Positions 1-64,000 of a DNA stretch of 64,000 nt are shown here, one piece after another. This DNA is from an uncultured delta proteobacterium. Its GTDB lineage: Bacteria > Myxococcota > Myxococcia > Myxococcales > Anaeromyxobacteraceae. The stretch spans positions 544,001-608,000 of the forward strand of contig CAVYBH010000012.1 of NCBI GenBank assembly GCA_963766715.1, in the 5' to 3' direction. A program made the position numbers and the translations under genes. Position 1 is the stretch's first letter. The number at the start of each line of letters is the position of its first letter. The notes beneath the pieces are model-generated. The model saw nothing but the letters and a program-made list of their open reading frames with translations, was not told the origin of the DNA and ran no database searches.

Positions 1-1112
1 TCCAGCAGATGGTGAGGGAGTTCTGCGAGGAGGAGGTCAAGGCCCAGTCGCGCAGATGGGACGAGACCGGGGAATTCCCCCTCGACACCGTCCGCAAGCT
101 CGGCGAGCTCGGGCTGCTCGGCATCACCGTGCCCGAGGAGTACGGCGGCTCCGCGCTCGACATGCTGGCCGTGGCGGTGGTGGTGGAGGAGATCGCCCGC
201 TACGACGGATCGCTGGCGCTGACCGTGGCCAGCCACAACGGGCTGGGCACGAGCCAGATCCGCTACTTCGGGACCGAGGAGCAGCGCCAGCGATGGGTGC
301 CGCCGCTCGCCCGCGGCGAGAAGCTGGCGGCCTGGGGTCTCACCGAGCCCGGCAGCGGTTCGGACGCCGCGGGCCTCCTCTCCAGCGCGGTCCGGAAGGG
401 CGACGGCTGGCTGCTGAACGGCTCGAAGATGTTCATCACCCAGGGCAGCGTCGGCGACACCTTCGTCGTGCTGGCCCGGACCTCGCCGGAGAAGGCGCAG
501 AAGGGGATCACCGCCTTCGTGCTCGAGAAGGGGATGAAGGGGTTCTCCCAGCGCGTCATCCACGGGAAGCTCGGCATGCGCAGCTCCGACACCGCCGAGC
601 TCCACATGGAGGACGTGGAGGTCCCGGACGAGAACCGGATCGGGGAGGTGGACCACGGCTTCCTCGACACGCTCTCCATCCTCGACCGCGGCCGGATCAC
701 CATCGGGGCCCTGGCGGTGGGCCTGGGGCGCGGCGCCGTCGAGGAGGCGCGGGTCTACGCCAAGGAGCGCAAGGCCTTCGGGAGGCCCATCGCGGAGTTC
801 CAGGCCATCGCCTTCGCGCTCGCCGACATGGCCACCGAGGTGGACGCCGCCCGCCTGCTGGTGTGGCGGTCCGCCAACCTGGCCGACGCCAGGCAGCCCT
901 TCGGGCGCGAAGCCTCGATGGGCAAGCTCTTCGCCAGCGAGGCGGCCATGCGGGCGACCAGCAAGGCCATCCAGATCCTGGGTGGCTACGGCTACACCCG
1001 CGAGTTCCCGGTCGAGCGATACTTCCGGGATGCGAAGCTGTGCGAGATCGGGGAAGGAACGAGCGAGATCCAGCGGCTGGTGATCGCGCGCTCGATCCTG
1101 CGAGACACATGA
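1..1112 (+). CDS. Acyl-CoA dehydrogenase (probably 5'-truncated by the window edge)
   Basis: ACAD motifs [58 protein letters not shown]; frame is open upstream of the ATG at 9. Confidence 0.93.
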
Positions 1113-2134
1113 GCGACGGCATCTCCACCATCGCGGAGCGGGTCCGGGCCGGCGACATCCGCACCGCCGCCCGCCTGATGCGCAGCCTCGACGACGGCCT
1201 GCCCGGCGCCCGCAAGGTGCTGCGCGAGCTGTTCGCTCGACCTGGCCACGCCTTCGTGGTCGGGCTCACCGGCCCGCCGGGTGCGGGGAAGTCGTCCCTC
1301 ACCGACCGCCTCATCGCGCTCCACCGGAAGGCGGGACGGACGGTCGGCGTGGTGGCGGTGGATCCCACCAGCCCGTTCACGGGAGGCGCCATCCTCGGCG
1401 ACCGGGTGCGCATGCAGGATCACGCCCTCGACCCGGGCGTCTTCATCCGGTCGCTGGCCACGCGCGGACACCTGGGCGGCCTCTCCCGGGCCACCGCCGA
1501 CGTGGTGCAGGTCCTCGACGCCATGGGCAAGGACGTGATCCTGGTCGAGACCGTCGGGGTCGGGCAGGACGAGGTGGAGGTGGCGGAGCTCGCGCACAGC
1601 GTCGTGGTCGTGTCAATCCCGGGCATGGGAGACGAGGTCCAGGCCATCAAGGCGGGCGTCCTCGAGATCGCCGACGTGTTCGCCGTCAACAAGGCGGACC
1701 GGGAGGGCGCCGACCGCACCGTGAAGGATCTGCAGATGATGCTCGACCTGCGGCGGACGACCGCGACGCGGAGCGTCCCGGGCCACGACTCGATGCACCG
1801 GATGACCCGGACGGCGGCGGAGGACCCGCACGATCCCAGCTGGTGGGAGCCGCCCATCGTGAAGACGGTCGCCACGCGGGACCAGGGCGTGGAGGAGCTG
1901 GCCGACGCGGTGGAGCGCCACCGGCAGCACCTCGAGCGGACCGGGGAGCGGAAGCTGCGGGAGGTGGCCCGGGCCCGCGCGGCCTTCCTGACGCTCCTGC
2001 GCGACCGGCTCATGCAGGGCGCGCTCAACCGGCTCTCCGACGAGGTGGGGCACCTCGACGCCATCGCGGCGCGCATCGCCGACCGGAGCGCCGACCCCTA
2101 TCAGCTCGCCGACGAGCTGGCGGCCCGGCTCTAG
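1109..2134 (+). CDS. meaB: Methylmalonyl-CoA mutase-associated GTPase MeaB/ArgK
   Basis: ATGA overlap with upstream gene; [42 protein letters not shown]. Confidence 0.92.
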
Positions 2135-2148
2135 GGGACGGACGACCC

Positions 2149-3142
2149 GTGGAAGCGACGCGCACCCCCCTGACCGTCGACGACGCCGAGCGCGTGGCCC
2201 GGCTCGAGGAGCGCCTGGGAGCACCCATCGGCGATCGCTTCACGGCGCTCGCCGCCCTCACCCACAAGTCCTGGGTGAACGAGCACCGCGGGGAGGGCGC
2301 CGAGGACAACGAGCGGCTCGAGTTCCTCGGCGACGCCGTGATCGACCTGGTGGTCTCCGAGTACCTCATGTCCAGGTTTCCGCTCGCGCGGGAAGGGGAC
2401 CTGTCCAAGCTCCGGGCGGCGGTGGTCGACGAGGCCGGACTGGCGTCGATGAGCCGGACGCTGGGACTGGGAGAGCTCCTCCGGCTGGGGCGGGGCGAGG
2501 AGATGACCGGCGGGCGCGAGAAGGTCTCGTTGCTGGCCGATGCGATGGAAGCGGTGATCGCGGCGGTGTTCCTCGACCGGGGGCTCGCCGGCGCCCACGC
2601 GCTCGTCGCCCGCTTCCTCGGGGATGCCTACGCCCAGGCCGAATCCGGGGCGCTCGACCGCGACTGGAAGACGCAGCTCCAGGAGCTGGGCCAGGCCCGG
2701 CATCGGGCCTCGCCGCGCTACCGGGTCGTCGCCGAGGTGGGGCCCGACCACTCCAAGGTCTTCGAGATCGAGGTGGAGCTTCGCGGCGCCGTCCTGGGGC
2801 GCGGATCGGGGCGCTCGAAGAAGGACGCCGAGCAGGCCGCCGCCCGGCTGGCCCTCGGGCTGCTCGCGACGGCGGAGGTTGCCGGGTCGGAGATTGCCGG
2901 GTCGGAGGGGACGCCCCCGGCGGAGGGTCGTGGGCTGGCGACGGAACCCCCGCCTCCAGCCCTGGACGCGGTTCCCGCTGCCCGAGCCGGCGAAGCCACG
3001 GAAGGCCCGGGCCGCGAAGAAGGCTCCCGGGCCCCCAGTCGCCACGCCGGCGGCCAGGAAGAAGGCCGGGAAGGGGGCGCTCCCCCGAAAGTCGGTCACC
3101 CGCCGGTCGAGGAAGATTGCGGACCCGGGCACGGGTGACTAG
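2149..3142 (+). CDS. rnc: Ribonuclease III with C-terminal low-complexity extension (end 3138, or 3142 if the tail is frameshifted)
   Basis: NERLEFLGDAV signature, LADAMEA, dsRBD (DWKTQLQE...GPDHSKVF...GRSKKDAEQAAA); GTG at 2149. Confidence 0.93.
2879..2907 (+). repeat. 15-nt-period tandem duplication inside the rnc tail
   Basis: TTGCCGGGTCGGAG at 2879-2892 and 2894-2907, encoding AGSE twice. Confidence 0.7.
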
Positions 3143-3152
3143 TCTCCCGCCC

Positions 3153-3810
3153 ATGACCAAGCTCGCCATCTGCGCGGCCCTGGCGCTCGCCGCCGTGCCC
3201 GCGTCCGCCGAAGACCTGTACGCCACGTTCGAGACCTCCGCTGGCAAGATCGGGGTGAAGCTCCTTCCCTCCGAGGCCCCCGTCGCGGTGAAGAACTTCA
3301 CCGAGCTCGCCGAGGGCAAGAAGGAGTGGACCGATCCGAAGACCGGCCAGAAGGTGAAGACGCCGCTCTACGACAACACGCTCTTCCACCGGGTCATCCC
3401 CGGCTTCATGATCCAGGGCGGCGATCCCCTCACCCAGGGCGCCGCGATCGGGACCACCACCAGCTCCACCGGCCGTTCCTTCGGCACCGGCGGCCCGGGC
3501 TACAAGTTCCCCGACGAGCTGGCGAAGCCGCCCGCCAAGCTCTTCGAGAAGGCCTGCGTGCTGGCCATGGCCAACTCCGGGGCCGACACCAACGGCTCCC
3601 AGTTCTTCATCACCGAGGGGTACGGAAGCTCGGTCGCCCAGCTCGAGCCGCGCAACTGCGTCGACGCGAAGGGCGGCGTGTGCGGCTACACGCGCTTCGG
3701 CCAGGGCGTCTGCGGATGCGACCTGGTGGGCAAGATCGCCCGCGAGGGCGAACTCCAAGGTCAAGCTGAGCAAGGTCGTCATCTCCTCGAAGCCCCCCAC
3801 CTGCAAGTAG
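3153..3810 (+). CDS. Exported cyclophilin-type peptidyl-prolyl isomerase (one extra base near 3750)
   Basis: Signal peptide [47 protein letters not shown]; corrected end GNSKVKLSKVVISSKPPTCK* aligns with the downstream paralogue. Confidence 0.88.
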
Positions 3811-3819
3811 GAGCACGCC

Positions 3820-4326
3820 ATGGCCGACCCCATCTTCGCGACCTTCCAGACCTCAGCCGGCGACATCGTGGTGAAGCTCCTTCCCGAGAAGGCGCCCAAG
3901 ACGGTGGAGAACTTCCTCGGCCTGGCCGAGGGCACCCGGGAATGGAAGGACCCCCGCTCGGGGCAGATGTCGAAGAAGCCGCTCTACGACGGCACCGTCT
4001 TCCACCGGGTCATCCCGGAGTTCATGATCCAGGGCGGTGACCCGCTGGGCACGGGGACGGGCGGGCCCGGCTACAAGTTCGCCGACGAGATCGGCCCGGA
4101 CAACAAGTTCGATCGCCCGGGGCTGCTCGCCATGGCGAACGCGGGCCCGAACACGAACGGCTCCCAGTTCTTCATCACCGAGGTGCCGACCCCGCACCTG
4201 AACCGCGGGCACACCATCTTCGGCGAGGTCGTGAAGGGCGGCGACCTGATCCCGAAGATCGCCCGGATGGGCAACGCCAAGGTGGAGCTGAAGAAGCTCG
4301 TCATCACCCGCGGTCCGGTGGCGTAG
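3820..4326 (+). CDS. Cytoplasmic cyclophilin-type peptidyl-prolyl isomerase
   Basis: [47 protein letters not shown]. Confidence 0.95.
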
Positions 4327-5258
4327 TGGGAGAACCCAGGCCGTTCCGCGCCGGCTTCGTCGCCATCCTCGGACGTCCCAACGTCGGGAAGTCGACCCTG
4401 CTCAACCGGCTCCTGGGGGAGCACGTGGCCATCGTCACGGCGCGCCCCCAGACCACCCGGACTCGCATCCTCGGGGTGGTGAACGGCGAGGGATTCCAGC
4501 TCGCGCTCTTCGACACCCCGGGCCTGCACCGGGCCAAGGGGCCGCTCAACAAGCGGATGGTCGAGACCGCCCTGGGAACGCTCTCCGAGGTCGACGTCGC
4601 GCTCGTGCTGGTCGAGGCCGGCACCGGCCCGGGCGGTCGCGTGGAGATCGGCGAGACCGTCCAGTGGATCGCCTCCGAGGTGAAGAGGAGCGGCAAGCCG
4701 GCCGTCCTCGGCGTGAACAAGATGGACCGGGCGCCGAGGGAGACCTTGCTGCCGGTCATCGACGCGTACCGCGCGGTCCACGACTGGGTCGACGTGGTTC
4801 CCTTCTCGGCCCTCACCGGCGAGAACGTCGACCGGCTGACCGCCGCGCTGGCGAGCCACCTGCCGCCGTCCGACGCGCCGCTCTTCCCGCCCGACGTGAT
4901 GACCGACCAGGCCGAGCGGATCATCGCGGCCGAGTACGTGCGGGAGCAGGTCATGCAGCTGACGCACGACGAGCTGCCCTATTCGGTCGCGGTCGAGGTC
5001 GAGGAGTTCGACGAGTCGGAGCGCCGCGACGACGGCGGGCTGGTTCGAATCGCGGCCCTCATCTGGGTGGAGCGAAGCTCGCAGAAGGCCATCGTCATCG
5101 GGAAGGGCGGGGCCATGCTGAAGCGGGTGGGCACGAGAGCCCGGGAGAAGATGGAGCGGCTCCTGGGCGCCAAGGTCTTCCTCAGCCTGACGGTGAAGGT
5201 CGAGGAGCGCTGGTCGGAGCGGCTCGAGACGCTGCGGCGGCTGGGGATCTCCCGGTGA
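4326..5258 (+). CDS. era: GTPase Era
   Basis: [25 protein letters not shown] domain [11 protein letters not shown]. Confidence 0.96.
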
Positions 5259-6731
5259 ACCGCACCCGTCCGCTCATCGCCTTCGTCGGGCGCCCCAACG
5301 TCGGGAAGTCCACGCTCTTCAACCGGGTGGTGCGGAGGCGGCGGGCCATCGTCCAGGACGAGCCCGGCGTGACCCGCGACCGGAACTACGGCGACTTCGC
5401 CTGGGAAGGACGCCTGCTCTCCGCCGTCGACACCGGCGGGTTCGAGCCGGTCAAGAAGGCTCGCAAGGGCCAGGAGAGCGTCCGCTCGCTCATGCGCAGC
5501 GTCCAGGAGCAGGCCCAGCTGGCCGTGGACGAGGCCGTCGGCGGTGGTGCTGGTCGTCGACGGCCGGGACGGGCTCACCGAGGTCGACCGGGCCGTGGCC
5601 GAGCTGCTCCGCCGCTCGGGCAAGCCGCTCTTCGTCGCCGTGAACAAGATGGACACGGAGCGGACCGAGGAGGGCGCCCCGCTCGCCGAGTTCTACGACC
5701 TGGGCTTCGGCACGGTGCAGTCGGTCTCCGCCGAGCACGGGCGCGGCGTGTCCGACCTCCTCGAATCCATCGTCCAGTCCCTCGACGCCCGGGGAACGCC
5801 GCCGCCGCACCAGGAGGATTCGGAGCCCGACCTCGAGATCGAGCCGGAGGAGGAGGAGGAGGCCGAGCTCGAGACGGAGGCGGTCGAGAAGCCGGACCAG
5901 GTCATCCGCCTCGCCATCGTCGGGCGCCCCAACGTGGGGAAGAGCACGCTCGTGAACGCCATCCTCCGCGAGGAGCGGTTCGTGGTGTCGGAGGTGGCGG
6001 GCACCACGCGGGACAGCATCGACACCGCCTTCGAGCACGAGGGCCAGCAGTTCGTCATCACCGACACGGCGGGCATCCGCCGCAAGCGCTCCATCGCCCA
6101 GAACGTCGAGAAGTACTCGGTGGTCCGCGCGATGCGCTCAATCGACGCCGCCGACGTGGTGGCCGTGATCCTCGACGCGCAGGAGGCGGGCGCCGACCAG
6201 GACGCGAAGCTCATCGGGCTGGTGATGGAGAAGGGGCGCGCGCTGGTCCTCGTCGTGAACAAGTGGGACGTGGCCCAGGCGGCCGGCGCGACGCAGCGCT
6301 GGTACCGGGACGAGCTCGCCAAGCGGCTCCCCTTCATTCCCTGGGCGCCCATGCTGTTCCTGAGCGCCCGGCAGGGGAAGGGCGTCGGGGCGCTCCTCCG
6401 CGAGGCGGGCCGGCTCGCCCTGCAGTACCGCACCCGCCTGCCCACCCCGAAGCTGAACGCGCTGCTCGAGGCCATCCAGGAGGAGCACCCGGCGCCGCTC
6501 TCCCACGGCCATCCGGTCAAGCTCTACTACGTCAGCATGGTGTCGACGGCGCCCCCGACGCTCGTGCTCCAGGCCAGCCGCCCGGAGACCATTCCCGACT
6601 CCTACAAGCGCTTCATCGAGAACCGCTTCCGGGAGACCTTCGGGCTGAAGGTGCCGCTGCGTTTCGTCTACCGGGAGCGGGCTCGCCGCGACCGGCCGAG
6701 GCGCGCGAAATCGAAGCGCCGCGGCGCTTGA
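5255..6731 (+). CDS. der: Ribosome biogenesis GTPase Der/EngA (frameshift near 5540)
   Basis: Two GRPNVGKST GTPase domains (PGVTRDR/DTGG and AGTTRD/DTAG), acidic linker, KH-like C-terminus; GTGA overlap with era. Confidence 0.93.
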
Positions 6732-6792
6732 CGCTCGACCCCACCCCGCCTAGATTGGCCCGACTTTTCGCAGGGATCGCCCCAGGGGAGCC

Positions 6793-7527
6793 ATGTCGAA
6801 ACACGCAGCGGAATTGACCCGCAAGGACATGAAGGCCCCGGACGCCTTCCAGACCGCAGCCAGCAAGGCCGCGACCTGGGTGTCCGGGAAGCAGAAGACC
6901 ATCGTCGCCGCCGTCGTGGGCGCCCTGGTCGTGGTCGCCGTCGTCCTCGGCGGAATGAGCTGGTGGGACTCGCGGAAGAACGCCGCGGGCGGGCTCCTGT
7001 ACCGCACCCTCGACGACGCCGACGGGCAGATCTCGAGCGTCCCCCTGCCCGGCGTGACCGTGCCGCTCTTCCCCAGCTCGGAGGCCCAGCAGCGCGCCGT
7101 CCTGGCCCGCGCCGAGGAGCTCCGCAAGGCCTACCCGTCCACCGATGCCGCCCGGACGGCCACCCTCGCCGCGGGCGGAGCCAACCTCCGCCTGGGCGCC
7201 TTCGACGCGGCCATCGCCGATTACGAGGCCTACCTGGCTGGCTCCACGCCCAAGGACTCGCTCGCCTTCGTCGCCATCGAGGGGGTGGCCCGCGCCAAGG
7301 AGGGCAAGGGCGACACCGCCGGAGCCCTCGCGGCGTTCGAGAGGCTCCAGACCCAGGCTCCGTCCCGCGCCGACCGCGCCTCCCTGGAGCGCGCCCGCAT
7401 CCTCGCCAAGACCGGCAAGGGCGACGAGGCGCGCAAGCTGCTCGAGGCCTTCCCGCAGGACTTCAAGGAGTCGCAGCTCCGTCCCGAGGCGGACAAGCAG
7501 CTCGCCTCCCTGGGCGGAGCCCGCTAG
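6793..7527 (+). CDS. Membrane-anchored TPR protein, YfgM-like
   Basis: N-terminal TM segment then TPR-like helices; lies between der and a bamB-like gene. Confidence 0.75.
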
Positions 7528-7530
7528 CCG

Positions 7531-8618
7531 ATGGTAGGACTCGCCGCCGCCGCGTTGCTCTCCCTCGCGGGAGTGGCTGCGGGTCCTCCTCCGCCCCCGT
7601 CCGACAGCCTCTTCGGCGTCGCCTGGCGGAAGACCCTCGTCGAGCCGTACCTCCTCGAGTACAAGCCGTTCGAGCCCGCCGGCCCCGCCATCAATCCCCT
7701 CACCGGGATGGTCGTGGCGCTCACCCGCGACGGGTACGTGCAGGCCTTCACTCCCGAGGGCAAGGAGCTCTGGTACGCGCAGCTGGTGGGGCCGTACCTC
7801 GGGTCCGCGGCGTTCGGGCATGGTCTCGCCTTCGTCGCCGGCCTGGACGGAAGGGTCTTCGCCTTCGACGCCGCCCGGGGCGACCACCGCTGGACCTACA
7901 CCTACCGGGAGGAGTTCGGCAGCCAGCCCGTCGTCGTGGGCGACCTCCTCTACGTCTGCACGCTCGAGGGAACGGTGCTGGCGCTCGAGGCGAAGACCGG
8001 CTCGTGGAGATGGCACTTCCGCCGGGAGCCCGTGGGGAAGTTCAGCATCCTCGGCGTGGGCACCCCCGCGGTGGTGGACGGGATCCTCTACCAGGGGTTC
8101 TCCGACGGAAGCGTGGTGGCCCTCGACGCGCTCGAACGGCGCGGTGAAGTGGGACCGGAAGGTAGGGCGAGGCGAATACGCGGACATCGACTCCGACGTC
8201 CAGGTCTCGAAGGACCGCGTCTACGTGGCGAGCTACGGCGGCCAGGTGGCCGCCCTCGATCGAGTCGAACGGCACCCCGGTCTGGGAGGCCAAGGCGCCC
8301 TTCGCCTACAAGGCGAAGCTCGACGGCAACACCTACGTGGTCGTCACCACCTCGGCGGTCCTGGGGTTCGACGCCGCCAGCGGCAAGCCGCTCTGGGAGA
8401 CGCCGCTCGAGGGGATGCCGCTCGCCAACCCGGTCATCGCGAAGGGCATCGTCCTCGTGCCGAACGGCAAGGGGTTGCTGGTGCTCGATCGGAAGAGCGG
8501 GCGCAAGCTCCGCTTCTTCACGCGAGGCTCCGGCGCCACCGGCAGCCCGGCGGTCCTGGGCAAGCGGGTCTACCTGCTCTCGAACGCCGGGGAGCTGATC
8601 GCGGTCGATCTGCGGTGA
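7531..8618 (+). CDS. PQQ-like beta-propeller protein, BamB-like (frameshifts near 8130 and 8265)
   Basis: Repeated ALDAxxGxxxW units across three frames; signal peptide; ends GELIAVDLR*. Confidence 0.8.
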
Positions 8619-9013
8619 GGCAGGTGCGGGTGGTCGCGGCGGTGATCCGCCGGGGCGGTCGCATCCTGATCACGAGGCGCCACGGCCACGCCGAGCGCGG
8701 CGGCCAGTGGGAGTTCCCGGGTGGGAAGGTCGAGGCGGGCGAGGACGAGCCGGCCGCGCTGCGCCGGGAGATCCTCGAGGAGCTGGGATGCGAGGTGGCG
8801 GTGGGCCCGCTCGTCACCCGGACCTCCCACCGCTACCCGGACCTCGAGGTGGAGCTCGCCTTCTTCGCGTGCGAGCTCTCCCCGGAGGTCGAGCCGGTCC
8901 TGCTCGGAGCGGCAGCCCTCGACTGGGCCTTGCCCGAGCGCCTGGCCGAGTACGATTTCTGCGAGGCGGACCGGCCCGTGCTGCCGGTGCTGGCCGGCCT
9001 GCCGCGCACCTAG
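8615..9013 (+). CDS. NUDIX hydrolase, MutT/NudG-like
   Basis: WEFPGGKVEAGEDEPAALRREILEELG Nudix box; GTGA overlap. Confidence 0.9.
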   Translation: MRQVRVVAAVIRRGGRILITRRHGHAERGGQWEFPGGKVEAGEDEPAALRREILEELGCEVAVGPLVTRTSHRYPDLEVELAFFACELSPEVEPVLLGAAALDWALPERLAEYDFCEADRPVLPVLAGLPRT

Positions 9014-11435
9014 CGGCCGCGACCTCCGCCGCCTCCTCCGCCACCGCCTCGCGAGCCGCCGCCTCCACCACTGCCGTGAGAGGCCGCTCCGCTCGACCGC
9101 GAGGGCGGCGAGGCAGCCCGCTGGCGCGCGGCCGCATCCCGGCTCAGTCCCGCCGGGGCGCTCCCGTACGACGGCCGGTTCGACGTCTGCGGGGCCGGGC
9201 GGGTCGTCGGCCGGGCCTGCTGCTGGGGCTGGGAGGGCGCGGGGCGCGTCTGGGGCTGCGACGTGCCGGACGGTCTCGTCTGGGGAACCGAACCGGGCTG
9301 GGCCGGAAGGCCGGCTGGACGTCGGAGTGGACGGCCGTGTGGCCCGACGTCGTCGGCTGGGGCTTCCAGCCCTGGGGCGTGTTCTTGTCCCAGGTGCCGC
9401 CGGCGTTCTGCCGGTACACGTTGCCCTTCTTGTCGGCGTAGACGTTGTTCGGCCGGTTGACGGGACGCGGCGCGGGGCGGCTGGCGATGGCCTGGGCCCG
9501 GTCGACGTTGCGCGCCTGGTTCTGCGGGCGGGCGTAGATGTTGTTGTTGTACCCGCCGGGACCAGGCGGTCGCGGGGCCGGGCGGGTAGCCGCCGCCGGG
9601 CCGGGGAGGCGGGGGACGTCCGCCGTAGCCAGGCGGCGGCGGGCGGTAGCCGTATCCGGGATAGGGCGGGCGGTAGCCCGGAGGAGGGCGATACCAGCCG
9701 CCGGGGTAGGGGGGAGGGAAGGGGCGATAGCCGGGCGGCTCCGTACCAGCCCGGACCGTAGGCCGGGCCGAAGCGCATTCCGGAGTAGAAGAACGGCGAC
9801 CCGTAGCCGTACCCGAAGCCGAATCCGACCCAGGGGTTGTAGACCACGCCGAAGCCGTAGGTCAGGGCCGCGGGTAGTACACCGTGGGTCCGATGTACGG
9901 AGGGTAATAGAAGCCGGTGCCGTACACGACGGTGCCGTAGTAGGGGTACATGCCGGTGTAGCCGGGCAGGTAGCCCACGTACACCACCTCCGGCGTCGAC
10001 TGGTACACGTAGACGTACTTGGTGTTGTAGACGGGCGCGCTGGGCGGGACCTGGTCGATGTCGGGCGGCCGCCTGTCGCTCACCGCCCAGGGCCCCCGGG
10101 GACCGGAGGCCACGTACCAGACCCCCTGGTCGCAGGCCCAGTACCGGCCCGCGTCCTGGATCACCGAGAACGGCGTGTTGACCGCGAAGGCCATCTGCGT
10201 GCCCTCGATGGGCTTGAAGCGCGGCTCGCCGTCGTAGGTCACCTCGAACTTCTGGTCGCGCTTCACCGCGGTGGTCTGGGGGATCTGGCTGTCGGCGAGC
10301 GCGTCGAGCGCCTCGTCGGTCCCGGACACGAAGGTCCGCACCTGGCCCACCGGCGAGTCGGGCGGGCAGCTTCCCGAACCCGGCCGGCAGCTTGTCCGGG
10401 CGGACGAACGTCCAGGGGCCGGCGGTGGACTTGGACTTGAACCAGCGTCCGGAGGCGAGGACGAAGGTCTCGCTGGTCGGGACGTAGACGAGGACGTCGC
10501 GCTGCGTGTTCTCGGCGTAGAGGAGGTCGGCGTCGTCGCCGACCGGGACGTACTTGGGGGCCCCGTCGAAGACGAAGAGCTCCGCGGGCTCGGTCGAGAC
10601 CAGGATGCGAGGCGGGACGGGCGGCTCCTCGACCTGCTTCTCGGCGGCCTGCTGGGCCGCATCCCCGGTGAGCTTCTCGCGGCGGTGGCTGGGAGTCGAA
10701 GAGCGCCTTGACGGCCGGCGAGGGCTGCGGCGACGGAGGTGAAGGGTCCCGTGGCGGCCGGAGCCTCGTACCAGTACTTGCCGCCGGCCAGGTAGTAGCG
10801 GCGGGTCGAGGGGTCGAAGGCGACGAACATCGGGGTGTTCACGACCCGCTTCAGCTCGCTGCCCGGGATCGGCTGCTCGACGGGCTTGCCGGCGTAGAGG
10901 AGCAGGACGGCCGGGTCGTTCGAGAAGAGCATCTTCGGCGGGGGCGACTTGAGCCCCTCGGAGGACTTCTTCTCGGCCTGCGAGACGGCCAGGCTGGCCT
11001 GGATGGAGTCGAGGGAGAGCGTGAGGTCCCATTTCGGGACCTCTCTCTCGAGGATCGGTGGCGAGATCCTTCTCCTCGTCCTTGGTGATGTTCGGGAAGC
11101 GGACCTTGTCGACCCGGATGGTCTCGATGGTCCCGGTCCGGGCGTCGCGGTCGACGGACACGGTCGTGGTGAACCAGAGCACGCCGAAGACGGGCGCCTT
11201 GTCCTTCCCGGCGGTCCAGGAAAGGGCCGCTCGGCCGCGACAGGGTCACGCCCTCGAACTTCTCGAGCTGGGGCTGGAAGATCTCGAGCGTGCCGGTTCC
11301 CAGCTCCATGGAGCGCGGCCACTCGGCGAGGGCCTCGTCCGCCGCCGAGCCCGGCGCGGGAGGCGGGGCCGGGTCGGCCGCCAGGGCCGGAGAGGATGCC
11401 AGGACCAGCAGTGCGGCCAGGGCGTGGATGCGCAT
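9010..11435 (-). CDS. Large exported hypothetical protein with Tyr/Pro/Gly/Arg-rich tail (several frameshifts)
   Basis: Signal peptide MRIHALAALLVLASSPALAA; protein-like segments stitched across frames (DLLYAENTQRDV, YNTKYVYVYQSTPEVVYVGYLPGY, NNVYADKKGNVYR); ends GGGRGR*, sharing CTAG with the nudix stop. Confidence 0.75.
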
Positions 11436-11486
11436 GGGCGAAGTCTAGCCTCCGGGAGAACGGCCTGCGAACGGCAATGGGACGGC

Positions 11487-12109
11487 TCAGCCGCCGCGCT
11501 TCTTCTTGGCCTTCTTGGGGGGTGGCCGGGGCGGAGGCGTTCCCGAAACCCGAACCGAAAGGACGAGAGGCTCGTAGGACCCATCCGAGGCGGAACGGAT
11601 CAGGCGGCCGTCGATGCCCTCGAGGCGCAGCAGGTACGAGCCGCCGGCGCGGAGCGGGTCCTGGGGCTGGAGCGTGAACCGGGATGCCGGCCGCGGAGAC
11701 CTCCGACTCGACGGCGGCAGGGACGAGCAGGTCCTGCGAGTCGAGCAGGACGAGGCGTGCATCGCGGAGCGCAGCGGAGACGCGGACCTCGAAGGTCGAC
11801 TCGGGCTCGATGCCGGTCGCCGGGCCCGGGGCGAGCGCGGTCGACGCCTGGCCGACGCGCGCCTCGGCCGACGTGAGCGGAACCGGGAGCGGCTGGCGCG
11901 GGCGCCACGGGCGGACGGAGGCGAGCCGGTGGAGCGGGCCGGCGGCGCGCCCGGAGCCGGGGCCGCGACGCCGTCGGAGACCGTCGGACCGACGGTTCCG
12001 GTCGGTCCCGTCGGGGCGTCCGGAGGTGGCCGTGGGGGGGTGGCCGGCGAGCAGGAAGTCGCCAGGCCGAGGAGCAGCGGGATGACGAAAAGCCGCGAGA
12101 ATGGGCCAT
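11487..12109 (-). CDS. Putative lipoprotein with beta-rich (Ig-like?) C-terminal domain (frameshifted)
   Basis: RLFVIPLLLGLATSC lipobox-like segment just after ATG 12109 in an adjacent frame; C-terminus LRAGGSYLLRLEGIDG...PPKKAKKKRGG*. Confidence 0.55.
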
Positions 12110-12125
12110 CCCGCTGCCCGACCGT

Positions 12126-12153
12126 GAGTCTGATAATATAGATTATGTAAACT
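12126..12153 (+). other. dif site (XerC/XerD chromosome dimer resolution site)
   Basis: GAGTCTGATAA-TATAGA-TTATGTAAACT: 11-6-11 layout with inner ATAA/TTAT palindrome; right arm resembles E. coli TTATGTTAAAT; intergenic AT-rich island. Confidence 0.88.
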
Positions 12154-12167
12154 ACGACCGGAGCCGG

Positions 12168-12716
12168 TCATGCAATGCGGCGAGCCCCACCGACCGGGCC
12201 GTCGTCATCCTGGTTGGCCGCCCCTCCGGCGATGCGAACGTGCCGCCGTCCGGCGCACTCCCCGGTCCTGGCCAGCACCCGGACGATCCGGGGCGCGCCA
12301 TCGCTCGACGCCACGTCGCAGGGGCACGGCGCAGTGGCCGGATCGCCGTCGTCGCCGGCCACCGACCGGAGCGCCTGGCGAAGCTCGGACTCGAGGCGGC
12401 GGAGCCGCTCGATGCGCTCCCGGGCGCGTCCGAGGTGGGCCGGAAGACGATCGCGCAGCAGGCCGCGGAACTCGCTGGCCGTGCGGCACCCCTCCCGCAT
12501 CGCCAGCATGGCCCGGATGTCGGGGATCGACAGTCCGAGCTCCCGCAGGTCGAGGATCAGCTGCAGCCTTTCGAGGGAGTTCGCGTCGTAGCGGCGGTGG
12601 CCGCCTTCGCTCACCATGGCGGGGCGCAGGAGCCCCTGCTCCTCGTAGAACCGGACGGTCCGGACGGTCTCGCCCGTGGCCCGCGCCAGGTCTCCGGTGG
12701 TGAAAATGCGTTCCAT
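12168..12716 (-). CDS. MerR-family transcriptional regulator
   Basis: FTTGDLARATGETVRTVRFYEEQGLL...GGHRRY, LGLSIPDIR; C-terminal Cys residues. Confidence 0.88.
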   Translation of the reverse strand: MERIFTTGDLARATGETVRTVRFYEEQGLLRPAMVSEGGHRRYDANSLERLQLILDLRELGLSIPDIRAMLAMREGCRTASEFRGLLRDRLPAHLGRARERIERLRRLESELRQALRSVAGDDGDPATAPCPCDVASSDGAPRIVRVLARTGECAGRRHVRIAGGAANQDDDGPVGGARRIA

Positions 12717-12772
12717 TCACCGGTTTGGCTAACCGGGGAGCCGGCGGGATGCAACGTCGCGAGCAGGTCCCG

Positions 12773-13918
12773 TCAGTCGCCGCCCAGGATGTCCCGGGCG
12801 ATGACCAGCCGCTGGATCTCGCTCGTGCCCTCGTAGATGGTCTGGACCCGGGCGTCCCGGAAGAGGCGCTCGACGGGGAACTCGTCGACGTAACCGTACC
12901 CTCCGTGAATCTGGACCGCCTTCGAGACGGCCACCTGCGCGGCCTCGCTGGCGAGGAGCTTGGCCATGGCCGCCTCCCGTCCGAAGGGCTCTCCGGCCTC
13001 CTTCCGCCCGGCGGCCCGGAGCGTCATCAGGCGGGACGCGTCGTGGGCGGTCTGCATGTCGGCGAGCGCGAAGGCGATGGCCTGGAACGAGGCGATGGGG
13101 ACGCCGAAGGCCTTCCGATCGCGGGCGTACCGGGTGGACGCGTCGAGCGCGGCCCGGATGGTCCCGGTGGCCTGGGAGGCGATCCCGATCCGCCCCCCGT
13201 CGAGCGCGGCCAGCGCGACCCGAAGCCCGTGCCCCTCGTGCCCCAGCACCGCCGATTCCGGGATCTCGCAGTCCTCGAAGGTGAGCGCCACGGTGCTCGA
13301 CGAGCGGATGCCCATCTTCTCCTCGTGGCGTCCCACGTGGAGCCCGGGCGTTCCCCCCTCGACGAGGAAGGCGGTGATCCCCTTGTTGCCGGCCTGGCTG
13401 TCGCTCCGCGCCCAGACGATGATCACCCCGGCCCGGTCGCCGCTGGTGATCCACTGCTTCGTGCCGTTCAGGACCCACCGGTCGCCGCGCCGCTCCGCCC
13501 GGGTGGTCATCGAGTTGGGATCGCTGCCGGCCTGGGGCTCGGAGAGGCCGAACGAGCCCGCCAGCCACTCCCCCGAGGCCAGCCGCGGCAGGCAGCGGGC
13601 CTTCTGCGCCTCGGTGCCGAAGCGCGCGATGGTCTCGCCCACCATGTTGGTCACGGCCATGGTGACCGACAGCGCGCAGTCGGCCCGGGCGATCTCCATC
13701 ACCGCCATGGCGTAGGCCACCGCGCCGGCCTCCGAGCCGCCGTAGGCGGCGGGGATGTTCACGGCGAGCAGCCCGAGCGCGCCCAGCTCGCGGATGAGCT
13801 CCTCGGGGAAGCGGGCCCGCCGGTCGGCCTCGGCCGCGGCCGGCGCCGCCCGCTCGGTGGCGAACTTGCGGGCGGCGGCCGCGACGGCGCGCTGCGTCTC
13901 CGTCCCCTCGAAGTCCAC
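12773..13918 (-). CDS. Acyl-CoA dehydrogenase
   Basis: [42 protein letters not shown]. Confidence 0.94.
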   Translation of the reverse strand: MDFEGTETQRAVAAAARKFATERAAPAAAEADRRARFPEELIRELGALGLLAVNIPAAYGGSEAGAVAYAMAVMEIARADCALSVTMAVTNMVGETIARFGTEAQKARCLPRLASGEWLAGSFGLSEPQAGSDPNSMTTRAERRGDRWVLNGTKQWITSGDRAGVIIVWARSDSQAGNKGITAFLVEGGTPGLHVGRHEEKMGIRSSSTVALTFEDCEIPESAVLGHEGHGLRVALAALDGGRIGIASQATGTIRAALDASTRYARDRKAFGVPIASFQAIAFALADMQTAHDASRLMTLRAAGRKEAGEPFGREAAMAKLLASEAAQVAVSKAVQIHGGYGYVDEFPVERLFRDARVQTIYEGTSEIQRLVIARDILGGD

Positions 13919-13927
13919 GGCCCGGTC

Positions 13928-15070
13928 CTACCCCTTGAGGACGTTCGCGGCGATCACCAGCCGCTGGATCTCGCTCGTGCCCTCGTAGATCTCGGTGATC
14001 CGGCTGTCGCGCCAGTGGCGCTCGGCGTCGTACTCCTTCACGTATCCGTACCCACCGTGAACCTGGATCGCCTTCGAGGTCACCCGCTCGCACATCTCCG
14101 ACGCGTAGAGCTTGGCCATGGCGCTCTCGCCGCTGTGGCGCACGCCCTGGTCCTTCATCCAGGCGGCCCGCCAGACGAGCAGGCGCGCCGCGTCGATCTC
14201 GGTGGCCATGTCGGCGAGCATGAACTGGATGGCCTGGAACTGGGTGATGGGCTTGCCGAAGGCCTTGCGGTCCTTGGCGTAGGCCACCGCCTCCTCGTAG
14301 GCCGCCTGCGCGATGCCGAGCGCCTGCGCGGCGATGCCGATGCGCCCCCCGTCGAGGGTCTGCATGGCGACCTTGAACCCCTCCCCCTCGCCGCCGAGCC
14401 GGAATCGCTCGGGGATGACCACGTCCTCGAAGAAGAGCGTGCAGGACCCGGACGCCCGGATTCCGACCTTGTCGTCGGCCCGGCCCCGGCTGAATCCCTT
14501 CACCGACGCGGGCACGAGGAAGGCGCTGATGCCCTTGTGCCCCTTGGAGCGGTCGGTCATCGCGAACACGATGACCACGTCGGCCTGCGGCCCGTTGGTG
14601 ATGAAGTTCTTCGTGCCGTTGAGGACGTACTCGTTGCCCTTCTTCACGGCCAGCGTGCGCATCTCCGCCGCGTCGGAGCCGCTCATGGGCTCGGTGAGGG
14701 CGAAGGCCCCCAGCCGCTCCCCGCGGGCGAAGGGCGTGAGGAACTCGCGCTTCTGGTCGTCGGTCCCGAACTTGTGGACCGGGTCGCAGTAGAGCGAGTT
14801 GTTGACGCTCATGATGACGCCGGTGCCGGCGCAGCCGCGGGAGATCTCCTCCATCCCCACCGCGTAGCTCACGTTGTCCATCCCGGCGCCGCCCAGCTCG
14901 GGCGGGATGGCGACGCCCAGCAGCCCCAGCTCGCCGAGCTTCTTCACGGCCTCGGCCGGGAACTGGTGGTCGTGATCCCACTTCCGGGCGTTGGGCTTGA
15001 GCTCCGCGTCCGCGAACTGCCGGCAGAGATCGCGGACCTGGCGCTGCTCCTCGGTGAGCTGGATGTTCAT
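13928..15070 (-). CDS. Acyl-CoA dehydrogenase (short-chain/butyryl-CoA type)
   Basis: Starts MNIQLTEEQ after [37 protein letters not shown]. Confidence 0.94.
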   Translation of the reverse strand: MNIQLTEEQRQVRDLCRQFADAELKPNARKWDHDHQFPAEAVKKLGELGLLGVAIPPELGGAGMDNVSYAVGMEEISRGCAGTGVIMSVNNSLYCDPVHKFGTDDQKREFLTPFARGERLGAFALTEPMSGSDAAEMRTLAVKKGNEYVLNGTKNFITNGPQADVVIVFAMTDRSKGHKGISAFLVPASVKGFSRGRADDKVGIRASGSCTLFFEDVVIPERFRLGGEGEGFKVAMQTLDGGRIGIAAQALGIAQAAYEEAVAYAKDRKAFGKPITQFQAIQFMLADMATEIDAARLLVWRAAWMKDQGVRHSGESAMAKLYASEMCERVTSKAIQVHGGYGYVKEYDAERHWRDSRITEIYEGTSEIQRLVIAANVLKG

Positions 15071-15084
15071 CGATTCTCCCGGTG

Positions 15085-15867
15085 TCAGTTGCCCTGGAAT
15101 CGGGCGGGTCGCTTCTCCACGAAAGCCGTCAGCCCCTCTCGACCGTCGGCGGTCCCGAAGAGCACGCCGAACGCGTCGGCCTCCATCAGCTGCCCGGCCG
15201 CGAGCTGCGGCTGCGCGGTGGCGCGCACGATCCGCTTGGCGGCGGCCACCGCGGCGGGTCCCTTCCCCGCGATCTTGCGCGCCTGTGCGAAGGCGTACTC
15301 GAGCAGCTTCTCGGGCGGGAGCACCTCGAGGGCCAGCCCCCACGCCTTGGCCGTCGCGGCGTCGACCATGTCCCCGGTCAGGATCATCTCCATGGCCCGG
15401 GCAGGCCCGACCCTGCGCTGCAGGCGCTGCGTGCCCCCGAACGCCGGGATGATCCCGAGGTTCACCTCGGGCTGGCCGAACCGGGCCCGCTCGCTCGCGT
15501 AGACGAGGTCGCACGCCATGGCGAGCTCGCAGCCGCCGCCCAGCGCGAAGCCGTTCACCGCGGCGATGGTGGGGATGGCGAGGGCCTCCAGCCGCTCGAA
15601 GGTGCGCTGGCCGGCCTCGGCGAAGCGCCGGGCCTCGAGCGGCGAGAGGAACGACATCTCGGCGATGTCGGCGCCCGCCACGAAGGCCTTCTCGCCGCCG
15701 CCGGTCACCACGATCGCGCGCAGCGCCCGGTCCGCCTCGACCGACGCGAGCAGCTCGCCGAGCTCCCGGATGGTGCGGGTGTCGAGCGCGTTGAGCGCCT
15801 TGGGGCGGTTCATGGTGACCACCCCGACTCCGTCCTCGACCCGCCAGAGGATGTTCTCGAGCTGCAT
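15085..15867 (-). CDS. Enoyl-CoA hydratase/crotonase
   Basis: NRPKALNAL, AFVAGADI, AVNGFALGGGCELA, GQPEVNLG; GGAGG RBS before MQLENI. Confidence 0.94.
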   Translation of the reverse strand: MQLENILWRVEDGVGVVTMNRPKALNALDTRTIRELGELLASVEADRALRAIVVTGGGEKAFVAGADIAEMSFLSPLEARRFAEAGQRTFERLEALAIPTIAAVNGFALGGGCELAMACDLVYASERARFGQPEVNLGIIPAFGGTQRLQRRVGPARAMEMILTGDMVDAATAKAWGLALEVLPPEKLLEYAFAQARKIAGKGPAAVAAAKRIVRATAQPQLAAGQLMEADAFGVLFGTADGREGLTAFVEKRPARFQGN

Positions 15868-15893
15868 CGTGCCTCCCGGCCGCCCTCGGGCGG

Positions 15894-16748
<855 letters not shown>

Positions 16749-16801
16749 GGACACACTCCTGTGCGGGAACGGGCCTTGATACGGAGAATCCGGCTGGGTT
16801 G

Positions 16802-17164
16802 TCAATCGTCGCGCTCGGGCACGTCGTGGACGGCGAGGACGACCGGGCCGCTCTCGGCCACGGTGACCGGCAGGACCGCCCGCCGGGGAGCCCCGGTCAG
16901 GCGCCAGACGCGCACGACCACCCGGTACTGGCCGTCGGTCAGCTTCACGTCCTGCTGGATCTGGGCAGGTGCTCCTGCCGGGAAGCGGAACTCGGCTTGC
17001 CGCAGTGCGGTATCGCCCCGGAAGACCTCCACGACGACGCGCCGGACCGCGCCTGCGTCGTCGAGGGCGTACACGAGGGAGACGTTGCGCGGGACCTCGC
17101 GGAAGACGAAGAGGCCAATCGCGGCGAACCCGAGGAGCAGGAGCAGCCGCAGGGCGGCCTTCAC
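16802..17164 (-). CDS. Hypothetical membrane-anchored protein
   Basis: Hydrophobic N-terminus, beta-rich remainder; GTGA overlap with upstream gene. Confidence 0.65.
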   Translation of the reverse strand: MKAALRLLLLLGFAAIGLFVFREVPRNVSLVYALDDAGAVRRVVVEVFRGDTALRQAEFRFPAGAPAQIQQDVKLTDGQYRVVVRVWRLTGAPRRAVLPVTVAESGPVVLAVHDVPERDD

Positions 17165-17599
17165 TCCGTCTCCCCCTCCCCCTCCACGTCCGCCTTCGGG
17201 CGTCTCTTGACCCGGACCCGGACCGGCTGCTGCGGCCCGTCATCCGAGGCCTTGAGCCGCATCTCGGCGTGGATCTCGACCGTCATGTTCTCGAGCGACC
17301 GGAGCATCTCCTTGCGGAAGGTCTCCGAGTCGAGGAGGCGGCGCAGTTCCTGGCCGACCACCCGGACCACCTCGTCCCGGGCCCCGGAGGCCTGCGAGAC
17401 GAGGTAGGTGGCGAGGTCCTTGGGGAGCTTCCACTCCCGGGCCATCTTGCGGGCGCCCTCCTCGGTGAGGAACAGGGCGCCCACGCCGGTGAGGACGGCC
17501 TTGCGGACGACGTCGGCGACGAAGCCGACGGTTCCAGGGCCTCCGGGTGGCTCGTCCGGGAACGGCGGCGAGATCGTCGGGAATGTCCGGGTCAGCCAT
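17161..17599 (-). CDS. Hypothetical helical protein (frameshift near 17560)
   Basis: MADPDIPDD start continues in another frame as VADVVRKAVLTGVGALFLTEEGARKMAREWKLPKD. Confidence 0.65.
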
Positions 17600-17641
17600 G
17601 GACGAACCCTATCGCATCCCGCGCCCCGATGGGGCCGGCCG

Positions 17642-18727
17642 TCACGCCCGGGGCTGGGCCCCGATGACCGGAAGGCGCGGGGACTTCATCACCTGCACGC
17701 TGACGGCGCCGGCGACCTGCCCGGCCATCGCCACGAAGGCGCGGGCCTGGGGGCCGTCGGGCAGCGCCTCGACCACCGGCATCCCGGCGTCGCCGCCCTC
17801 CCGGATGGCCAGGTCGAGCGGGATCTCGCCGAGGAAGCGAATCCCCATGCGCTCCGCGGCGGCGCGCGCACCGCCATGGGCGAAGATCTGGGTCTCCTGG
17901 CGGCAGTGCGGACAGATGAAGCTCGACATGTTCTCGACAATCCCGAGCACCGGGATCCCCACCTTGTCGAACATCAGCTTGGCCCGGATCACGTCGGCGA
18001 GCGCCATGTCCTGCGGCGTCGAGACGAGCACGACCCCGGCCGCCTTGACGTTCTGGGCCAGCGTGAGGGGCACGTCGCCGGTTCCCGGAGGCAGGTCGAG
18101 CAGGAGGTAGTCGAGCTCGCCCCAGTTCACGTCCCGCATCAACTGGAGGAGCGCGCCGGTCACCATCGGGCCACGCCAAATCATGGCCTGATCCGGGTCG
18201 ACCAGGAACCCAATCGACATGAGCTTCAGGCCGTGGGCCTCGAGCGGATCGAGCCGGTTCCCCTCGACGGTGCTCGGCCGCTCGGTGACGCCGGTGAGGA
18301 GCGGGAGCGACGGTCCGTAGATGTCGGCGTCGAGCACCCCGACCTTGGCGCCGGACCGGGCCAGGGCGAGCGCCAGGTTGATGGTGACGGTGGACTTGCC
18401 CACGCCACCCTTCCCGGCGCCGACGAGGACGATGTTCTTCACGCCAGGCGTCATGGACGACTGGGCGACGCCGGGCGCCGAGCGGACGCGGGAGCCGAAG
18501 TGGAGGTCCACCTTGCTGGCGCCGGCGCCCCGGAGGGCGGCCTCGACGTCCTTCGCGATGGTGTCCTTGAGGGGGCAGGCAGGCGTGGTGAGCTCGACCT
18601 GGAGGGAGGCGACGCCGTCCTTCACGGTCAGGTCCTTCACCATCCCCAGGCTGACGATGTCCCGGTGCAGCTCGGGGTCCATCACCTTCCGAAGTGCCGC
18701 CATTGCGCTGTCGAGCGTGATCTCCAT
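17642..18727 (-). CDS. Mrp/NBP35 (ApbC) Fe-S cluster carrier ATPase
   Basis: DPELHRDIVSLG, TTPACPL, GKGGVGKST, DADIYGPS, WRGPM, DLPPGTGD, ENMS..CPHC. Confidence 0.94.
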   Translation of the reverse strand: MEITLDSAMAALRKVMDPELHRDIVSLGMVKDLTVKDGVASLQVELTTPACPLKDTIAKDVEAALRGAGASKVDLHFGSRVRSAPGVAQSSMTPGVKNIVLVGAGKGGVGKSTVTINLALALARSGAKVGVLDADIYGPSLPLLTGVTERPSTVEGNRLDPLEAHGLKLMSIGFLVDPDQAMIWRGPMVTGALLQLMRDVNWGELDYLLLDLPPGTGDVPLTLAQNVKAAGVVLVSTPQDMALADVIRAKLMFDKVGIPVLGIVENMSSFICPHCRQETQIFAHGGARAAAERMGIRFLGEIPLDLAIREGGDAGMPVVEALPDGPQARAFVAMAGQVAGAVSVQVMKSPRLPVIGAQPRA

Positions 18728-18823
18728 GGTGGCGGGGCTATACCCGGGCGATCGGGTCGGGTCAACGGCCTGCGGGGGCCGGCGGAACCTCGCGCGGCGT
18801 CCGTGGCGTGACAAGATGCGGGC

Positions 18824-19762
18824 ATGCTTCGGGTCGAACGCCTCGAGGAGAACACCGTCCGCACCGGCGGCCGGGAGCTGGCCGCGCCGGGCGCCCACGT
18901 CTGGGTCGACTGCACGCCCGAGCCGGAGAACCTGGACTGGCTGGCGAGCCGATTCGGATTTCACCCCCTCGCGCTCGAGGACGCCGCGCACGCCGACCAG
19001 CGCTCCAAGTTCGAGGACTACCCCGGAACCGCCTTCGTCGTGCTCCACCGCCTTTCCGGGAATCCGGAGGGCGAAGGCGTGGGCGACAAGGAGCTCCACG
19101 CCTTCCTCACCGCCGAGGCGCTCGTCACGGTCCACGCCGAGCCCATCGCCGAGCTGGACGCGGTCTTCGACCGGGCAAAGGGAGACCCGGAGGTCCTGCG
19201 CCGGGGCCCCGACTTCGCCCTGTACCTCGTCTACGACGCCATCACCGACTCCCACTTCGCGCTCGCCGACCTCCTGTCCGACGAGGTCGAGGTCCTGAAC
19301 GAGGAGACGATCGAGAACCCCCGCGAGGAGGAGGTCGTGGCCCGCATCAGCGCGCTGCGCCGCCAGCTCGCCCACCTGCGCCGCCGGCTCGCCCCGCAGC
19401 GGGAGGTCCTCGCCGCCCTCTCCCGCCCCGGGCAGCCGGTCGTCCACGAGAAGACGGTGGTCTACTTCCGGGACGTGCAGGACCACGTGGTCCGCATCAC
19501 CGAGGAGCTCGACACGGCCAGGGACCTGGTCTCCCAGACCATGGAGATCTACCTCTCGTCGGTGAACAACCGGCTCAGCGCGGTCATGGCGCGCATGGCG
19601 CTCGCCGCCACCGTCTTCCTGCCCCTGACCTTCGTGACCGGGTTCTTCGGCATGAACCTGCCGGGGACCACGAATCCGCTGGGGTGGTGGGTGGTGGGCG
19701 TCTTCGTGCTCGCCCTGCCGCCCACGATGTGGATCTGGTTCCGGAAGCGCGGCTGGTTCTAG
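18824..19762 (+). CDS. corA: CorA-family Mg2+ transporter
   Basis: FHPLALED, YFRDVQDH, LPLTFVTGFFGMN signature plus second TM helix. Confidence 0.92.
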   Translation: MLRVERLEENTVRTGGRELAAPGAHVWVDCTPEPENLDWLASRFGFHPLALEDAAHADQRSKFEDYPGTAFVVLHRLSGNPEGEGVGDKELHAFLTAEALVTVHAEPIAELDAVFDRAKGDPEVLRRGPDFALYLVYDAITDSHFALADLLSDEVEVLNEETIENPREEEVVARISALRRQLAHLRRRLAPQREVLAALSRPGQPVVHEKTVVYFRDVQDHVVRITEELDTARDLVSQTMEIYLSSVNNRLSAVMARMALAATVFLPLTFVTGFFGMNLPGTTNPLGWWVVGVFVLALPPTMWIWFRKRGWF

Positions 19763-19769
19763 GCCGGTT

Positions 19770-20854
19770 CTAGGCCGGACGCACCTCGACGGTCCCCTCC
19801 CCGCCCTCGGCCCCCGTCACCTCGACGGCGACCGGCAGGAAGGCCCGGATCACCTCGGCATTGGTGGCGAGGTGGCGCGTCACTTCACTGACAGTATATC
19901 TCGTCCCCGCGTCCAGCCCGGCCGGCCGCGCGATCCGCCCAGCCGCCACGAGCGCGGCGGGGAGGAGCAACTGGTCGCCCAGCCGCGGGTCCACCGCGGC
20001 GTGCCCCTGGAGGAAGCGGGTGAACGCCCACGAGGCGGCGTCGGCGGTGCGTTCCGGGTCGCGATCCAGGTCGCCCGTGGCGGCGTGTCCCGACCGGGTG
20101 CGCTCGAAGCTCCCCACGACGAGCACGTGGCTTCCCGCGCGACGGGCCGGAGGGCAACGGGACCGACCGGACCTCGGCGAAGACGCCTCCCTCCCGGAGG
20201 CGGCGCTCGGCCCTCTCGGCCTGCCGCTCGGCGACCGAGAAGTCGAGACCCGCCACGAGGGAGAGGACCTCCGCCTGGACGAGCGTCCCCCGGTGGCCCA
20301 GGTCGAGCGGAGGCATGGCGCGGGCGGGATGGACCTCGGCGGTCATCTCTCCCCCCCTTCCGGGTAGAAGCCTGCCCGGACCAGCGAGAGGTCGAAAGCA
20401 AACCCCAGTCGAGCCACGGCGGGAGCCCAGACCAGCGCCAGGTAGTGGAACGAGGGGCTGTGGTCCTGGTGCGTCCCCCCCAGCAGGGTCACGCTGCTCG
20501 AGCCTCCGGCCAGGGCGAGCGGCCAGCAGAGGGTCTGGAAGAGAAGCGGGGCCGAGCCGGCCGTCCCGATGTCGAATCGCCAGGTTCCCGACGGGCGCCG
20601 GACGACGAGGAGTGAAGGAAATCCGGGGGGATCCGACCTCGTCGCCGGTGACGACGGCCTCGGTCAGCGTCGCCGTGGCCCGGACGGCGGCCAGGTGCTG
20701 GGGGCGCAGGCCGGACTTGAGCCGCCTGGCCCGGATGTTCGTCGATCTGGAAGGGCTGCCCGGTCACGGCCGAGAGCGACAGGGCCGAGCGCAGGATCTG
20801 GCCGCCCCCTTCGCCTTGGCCACCGTCCAGGACGATCAGGGCAGAAGTCTGCAC
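19770..20854 (-). CDS. rtcA: RNA 3'-terminal phosphate cyclase (several frameshifts)
   Basis: [39 protein letters not shown] (catalytic His region). Confidence 0.85.
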
Positions 20855-20907
20855 GCCCGCCCATCTAGACCCCCCGCTCGAACCCCGTCAAGCCGCGCCG
20901 AAACTCC

Positions 20908-20933
20908 CGAAATAGGGCTCTGACTCCGCCGTA
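20908..20933 (+). promoter_or_regulatory. Candidate autoregulatory ECF sigma promoter
   Basis: CGAAAT-N16-CGTA directly upstream of the ECF gene, similar to SigW-type TGAAAC-N16-CGTA. Confidence 0.45.
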
Positions 20934-20942
20934 TGAGGCAGC

Positions 20943-21602
20943 ATGGTTGCAGCCCACGCATTTCCCGGGATAGGGTCCCTCGTCTCCTGGCCAGCGCTGA
21001 AGGAGAGGGACCGGGTCCTCTTGCCGCCTCCTTCGCACGACGCGAGCCTCGCCATCGCGGCCGCCCGCGGAGACCGCCAGGCCTTCGCGCGGCTCGTCGA
21101 GGAGAACAAGCGCTCGGTCTACGGCCTCTGCGTTCGCCTGCTCGCCGATCCCGAGGAGGCCCGCGACGCCGCGCAGGAGGCCTTCACGCGCGCCTATGCC
21201 GCGCTCGAGGGCTACGACCTCGAGCAGCCGTTCGCGCCCTGGGTCCTTCGCATCGCCCGGAACCTGTGCCTGGACATCCTGCGCCGGCGCATCCCGGCCC
21301 GCGCCCGGGTCGAGCTCGACGCCGACGACGACGAGGGGCCGCCTCACGAGCTCGCCGACACCGGCTCGGAGCGCGCCGACGATGCCATCCAGCGCGTCCA
21401 GACGCGCCAGGCCCTCGAGAAGGCCGTGGCCGCGCTTCCCCCCAACTACCGCGAGGTCGTGCACCTCTTCCACGTCGAGCAGCTCTCCTACAAGGAGATC
21501 GCGACGACGATGGGCATTCCGATGGGGACCGTCATGACCTGGTTGCACCGAGCCCGAGCCCAGCTGCGAACGCTTCTCGAGGGGCAGGAGGTCCGCCCGT
21601 GA
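20943..21602 (+). CDS. ECF RNA polymerase sigma factor (start may be TTG 21021)
   Basis: GDRQAFARLV, EARDAAQEAF, WVLRIARN, region 4 LSYKEIATTMGIPMGTVMTWLHRAR. Confidence 0.92.
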   Translation: MVAAHAFPGIGSLVSWPALKERDRVLLPPPSHDASLAIAAARGDRQAFARLVEENKRSVYGLCVRLLADPEEARDAAQEAFTRAYAALEGYDLEQPFAPWVLRIARNLCLDILRRRIPARARVELDADDDEGPPHELADTGSERADDAIQRVQTRQALEKAVAALPPNYREVVHLFHVEQLSYKEIATTMGIPMGTVMTWLHRARAQLRTLLEGQEVRP

Positions 21603-22117
21603 CGCACGACCGCCACATCGACGAGATCGAGGCCCAGTCCTTCCTGGACGGGCTCCTGCCCGAGGGCGAGCGCCTCCGCGTCGACGCGCACCTCGAGGGC
21701 TGCGAGTCCTGCCAGGCCCTGCTCCTCTCGTTCGAGAGCCTCGAGGAGGCCCTCTCGGGCCTGTCGCTGGCCGAGCCCCCCGCCGACTTCACCGCGGGCG
21801 TGATGGCGCGCATCGACGAGCGCGAGGCGGCCAGGGCCGGCGAGCGTCGCGTCGTCCTCGCGGTGCTGGCCGCGGTCTCCGCCGCCCTCGCCGTCGCCCT
21901 CCTCGTGGCCGGCCAGGCCGCCTGGGCGCCCGCCCTCTCGGCGGTGTCGTCCGTCGGCGTCCAGGCGCTGCGTGCGGTGCGCATCTCCTCCGACGTGCTG
22001 TCGCCGCTCGTCTCGGCTCTCCGGCTGGAGATCATCGTCGTCTCCGCCGCCATCGGAATCCCGCTCCTCCTCGCCGTCTCGCGCCTGGCCGTCCCCCGCC
22101 AGGGCCAGGTCGCCTGA
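21599..22117 (+). CDS. Zinc-binding (zf-HC2/ZAS) membrane anti-sigma factor
   Basis: HLEGCESC (HxxxCxxC) followed by TM segments; GTGA overlap with the sigma gene. Confidence 0.87.
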   Translation: MTHDRHIDEIEAQSFLDGLLPEGERLRVDAHLEGCESCQALLLSFESLEEALSGLSLAEPPADFTAGVMARIDEREAARAGERRVVLAVLAAVSAALAVALLVAGQAAWAPALSAVSSVGVQALRAVRISSDVLSPLVSALRLEIIVVSAAIGIPLLLAVSRLAVPRQGQVA

Positions 22118-22130
22118 AAGGCACCCCGCC

Positions 22131-23844
22131 ATGATCGCCACCCTCGCACTCGCCACTCGCACTGGCGGCCCCGCCGGCCCTCCCGCCGCCCCCGGCTCCG
22201 CCCGGCGCGCCCTCGTCGGTCCCCGCTCCGCCGCCGCTCCGCGACCCCCGCCTCCAGGGCGAATGGCCGGCGAAGCCCTCCGACGCGAAGGTCACCCTGA
22301 GCGACGGCAAGATGAGCGTGGACAAGGCGCTCCGGAAGATCGCCGACGCCGCGGGCTGGAGCGTGGTCGCGAACACGGGCCGCGCCGGGGACCGGCTGCT
22401 CGTCCTCGACCTCCGCAACGTCCCCGTCGAGGTCGCGCTGGTCGCGGTCCTCGAGGGCACGCCCCTCGCCGCGACCCGGCGAGGCGACACCATCACGGTC
22501 GCCCCGCGGGTCACGCCCGTGGCCGACACGCCCGTCCTCTCCGGCTTCGAGACCCCTTCCGGCAAGAAGGTCACGGCCAACTTCACCGACGCCCCCGTCG
22601 ACAAGGCGCTCCGCCAGATCGCCGAGGCGGCCGGCTGGTCGATCGTCCTCCCTCCGGGGCTTCGCGGAGCGGTCAACGCGAACTTCCGGGCCACGCCCGC
22701 CGAGGAGGCCATGAAGGCGGTCCTGGCGCAGGCCGGCCTCTCCGCGGCCCGGGCTGGGTCGATCGTGACGGTGTCGCGGGAGTCGGGTCCGCGGCTCGTC
22801 ATCCGGGGCGACAAGCGGCGGCTGGTCTTCGACGGAAGCGGCGAGCTCCTGACGGAGGACATCCGCGGCATCGCCGACGAGGCGCGCCAGGCAGCGGCAG
22901 AGGCGGTGCAGGAGACGAACGAGGCGATGCGGGACGCCCAGGCCGACGTGGCCGACGCCGGCGGCAAGGGAGGCAAGGACAAGGTCATCTCGGGCGACAT
23001 CTCCATCGGCCCGGGCGAACGCTGGCGGGACGTGGTCGCGCTGCGCGGGAACGTCCACATGGGCGCCGGGGCGTCGGCCCGTCAGGTCACGGCCGTGCTG
23101 GGCTCCGTCGAGCTCGAGCCGGGCGCCACGGTCGACAAGGAAGTCGTCGCGGTCGGCGGGAACGTGCACGTCTCGCCGGGCGCCCACGTGGGCAACGACG
23201 CGGTCAGCGTCGGCGGCGAAGTCGTCATCGATCCGGGTGGCATGGTCGAGGGGCAGGAGGTCTCGGTCAGCATTCCGGGCTTCGCGGGGATCCTCGGGCT
23301 GGCCTCTGCCGACAGGCACGCGTCGAAGGGGCTCTCCTTCGGGCTCAAGGTCGGACAGGCCCTCGCCAAGTACGTGGTCTTCTTCCTGCTCGGGCTCCTC
23401 CTGCTCGCCGTGGCTCCTGCCCGGCTGGACCGCGTCACGGCCAGTCTCACCCGGTCCCCGGTGCGGGACGTCCTGGTCGGGCTCCTCGGCACCGTCGCCA
23501 TGCCCGTGCTCACGGTCCTCCTCGTGGTGACCATCGTCGGGATCCTGCTCGTCCCCGTCCAGATCATCGCCATCCTGCTGGCGGGCATCCTGGGCTACAC
23601 CGCGCTCGCGCTCCTCATCGGCCGGGCGCTCCCCTTCCGGCCGGAGAAGGCCACGGCGGTGGTCCAGCTGGCGATCGGGGTCGCCATCGTCGTGCTCATC
23701 AGCGAGATCCCGTTCGTGGGCGTCATGGCGATGGTCTCGGCGTGGTTCCTGGTCTTCGGGGCGGTGCTTCGCTCCCGCGGCGGGCAGCCGCCGTCCGCGC
23801 AGGCCGCGCCGACCACCACCATCGCCCCCACGCCGGTCGCCTGA
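22131..23844 (+). CDS. Membrane protein: two STN-like domains, beta-helix repeats, multi-TM C-terminus (frameshift in the N-terminal part)
   Basis: Duplicated VDKALRxIAxAAGWS units; VxVGGxVxV repeats; about 5 hydrophobic helices. Confidence 0.75.
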
Positions 23845-23914
23845 ACGACCAGTTCGGGTGCGCCCCCTGGGGGGACTTGTGAAATGGACGTTTCAGGGCC
23901 AACAACTGTGAGCC

Positions 23915-24511
23915 ATGACCCTTGCTCGCGCTGCTCTGCTCGTCGCCTCGTCCGCGGTCCTCGCCTGTGCCACCCCGTCTGGAACTCCCATCCCGGTCAG
24001 CACGCCGGCCCCCGGGGAGACCAAGCCCCGGGACTTCCAGGCCACCGGCGAGGTCTTCTTCTGGGCGACCGTCGGGACCGGGACGAGCGCAGCCTTCAAC
24101 GACTTCCGGATCGTCGGACCGCAGGCCAACATGACGCGCGACGCGAACGGCCAATGGGGCGGCGACATCGCCGGGAAGAACCTGATCCTGACCGTGCAGC
24201 CGGGCCGGATCACGGGCGACGGGGTGAACCTCTTCGTCGTTCGCAAGGGCACGACCGTGAGCGTCCAGGGCATGTTCGGCCAGCGACAGGTCTGGGTGAC
24301 CTTGAAGCCGAACGAGATCCAGGGCACCACCGACTCCAACCGGTGCTCCGTCGACCTCACGCTCAGGAGCCCGGGCGTCTTCTCGGGTGGCGTGGGCTGC
24401 GGCGGCAATCTCACCGTCTCGACGCTCCAGCTCACCGGGGCTGCGGCGAACCTCGAGAGCCCCACCATGCCGCAGATGGTCCTCGCGCTCATCGACGTCC
24501 TGCCGTACTGA
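23915..24511 (+). CDS. Hypothetical lipoprotein
   Basis: MTLARAALLVASSAVLAC lipobox; beta-rich mature part; typical codon bias. Confidence 0.75.
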   Translation: MTLARAALLVASSAVLACATPSGTPIPVSTPAPGETKPRDFQATGEVFFWATVGTGTSAAFNDFRIVGPQANMTRDANGQWGGDIAGKNLILTVQPGRITGDGVNLFVVRKGTTVSVQGMFGQRQVWVTLKPNEIQGTTDSNRCSVDLTLRSPGVFSGGVGCGGNLTVSTLQLTGAAANLESPTMPQMVLALIDVLPY

Positions 24512-24524
24512 CCCGGCGAGGCCG

Positions 24525-26439
24525 TCAACGCCGGACGGGGGCTCGCGTGGGCAGCCGCGCCAGGGCCTCGATCGCCGCCCGCCGGACGTCGACGTAGTAG
24601 TCGGACCGCAGCGCCTCCAGCCGGGCGGCGGCGCTCTCGTGCCGGATCCGGCCCAGCGCACGCGCCGCGGCCGCCCTCAGGGCTGGGCGGTCGCTCGTGA
24701 GCTCGGCAGCCAGCGGATCGCCCGCCTCGGAGGCCCCGAGCGACCCGATCGCCTCGACGATCTCGAGGCGTCCGGCAGTCCGTCCCGAGGCCAGGGCGGC
24801 GAGGAGCGGTGCGACCGCCTCCACCTTCCCGAGCCGGCCCAGGGCGGCCGCCGCCGCGCCGGGCTCCGGCCCGTCGAGCAACTGCGCGAGGGCGGGGACC
24901 GCCCGGGGGTCGCCCGTTGCCGCGAGCGCCCCCGCAAGCGCAACGCCCTCCTCGCCGGGCGGACGACCGGCCGCCGCAGCGGCGAGCGCCGGGAGCCCCG
25001 GGCCTCCCAGCGAACCCAGCGACCCGAACGAGGCGGTCCGGACCGCCAACTCCGGGTCGCTCGCCAGGCGTTCCAGGGTCTCCCTGGCCTCCGGGGAAGC
25101 GGAGCGGGCCAGGGAACGGGCGGCGGCCGCGCGGAGGCGGGGGTCGGGGTCCGCGACCAGGCGAGCCACGAGCGGCGCCGACAGCGTCCGGCGCCAGCTG
25201 GGCCAGCGCCACCGCGATCTCGCCGAGCTCGTCCCCCGCCGCCGTGGTCGCGCGCCGCTGCAGGGCCGGGACTGCCGCGGGATACGGCGCATGGCCGAGG
25301 GCCCGGGCCGCGGCGGTCCGGAGACGCGCGTCGGTGCTCGACTGGAGCAGCGACACCGCCTTGTCGCCAGGTCCCTTGAGGCGCTCTCCGCGAAGGCCGA
25401 GTGCCCCGAACGCAGCCAGCGCCGCTGCCGCTTCCGGTCCTCCCCGGCCGATGCGCTGGGCGAGGGCGCGTTCCGGACAGTCGGCCTCGCGGGACCGGGC
25501 GCCGGCCGCGGCGTGCTCCGCCACGGTCGGGTCGATCGAGCGAACCGCCACCTCGCAGAGGGCGACGCCGACCTCCGGAGCGGGCGGCATCGCCTCGAGC
25601 GCCGACGCCGCCGCGAGCGCGACGCGCCCCGGCGCCGTGCTGCCCGCATCGGCGAGCGACTCGGCTCCCCGGACGTCGCCCACGTTGCCGATTCCCCAGG
25701 CCGCCGCCTCCGCGACGTCTGCCCACCGGGAGCGAAGCAGGGCCTCGAGCGGCTCGACCACCGCGCCGTCCCCCGACCAGCCGAGCCCGCGGGCGGTCGC
25801 CGCCGCCAGGACGGGATCGGTCGACCCCTCGTCCACGATGGGCAGCAGGAGCCGCACGGCCTCGGCCCGGCCGCTCCGCCCGAGCTCCTCGGCGGCGCCG
25901 GGAGCCGCCGCCGTTCCGGTGGCGAGTGCGCGGGCGTTCCGATCCCACAGCCATCTCGCCTCGGCCTCCACCGCGTCCCGGAGCGATCCCCCGATGACCT
26001 GGAGCCCCGCGGCGATCTCCGCGCGCCCCCGCGCGTCGGCCCGGCCGTAGGCGCCCGCCAGGGCGACACCCACCCGCTGCTGGAGCTCGGCCGCTGCGCG
26101 TGCGTCGGCCTTCGGGCCGCCCGGACGGAGGGACGCGAGCGCGCGTGCCGCCGCCGCCACCACGTCCGGGTCCGGATCGGCGAGCATCGGGGCGAGCCCG
26201 TCCAGGGAGGCGCCTCCCCCGCGCGTGCCGAACGCCGCCGCCGCGGCCCTTCGCACCCGCGGGTCCGGGTCCTGCTGCGCCACGAGCAGCGGCGCGAGGT
26301 CTGCCGGGTCGCCCGAGCCGCCGAGCCGCAGGACCGCCGCGGCCCGGCGCGAGGGATCGGGGGATTCGAGGTCGCTCCGGGAGCCGGATCGGCATCCCGC
26401 GAAGGCCGTCGCGAGCAGCGCGGCGGCAATCCACCTCAC
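24525..26439 (-). CDS. HEAT-repeat lipoprotein (frameshift near 25190)
   Basis: RWIAAALLATAFAGC lipobox; many DPDPxVRxAAAxALG repeats. Confidence 0.8.
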
Positions 26440-27423
26440 CGGTCCCTGCCCCGTCCCTTCGGCGCTGCACGCCCTTCACGACCGCGGGAGGTGGAGGAGC
26501 GGAGCTTTCGTGGACGCGACTCCGGCCGGCTGCGCGGGTCGCGCTCCGGCTTTCGAGGCTCGCGGCCGGGCCGGCCTTCCGCGACGGGCTCGCTCGGTCG
26601 GCCGGGGGGTGCGCCCACCGCCCGGCTCGGGCGGGCCGTGCCCGTGGCGACGCCCTGCCTTGGGGAGCGGGAGGAAGGAAGGCGCCGGCCGGGGACCCTT
26701 GAGCAGGCCGGCGGCCCGCCGCATCGTGTCGACCTCCTCGGAGGTGAGGTCGCGGTACCGCCCCGGGCGAAGCCGCGCCACCGTCACGCCTCCGAACTCC
26801 GGCCGGAAGAGGCGCAGCACCTCGAGCCCCACCGACTCGCAGAGCCGCTTCACCAGGTGGCGGCGCCCCTCGCCGACCACGATCCGGATCCAGGAGTTCT
26901 TCTCCACCTTCTCGTGGAGCGTGGCCTCGATCGCCTTCGCGGGGCCGTCCTCGAGGCGGACACCCTCGAGCAGGCGACCGAGCGCGCCGGTCGGCGGGTC
27001 GCCCTTCACCTTGACGAGGTAGGTGCGCTGGTGGCCGTAGCGGGGGTGTGCGAGCCGGTTGGCGAGGTCGCCGTCCGTCGTGAAGAGGAGCGCGCCCTCC
27101 GCGTCCCAGTCGAGCCTGCCGACGGGGAAGACCCGCTGGGTCACGCCGGTGAGGTACCGGGCCACCGTCGGGCGACCCTCGGGGTCGGAGAGCGTGGTCA
27201 CGCATCCCGGCGGCTTGTAGAGGAGGATGTACCGGTGCCGTGCGCCGGTCTCGACGGCACGACCGTCCACGACCACCTGGTCGATCTCCGGGTCGACCTT
27301 GGTTCCCATCTCCTTCACGACCACGCCGTTCACCGACACCCGGCCGGCCAGGACGAGCTCCTCCGCCTTCCGGCGGGAGGCGACGCCGGCGCCGGCCAGG
27401 AACTTCTGGAGTCGCTCCATCAT
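26436..27423 (-). CDS. rluB: RluB-like rRNA pseudouridine synthase (end 26476 as read, or 26436 if the tail is frameshifted)
   Basis: ERLQKFLAGAGVASRRKAE S4 domain, PVGRLD, EGRRHLVKR; follows scpB. Confidence 0.88.
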
Positions 27424-28373
27424 GGCGCCGCTCCTCCGTCCGTACCGGGCCCGCCCTCGGGCGGGGCCTCGGGATCGAGGATGCCCTTCACCGACCGGCT
27501 GCTCGTATCGGCCCGGTCGATGGCGCGCTCGAGCTCCTCGAGCGCCGCATCCCCCTCCTCGCGCCCCTGCTCCATCGCGGCGCGGAGGTTGGGGTCGGCG
27601 AGCTCGGCGACCAGCCCTTGCAGGTTGGGCACCTCGGCCGGCGCCTCCTTCTCGACGATGTCCCGGTGCTCCTCGGAGAGCTCGTGGAACTCCCGGAGCG
27701 TGGGCATGGAGGCGAGGTCCTTCAGGGCGAAGAACTCCAGGAACTCGCGGGTCGTCCCGTAGAGGATGGGGCGGCCCGGCTCCTCCTTCTTGCCCAGGAT
27801 CTTGAGGAGCTTCCGCTCGAGGAGCGCCTTCATGACCGCGCCCGAGTCCACGCCCCGGATCTCCTCCACCTCCGGGCGCGTCACCGGTTGCCGGTAGGCG
27901 ACGATGGCGAGCGTCTCGAGGGCAGCCCGGGTGAGCCGCTGCGGCTTCACCTTCAGGAAACGGCGGGCGAAGTCGGAGGCATCCGGGGAGGTCCGGAGCT
28001 GCCACCCCTCCGCGACCTCGTGCAGCACGATCCCCGACACCCCTTCCCGGAAGTGTCCGGCGAGCTCGTCGAGCCCCTTGCGGATCCGCGCCGGCTCGAG
28101 CCCGGTGGCCTGGCGGATGGCCTCCACGGACAGCGGGCGCTCGGCCAGGAACAGCAGGGCCTCCACGATCGTCCGGGCGCGCTCCGGGGAGATGCGCTTG
28201 GCCTGGGCGGCCAGCTTCTCGAAGGGCTCCTCCCGCTCGGTGGGCCCCTCGTCGGAGACCTCGATCGCGGCCGGCTCGACCTCGTCGAGAGACGGATCGG
28301 CCTTGGCCTCCTCGGCGGCCTGCAGGGCCTGGAGCTCCTCGGGAGTGGGGCCGGGCCCCTGGTTCTCGCTCAT
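27420..28373 (-). CDS. scpB: SMC-Scp complex subunit ScpB
   Basis: VEALLF, EVAEGWQLRT, ALETLAIVAYRQPVTR, GRPILYGTTREFLEFFAL. Confidence 0.95.
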   Translation of the reverse strand: MSENQGPGPTPEELQALQAAEEAKADPSLDEVEPAAIEVSDEGPTEREEPFEKLAAQAKRISPERARTIVEALLFLAERPLSVEAIRQATGLEPARIRKGLDELAGHFREGVSGIVLHEVAEGWQLRTSPDASDFARRFLKVKPQRLTRAALETLAIVAYRQPVTRPEVEEIRGVDSGAVMKALLERKLLKILGKKEEPGRPILYGTTREFLEFFALKDLASMPTLREFHELSEEHRDIVEKEAPAEVPNLQGLVAELADPNLRAAMEQGREEGDAALEELERAIDRADTSSRSVKGILDPEAPPEGGPGTDGGAAP

Positions 28374-29239
28374 CGGTACTCCTCCACCCCTTCCACGCCG
28401 CTCGTGCCGTCACCCAGCGTCTCTCGTGCCTCGACGACGATCTCCGCCTCCGCCCCCGCCTCGTCCGCCGGGGCCTGGAAGATCCGCAGCAGCCGGAGCT
28501 TGGCCATCTCGAGCACGGCCAGGAAGGCCGAGATGACCGCGGCCCTCCCGCCGTCGCCGGAGGAGAGGAGCAGGTCCACGAACGACAGGCGCTTCCGGGT
28601 ACGCAGGACCTCGGCCACGCGGCTGATGGCGTCGGTGATCGAGAGCCGGTCGGACTCCACCTCGTGGCGGGTCTCGGGCGTCGCGTTGGCGAGCGCGCGG
28701 TCCAGCGCCTCGATGAGCCGGAACACCGAGACCTCGGCGAGCCCGTCGGGGCCGTCGGGCTGGGCGATGCGCGGCGCCCGGGCGCGGCGCGCGAAGACGT
28801 CCCGGTCGAGGATGTCGTGGCGCCCCAGCTCCTCGGCCGCGGCCTTGTACTTCTGGTACTCGAGCAGGCGGCGGACGAGCTCGGCGCGGGGGTCGCCCTG
28901 CTCCTCGGCGGGGTCGGCGTCCTCGGCCACCTCGGTGCGCGGGAGCAGCAGCTTCGACTTCACCAGCATGAGCTGGGCCGCCATCTGCAGGAACTCGCCC
29001 GCCACGTCGATGTCCATCTCCTGCATCGACTTCATCGCGAGCAGGTAGGACTCGGTGATCCGGGCGATGGGGATGTCGAAGATGTCGACCTGGTGCTCCT
29101 TCACGAGGTGAAGGAGGAGGTCGAGGGGCCCCTCGAACGGCGGCTCTCCCGCCCGGACCGGCGGCAAGGAGACGCGGAACGCCTGGGGCGCCGGGAAGTC
29201 GGCCTCGCTGGGGCCCGCGCTGGCCGGTTTGCGGCTCAT
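28370..29239 (-). CDS. scpA: Segregation/condensation protein ScpA
   Basis: FEGPLDLLLHL, GEFLQMAAQLMLVKSKLLLP, DPRAELVRRLLEY, FLAVLEM. Confidence 0.95.
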   Translation of the reverse strand: MSRKPASAGPSEADFPAPQAFRVSLPPVRAGEPPFEGPLDLLLHLVKEHQVDIFDIPIARITESYLLAMKSMQEMDIDVAGEFLQMAAQLMLVKSKLLLPRTEVAEDADPAEEQGDPRAELVRRLLEYQKYKAAAEELGRHDILDRDVFARRARAPRIAQPDGPDGLAEVSVFRLIEALDRALANATPETRHEVESDRLSITDAISRVAEVLRTRKRLSFVDLLLSSGDGGRAAVISAFLAVLEMAKLRLLRIFQAPADEAGAEAEIVVEARETLGDGTSGVEGVEEYR

Positions 29240-29257
29240 CGGATGGAGGGGTCGATC

Positions 29258-30262
<1,005 letters not shown>

Positions 30263-30273
30263 GGGGTGGGATC

Positions 30274-30948
30274 TCAGGCGATGAGGCTGGCGAGGTGGAT
30301 CATCCAGCCGATGGCGGCGTTGATGGGGCCGCCGATGAGGCGCCATCCGAAGAACACGAGGATGAGCAGCGCGAAGATGGAGAAGCGGGAGAAGGTTTCC
30401 CAGGCGGGGCGGAAGCGGGCGGGCAGGAAGGCGTCGACGATCCGGCTCCCGTCGAGCGGCGGGATGGGGAGCAGGTTGAAGATGCCCAGCACGACGTTCA
30501 TCTGGATCATGCTGTAGAGGAACGCGGCCGCGATCCCCGATGCACCGCGGCCGTCGCCGGCCGTCCCGAGGCTGGGATCGATCCGGGCCACCAGGCCGAG
30601 CAGGAGCGCCGAGACGACCCCGAGGAGGAAGTTCGATGCCGGCCCGGCCAGCGCCGTGAACATCATCCCCTTCCCCATGTTCACGCCGGGACGAAAGCGG
30701 CCGGGGTTCACCGGGACCGGCTTCGCCCAGCCGAACGGGATGTTGGTGAACACCGGCAGGAAGAAGGTGCCGATGGGATCCATGTGCGCCAGCGGGTTGA
30801 GGGTGTAGCGCCCCATGCGCATGGCCGTGTCGTCCCCGAGTCGCCGAGCGGCCCACGCATGGGCGAACTCGTGAACCGTCAGCGAGAGCAGCAGCACCGG
30901 AAGGACGACGAGGAGCCGCTGCACGATTTCGGACAACGAAGGAAACAC
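30274..30948 (-). CDS. Site-2 protease (peptidase M50)
   Basis: HEFAH, AGPASN, FNLLPIPPLDG; GTG after GGAG. Confidence 0.92.
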   Translation of the reverse strand: MFPSLSEIVQRLLVVLPVLLLSLTVHEFAHAWAARRLGDDTAMRMGRYTLNPLAHMDPIGTFFLPVFTNIPFGWAKPVPVNPGRFRPGVNMGKGMMFTALAGPASNFLLGVVSALLLGLVARIDPSLGTAGDGRGASGIAAAFLYSMIQMNVVLGIFNLLPIPPLDGSRIVDAFLPARFRPAWETFSRFSIFALLILVFFGWRLIGGPINAAIGWMIHLASLIA

Positions 30949-31024
30949 CGGGATCTCCAGAGGAAAGGACGGTTGAGTAGCACCGGAGGGTCGGCGGGTC
31001 AACGAGACCCGAGACGCCGGCGGA

Positions 31025-31954
31025 TCACGCCCTCGGATGGTGCCGGGCGTGCAGGCGTCGGGCGTGGGAACGGTCCACGTGGGTGTAGATCTCGGTGGTC
31101 GACACGTCGGCGTGGCCGAGCATCGACTGGACGGCCCGGAGGTCGGCTCCCCCCTCGAGCAGGTGGGTCGCGAAGCTGTGCCGGAGCTTGTGGGGAGAGA
31201 TTCGCCGGGCGATCCCCGCGGCCCGCGCGTACCGCCCGAGGAGCTTCCAGAAGCCCTGGCGGGTCATCCGGTGGCCGCGGGGCGTGACGAAGAGGTCGCG
31301 GGTGCGCCGGCCCTTGAGCATCCGCTCCCGGGGGCCGGCCAGCCAGCCCCGCAGCGCGTCGGCCGCCGGGGCCCCGAGCGGGACGAGCCGCTCCTTGTTG
31401 CCCTTCCCGCGCGCCAGCACGACCCTCGCCTCCAGGTCGACCTGGTTCACCTCCAGGGTGACCAGCTCCGAGACCCGGAGCCCCGTGGCGTAGAGGAGCT
31501 CCAGCATGGCCCGGTCGCGCGCGCCGGCCGCGCCCGGGACGGTCCGGGGCGCCGCGAGCAGCCGGTCGACCTCCTCCCGGGAGAGCAGCTGGGGAAGCTT
31601 CCGGGTGCGGCGGGGCGCGTCCACCTCGTCGGTCGGGTCGACGGGCGCGATCCGCTCCCCCACGAGGAGCCGGTGGAGGCCGCGGATCGCGGACAGCGCC
31701 CGGGCCTGGCTTCTCGGGGAGATGCCGGAGCCGGCCAGCGCCGAGAGGTGGGACTGGACGTCCGGGCGCCCCACCTCGGCCCAGGAGGCGCGTCCGGCCG
31801 CGGCCAGGTGCGCGACGTAGCGACGGACGTCGCGTGCGTAGGACTCCACCGAGTTGGCGGCCAGCCCCTTCTCGACGCGGAGGTGGGCGAGGAAGAGGTC
31901 GAGCGCGGGGGCCAGCGGACCGCCCTCGGCGGCCGGGGGCGGAGTGCGCGCCAT
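31025..31954 (-). CDS. xerD: Tyrosine recombinase XerD
   Basis: LYATGLRVSEL, GKGNKER, MTRQGFW, SPHKLRHSFATHLL, LGHADVSTTEIYTHV. Confidence 0.93.
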   Translation of the reverse strand: MARTPPPAAEGGPLAPALDLFLAHLRVEKGLAANSVESYARDVRRYVAHLAAAGRASWAEVGRPDVQSHLSALAGSGISPRSQARALSAIRGLHRLLVGERIAPVDPTDEVDAPRRTRKLPQLLSREEVDRLLAAPRTVPGAAGARDRAMLELLYATGLRVSELVTLEVNQVDLEARVVLARGKGNKERLVPLGAPAADALRGWLAGPRERMLKGRRTRDLFVTPRGHRMTRQGFWKLLGRYARAAGIARRISPHKLRHSFATHLLEGGADLRAVQSMLGHADVSTTEIYTHVDRSHARRLHARHHPRA

Positions 31955-32568
31955 CAGAGGTCCGAGACGTCGCCCTTGCCGACGCGCACCACCACCGGCA
32001 CCGGCCCGGTCAGATCGACGACGCTGGACGGCTCGTCCGGCTGGTACCCGCCGTCGAGGATGAGCTCGAGGCCGTGCCCCAGCCGGTCGCGGATGTCGCG
32101 CGCGTCGATGAGCACCTCCCCCTCGGGCGTGGCGGCGGAGGTCGAGACCAGCGGATGGGCCAGCTTCCGGACGATCTCGAGCGCGACCGGACTGGCCGGG
32201 AGGCGCACGCCCACGGTCTTCTGCCGCCGCAAGGCCAGCTCCGGGACGAGGCGCGTGGCAGGGAGCACGAAGGTGAACGGGCCCGGGGTCTTGCGGCGGA
32301 GGACGCGGAAGGCGGCGTTGTCGAGCATGGCGTAGCGCGCCACCTCGGCCAGGTCCGAGCAGAGGAACGAGAGCTCGTGGGTCCGTGGAAGCTGCTTCAG
32401 CTGGTAGATGCGCTCGATGGCCCGCTTGTCGAAGAGGTCGCAGGCGATGGCGTAGTAGGTGTCGGTGGGGAACGCGACCAGGCCACCGGAGGCGAGCACG
32501 CTCACCGCCTTCTCCACCACCCGCGGCTGCGGGTGGACCGCGTCGATGCTCCAGATGGTCGCCGTCAT
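31954..32568 (-). CDS. Sua5/YciO/YrdC-family protein (threonylcarbamoyl-AMP synthase-like)
   Basis: AFPTDTYYA, PGPFTFVL, STSA, PSSVVDL. Confidence 0.9.
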   Translation of the reverse strand: MTATIWSIDAVHPQPRVVEKAVSVLASGGLVAFPTDTYYAIACDLFDKRAIERIYQLKQLPRTHELSFLCSDLAEVARYAMLDNAAFRVLRRKTPGPFTFVLPATRLVPELALRRQKTVGVRLPASPVALEIVRKLAHPLVSTSAATPEGEVLIDARDIRDRLGHGLELILDGGYQPDEPSSVVDLTGPVPVVVRVGKGDVSDL

Positions 32569-32611
32569 CGCCGTTCGTCCCGACGCGAGGTTACCAGCCG
32601 CGGGGCTGCGG

Positions 32612-35368
32612 TCAATTGCGTTGCAGGGCCTGCGTGAGGGCGTCGGCGATCCGCTTGGCCTCGGTCCCCTCGACGCGACGCCCGTCCCGGGTCCGGACGT
32701 AGAAGGCGTCGGCGGCGCGGTGCCCCTCGGTGGTGATGCGGGCCAGGTCCACCGTCAGCCCCAGGTCGAAGAAGGTCCGGGAAAGCGTGTGCAGGAGGCC
32801 CACCCGGTCGGCCGTGAAGACGTCGATCACGCTGTGGTGGCGCGCGCTGTCGTTGTCGATGACCACCTTGGTGGCCACCCGCGGCAGGGGCTTGGCCGGG
32901 AGCTGCGAGGCCTTCAGGCGCCGGGCCATGAGCTCCTCGAGGCCGATCTCCCCCTCCAGGACGCGCTGCAGGTCGGCGCGGGCCGCCCTCCAGCGGACCG
33001 GGTCGATGGCCCCGCCGTCCGGGCCGCGCAGCTCGAAGAGGTCGAGTGCCCTTCCCGCCACCCATCCCAGCGCCTCGTCGTTCGGGGTGGAGAAGACCTC
33101 GGCGTGCTGGATGTCGATCCGATGGGCGGCCAGGACGCCGGCCACGAGCGCGAGGAGGCCCGCGCGATCGCTCGCCGTGAGCGCGAGGTCGGAGTGGCCC
33201 AGCGCGGGGCGGTGGCGGACCACGGCGGCGAGCGGCATCCGGCGCCCCATCTCGAGGAGGCGGAGATGCCGCGGCGCCTGGGCGGGCAGCTCGGTGAGGA
33301 AATAGCGCGCCGGCATGGCCGCGACGAAGCGGTCGCGCTCCACGGAGGGAACGTGCCGGGCGTCGAGGGCCGCGGCCACCGACGCACGGCCCTGGGCCTC
33401 GTGGGTGCCCGGCACGGGCCGCCCCTTCTCGCCGGCGGCGGTGAGGACGGCGCGGGTCTTCTCGTAGAGATCCCGGAGCAACCGCCCCTTCCACTCGGTC
33501 CAGGTCTTCGGCCCGACCGTGGCGATGTCCGCGTAGGTGAGGAGGTAGAGCTTGTCGAGCCGGTCGACCGTCCCGACCTCCTCGGCGAAGGCGTGGATGA
33601 GGTCCGGATCGGAGAGGTCGCGGCGCTGCGCGATGTTGGCCATGCGAAGGTGCTTCGCCACCAGCCACTCGATGTCGGCGGCGTCGTCGGGGTCGATCCC
33701 CATCCGGACGCAGGCGGCCGCGGCGATCTCGGCGCCGCGCGTGGAATGGTCCTTTCCGGATCCCTTGCCGATGTCGTGGAAGAGCGTCCCGAGGTACAGG
33801 CCGAGCGGGCGCGGAAGCGCCTGCATGAGCGGCGTCAGCCCCTCCACCTGGAGGTCGCCGGTGCGCAGCGCGAAGAGCCGCCGGACCGCGAACAGGCTGT
33901 GAACGTCCACCGTGTACACGTGGTAGAGGTCGATCTGGCGCCGGGCGGTGACGCGCGCGAACTCGGGAATCACGCGCTCGAAGACCCCCAGCTCGTGCAT
34001 CGTCCCCAGGAAGCGCCCGCGGGTCCCGGGCCGGGTGAACATGGCGAGCAGCTCCTGGTTCAGCTCGGGATCGGCGGCCCCCTCGGCCGGGAACTCGGAG
34101 GCGGCCTGGGCCGCCACGTCCCGCGCGAACGGATAGAGGTCGAGACCCTCCCGGTCGGCGGCCGCGAAGAGCCGCACGAGCGACGCCGGCGAGCGACGGA
34201 GGATGTCGCGGTCGGCGACCGTGAGCCGGCCGCGAAACACCTTGAACTCCCCGCCCGCGAGCGGACGCGCGTCGGGCGACGGCGCGGTCGGCTCGGCTCC
34301 CTTGCGGGACGCGAGCGCGTCGGCCCTGCGCCAGGGCTTCGCGCGGGCCGGCTCGAGGCAGCGGTCGACGAGCGCGTCGCTGGCGACGAGGATGGTCTTC
34401 GCGGCCAGGTAGTAGTGGCGCATGAAGTCCTCGGCCGCCGCGTCCCCGTCGCCGTAGCCCATGAAGGCGGCCACCTGCGCCTGGAGGTCGAAGGTGATCT
34501 GGTCGGTCTTTCGCCCGGTCGCGTAGTGGAGCTGGTTCCGGATGCGCCAGACGAAGTCCCGGGCGCTGCGCAGCTCGCGGACCTCCTGCTCCGGGAGCAA
34601 GGCCCGGGCGAGCAGGTCGGTGATGCCCGCCACCTTGAAGCGCGCCCGCGCCGCCCACAGTCCGAGCTGGAGGTCGCGCAGCCCGCCCTCCGACTGCTTG
34701 AGGTTGGGCTCGAGCAGGTAGATCGAGTCGCCGAACTTCTCCCGGCGCTCGCGCGCCTCCTTCATCTTGTCGAAGATGAAGGCGTCGACCTTGGCCTGCG
34801 ACAGTCCGTGCAGCTGGTCCCGCTCCAGCTCCTGGAAGAGCGCCCGGTCGCCGTGCAGGTGCCGGAGGTCGAGCAGCGCCGTGCGGGCGGTGTGATCGCT
34901 CGCGGCCAGGTCCTCGCAGGCGTGGATGTCGCGGATGCCGTAGCCCACCTCCAGGCGCAGGTCCCAGAGGGCGTACAGGAACTTCTCGCTCGCCTCCTTC
35001 ACGAAGGGACCGGGATCGCGCTTCTCGTGGAGGACGAGCAGGTCGAGGTCGCTGTGGGGGGCGAGCTCCCGGCGGCCGTACCCGCCGAGCGCGATGAGCG
35101 AGACCGGGGTGGGCGCGTGGCTCGCCGCGGCCGCCGCCAGCGACCGCTCCCAGAGCGCCGCCACGATCCGGTCCATCGCGGCGCTGAGCAGCCGGACCAC
35201 GGTCCGCCCGCTTCCGCCTGCGACGTGGACGTTCTCGACGTACCCCCGGAGCGAGGCGAAGTCCGCCTTCACGTCCCCGGTGAGCGGCGGCATCGACTCG
35301 AGCCGCGACTCGAACTCGTAGGGGGCGGCCTGGGGCAGCTTCGCGAAGGAGGCGTCCTGGACGAGCAT
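32612..35368 (-). CDS. glnD: [Protein-PII] uridylyltransferase
   Basis: ALGGYGRRELAPHSDLD, EPNLKQSEGGLRD, HVYTVDVH, HDIGKG, two ACT domains (DRAGLL, DRVGLL). Confidence 0.96.
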   Translation of the reverse strand: MLVQDASFAKLPQAAPYEFESRLESMPPLTGDVKADFASLRGYVENVHVAGGSGRTVVRLLSAAMDRIVAALWERSLAAAAASHAPTPVSLIALGGYGRRELAPHSDLDLLVLHEKRDPGPFVKEASEKFLYALWDLRLEVGYGIRDIHACEDLAASDHTARTALLDLRHLHGDRALFQELERDQLHGLSQAKVDAFIFDKMKEARERREKFGDSIYLLEPNLKQSEGGLRDLQLGLWAARARFKVAGITDLLARALLPEQEVRELRSARDFVWRIRNQLHYATGRKTDQITFDLQAQVAAFMGYGDGDAAAEDFMRHYYLAAKTILVASDALVDRCLEPARAKPWRRADALASRKGAEPTAPSPDARPLAGGEFKVFRGRLTVADRDILRRSPASLVRLFAAADREGLDLYPFARDVAAQAASEFPAEGAADPELNQELLAMFTRPGTRGRFLGTMHELGVFERVIPEFARVTARRQIDLYHVYTVDVHSLFAVRRLFALRTGDLQVEGLTPLMQALPRPLGLYLGTLFHDIGKGSGKDHSTRGAEIAAAACVRMGIDPDDAADIEWLVAKHLRMANIAQRRDLSDPDLIHAFAEEVGTVDRLDKLYLLTYADIATVGPKTWTEWKGRLLRDLYEKTRAVLTAAGEKGRPVPGTHEAQGRASVAAALDARHVPSVERDRFVAAMPARYFLTELPAQAPRHLRLLEMGRRMPLAAVVRHRPALGHSDLALTASDRAGLLALVAGVLAAHRIDIQHAEVFSTPNDEALGWVAGRALDLFELRGPDGGAIDPVRWRAARADLQRVLEGEIGLEELMARRLKASQLPAKPLPRVATKVVIDNDSARHHSVIDVFTADRVGLLHTLSRTFFDLGLTVDLARITTEGHRAADAFYVRTRDGRRVEGTEAKRIADALTQALQRN

Positions 35369-35415
35369 GGCGCTTCCCTATAACCCGGGTCCCGGGACTT
35401 CCGCCGCCCCGCCCG

Positions 35416-37202
35416 TCATCGGGCAGCCACCCGCGTCTGGCCGGCGAACTCGGTGACGGCGCGCGCCACGCCGTCCGCCACCAGCTCCTGGTAGGCGGGG
35501 CTGGCGAGCTGCTTCTCCTCGGCGCGATTCGAGATGAACGCGGTCTCCACCAGCACGGCCGGCATCCGGGCGCCGAGGAGGACGTAGAAGAGCGCGTTCT
35601 TGACCCCGCGATCCCGGACCGGGTCCCGGGACTGGCGGGCCCGGCTGGTGATCTCCTTCTGGACCAGGCGGGCCAGCGTCCGCGAGGCGCCGGCGCTGGC
35701 CTTCGAGTCGAGGTCGGTGAGGATGCGCTGCACGTCCTTGGGGGAGTCGTCCAGCTCGAGGGAGCCGTTCTCGCGCGCGGCCAGCCGGCGGGCGTAGCGG
35801 TCGTCGGTCACGTTGAGGAAGTAGGTCTCGATCCCGCCTCGATCGCGCCGCGGGTTGGCGTTGGTGTGGAGGGAGACGAAGAGGTCGCCCCGGGCCATGT
35901 TGGCCATGGCGGTCCGCTCCTCCAGCTTCAGGTACCGATCGTCGGTCCGGGTGAGCGTCACCTCGAACCCCTGCGACCGGAGCTTGTCGGCGAGTCGCTT
36001 CGCCATGGACAGCGTGACGTCCTTCTCCCGCACGCCGCGCGGACCGATGGCGCCGGTGTCGTGCCCTCCGTGTCCGGCGTCGACGATGATGCGCCGGATC
36101 GGGCGCCGGGCCGACTCCGCCTCCTCGTCGTCGGGAGCCGCCCGGGGCACGGCCCGCGCGATGGCCTCGCGCTGGGCCTCCCGGACGCCGAGATCGACGA
36201 TCAGGCGCGGGGGATCTCCCAGGGTGAAGACCTGGAACGCCTCCTGTCCCTTGAGCTCGAGGACCACGCGGACGGTATCCGGCCCGTTCTGCGCCACGCG
36301 GACCCGGTGAAGGAGCGAGTCGCCCACCTGGCGCATGGCTCCCAGCCCCTCGAGCTGGGCCGGGTGAAGGTCGAGCGCGAGGCGACGTGGGTGGTCGCGG
36401 TCGGCGGGAATCTCCTGCTTCTCGAAGGCCACGGGTTGCGACAGGTAGACCGCGACGCGGGTGTAGTCGGCGTTCGACCAGGTCTGGACCTCGGAGACGC
36501 GGGCAGGCTCCGTTCCGGAGGCTGCCTTCGAGGCCGGCGCCGCCGGGGCCGGCTCCGCCTCGGCAACGGCCTCCTCGAGGACGGGATCGAGGTCGTCTTC
36601 CGACTCCTCGACCGGCGCCGCCCGGTGGCGACGGCGGCGGCGACCGGCGGTGAGGCCGGCGCCGGGGAAGGCGGAACGGTGCGGCGCGGAAGGGGCGCTG
36701 CCGGCGGGGGAGGCTGCTTCCGGGTCGGGGCCTTGGCGACGGCCACGGGCGCATCGTCGCCCGCTTCCCGGCGGATCGCCGCCGCCAGCGCAGCGGCCTC
36801 GTGGACGCCCAGCTTGGACGCGCGTCCGGCCAGGACGATGGCCTTCTCCCGGTCCGATTCCACGGCGGAGAAGCGGTAGAGGGCGTAGCGACCCCTGGCG
36901 GCATCGAGCAGGGCAGGCCCCGCATCGGGTCCCCGGGCCGCCCGTTCGAGGGAGCCGATGGCCCTCTCCCAGTTGTGGCGGTAGCGGCGCTTCGCCGGGC
37001 TCTTCTTCACCGCCGCGAGCTCCGCCCGCGCCTTCTGCAGGGCCGGCGACGGGGACCGGGGCGCCGAGGCGCGCGTGGAGGTCGCCGTCCCCTTGGTCCC
37101 CTTGGAGGTCCCCTTCCCCTCCGCCTCGACCGGGCCGACGAGCATCGCGGCGGCGAGGATCGCGACCGGGGCGAGGCGAAGCCTGGAGGGGAGCCGGGAC
37201 AT
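35416..37202 (-). CDS. N-acetylmuramoyl-L-alanine amidase with AMIN-like domain (frameshift near 36610)
   Basis: Signal peptide; DAGHGGHDTGA, EKDVTL, FVSLHTNA, PAVLVETAFISN. Confidence 0.9.
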
Positions 37203-37288
37203 GAGCCGGCTCCAACCTACGCCGGCTGATATCGCAATCCAGTTTTCGGTATGATTCCGGGCTCCACCCCGCCACGGAGGTCGGAATC

Positions 37289-37954
37289 ATGCCCACCGAG
37301 AAGCGCGTCGGAGTCATCCTGTCGGGGAGCGGCTTCCTCGACGGCGCCGAGATCCAGGAGGCGACCCTCACCCTCCTCTTCCTCGACCGCAAGGGGGCGA
37401 AGGTCACCGCGATGGCCCCCAACGTCCGGCAGATGCACGTCGTCGACCACGTGAAGGGGGAGCCGGCCGCGGGCGAGACCCGGAACGTGCTCGCGGAGGC
37501 GGCCCGGATCACGCGAGGGGCCATCGTCGACGTGAAGACGGTGAAGGCCGCCGACCTCGACGCCCTCATCCTCCCCGGGGGCTACGGCGCGGCGAAGAAC
37601 CTCTGCACGTTCGCGACCGAGGGGGTGAAGCTCCAGGTCGACCCGGACGTCGAGCGACTGGTCCGGGACATGGCGACGGCCGGCAAGCCGCTCGGCTTCA
37701 TCTGCATCGCGCCGGTGATCGCGGCCAAGGTGCTGGGCTCCAGGAAGGTGAAGCTCACCATCGGCAACGACCCGGCCACGGCGTCGGCCCTGAACGCGCT
37801 CGGCGCCATCCACGTCGAGACGCCCGTCGACCAGATCGTGGTCGACGAGAAGAACAAGGTCGTCTCCACGCCCGCCTACATGCTCGGGCCGTCAATCGCG
37901 CCCGTCTCGGCGGGGATCGAGAAGCTGGTATCGGCTGTCCTGGAAATGGCCTGA
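37289..37954 (+). CDS. elbB: ElbB/ES1-family (DJ-1-like) glyoxalase
   Basis: LSGSGFLDGAEIQE, RNVLAEAARI, PGGYGAAKNL, ICIAP, STPAYM. Confidence 0.92.
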   Translation: MPTEKRVGVILSGSGFLDGAEIQEATLTLLFLDRKGAKVTAMAPNVRQMHVVDHVKGEPAAGETRNVLAEAARITRGAIVDVKTVKAADLDALILPGGYGAAKNLCTFATEGVKLQVDPDVERLVRDMATAGKPLGFICIAPVIAAKVLGSRKVKLTIGNDPATASALNALGAIHVETPVDQIVVDEKNKVVSTPAYMLGPSIAPVSAGIEKLVSAVLEMA

Positions 37955-37966
37955 ACGTCACGACCA

Positions 37967-37980
37967 TTGACGGCGATCAA
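37967..37980 (+). promoter_or_regulatory. Candidate FNR/CRP-family binding site upstream of cytochrome c7
   Basis: TTGAC-GGCG-ATCAA, 9/10 match to TTGAT-N4-ATCAA; -10-like TATGATTCT at 38000-38008. Confidence 0.55.
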
Positions 37981-38113
37981 GGCGGAGGGCGCGCGGGAAT
38001 ATGATTCTGCGCCGTCGTGAATCTTCGCGGGCGAGGTTCGTCCGTAGGTCAAACCAACGGTTCCTTCCGGATCACTCCTCCGGCTGGAACGCCAACTGAG
38101 AAGGGGGAGTCCA

Positions 38114-38407
38114 GTGAAGAAGATCCTCAGCGCCGTCCTCGCCGTCGCCTTCATCGCCGTTGCGTCCACCGCCGTCGCCGCTCCGCCGCCCGCCGAGGTC
38201 GTCCTCAAGGGCGCGACCCAGGCGCCGGTCACCTTCAACCACAAGGCTCACCAGGGCCAGGGCTGCAAGAAGTGCCACGGTGAAGGCGCCCCCGGCAAGA
38301 TCGAGCTGACGAAGGACAAGGCCCACGCCCTCTGCACCGACTGCCACAAGGAGAAGGCCAAGGGCCCCGCCGACGCCAAGACCTGCACGACCTGCCACAA
38401 GAAGTAG
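38114..38407 (+). CDS. Periplasmic triheme cytochrome c7 (PpcA-like, c3 family)
   Basis: Signal peptide; VTFNHKAH; three CXXCH motifs (CKKCH, CTDCH, CTTCH); Lys-rich. Confidence 0.93.
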   Translation: MKKILSAVLAVAFIAVASTAVAAPPPAEVVLKGATQAPVTFNHKAHQGQGCKKCHGEGAPGKIELTKDKAHALCTDCHKEKAKGPADAKTCTTCHKK

Positions 38408-38429
38408 GCAAATCGGCGTCTGCTGAACC

Positions 38430-38462
38430 GAAGGGCCGGGCAACCGGCCCTTCTTCTTTTTC
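38430..38462 (+). terminator. Intrinsic terminator
   Basis: GAAGGGCCGG-GCAA-CCGGCCCTTC hairpin followed by a T-rich tract. Confidence 0.85.
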
Positions 38463-38471
38463 CGGGGTCCG

Positions 38472-41112
38472 CTACTCGAGCCGGCGCTTCATCGCGGCGA
38501 GCAGGTTCAGGGCCTCGAGCGGCGTCAGCGAATCGAGTGCGAGCTCGCGGAGCTCGGTGCGGAGCCGTTCGACCCGGGGATCGGGCGCGGCGAAGAGCCC
38601 GAGCTGGTCGGCGCGCGCGGCGTCACGCCGACGGGATCCGCGCGCCAGCGCGGCGTGGCCGGCATCGTCGACCTCGAGCGATTCCAGGTTGCGCAGGATC
38701 TCCCGTGCCCGGACCAGCACCTCGGCCGGCAGCCCGGCCAGCTTGGCCACCTCGATGCCGTAGCTCCGGGAGGCCCCACCGGCCACGAGCTTCCGCAGGA
38801 AGACGACCTTGTCTCCCACCTCGCGCACGGCGACCGTGAGGTTCCGGACGCGCGGACGCTCCCGGGCCAGGTCCTGGAGCTCGTGGTAGTGGGTCGCGAA
38901 GAGCGTCCGGCACCCGGTCCTGTCGTGCAGGTGCTCGGCCACCGCCCAGGCGATCGACAGGCCGTCGAAGGTGGAGGTGCCGCGCCCGATCTCGTCGAGG
39001 ATGACGAAGGAGCGACGGGTGGCGTTGTGCAGGATCGCCGCGGTCTCCGTCATCTCCACCATGAAGGTGGATCGTCCGCGAGCCAGGTCGTCGGAGGCGC
39101 CCACCCGCGTGAAGATCCGGTCGACCACCCCGACCCGCGCGCGATCGGCGGGGACGAAGCTCCCCACCTGCGCCATGAGGGTGATGAGCGCGGCCTGGCG
39201 CATGACGGTGCTCTTGCCCGCCATGTTCGGGCCGGTGATGACGAGCAGCTGCCCGGCCTCGTCGGACGCGCTCGACGCCACCAGCACGTCGTTCGGCACG
39301 AAGCCGCCCGAGTCGACCGGCAGCGTGGCCTCGACCACCGGATGGCGTCCCCCCACGATCTCGAGGACCTCCGAGCCGTCGAGCGACGGGCGCCGGTAGC
39401 CGCGCTCGGCGGCGACCCGCCCGAGGGAGAGGAGCACGTCGGCGGTCGCGACCGCCGAGGCCGCGCCGCGCAGCCGCCCGGTCTCCGACACCACCCGCGT
39501 CCGGAGCTCCTCGAAGATCCGCTCCTCGATGGCGAACCGCTTCTCCTCGGCGCCGAGCACCTGCTCCTCGAGCTCCTTCAGCTCGGGGGTGACGAAGCGC
39601 TCGCCCCCGACCGTGGTCTGTCGCCGCTGGTAGTCGTCCGGGACCAGGTGGAGGTTGGGCTTCGTGACCTCGATGTAGTAGCCGAAGACCCGGTTGTACC
39701 GGACCTTGAGCGAACCGATCCCGGTGCGCTGCCGCTCGCGGGCCTCGAGCGAGGCGATGACTCCCTTTCCGTTCTCGGAGAGCTCGACGACCCGGTCGAG
39801 CTCCTCCGACCACCCGCGCCGGATCATCCCCCCTTCACCCGTGGTCGCTGGCGGCTCGTCGGCGACGGACCGCTCCAGGTGCCCTGCCAGATCCTCCAGG
39901 CCGCGCAGGGCGCGCCCGGTCTCGGCGAGCATGGGCGCCCCTGCCCCTTCGAGGAGGTCGGCGGCCGCCGGGAGGGCCGAGAGCGAGCTCGCCAGCGCCC
40001 GGAGGTCGCGGGCATTGCCCTGCCGGAGCGCGAGGCGCGAGAGCAGCCGCTCCACGTCCGCCACCGGGCGGAGCGCGGCGGCGAGGGATTCCCGGAGCAC
40101 CGCCCCCCCGACGAGCGCCTCCACGGCGTCGAGCCTCCGCTCCAGCGCCTCGACGTTCGTGAGGGGATACCGGAACCACTCGGCGAGCCGCCGCCCCCCG
40201 CCCCCGGTCACCGTCCGGTCGAGCAGGCCGACGAGCGAGCCCTTCCTGCGCGCGCCCGTCAGGGTGCGCTCGATCTCCAGATTCGCCCGGGTGCTCTCGT
40301 CGAGCAGGAGCACGTCGTCGGTGGGCAGCCGGGAGATCCGGTCGACGTGACGGGGCTCGGTGCGCTGGGTCTCGACCAGGTAGTGGAGCGCGCCCGCCGC
40401 CGCGGCCACCCCCCGCGACAGGTCCCCGACCCCGAACCCGTCCAGGCCGGCGACCCCGAGGTGCCGGGCCAGGCGGGCCTCGCCCCGGTGGAAGGCCTCG
40501 TCCTCCACCTGCGCGAGGGGCACGCCCACCGCCCTGGCCAGCTCGGCCCCGCGCGGCGTCGCCGCATCGGCCCGCGGACAGGAGCAGCTCCCGGATCCCG
40601 GCGCGGCAGAGCTCCTCGGCGAGGCGGGTGTCGGTGGCGACCTCGCCGCAGCGCAGCTCACCGGTGGTGGCGTCGAGGAGCGCCAGCCCTCCGCCCGCGC
40701 CGGCCGGGTCGAGGACCGCGACGCCCAGGTAGCTCGACTCGCGCGGCTCGAGCGAGGCCTCGTCGAGCACGGTGCCCGGCGTGACGACGCGGGTGACCTC
40801 CCGGCGCACGATTCCGGTCCGTCCCGGCGGCTCGACCTGGTCGCAGATGGCGACCTTGAATCCCCGCTCCAGCAGCCGGGCCACGTATCCCCGGGCGGCG
40901 TGGTGCGGAACGCCGCACATCGGGATCTTGCCGTCCCCCTTGGCGCGCGAGGTGAGCGTGATCTGCAGCGCCTCGGAGGCCTGGACGGCATCCTCGTTGA
41001 ACATCTCGTAGAAGTCGCCCAGGCGGAAGAAGAGGATCGCGTCCGGATACCTCGCCTTCACCTCGAGGTACTGGCGCATCATGGGGGTCGCGGGCTGGGC
41101 GATCTCGGCCAC
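38472..41112 (-). CDS. mutS: DNA mismatch repair protein MutS (frameshift near 40580)
   Basis: [51 protein letters not shown]. Confidence 0.95.
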
Positions 41113-41178
41113 GAGGTGCTTCTAGCACGCCGGTCCCGCAGCGTGGCGGGTCCGCAGCCCCGGTGCTAGCATCCCCGG

Positions 41179-42892
41179 GTGCTTCGCGAGGCCATCCACG
41201 ACCTGAACCGCCTGCGCGAGGTGTCGTCCATCATCGCCCGGCACGGCTTCGGCGCGTACCTGGAGCGGGTGCGGCTCGGGTCGGCCGCCCCACGCCCGGC
41301 CCCCTCGCAGGTTCCCCCGTCCACCGCGCCCGCCACGGACGGCCGGAACGCGGCCCGGTTCCGGCAGATGCTCGTGGACCTGGGTCCGACCTACGTGAAG
41401 CTGGGCCAGCTCCTCTCCAGCCGGCCCGACATCCTGCCCTCGGGGTGGATCGCCGAGCTGTCCCAGCTGCAGGACGCCTGCGAGCCCGTCCCCGTGGCGG
41501 AGATCCGCCTGGCCATCGAGAAGGGGCTGGGGCGCAGCGTCGACGAGGCCTTCGACTGGCTCGACCCCGTTCCCACCGCCAGTGCGTCCATCGCCCAGGT
41601 GCATCGCGCCAGGACCCACGAAGGCGTGGACGTCGCGGTCAAGGTGCAGCGCCCGGGCGTTCGCGCCCAGTTCGAGGGCGATCTCGGGCTGCTCACCTAC
41701 GTGGCCCGTCTCCTCGAGGCCCTCGTCGAGGAGACCGGGGTCTACACGCCCACCGACATCGTCCAGGAGTTCGACCGCGCCATCCACGAGGAGCTCGACT
41801 TCGCGAACGAGGCCAGGAACGCCCGCGACATGGCGGCCGCGTCCCGCGATCTCCCCTTCGTGGTGGTGCCGGGCGTTCACGAGTCCCTCTCCTCCGCCAC
41901 GGTGCTGACCCTCGACTTCGTCGAGGGGATCAAGGTCACCGACCTCGCCGGGCGCATGGGCTACGACCCCGAGCGGGTGGCCCGGAACATCATCGAGGCG
42001 GCCTTCCGCCAGCTCTTCGGCGGGGGCATCTTCCACGGCGATCCGCATCCCGGGAACATCCTCGTCCTGCCCGGGAACCGCATCGCGCTGCTCGACTTCG
42101 GGCTCGTGGGACGCATCGGCCGGCCCATGCAGGAGGCGCTCGTCACCCTCGTCGTCGCGGTCGCGCTTGCGCGATCCGGAGACCGTGGCGCGGGTCCTCT
42201 ACCGCATCGGGATCCCCGACGCCCACACGCCCATCACGGAGCTGCGGGACGACATCTCGGGCATCCTGGATCGGTACCTCGGCCTCAAGCTCGATCAGAT
42301 CCGGTCCTCCACCCTGCTCACGGACATGCTCGACCTGGCCATGCGCCACAAGATCAAGGTCCCGCGGGAGTACGCCCTCCTGGGCAAGGCCTCGGTGACC
42401 ATCGAGGGGCTGATCCGGGGGCTCTACCCGGGGCTCGACGTGATGGAGGTCGGCCTTCCGTACGCGAAGGAGATGCTCTTCTCGCGCTTCCAGCCCGGGG
42501 ACGCCTCCGGGGCCCTGATGAAGTCCCTCCTCAAGCTCCAGGGGCTGGCCGAGGACGTGCCCGCGCAGCTCTCCCAGGTGCTCGCCGACCTCGAGGGCGG
42601 CAAGTTCCGGGTCCAGGTCCGGTCCGAGTCGCTCGACCGGATCGCCGACAACGTGCGATCGCTCGGGCTGACGGTCTTCCTGGGGCTCCTGGCGGGATCG
42701 CTGGCGCTGGGCGGGCTCTTCGTGGTGTCGCGCCAGATGGCCGCGTCGAAGCTCGTGCTCCTGCTCGGCTTCTCGGCGCTGCTCTTCGCGGGCTTCCTCT
42801 TCGGCGCCTCGCTCACCGTCTACTGGCTGGGCGGCAGGATCCCGAAGTTCTCGCTGCGCAAGCTGCTCGGGCGCGGCTCGCGCTCCTCCTGA
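41179..42892 (+). CDS. AarF/ABC1/UbiB-family kinase (frameshift near 42170)
   Basis: LGPTYVKLGQLLS, ASIAQVH, VAVKVQRP, FHGDPHPGN, LDFG; C-terminal TM helices. Confidence 0.9.
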
Positions 42893-43788
42893 CCTCCCAG
42901 GGCCAGGACGCCCACCGCAGCGAGGCGCCACATCTCCGCCAAGGACGCCACGAGCGCGGCGATGACGGCGAGCGCCATCTCCGGGAAGAGGAGCATGGCG
43001 CGAGGGCCGCTCCGCACGCTGCCCGCGAGCGCCCCGAGGATTCCCTGGACCGATCCGGCGGCGAGTGCGGTGGCGAGCCAGACCGCCAGGACCGCGGTCA
43101 GGAGCGCCGCCGGCCGGGCCAGGAAGGAGCGCATGGCTCCGGACAGGGCGCCAGCCGGTCCCTCCCCCCGATCGACGCCCGGGCCACGGCCACGTCGCCG
43201 AGGACGGAAAGGGAGGTCGCGAGCAGGGCGGACGCGGCAAGCGCCCCCGCGGCGACGAAGGCCAGGATGCCGGCCGACCCCGAGGCCTGCGCCTGGGCCC
43301 CGACCCGCACGGCGCCCAGGCCGACGAGCAGGAGCATCGCCTGCCCGCAGCCCGGAGAGGACGATCGCGACGAGGGCGGCCGGCAGCACCCGGTGGAACC
43401 GCCAGGCCACCCCCGAGGCGAACGCCGGTTGCTCTCCACGCCCGCCCGAGAGGCGCCAGGCGACGAGCGGCATCGCCCCCGCGATCCAGGCGACCCGCAG
43501 AGCGCCCCACAGGAGCAGGCCGGCGAGCCAGACGCCGAGGAGGATCGAGCGGGCCCGGGTCGACCCCCAGGTGTGGGCGAGGGAGAGCACCACCTCCCCG
43601 GTGCCCCCGCCGCGCCGGACCGCGCCCACCACGGTGAGCCAGGAGACGGCGGTGAAGAAGGCCATCGCGGGAGCCACCAGGAGCCCCCTCGAGAGGGTGA
43701 CGCCCATGCCCACCCCGGCCATCCACGCCTCGGCCGCGGCGGCGCGAAATCCCGCGCCGAGAGCCTGCCCTACCGTCGGATTCCGCAC
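42820..43788 (-). CDS. Hypothetical multi-pass membrane protein (internal compensating frameshifts)
   Basis: Several hydrophobic helices; the middle part reads hydrophobic in an adjacent frame. Confidence 0.65.
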   Translation of the reverse strand: MRNPTVGQALGAGFRAAAAEAWMAGVGMGVTLSRGLLVAPAMAFFTAVSWLTVVGAVRRGGGTGEVVLSLAHTWGSTRARSILLGVWLAGLLLWGALRVAWIAGAMPLVAWRLSGGRGEQPAFASGVAWRFHRVLPAALVAIVLSGLRAGDAPARRPGRRAGRGPGAGLGVGRHPGLRRRGGACRVRPARDLPFRPRRRGRGPGVDRGEGPAGALSGAMRSFLARPAALLTAVLAVWLATALAAGSVQGILGALAGSVRSGPRAMLLFPEMALAVIAALVASLAEMWRLAAVGVLALGGQEEREPRPSSLRSENFGILPPSQ

Positions 43789-43860
43789 GACCGGACCGTA
43801 CCGCCCCCCTCCCGGAGCGGCAAGGCGGATGAACGGAAGTTGCGCATGAACGTCCGGACG

Positions 43861-43877
43861 GTATACTGGCGTTCAGG
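43861..43877 (+). promoter_or_regulatory. Candidate LexA (SOS) box
   Basis: GTATACTGGCGTTCAGG matches 14/17 of the Myxococcus LexA consensus CTRHAMRYBYGTTCAGS and overlaps the lexA RBS. Confidence 0.65.
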
Positions 43878-43885
43878 AGGTCGAC

Positions 43886-44575
43886 ATGGAAGCCTTGACC
43901 GATCGGCAACTCGAGGTCCTTCGCTACATCGCGCGGCAGATCGAGGATCAGGGCTACCCGCCCACGATCCGGGAGATCGGCGAGGCGCTCGACATCCGCT
44001 CCACCAACGGCGTGAACGACCATCTCAAGGCGCTCGAGCGCAAGGGGTACCTCACCCGCGACCCCGTGAAGTCCCGCGCCCTCATCCCCACGCAGCGAGC
44101 CCGCGAGGCCCTCACCGGCGGGGGCGGCGGCGCCAAGGTCATCTCGCTCGCCTCCCGCTCGATCTCTCGCACGCCCTCCCGCCTGGTCGAGGTCCCCATC
44201 GTCGGGCGGGTCGCGGCCGGCCAGCCCATCCTCGCCGAGGAGCGGATCGAGGACACCGTCCAGGTCGACTCCTTCTTCCTCGGCGCCGGCCGCAAGGTCT
44301 ACGGCCTGCGAGTCCAGGGCGACTCGATGATCGGCGACGGCATCCTGCCTGGCGACTACATCTTCGTCCGCAAGCAGCTGAACGCCGACGACGGGGACAT
44401 CGTGGTCGCGATGATCGACGACGAGGCCACCGTGAAGCGGGTGTACTTCGAGGGCGACCGGATCCGCTTCCAGCCCTCCAATCCGCGCATGGCTCCCATC
44501 TACGTCCGCGAGGAGGACTTCCGCAGCACCATGATCCTCGGGGTGGTGGTGGGCATCTACCGCCGGCTGCAGTAG
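43886..44575 (+). CDS. lexA: SOS repressor LexA
   Basis: GYPPTIREIG, GRVAAGQPILA cleavage site, GDSM, EATVKR. Confidence 0.97.
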   Translation: MEALTDRQLEVLRYIARQIEDQGYPPTIREIGEALDIRSTNGVNDHLKALERKGYLTRDPVKSRALIPTQRAREALTGGGGGAKVISLASRSISRTPSRLVEVPIVGRVAAGQPILAEERIEDTVQVDSFFLGAGRKVYGLRVQGDSMIGDGILPGDYIFVRKQLNADDGDIVVAMIDDEATVKRVYFEGDRIRFQPSNPRMAPIYVREEDFRSTMILGVVVGIYRRLQ

Positions 44576-44577
44576 CC

Positions 44578-45886
44578 CTACCCGCGCGTCTTCGCCTGGC
44601 GGATGTAGCGGTCGAGGTCCTCGCGGTCGATCAGCGAGAGGATCTCCACCACGTTCTGCCGCTCCGGGCGCCGGTAGATGAGCCGGACGTCGGTGGCGAC
44701 GCGGACCCGGTAGTAGCCCGGAAGACCTTCGAGCGGCAGGGCCCGCAGGCTCGGGTGCCGGTGGTCGAGCGCGAGCAGGTGCGCCTGCTTGAACGCGGCT
44801 CGCTGGATGCGCCGATCCCACCCGTCGAGCGAGTCGTAGAACTCCCGCGTGTACACGGGGAAGAGCCAGGTCTCGACCTCTCCCGCCTCCGCTTCCTCGG
44901 ACGCCTGCGGGGCGCGCTCCGCTCTTCCCTCGGCCGGCGCCCCCGCGCGCTCGCTGCGTGCGCGGTCGAGCTCCGTTTCCAGCTCCCGCTCCCGCTCGCG
45001 GAGGCGTTCCACCCGGGACTCGAGCGCCCCGACCTTGCCGGCCAGGTCCTTCGCCTCGCCGCGCGCCCGCTGCGCCTCGAGTGCGGCGTCGGCGGAGCGG
45101 AGCAGGTCCATCTCCGCACGGATCCGGGCGTGCTCGCGCCGTGCCTCGGCGGCTTCCTCCCGCGCCCGGGCGGACTCCTCGAGCGCCTGCGATTCCCGCG
45201 CCCGGGCCTCCTTGAGCGAGCCCTGCAGCTTCTCCCGCTGCTCCTCGCCTCGCTTCCGGGCTTCCTCGGCGCGCGCCTCGCCCTTCTCCTCCGCCTCCTG
45301 GAGCCGGCGCTGCGCCTGGGCGAGGCTGGCCTCCAGGCGCCCGAGGCGGACCGAAGGCTCCTCGTCGGAAGGTCTCTCGGCTGCCTCGCCCTTGCCACCC
45401 TCCGGCGGGCCGAAGTAGTGGGCCGCGAGCTCGTCGAGGAGCGGGCGGGCCCGCGCGCGGACCTCCTGGCTCCGGTCGGAGAGCACGCGCCAGACGCAGA
45501 GCGCCAGCGCGGCGTCCCCGCTCCCCACCGAGAGCAGGTCGGCGGCCTCCTCGACCCCGAGGCCGAGCCGGGCGAGCGGCGGGGTCTCGAAGGCCTTCGC
45601 CAGGGCCGCGAGCACCGGCGCCGAGGACGGCGGATGCGCCCGGATCTCGTCGGCGATCACGTCGCAGCGCTCGACGTCCCCGAGGGCCTCGGTCCGGAAG
45701 CCCGGGCACGCCGAGCCCGAGCTCCTTCACGATGGCGCGGGTCTCCTCGGGAAGGAGGGCCACGTAGAGGAAGACGGAGAGCTGGTCGCGGCTGAGCTCG
45801 TCGAGGGGGGCGTCGCGGGTCTGGATCGCGGGCACCCCACGCCCTGCGCCCTTGACCTTCCCCTTCGCCTTCGCCGGGTTCGCCAT
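44578..45886 (-). CDS. Coiled-coil protein with C-terminal RelE/ParE-like domain (frameshift near 45703)
   Basis: Long E/R/A heptad region; C-terminus YTREFYDSL...HPSLRALPLEG...YRVRVATDVRLIYR. Confidence 0.75.
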
Positions 45887-45905
45887 CCTCGGGACCCCGA
45901 CCGGC

Positions 45906-46742
45906 TCAGCCTGCGCTCGCGAGGACGACCTGCGTCGAGCGGATGCCGCTCCGGTCGACCTCGTACACGTAGCCGCGGGCGCGCCGGACGGGCTCCTCGG
46001 CGACGCGGCTCGCGGACCCCGCGCAGAGAACGGGGGTCGTGCCCGCCGCGCCGGGGATGTCGATCCGGAAGGCGCAGTGCCGGTGGCCGTGGAGCACGCC
46101 GGCGATGCGGACGTCGGAGACCAGCCGGATCAACTTGTCCGCGTCCGCGAGCGGCGTCCGGGCCACGGCGAGGTCGCTGGGAATCCGCTCCCTCGGCAGC
46201 ATGAGGTGGTGATGGAGGGCGAGGAGGACCGCCCGCCCCTCCTTGGCGTGCTCGCGGACCAGTTCCCGGCAGGCCTGGAGCTGCGCCGAGCCGATCCGTC
46301 CCGGCGTCTCGAACGGCTCGTCGCCGAAGCGGGAGCTGTCGAGCGCCACGATGGCCACCTCCGGAGACGGCAGCGCCGCGAACGGATAGCTGGGCGCCGG
46401 CTTGCGCATCCCGCGCCCGTCCGGTCCGACCATCCGGAGGAACCGCGAGGTCTTCACCGCCTCGGCCGTCCAGACGTCGTGGTTGCCGGGGACGACCGTC
46501 AGCTTGCCGGCATCCGCGAATCGCCGCAGCAGCTTCGCCGCGCGCTCGAACTCGGCGGCCTCGGAGGAGAGCGTCAGGTCGCCGGTGACGACGAGGTGAT
46601 CGACCCCGGCCTTCTCCACCTCCTCGACCACGCGCTGGGCGAGCCGGTTCGAGTGGCGGTCGCAGTCGCGCGGGGCGTACCCGTTACGGGGGTAACGCCC
46701 GCGGTCCGACAGGTGGAGGTCGCTGATGTGGCCGAGGCGCAA
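45906..46742 (-). CDS. Calcineurin-like metallophosphoesterase (Icc/CpdA-like)
   Basis: HISDLH, TGDLT, PGNHD, LHHH, HGHRH. Confidence 0.9.
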   Translation of the reverse strand: MRLGHISDLHLSDRGRYPRNGYAPRDCDRHSNRLAQRVVEEVEKAGVDHLVVTGDLTLSSEAAEFERAAKLLRRFADAGKLTVVPGNHDVWTAEAVKTSRFLRMVGPDGRGMRKPAPSYPFAALPSPEVAIVALDSSRFGDEPFETPGRIGSAQLQACRELVREHAKEGRAVLLALHHHLMLPRERIPSDLAVARTPLADADKLIRLVSDVRIAGVLHGHRHCAFRIDIPGAAGTTPVLCAGSASRVAEEPVRRARGYVYEVDRSGIRSTQVVLASAG

Positions 46743-46927
46743 GTGCCCGGATGCTATCGACCGCGGGGAGACGGTGTCAAACCGTGACCGCGCCGCTTGA
46801 CCGCCCCCTTTCCAGCCTTAGATCTTTGGACATGGTCCAGAAGTCTGGTCAGGGCGCCGGTTTTCCATCTGGTAAGCTCGATGCGCCGGAGCCGCCTGTC
46901 TCCGAGGAACTCGAGAAGGAGCACGCC

Positions 46928-49395
<2,468 letters not shown>

Positions 49396-49402
49396 CGAGC
49401 CA

Positions 49403-49434
49403 CGGGTAGGGCCGCCCCACGGTGGCCCTACCCG
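49403..49434 (+). terminator. Strong hairpin after lon (no U-tract)
   Basis: CGGGTAGGGCCGCC-CCAC-GGTGGCCCTACCCG. Confidence 0.55.
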
Positions 49435-49474
49435 GACACCCGTGTCATAGTGCTCCGGGCGACATCGGATCGAG

Positions 49475-51344
49475 GTGTCGCATCTCCAGGGGAGTGCCTT
49501 GATTCGCCGGATCGACCGCTACGAGCTCCTCGAGCAGGTAGGAACCGGTGGAATGTCGGTCGTCTATCGTGGTCGCGACACCGCGCTCGATCGCGAGGTC
49601 GCGGTCAAGATCCTGCACCCCCACCTCGCGACCAAGGCCGAGTCCCGGGCTCGCTTCTCCCGGGAGGCACGCGCGGTGGCCCGGCTCTCCCATCCGGGGA
49701 TCGTGGAGATCTTCGACTACTCCGGCGACGCCACCGACGAGAGCTGGCTCGTCACCGAGTTCGTGCGGGGCCGGACCCTTCGCGCCTTCGCCGACGAGAT
49801 GGGCATCCCGCTGCCGGAGTGCGGCGCGCTCGTGGGCGTGGCGCTGGCCGACGCGCTCGTCCACGCCCACGCGGCCGGCGTCATCCACCGGGACCTGAAG
49901 CCCGAGAACGTCATGATCGACGAGATCGGGGAGCGCCCCTCGGTGAAGCTGGCCGACTTCGGGATCGCCCGGATCCTGTCCCAGGACGACCGGATGACGA
50001 TGACGGGAGCGCTGGTCGGCTCGCCCAACCACATGGCGCCCGAGATCGTCGAGGGACGCGAGGCGGACGAGCGGTCCGACGTCTTCTCCCTGGGGACCAT
50101 CCTCTACTGGCTCTGCACCGGACGGTTTCCCTTCGACGCCCCGAACCCCACCGCCACCCTCCGGCGACTGGTGACCGGCGACTTCCAGGATCCCCGCAGC
50201 GCGAGCCCTGCGCTGAGCGAGCCCTTCGCCCGGATCATCCGCTCCACCCTCGCCCACGACCCGGAAGCGCGCCCCAGGAGCGCGGCGGACGTTCGCGATC
50301 AGCTCCTCGCGGCGTTGCGGCAGGACGGCATCGATCGCCCGGAGGAGAGCCTGGTCGAGTTCCTGACCGATCCCCAGGGCATGGCCGCGGCGCTCCGCCC
50401 CCGGCTCGTCGCGATACGCCTTCGACGCGGGGAGGAGCACCTCGCGCGCGGGGAGACCGCGCATGGCGCTCGACGCCTTCGACGGGGTACTCGCCCTCGA
50501 GCCCGGCCAGCCGGACGTCCTGCGTCACCTGGAGGCGATTGGCCGGCGGGACAGGAATCGCCGCTGGATCCGTCGCGGGGCTGCTGGCCGCAGGCGGCGC
50601 CGTGGTTCTCGGCCTCTCCGCCTTCGCGCTGGCTCGCTTCCCGGGTCGTTCGGCCCGCACGGCCGAGCCCGCTGGCGCGGCCGGTCACCTGCCGCGATGC
50701 CGGCCCGAAGCCCGCGACCGAAACCGCACCGGCAGGGGCTCCTGCTGCCGGGACCCCCGCGGTCGCCCCGGCAAAGCCAGGCCCGGTGAGCCGGCACTCC
50801 GCCTCCCCCGGCGGCTGCCTCCCCGGCGCCCTCGGCCTCGCCGGCGAAGGGCGGGGCCCGACTGGCGGCTGCCTCCGTTCCCCTCACCGTCCACGTCCGT
50901 CCCTACGCCCAGCGCGCCCTTCTCGACGGCGTCGAGGTGGCCTCCGGGCAGCAACGGGTGGTGTTCCAGCTCACCCCGGGCACCCATCGCCTCCGCATCG
51001 AGCACCCGTGCTGCGAGCCCTTCGAGCGGGACCTGGACACGGCCACGGCCGTTCCGGGCGGCGAGCTCAAGATTCCGCTCACGCCACGGCCGGGCAGCCT
51101 CCGGGTGACCGGCGAGCCGGCCACGCGCGTCTTCCTGGACGGCAAGCTCCTGGGAACGGCCGGCGACTCCCAGCGCGAGCCCTTCCGGGTCCCGGTCCCG
51201 CAGGACGGCCAGAGCCCGTACGAAGGCGAGGGCGAGCTCCGCCTCGAGCCGCCCGGCCGCCCAACCGCCACCGCTCCCGTCCGCATCCGGGCCGGCCAGG
51301 AGATCACCGTCCCGGTCGTGCAGCCGGAGGACCCCAGCCGATGA
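49475..51344 (+). CDS. Membrane Ser/Thr protein kinase with C-terminal PEGA-like domains (frameshifts 50460-50880)
   Basis: GTGGMSVVY, VAVK, HRDLKPEN, DFGIAR, MAPE, SDVFSLG; TM segment; VFLDGKLLG. Confidence 0.88.
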
Positions 51345-52185
51345 TCGCGCTCCTGCTCGCGCTGGCCCTCGCCACCCCCGACGCCGACGTGAAGCGCGCC
51401 AGGGACCGCTACGAGTTCGGGGCCTACGCCGACGCCGCCGGTGCGGTTCGCGAGATGCTTTCCCATACGCCCGGAGCTCCCGGAGCCGCTGGCCGTGGAG
51501 GCCTACCGGATCCTCGGCCTCTCCGAGTACCAGCTCGGGGACAAGGCGGCCGCCCGGACGGCCTTCGTCCACCTGCTCTCCATCGACCCCGATCAGACGC
51601 TCGACCCGTTCCTCGTGCCCCCGCCCATCGTGGAGTTCTTCGACAAGGTGCGCCTCGAGGCCGAGCCCGAGCTGGCGCCGCTGCGCGAGCGGAAGAAGCA
51701 GCTGAAGGAGCAGGAGCGGCTCGCCGAGGAGGCCCGCCGCCGCCTCCTGGCGGAGGAGCAGAATCCGCAGCGGCCCACCCTCCAAGATCGTGGTGGTGCA
51801 GGAGCACATCTACCTGCTCAACTTCCTGCCCTTCGGCGTCGGCCAGTTCCAGAACGGCGACAACACGAAGGGGATCATCATCGCCGTCTCGCAGGTGGTC
51901 CTGGGCGCGGTCAACATCGGCGCCATCTTCGCGCACAACGCCATCGCCGACAATCCGTCCCGGCGATGCTCGGTCTCCACGCCGAACAACTGCAGCAACC
52001 CGCCCATCCCCGACTCGGATCGCGCGCTCCTGCAGAGCATCGACATCGTGAAGTACGTCTCCGCCGGCCTGTTCTGGGGCGTCTACGTCTACGGCGTGGC
52101 CGACTCCCTGGTCCACTACGTCCCGCGCATCGAGACCGAGATCGGGCCCGGCAAGACCGCCGTGAAGCTCTCGTGGGCGTTCTAG
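51341..52185 (+). CDS. Exported TPR-like protein (frameshifts near 51470 and 51770)
   Basis: MIALLLALALA signal peptide, YEFGAY, AYRILGLSEYQLG, PFGVGQFQNG; ATGA overlap with the kinase. Confidence 0.7.
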
Positions 52186-52193
52186 GAGACCAC

Positions 52194-54005
<1,812 letters not shown>

Positions 54006-54009
<4 letters not shown>

Positions 54010-54594
54010 GGACCAGCGGGACCATGCGGCTCGGCGCCGTCCTCGCCGCGGCCTTCGCCGGCGCGGCGATCCTGGGAGGTTGCCCGATCCCGCAGCCCCT
54101 GCCGGGCGTCGGCTCCATCGACGGAGGCCGACCCATCACGCCGCCCCGCGTGCTCACCAGCAGCGCCGTGCCCGGGCTGGCCATGACGGACTACGGTCCG
54201 CTGGCGAGCTGCCCGCCCGGCTCCGACTTCGACGTCTCGGCCACGGTGGTCGACGAGAACACCGAGGAGCCGGTCGAGGTTCGATGGTTCGTGGACTACG
54301 ACCCGGACAACCAGCTGCTTGCGGACGCCGCTCTTCGTCGAGACGCTCCCGCCGCCCACCGATGCGACGCAGTACCTCCGCTACCCCAAGATCTTCACGT
54401 TCGTGCCCTGGGACTTCGATCGGCCGACCGAGCGCGTGCACGTGGTGGAGATGACCATCTCGAACGGCTTCCTGCCCGTGGGCGATCCCGTTCCTCCGGG
54501 ATCCCTGCCCAACCGCACCGCGGCGACGGGGTACGAGGTCCAGGTCTTCCGGTGGACGTTCCGGCCCACCCCGACGGGCGGCTGCGGCCCCTGA
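54006..54594 (+). CDS. Hypothetical lipoprotein (frameshift near 54320)
   Basis: AILGGC lipobox; VVDENTEEPVEVRWFVDY; ATGA overlap with the activator gene. Confidence 0.7.
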
Positions 54595-54601
54595 GCCGGC
54601 C

Positions 54602-55138
54602 TCAGCGCGTCGGGCGGGTGGCCTCGCGCGCGTGGCCGAGGGCCTCGGCGGCCGCACGGGCCAGCTCGCCCTGCTCCTCCGCGAAGCGATTCACCTGGGT
54701 GGTGTAGGCCCGGTGCAGCGCCAGCATGGCGTCCCGGGCGGCCGCCATCTCCGCGCGCTGCTCGGACCATTCACCCTTGGTGACATCGAGGCGGCAGCGG
54801 TCGGAGAGGTCCCCCACCCGCTCCTCCCAGCGCGGCGCCCAGTCACGCCAGGCGGCGAGCGGCGTCGAGCCCTCGAAGTGCGAGCCCATGGCCCAGGCGC
54901 GCTGGTTCTGCTCCTGGTAGAGCGCGTCCAGGTCGTCCATGCAGACCCGGAGCGTGGCGCGGGTCGGCAGGGCGCTCGTGGCCACCGGAGGCGCCCGGCG
55001 ACCCCGGCCGCGCAGGGTCTTCACGACGCTCGTGACGAGGAAGCCGACGGCCACCGCGATGGCGACGAAATAGAAGATCCATGCGGCCGTCCGGTACGGG
55101 CGGAGCCTGGGGTCGCGCGGAGGGGCCACGGCGCGCAA
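54602..55138 (-). CDS. Hypothetical protein with N-terminal TM helix
   Basis: WIFYFVAIAVAVGFLV helix followed by a helical domain with two Cys. Confidence 0.7.
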   Translation of the reverse strand: MRAVAPPRDPRLRPYRTAAWIFYFVAIAVAVGFLVTSVVKTLRGRGRRAPPVATSALPTRATLRVCMDDLDALYQEQNQRAWAMGSHFEGSTPLAAWRDWAPRWEERVGDLSDRCRLDVTKGEWSEQRAEMAAARDAMLALHRAYTTQVNRFAEEQGELARAAAEALGHAREATRPTR

Positions 55139-55165
55139 TCTGCCACTTGCTCCCCGGAGCCGTCC

Positions 55166-55204
55166 AGCATTTCAATTGTGAAATGCTCGGGATTCACTTA
55201 TGAA
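55166..55204 (+). promoter_or_regulatory. Tandem palindromic enhancer-like sites (candidate activator UAS)
   Basis: AGCATTTCA-ATTG-TGAAATGCT perfect inverted repeat and a second TTCA-CTTA-TGAA 22 bp downstream. Confidence 0.7.
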
Positions 55205-55280
55205 ACATTGACTTGCCCCCCTACCGGGTACTCCACCTGGACAAGGCCCTGATCCCGGCGGGTTGCCCGCCCGATATCCC

Positions 55281-55296
55281 TGGCCCCAGCCTTGCT
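55281..55296 (+). promoter_or_regulatory. Sigma54 -24/-12 promoter
   Basis: TGGCCCCAGCCTTGCT: GG-N10-GC spacing with TGGC and TTGCT; predicted start near 55307. Confidence 0.72.
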
Positions 55297-55306
55297 AATG
55301 AGAAGG

Positions 55307-55445
55307 CCGAGGAGCGTCACGGGTCGTCGAGGGAATCTCCCCCCCCGCAACCCCTATGGCGGCCTGGCGGCGCTTCGTCACACGGGAGGGGGCTTCCGGT
55401 CGGTCAACTCGTCCGACACCAGGCATCCGGCCGGGAGCCCGCCCA
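55307..55445 (+). ncRNA. Candidate sigma54-dependent small RNA
   Basis: Downstream of UAS and -24/-12 promoter, no credible ORF before the convergent mutL stop; C-run and a 14-bp terminal hairpin. Confidence 0.5.
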
Positions 55446-55454
55446 CTCCACCCC

Positions 55455-57272
55455 TCAGCGACGGCCCACCCGCTTCTCCAGCTCGGAGAGCGGCAGTTCC
55501 ACGACCACCGGGCGCCCGTGCGGGCATCGGGCCTTGAAGTCGATGGCGTCCAGCCCGTCGAGGAGCGCCCTGACCTCCTCGCGCCCCAGGTCCTGGTTGG
55601 CTCGAACCGCCGCGTGACAGGCCATGGTGGCGAGCAGGTGGTCGAGCGCCTCGTCGAGCGCGCTGCCCCGCTCGGCTTCCTCGATCTGCTGGGCCAGGTC
55701 GGTGAGCAGCGGGCCCATGCTCGCGCCGCCCAGGAGTGCGGGCGCGCTCTTCACCGCGAAGGCGTCACCGCCGAAGGGCTCCACCTCGAGCCCCACCCGC
55801 CCGAGCTCCTCGACCGCGCCCTCGATGGCCCGCGCCGCCGGCCGGCGGCAGGGTCACCACAGGGGGGACGAGGAAGGGCTGCAGGTCGAGCCCTCGCGTC
55901 CGCATCGCCTCCCGAAGGCGGTGGAACAGGAGCCGCTCGTGGCTCGCGTGCTGGTCGATCACGACCAAGGCGCCCGCCGGAGACGCGCAGAGCAGGTAGG
56001 TGCGCTCGTGCTGTCCGATGTAGCGAAGGGAGCCGAAGTAGCCGTGCGCCGCCGCCGGTTCCGGCCGGGGCGACAGGGCGACGGGACCGGACGGAGCCGA
56101 ACCCGGAGCCGGCCCGAACGGGAGAGAGCCCGGCAGCTCCCGCCCAGGAAGGCGAGCGGCGTCGAGCACGGCGGCCACCTCCTCTGCCGTGGCCTCGGCC
56201 GCGATCGACGCCGGAGGGGCGACCTGGCTGGACGCGTGGCGGGCGGGGAAGGATGCTGGCCGTGCCGGAGCCAGGGCGACGGCCGCAGCGCCTCGGAGAC
56301 GGCGTGGTGCACGGCATCGGTGGCCGCGCGCGCGTCCTGGAATCGCACCTCCAGCTTCTGCGGATGGACGTTCACGTCGACCCGCTCGAGCGGCGTCTCG
56401 AGGAAGAGCACGCCTGCCGGGTGGCGACCGGCGGGCAAGGAACCCGCGTAGGCGCGCAGGACCGAGTAGGCGAGCGCGCGATCCCGGATGAACCGGCCGT
56501 TCACGAAGAGGTAGAGCCCCCGCGACGTCGCGCCGGAGTGGTCCGGGGAGGTGACCACCCCGTGCACCCGGAACTCTCCCCGGCTCGCGTCGATGGCGAT
56601 CAGGTGGCGGGCAGCCTCCCGGCCCAGCGCCACCGCGGCCCGCTCCTCCACCGTCGCCCCCGCGGCCGTGGCCATGGTCGAGCGCCCTCCGGATCGGAGC
56701 GTGAACCCGACGTCCCGCCGGGCGAGGGCGAGGCGCACCACCGCCTCCGACGCATGGCCGGACTCGGCGGGAGGGGATCGCATGAACTTGCGACGGGCCG
56801 GCGTGTTGTAGAAGAGGTCCCGGACCTCGATGGTGGTCCCCCGCGCTCGCGCCACCTCCTCCACCGCGACGAGCCGCCCGCCCTCGACGGCGATCCGGGT
56901 TCCCACCACGACGCCGGCCTCTCCTTCCGGGCAGGTGTCGATCCGGAGGCGGGAGACCGAGGCGATGGCCGGGATCGCCTCGCCCCGGAACCCCATGGTG
57001 GCGATGGCCGAGAGGCCGTGAACGTCCCGGAGCTTGGAGGTGGCGTGCCGCTCGAGGGAGAGGACGGCGTCGTCGCGGCCCATGCCGGAGCCGTCGTCGG
57101 AGACCCGGACGAGGGACAGGCCGCCGTCGTCGATGTCGACCTGGATGGATCGAGCCCCCGCGTCGAGGGAGTTCTCGACCAGCTCCTTGACGATGGAGGC
57201 TGGCCGCTCGACCACCTCTCCGGCGGCGATCTGGTTCACGAGCCCCGGAGGGAGCACCTGGATGCGCGTCAC
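55455..57272 (-). CDS. mutL: DNA mismatch repair protein MutL (frameshifts between about 55840 and 56250)
   Basis: [64 protein letters not shown]. Confidence 0.95.
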
Positions 57273-57336
57273 GGTACCTCCTACCACGCCGATCCGACCG
57301 TTTGACGGGGGCGCCCTTCCCCTGTACGAAACCGGC

Positions 57337-58504
57337 ATGTCCACGAGAAACCGGAAGCCGGCGCGCGCCCCCAAGGCCCGTCGCCCGGTCCTCGGCAACG
57401 ACCCGTTCGCCCGCGGAGCCGCTCCGCGCGCTGCGGCGACGGTCCCGAGCCCCGTCCCGGCCCCGCGTCGGCCGATGGACCCCGGCTGCGCCGGCGTCCC
57501 GGCCGGCCATCCGTCCCCCGCCACGGGCACGCCGCCGGTGGCCGCCTCCACCGCTTCTCCCGCCCACCCCAGCCGGAAGGGTCCACGTCGGCGAGGGAGA
57601 GTCCCAGCTGGCGGAGGCTGCGCGCCGGACCGGGCCGGCCGCCTACACGGACGAGCTCCGCGAGCTGCTCGTCCGCCTCCTCCCCGCCTTGCGCGACTCG
57701 CTCGCGCCGCTGGCCTCCCTCGCCAGCCTGCTCGGCGCACCCGCCCGTCTCGACGAGTACGGGATGGACCCGGATCTGCCCAGGCGCGCCCGCACCGTCC
57801 TCGAGTTCTTCCTGGACACCTGGTGGCGCGTCGACGTGCACGGGGCCGCGCTGCTCCCGGAGCAGCCGGTCGTGGTGGTCGCGAACCACGGCGGGACGCT
57901 CGCCTGGGACGCGCTCGTCCTCCGCGCAGCCGCCGCCCGGCCACCCGCCCCGCGCGAGCTCCGGCCGCTGCTCGATGCCCGCGCGCTGGCCGCCCCGATC
58001 ATCGGGCCGCTCCTCGTCCGCATGGGCGCCGCCCCGCTCCGGCCCGAGGTGGCGCTGTCCTTGCTCGACCGGGGCTCCAGCATCGCGCTCTTCCCCGAGG
58101 GACCGCGCGACGCACCGCGCCCCTGGGGCGACCGCTACCGGGTCATCCGGTTCGGCCGCGGCGGCTTCGCCCGGGTGGCGGCTCTCGCCCGCGCGCCCAT
58201 CGTTCCCTGCGCCATCGTGGGGAGCGAGGAGGCGTCCGCGCCCTTCGACCGGCGGGGCTGGCTCGCCGAGGCGCTGCGCCTGCCCCTGCTGGCCGTGGCG
58301 CCCGCGCTTCCGATCGCCTCGCCACTGGGATGGCTGCCGCTGCCGTCGCGCTGGTCGATCCGGTTCGGCGCACCCGTCGCCCCGCCGCCGCCGGACAAGG
58401 CGGACGACGCTGCGGCGATGGCGACCGTGGCGGAACGGGTGCGCGCCGAGCTACAGCGCATGCTCGACGCGGATCTCGCCGCTCGCCGGTCGGTCTTCCT
58501 GTAG
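57337..58504 (+). CDS. Lysophospholipid/glycerol acyltransferase with Pro-rich N-terminus (frameshifted)
   Basis: [46 protein letters not shown]. Confidence 0.82.
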
Positions 58505-59353
58505 GCGTCGGGCCGGGAGCCGTCCCGCCCGCACCTGGGGCGGAGGCGTCCGCAGGTCCCAGACCACCCCCACCGTCGAGAGCGCCCGGAGGAGGAGGTA
58601 GCTCACGTCGAGCTCCCACCAGAACCAGCCCTGGTTGGCGGTGGACGCGTAGAAGTGGTGGTTGTTGTGCCACCCCTCCCCCAGCGTCAGGATGGCCAGC
58701 ACCGGGTTGTTCCGGGAGTCGTCGGCGGTGGGATACCGGCGCGAGCCGAGCACGTGGGCGACCGAGTTGATGGAGAAGGTCACGTGCCAGCAGATCACCA
58801 CCGGCACGAAGAAGCCCCAGAGCATCGCCGGGAGGCCGCCGACGGCGAAGAGGGCGCCCGCGAAGGCGGCCGGCACGACCATGCCCCACCGGTCGAGCCA
58901 GCGTAGCTCCGGGAAGCGGAGCAGGTCCTTCACGCGTTCGGGCCGGGTCTCGTCGTAGCGGGCCGCCAGGATCCAGCCGACGTGGCTCCACCAGAAGCCG
59001 CGCTGGACGGGCGAGTGAACGTCCTTCGGGCCGTCGGAGTAGCGATGATGGTCCCGGTGGTGCGCGGCCCACCAGAGCACGCCTTTCTGCACCGAGAGGG
59101 TCCCCAGGAGCGCGAGCACGAACTGGAAGACCCGGCTGGTGCGGAAGGCGCGGTGGGAGAAGTAGCGGTGGAACCCGGCCGTGATCCCGAACATCAGGGC
59201 GACGTACACGCCGAGCGCGAGCCCGGCCCGGCCCCAGGTCGGAGGCGCCAGGAACGGTGCGGCGAACGCCACGGCGTGGACGGCAAGGAAGGGAACGGAC
59301 TTCAGCCACTGGGGCCGATCGAGGTCTGGCTCGAGGATCGCGTCGGTGGTCAC
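58451..59353 (-). CDS. Acyl-CoA (delta-9) fatty acid desaturase
   Basis: His boxes HRYFSH, HRDHH, EGWHNNHH; INSVAH. Confidence 0.93.
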   Translation of the reverse strand: MTTDAILEPDLDRPQWLKSVPFLAVHAVAFAAPFLAPPTWGRAGLALGVYVALMFGITAGFHRYFSHRAFRTSRVFQFVLALLGTLSVQKGVLWWAAHHRDHHRYSDGPKDVHSPVQRGFWWSHVGWILAARYDETRPERVKDLLRFPELRWLDRWGMVVPAAFAGALFAVGGLPAMLWGFFVPVVICWHVTFSINSVAHVLGSRRYPTADDSRNNPVLAILTLGEGWHNNHHFYASTANQGWFWWELDVSYLLLRALSTVGVVWDLRTPPPQVRAGRLPARRLQEDRPASGEIRVEHAL

Positions 59354-59476
59354 CCCCCTTACCTACGGGGTCCCTGTCACCGCACCGTCACGGCAGGGCG
59401 CGCCGCCAGGTATCCCTTTCGGAGCGCACCTCTTTGCGCTATCTTCCCCGCTCCTCCGGCACGAGGTTCTCCCGAG

Positions 59477-59701
59477 ATGGCGCGCGCTTACATCGGCAAC
59501 ACCCCCTGCGAGGTCTTCGCCGACAAGGATCTCGGCGACAACTGGGCGATCTCGGTCGTTCCGCCCCGGCCCACCGGCCCGGACGTCCCGGCGCTCTCCC
59601 CCCTCGTCATGAAGCTTCAGGGCGAGGACCGCGAGAAGTGCGTGCTGGGCGCCCTCGAGCTCCTGGTGAAGGCCGGCAAGATCGACCGCTTCGAGGTCTG
59701 A
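59477..59701 (+). CDS. Small hypothetical protein (74 aa)
   Basis: MARAYIGNTPCEVFADKD...KIDRFEV*; strong GC3 codon bias; GAGG upstream. Confidence 0.7.
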   Translation: MARAYIGNTPCEVFADKDLGDNWAISVVPPRPTGPDVPALSPLVMKLQGEDREKCVLGALELLVKAGKIDRFEV

Positions 59702-59711
59702 TCGGCCGGGG

Positions 59712-60460
59712 CTAGAGCCCTTCCGTCCGGACCAGGGCTTCACCCGGCACCAGCCCGAGCACTGCGGCGGCGGCCGCGCGAACCGCGTCCCGGTCGCGCC
59801 CCTCCACCGTCACGCGAACCCGGTGATCGGCGGGGTCGAAGCGCGGGTAGCTCCCCACCTCCACGCGAGGGTGACCCTCCGCCACCGCAGCGAGCGGCAC
59901 GGCCAGCCGATCCTCGCCCCAGGCGGAAGTACAGGCAGACGAGGTGGTACGGCGCGCCGTCGAAGAGATGGGCGACCCGCTCGAACTGGTGGCGAAGGAA
60001 GGACGGCACGCCGGGCAGCATCACCACCCGGGAGACCACCAGCGTCGGAAACTCGGGGTCGCCGAGGAGCTCGGTGCCCTCGGGGAGGTCGGCCATGCGG
60101 AGTGCGACCTCCGGGAACGGAGCCCCGGGATGGTGGCGCTCGTGCATCTCCCGGAGCAGCCTGGGCCATCCGCTCGTCGCGGCGGATCGGGAGCCCGAGC
60201 GCTCGAGCGACGGCCGGCACAGTGAGATCGTCGTGGGTGGGGCCGACCCCTCCGCTCGAGAGCACCCAGTCGGCGCGCCGGCGCGCGGCGAGCAGCGTCT
60301 CGACGATGACGTCCATCCGGTCGGGGACCACGTGCAGCGCGGTGAGCTCGACGCCGAGGTCGCGCAGCCGCCTCGCCAGATACGGGCCGTTCGCGTCCTC
60401 CACCTTCGCGGAGAGGACCTCGCTGCCCACCACGACGACGGCGGCCGTGGCGGGGCTCAC
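59712..60460 (-). CDS. CinA-like/molybdopterin-binding domain protein (frameshifts near 60155 and 59920)
   Basis: VGSEVLSAKVEDANG, SGGVGPTHDDLT, LPGVP, VGSYP. Confidence 0.85.
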
Positions 60461-61094
60461 GGGAGGATCGACTCCACCGCCCGGGCCACCCCGGCGGCCA
60501 CCGACTCGATGGCGCCGTCGCCCGGCCAGGTCGGCCACGGGCTCCCTGGCGCGAACCATCGAGGCAAGCGAATCGCAGGTACGCGCGGTGCACCTTTCGC
60601 TGGAACTCGGGGACCTCGTAGATCTCCCGCTCGGCGCTCGCCGCGTACCGGCGGCGGAGCGCCACCGACGGCGAGACGCGGAGGAAGACGGTGAGATCCG
60701 CGGCAGGCGCGCGCGAGTTGATGGCCGCCACCCAGGCGGCATCGCCGGTGCTCACGGCCTGGTAGGCCAGGCTGGAGAGGACGTAGCGATCCGAGATCAC
60801 GTCGTACCCCTCCTCCAGGCGGGGCCGGATCTCGCTCTCCCAGTGGTCGAGCCGATCGGCGGCGAAGAGGAGCGCGAGGGCCCGCGGATCGAAGTCTGCT
60901 CCCCCCGCGCCGCGAAGGCGCCCGGAGAGGACGAGGCGAACCTGGGTTCCCACCGGCCCGCGCGAGGGCTCGGCGGTGAGGTGCGGACGGCGACCCCGTG
61001 CGCGCAGCCATCCCGCCAGCAGCTGGGCCTGGGTGGTGGTGCCGGCGCCGTCGAGCCCCTCGAGCACCAGGAAGAGTCCGCGGCGGCGCTTCAC
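60457..61094 (-). CDS. tmk: Thymidylate kinase (frameshifted near the C-terminus)
   Basis: LEGLDGAGTTTQ, TAEP, LLFAADR, SDRYVLSSLAYQ. Confidence 0.9.
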
Positions 61095-61472
61095 GATTCC
61101 ATCCCCAGCCGCTTGCGGATCTCCTGGAGGCGGGCGAAATCGCGGTCCTCGACCTTCATCGCGCGCCGCGCCCGGCGGAAGGCGAGCACGGCCACCGAGA
61201 CGCACAGCCAGGAGGAGCGCCACCGAGCCCAGGAAGAGCAGCGGGTAGCGTCCGATCGGGCGGGTGGGCCGCGGTCCCCAGCCCCACCGATCCCAGGCGA
61301 ACTTCACCGAGAGCCCCGCGGTGACGACCACGCCGAAGAGGGCGTACGCCCCCTGCCGGACGTCGTCGATGGACCTGCGGGTCGCGACGCGGGCCGCGAG
61401 CTCCGCCTGCTCCACGCGCAGCGCGGCCAGCTCCGGCTCGGCGGCGGGTGGAGTCCCGGCGGGGATCTTCAT
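61091..61472 (-). CDS. Small two-TM hypothetical protein (frameshift near 61205)
   Basis: Two hydrophobic segments; corrected end EDRDFARLQEIRKRLGMES* overlaps the tmk GTG. Confidence 0.65.
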
Positions 61473-61476
61473 CGCC

Positions 61477-62841
61477 TCACCCATCCCCGAACCTGGCCGC
61501 CACGGCCTCCTGGACGGCGCCCAGCGTGGCCGGGAGCTTCACCGGCGGGTTGCGCAGGGCCGGACGGAGTCCCGGAAGCGTCCCCTCGTGATAGCCCACC
61601 TTGAAGTCGGAGAACTTGAGCCCGTGGGCCGTGGAGATGACCACCACCCGGTCCTTCGGCTTCACGACGCCGCGGGCGGCGAGCTTCTCGAGCGCAGCCA
61701 GGGCCACGCCGGTGTGCGGGCACGCGAAGGCGCCGGACTGGTCCGCGCGAGCGGCCGCGTCGGCGAGCTCCTGCTCGCTGGCCTGCTCCACCAGGCCGTC
61801 GAGCGCCTCGATGGCGCGGAGCGCTCGCTTGGCGGACACGGGCGCGCCGATCTGGATGGCGCTGGCGAGCGTGGTCGCGGCGGGGATGGGGTCGACGACG
61901 AGGTCGGCGCTCGGCCTGCCCGCCCGCTGCACCGCCCGGTAGAGCGGGTTGGCGTTCTCGGCCTGGGCCACCACCAGCCGGGGAAGCCGGTCGACGAGAC
62001 CCAGCGCCTTCAGGAGGAGGAAGCCCTTGCCGAGCGCCCCGGCGTTGCCCAGGTTCCCGCCGGGGATGATCACCCAGTCCGGGACGGTCCAGCCCAGCTG
62101 CTGCGACACCTCGACGGCCACCGTCTTCTGTCCCTCGATGCGCAACGAGTTCATCGAGTTCGCCAGGTAGATGTCCGGCGTCTTCGAGAGCTCCTGGACC
62201 ACGCGCATGCAGCCGTCGAAGTCGGTGTCGAGCTCGAGGACCAGCGCCCCGTTGGACACGGGCTGCACCAGCTGGGCGGTCGAGACCTTGCCGCGCGGGA
62301 GCAGGACCACCGAGGGGATCCCGGACGCGGCGCAATAGGCGGCGAGGGCCGCGCTGGTGTCGCCGGTCGATGCGCAGGCCACCGCCCGGATGGGCATTCC
62401 GCGCGCCCGCATCTCCTTCACGGCGGAGACGAGCACGGTCATGCCCAGGTCCTTGAACGACCCGGTGTGCGTGACGCCGCACTCCTTCAGCCAGACGTCC
62501 TCGAGCCCGATCGCCCGCGCGTACCGCTCGAGCCGGAGGAGCGGCGTCCCCCCCTCGTACATGGAGACGACGTTCTCCGGCGCAAGCTGCGGGTAGACCC
62601 ACTCCTTCTTTCCCCACACGCCGGAGCCGTACGGCCAGGCGCCGCCGCGGAAGCGCCCCTCGAACAGGGACTTCCACTCGCCGGCGCTGCGCGAGCGGAG
62701 CGCGTCCATGTCGTGCTCGACCTCGAGCAGTCCCTGGCAGCGGGGGCACCGGTAGACGACATCGGTGAGGGACGCGCGGAAGTCGCAGCCGTCTGCGCAG
62801 CGGAACCACGCGGAGAAAGGAGATTTCGAGGGGGCGTTCAT
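61477..62841 (-). CDS. thrC: Threonine synthase
   Basis: [15 protein letters not shown] (PLP Lys), [30 protein letters not shown]. Confidence 0.94.
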
Positions 62842-62901
62842 GGCGGCGGGCGGCCCAATCTGCCTAAGGTCGCCTTCCTTGGCAAGCGCCCGGCGGCCCG
62901 G

Positions 62902-63373
62902 TCAGCGCTGCGCCCGGACGCCGCAGGCGGGGCACGTCTCGCCCCGGACGGGCGTTCCGCAGTCCCGGCAGAGGACGACGTCCAGCGGCGGTGCAGCGCC
63001 ACCCCCCACCGCGGGGAGGCGCATCCCGCAATGGGCGCAGAAAGCCTCCCCGGGGAAGGCCGGCGTCCTGCAATACCGGCAGATCGCCACCACCGGCTCC
63101 TCGGCGGGTCCGTCCTCGGGCAGCCCCTCTGCCGCCGTGGGCATGAGCCCTTCCACCGCGTCCGCGACCACCTGCACGGGGTCGACGGCCGTCGCCTCGA
63201 GCCCGTCGACGAGCCTCCCCGGCCGCCTCCACCGGCGGCAGCAGGGTCGGCTCGAGGTCGGGGAGCGCCTCCACGACCGGCTCGACCCGCTCCCCTGCAG
63301 GGAACGGGTGCCCGCAGACGTCGCAGGCGTCGCCCGAGGGCTGGACGTTCTCGCAGAGTGCGCAGGCCGGCAT
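62902..63373 (-). CDS. Multi-zinc-ribbon protein (frameshift near 63215)
   Basis: Six CXXC motifs: CALC, CDVC, CRYC, CAHC, CRDC, CPAC; acidic spacer. Confidence 0.72.
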
Positions 63374-63414
63374 GGAGCGATGATACCAGCGCCCGCTTCC
63401 GGGCGCTCCCCGGC

Positions 63415-64000
63415 TCAGCCCGACCCGGGCGAGCGACAGCCGCGACGACCAGCGCTCCAGCGCCTCCGCCGTCGGCGCGTGGTCCGGCTGCCCGAGCTCG
63501 GGGTCCTCGTCGACCAGGCGGAAGGCCTCCTCCCGCGCCTCGTCGAGGATGGCCTCGTCGCGGTAGAGGTCGGCCACCTCGAAGACCGGCAGCCCGGCTT
63601 GCCGCGTGCCCAGCATCTCCCCGGGACCGCGGATGCGCAGGTCGGCCCGTGCGATCTCGAAGCCGTCCTGCGAGCGCACGAGCGTCCGGAGCCGTTCCCG
63701 GGCGTCGTCCCCGGCCCGCGCGTAGTGGGCGATGAGCAGGCACTGGCTTCGCGCCGCGCCGCGTCCGACCCGTCCCCGGAGCTGGTGCAGCTGGGAGAGG
63801 CCGAACCGCTCGGCGTGCTCGACGATCATGACCGTCGCATTGGGCACGTCGACCCCGACCTCGATGACGGTGGTGGCCACGAGGACGTGGATCTCGCCCT
63901 TGCGGAACCGGGACATCACTGCCTCCTTCTCCTCGGGCTTCATCTTCCCGTGGAGGAGGCCGACCGCGTGGGGGGCGAGCAGGCGACGCAGCTCGTCCGC
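63415..64000 (-). CDS. recG: ATP-dependent DNA helicase RecG, C-terminal part (runs off the window; extra base just before the stop)
   Basis: LLHGKM, ATTVIEVGVDVPNA, AERFGLSQLHQLRGRVGRG, DGFEIARADLRIRGPGE, GTRQAG. Confidence 0.95.

Follow-up and report, generated by a model that had tools for sequence, protein, structure and literature searches.

The locus between mutL and a divergent gene for a 178-aa protein very probably holds a real, conserved and previously undescribed small RNA (sRNA) gene, which is predicted from the sequence of the window (the whole stretch of DNA analysed, 64,000 nucleotides) and of related genomes. The RNA seems to be a remote paralogue of Pxr, and its synthesis would be driven by the activator PxrR; we put the probability of this at about three in four. 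Pxr is the best-studied sRNA of myxobacteria, and it gates fruiting-body development in Myxococcus. The sequence-only reading of this DNA had proposed a sigma-54 sRNA gene on the + strand. This proposal is supported: conservation extends over the enhancer sites, the promoter and the two hairpins, and the hairpins covary. The same reading had named Pxr as an analogy and claimed no homology. The likeness stands, but the relationship was understated, and the evidence points to remote homology. Copies linked to mutL, such as that of the window, are called the mutL type below, and those right behind pxrR the pxrR type.

Layout and conservation of the cassette

The features of the locus are listed in Table 1. 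The two TTCA-N4-TGAA palindromes are in tandem, with their TTCA starts at 55171 and 55193 (22 bp spacing) and their centres about 130 and 108 bp 5' of the predicted start at 55307. The core of site 1, TT(T/G)CA-N4-TG(A/C)AA, covers 55170-55183, and its arms are 9 bp long in the window copy. The TGAT-N-TT element is one that we take to be a possible IHF bending site. The palindromes, the 9-bp arms, the -24/-12 element, the C8 run and the mutL stop of the sequence-only reading were all found in their places. It had described one strong hairpin; the strong folding was confirmed, but there are two hairpins. The stop of mutL at 55455 belongs to the MutL_C match, and mutL is frameshifted in the present assembly. 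The rpoN gene was found in the window's genome, and a Pfam search with the 178-aa divergent protein gave no match.

Table 1. Positions of the features in the window
Feature	Position	Strand	Basis or remark
FHA-like/GAF sigma-54 activator, judged probably not the regulator	52182..54009	+	Domains; kept in cassette-less genomes; different HTH
Divergent 178-aa gene, left flank, outside the unit	54602..55138	-	In 72/81 family genomes
Enhancer site 1, predicted PxrR site	55166..55187	+	Sequence; core invariant in 26 homologues; motif also before Rfam Pxr genes
Enhancer site 2, predicted PxrR site	55192..55205	+	22 bp 3' of site 1
Partly conserved TGAT-N-TT element between enhancer and promoter	55250..55265	+	Alignments, mostly genera g1 and g6
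Sigma-54 -24/-12 promoter, TGGC-N7-TTGCT	55281..55296	+	TGGC and TGCT invariant in 26/26 homologues, which had been selected with this motif
Predicted sRNA of about 140 nt (5' and 3' ends inferred)	55307..55447	+	Promoter geometry; fold, -71.8 kcal/mol, z -2.35
Hairpin 1, putative counterpart of Pxr SL1	55309..55379	+	18-nt loop 55334-55351, C8 at 55339-55346
Hairpin 2, only in the mutL-linked copy	55384..55444	+	Covariation, 29 sequences
mutL 3' end, convergent right flank	55455..55796	-	MutL_C and DNA_mis_repair matches in separate frames

It should be mentioned that in the region 46751-57239 of the window the genes for lon, a Ser/Thr kinase, the FHA-GAF activator and mutL are all split across frames. 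These splits are most likely assembly errors of a long-read genome.

The promoter architecture observed is not due to chance. The pattern of site pair plus promoter has a single match in the window and none in 100 shuffles, and the 4.2 Mb genome as a whole has 340 loose sigma-54 motifs but a single tandem site pair. A looser form of the pattern matched 46 of the 92 family genomes, with no match for the reversed-pattern control. A scan of the locus for sigma-70 promoters found none, and a terminator scan found no U-tract terminator after the cassette in the window's genome. An Rfam scan of the locus gave no family at the gathering score, only two chance-level snoRNA matches within mutL; the RNA thus matches no known family. 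In one of four sequencing runs compared (X1), a 165-nt contig of a relative spans 55280-55434. Because it contains the promoter and is probably DNA, it is uninformative on transcription.

The statement that no credible open reading frame (ORF) follows the promoter was borne out. The ATG at 55356 starts a stop-free frame antisense to mutL. It was rejected as protein-coding: there is no codon bias, the GC content by codon position being flat (0.73/0.79/0.70), and any ATG within 150 nt of the predicted start was seen in just 8 of 26 homologues.

In a DNA search, strong matches were obtained in 8 of 13 genomes of the same genus and in two further genomes of the family. Homologous loci were anchored on the divergent 178-aa gene, and the best 30 loci were compared. 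Both sites, the promoter and hairpin 1 with a C7-8 loop are present in 26 of these best 30; in three the whole cassette is absent, leaving a gap of 43-58 nt, and one is ended by a contig edge. The -24/-12 element and the palindromes are kept in the 26 homologues (selected with the -24/-12 motif): no variation is seen in the site cores or in the -24/-12 bases, and the spacer between enhancer and promoter is freely variable.

The structure predicted by RNAalifold on a MAFFT alignment mis-paired the loop, because the upper stems are out of register between genera. Therefore, a hand-given structure of 14 pairs was counted for hairpin 1. The following covariation scores are inflated, because the sequences are related to one another and each structure was supplied by hand: in 26 sequences 94.8% of the pairs of hairpin 1 are formed (89.3% in shuffles, 43-57% when slid) and six pairs show two-sided change, a number reached by none of 500 shuffles; in 29 sequences 96.0% of the 12 pairs of hairpin 2 are formed, with 51 two-sided cells against 19.7 in shuffles. 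The count of covarying pairs in hairpin 2 was equalled by 107 of 500 shuffles, and this measure is therefore not significant. Hairpin 2 is missing in genus g10 and some others; it is likely to be a 3' stabilising or terminating stem. In many relatives outside the window's genus, a + strand U-tract is directly 3' of hairpin 1, and this fixes the orientation.

The mutL-linked cassette is also found in records labelled Anaeromyxobacteraceae, so that the window belongs to that family or close to it. Many mutL copies in genus g8 have degenerate promoters, and they may be decaying.

The sequence-only reading had allowed that the palindromes might serve only the divergent gene. This is not the case: the 178-aa gene stays where the cassette is gone, which means that the sites are not part of the divergent gene.

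A conserved ORF of about 50 aa, divergent from the enhancer and with a sigma-54-like site of its own, was observed in genera g4, g7, g8 and g9. It sits between the 178-aa gene and the enhancer (L045, L048, L050-L055, L238-L242) and remains in some RNA-less genomes. A search of the window's genome for this ORF gave no match.

Predicted working of the C-loop

In the mechanism that we propose, phosphorylated PxrR would bind both predicted sites, the DNA would bend, possibly through IHF, and sigma-54 polymerase would initiate near 55307. The C8 loop would be exposed on hairpin 1 and might pair, with no need of Hfq, with single-stranded G-rich stretches of mRNA; the likeliest places would be ribosome-binding sites, where pairing would lower translation. 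Hairpin 2 would shield the 3' end of the RNA. According to the passages found in one report on Pxr, a C-to-A change of the SL1 loop abolished function and left accumulation unchanged, and SL3 was needed for accumulation (PMC5684412). By analogy with these SL1 and SL3 genetics, hairpin 1 may act as the effector and hairpin 2 as the stabiliser. A search for Hfq in five genomes, in which the positive controls matched, found it in none.

We somewhat favour action of the C-loop by mRNA pairing. It is possible, if rather doubtful, that the gene and its regulator are as proposed and that the loop binds a protein, such as a poly-C/KH-type binder or an RNase adaptor. A pure C-run has little pairing specificity. 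The genome contains 123 G-run sites, of which just four are near a crudely called start, and ranking the 123 by duplex energy gave no convincing leader. No conserved target emerged from the target scans. In a scan of the genus for G7-purine-G before ATG, matches were found in 14 of 14 genomes, RNA-less genomes included; 30 of the matches were examined, and among the matches listed there is one recurring site, at which the window's genus has no full G-run. In the parts of the literature consulted, the direct targets of Pxr are described as still unknown (PMC11928866), and both target pairing and chaperone binding are allowed (PMC5684412). Against protein binding, the flanks of the loop differ between the paralogues and are conserved within each, as expected for distinct seeds: they are U-C8-GCC behind pxrR and AUCU-C8-GCA in the window copy.

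Two further hairpins with loops much like that of the RNA were observed at G000:C17 ~40330-40410 (- strand) and G000:C8 462099 (minus-strand count). Neither has a sigma-54 promoter or an enhancer nearby. For the latter, the antisense strand carries the leader of a small HTH-like ORF.

Relation to Pxr and to its activator

The Rfam model of Pxr, RF01812, matched 10 of 11 genomes of family f6 and none of 11 of the window's family. No match was obtained at the window locus up to E 5 or genome-wide up to E 10, and the gathering threshold (80 bits) was not reached. Among nine homologue loci scanned with Rfam, L066 alone gave a weak Pxr match (35 bits).

The enhancer gives a closer link. All six Pxr loci over the cut-off carry the identical paired-site motif and a sigma-54 element. 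A 14-mer is common to the mutL-type, pxrR-type and Rfam loci (51, 49 and 18 sites, respectively), with an identical base matrix. Positions relative to TGGC were measured in 25 of the 26 mutL copies; in these the first site begins at -108 to -112 and the second at -87 to -93. The corresponding starts are -109/-110 and -90/-91 in six of seven Rfam-Pxr loci, and -110/-88 in the window copy.

The hairpin was also compared through two models of our own. R1 was built from mutL-type hairpins only. Its weaker matches are the RNAs right behind pxrR, which have the sites, the promoter, the C-loop and a U-tract; against SL1 of Rfam Pxr it is weak (best E 0.033). R2 was built from 35 pxrR-type and related sequences, with no Rfam Pxr among them. 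It matched SL1 in all six over-cut-off Pxr loci (E 6e-8 to 8e-6), and 64 of the 92 family genomes, none of them in genus g1. It also matched 10 of 11 mutL-type loci (E 8e-11 to 2e-6), a result that is partly circular, as the training set had been chosen by a pattern that derives from mutL-type sequences. The copy in the window, which is more diverged, gave no match with R2 at E <=1, and a same-genus copy gave E 0.076. Since neither RF01812 nor R2 finds the window copy, it is linked to Pxr through synteny and R1. Homology is thus argued stepwise: the window copy would belong with the mutL type by synteny and R1; R1, and R2 in a partly circular way, would tie the mutL type to the pxrR type; and the pxrR type would be tied to Pxr by R2 and synteny. 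In addition, R2 gave 25 bits on a short stretch of the window, 38426-38462 (+), which is probably no more than an ordinary terminator hairpin.

When 185,579 species genomes were scanned with a pattern, 59 matches were obtained, spread over 58 loci. By a script rule, 33 of the matches are behind pxrR, 16 at mutL and 10 elsewhere; those linked to pxrR include named Anaeromyxobacter strains.

The RNA might work like Pxr, and it is best filed as a variant of RF01812 and not as a member, because three of the features for membership in that family fail here. The gene adjoins mutL and is not directly 3' of pxrR. SL2 and SL3 with the conserved 8-bp stem were not seen in a comparison by eye: hairpin 2 has no sequence likeness to SL3, and the window copy has no short SL2. 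The sigma-54 promoter with its upstream enhancer is alike in motif and spacing, and the SL1 hairpin with a C7 loop has its counterpart in the C8 within the loop of the covarying hairpin.

Some loci outside these types should also be described. L062-L065 and L066 are sub-threshold Rfam Pxr matches in smaller genomes; L063-L065 have no enhancer pair and L064-L065 no sigma-54 motif either, so that their RNAs may have changed promoter type. L129 and L130, from a record labelled Polyangiaceae and another MAG, have short C9-loop hairpins with a sigma-54 promoter; the enhancer is matched loosely, once or twice, and there is no pxrR within 2.5 kb.

An independent RNA that gained PxrR control and converged on a C-loop hairpin, without descent from pxr, appears unlikely. 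The upper stem is unlike that of Pxr, hairpin 2 is unique to the mutL locus, and the direct model scores are low in the window's genus, as convergence would predict; but the pxrR-linked copies have the basal stem GAAG(C/T)GC...GC(G/A)CTTC in common with the mutL type, and likewise the U-tract, the length of the hairpin and its distance from the promoter, and R1 retrieved these copies, which were absent from its training.

The mutL-linked copy is found across the window's family. Beyond it, the mutL 3' flank was inspected in 10 genomes, which represent six further families of the order, and none showed a cassette; the duplication to mutL therefore likely dates to the base of the family. Copies linked to pxrR occur in three families (f3, f5, f6) and, outside the order, in G204. 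When R2 was run across the phylum, 25 of 146 sampled genomes matched. Three of these are outside the order, and only G204 held up; G232 and G283 were rejected as chance, having no promoter and no sites. In the G204 locus (L223, G204:C128:5216-6850) pxrR shows 69% identity. Behind it are both sites in perfect form, a promoter for sigma-54, a hairpin with a C-loop, and a U-tract. After the duplication, some lineages would have retained both copies and others just one of them, either at pxrR or at mutL; the window's genus would have retained the mutL-linked copy alone.

Anaeromyxobacter reportedly lacks pxr and is not known to form fruiting bodies. In the portions of the literature seen, the origin of Pxr is placed at the base of Cystobacterineae (PMC5684412; PMC5568312; PMC8538405). 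We lean slightly towards an older origin: Pxr would be an old PxrK-PxrR-RNA module of Myxococcota, unnoticed across Anaeromyxobacteraceae, which had a non-developmental role first and was then co-opted as a developmental gate. It would have been duplicated to mutL at the family base, and in the window's genus the whole two-component system would serve a single RNA.

As for the regulator, the sequence-only reading had pointed to the FHA-GAF activator 1.2 kb upstream. This assignment found no support. Three same-genus cassette-less genomes (G002, G003, G010) keep that activator at 81-83% identity and lack pxrK-pxrR. A PxrR orthologue is encoded on contig C15 of the window's genome. It is 60-62% identical to PxrR of the Pxr loci, with an identical recognition helix, and the next-best activators reach <=50%. 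The C15 pxrR has a PAS-GAF histidine kinase gene upstream and is in the selB-nuoN interval. No pxr cassette (site, promoter, hairpin) was found between pxrR and nuoN in the window's genome or in nine other g1 loci; the mutL-linked RNA is the sole copy found in the window's genome.

The HTH of PxrR matched 82 of the 92 family genomes at E 1e-9, G003 through a 51% paralogue only. The mutL locus was scored in 72 of the 92; two were ended by contig edges, and the remaining 70 were tallied by hand. The cassette is present at mutL in 47 (several g8 copies being degenerate) and missing in 23. Of the 23, 17 keep a pxrR-linked copy, and six have neither PxrR (best activator <=51% identity) nor any copy, the enhancer-promoter pattern being absent in all six. 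The 47 fall into 25 with a further copy linked to pxrR, 19 in which PxrR is encoded but no copy could be found behind its gene, and three in which PxrR was not found by its HTH. In these three, PxrR is cut by a contig end in one, one is 70% complete and one lacks the locus in the assembly; the missing matches are likely due to assembly. None of the 70 has PxrR but no copy, and none has a copy together with a proven PxrR deletion.

In four of the six null genomes (G002, G003, G010, G078), selB directly abuts nuoN. G002, G003 and G010 form one clade (76% bootstrap), so that the clean co-losses represent two events, not four; the null loci of G097 and G103 are rearranged and are weaker cases. This pattern of co-loss fits a dependence of RNA synthesis on PxrK/PxrR. 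The synthesis of Pxr itself requires PxrR, as stated in the part of PMC10217877 that was available.

The FHA-GAF activator is probably not the regulator, and we consider it very unlikely that the RNA is real and is the output of that neighbouring kinase/FHA-GAF system. The activator is close by, and its gene is beside the mutL copy wherever the locus extended far enough; but it is kept where the cassette is lost, identical sites are present behind pxrR, distant from the activator gene, and the HTH of the activator differs from that of PxrR. It is highly improbable that the hairpins serve just to terminate transcription of mutL or the divergent gene, with the palindromes controlling the divergent gene and no small RNA made: this would fit the convergent position after mutL, a transcript that is only predicted, and the sharing of the enhancer region in several genera with the small divergent ORF and its sigma-54-like site, but + strand U-tracts follow hairpin 1, the loop sequence is conserved, in 23 of 70 genomes the whole cassette is missing between two intact neighbouring genes, and the small divergent ORF is absent from the window's genome.

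Comparison with known systems

If the RNA is a PxrR-driven paralogue of Pxr, RF01812 misses much of the Pxr family. A concrete predicted PxrR site is supplied; no published PxrR binding motif was found in the literature searched. A single C-loop hairpin is proposed as the minimal functional unit, consistent with the SL1 genetics. With homologues in culturable Anaeromyxobacter, another paralogue at an unlinked locus, and lineages from which regulator and RNA have disappeared jointly, the ancestral role of Pxr, the input signal of PxrK and target discovery would become directly testable. The natural single-copy, double-copy and null genomes would allow Pxr targets to be found by comparison.

Compared with Pxr of Myxococcus xanthus (RF01812; PxrK/PxrR = MXAN_1077/1078, Nla19/SpdR), the window copy has in common the sigma-54 promoter, the identical paired enhancer motif at equal distance and a long first hairpin with a C7-8 loop. 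Its host also has PxrK-like and PxrR genes in the selB-nuoN interval and no Hfq that could be found. In contrast, the window copy is at mutL, on another contig than pxrR, and gives no Rfam score. It has two hairpins where Pxr has three, with no SL2, a different 3' stem and a longer loop (AUCU-C8-GCA), and there is no U-tract in the window's genus. We know of no fruiting bodies in the host's family.

An unannotated single-hairpin pxr-type RNA is found behind pxrR in A. oryzae Red232, A. soli SG29, A. terrae SG22 and sp. PSR-1. It is likely a sister paralogue of the window copy and the bridge to Rfam Pxr. The basal stem, the C-loop, the enhancer motif and the promoter are common to both. The Anaeromyxobacter RNA differs in having a U-tract after one hairpin, an enhancer mostly 20-40 bp further upstream and an upper stem nearer that of Myxococcus Pxr, and it is missing from the window's genome. 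Copies of pxr in Anaeromyxobacter are unreported in the review passages found, and an earlier mention of homologues or of the enhancer is possible. In L104, L107, L110 and similar loci among the many of Anaeromyxobacter type, a short ORF, receiver-domain-like by eye, follows the pxrR-linked RNA, in the position of the GNAT gene pxrA in M. xanthus.

The tandem pxr paralogues of Cystobacter are described, in the part of the source seen, as duplicated and diverged, some with two stem-loops (PMC5568312). The likeness to the window copy is in this duplication and divergence of pxr and in the two-stem-loop form. The Cystobacter copies are in tandem behind pxrR, whereas the window copy is unlinked, has its own enhancer and replaced the original in whole genera. 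Tandem pxr-type copies that resemble the Cystobacter paralogues were also observed in L121 (three) and in L118 and L147 (two each).

More distantly, Qrr/LuxO, GlmY/GlrR and CrcZ/CbrB are activator-driven sigma-54 sRNA systems in which an sRNA is the main output of a two-component system. The likeness of the window's RNA to these is by analogy only, with an sRNA as the main two-component output.
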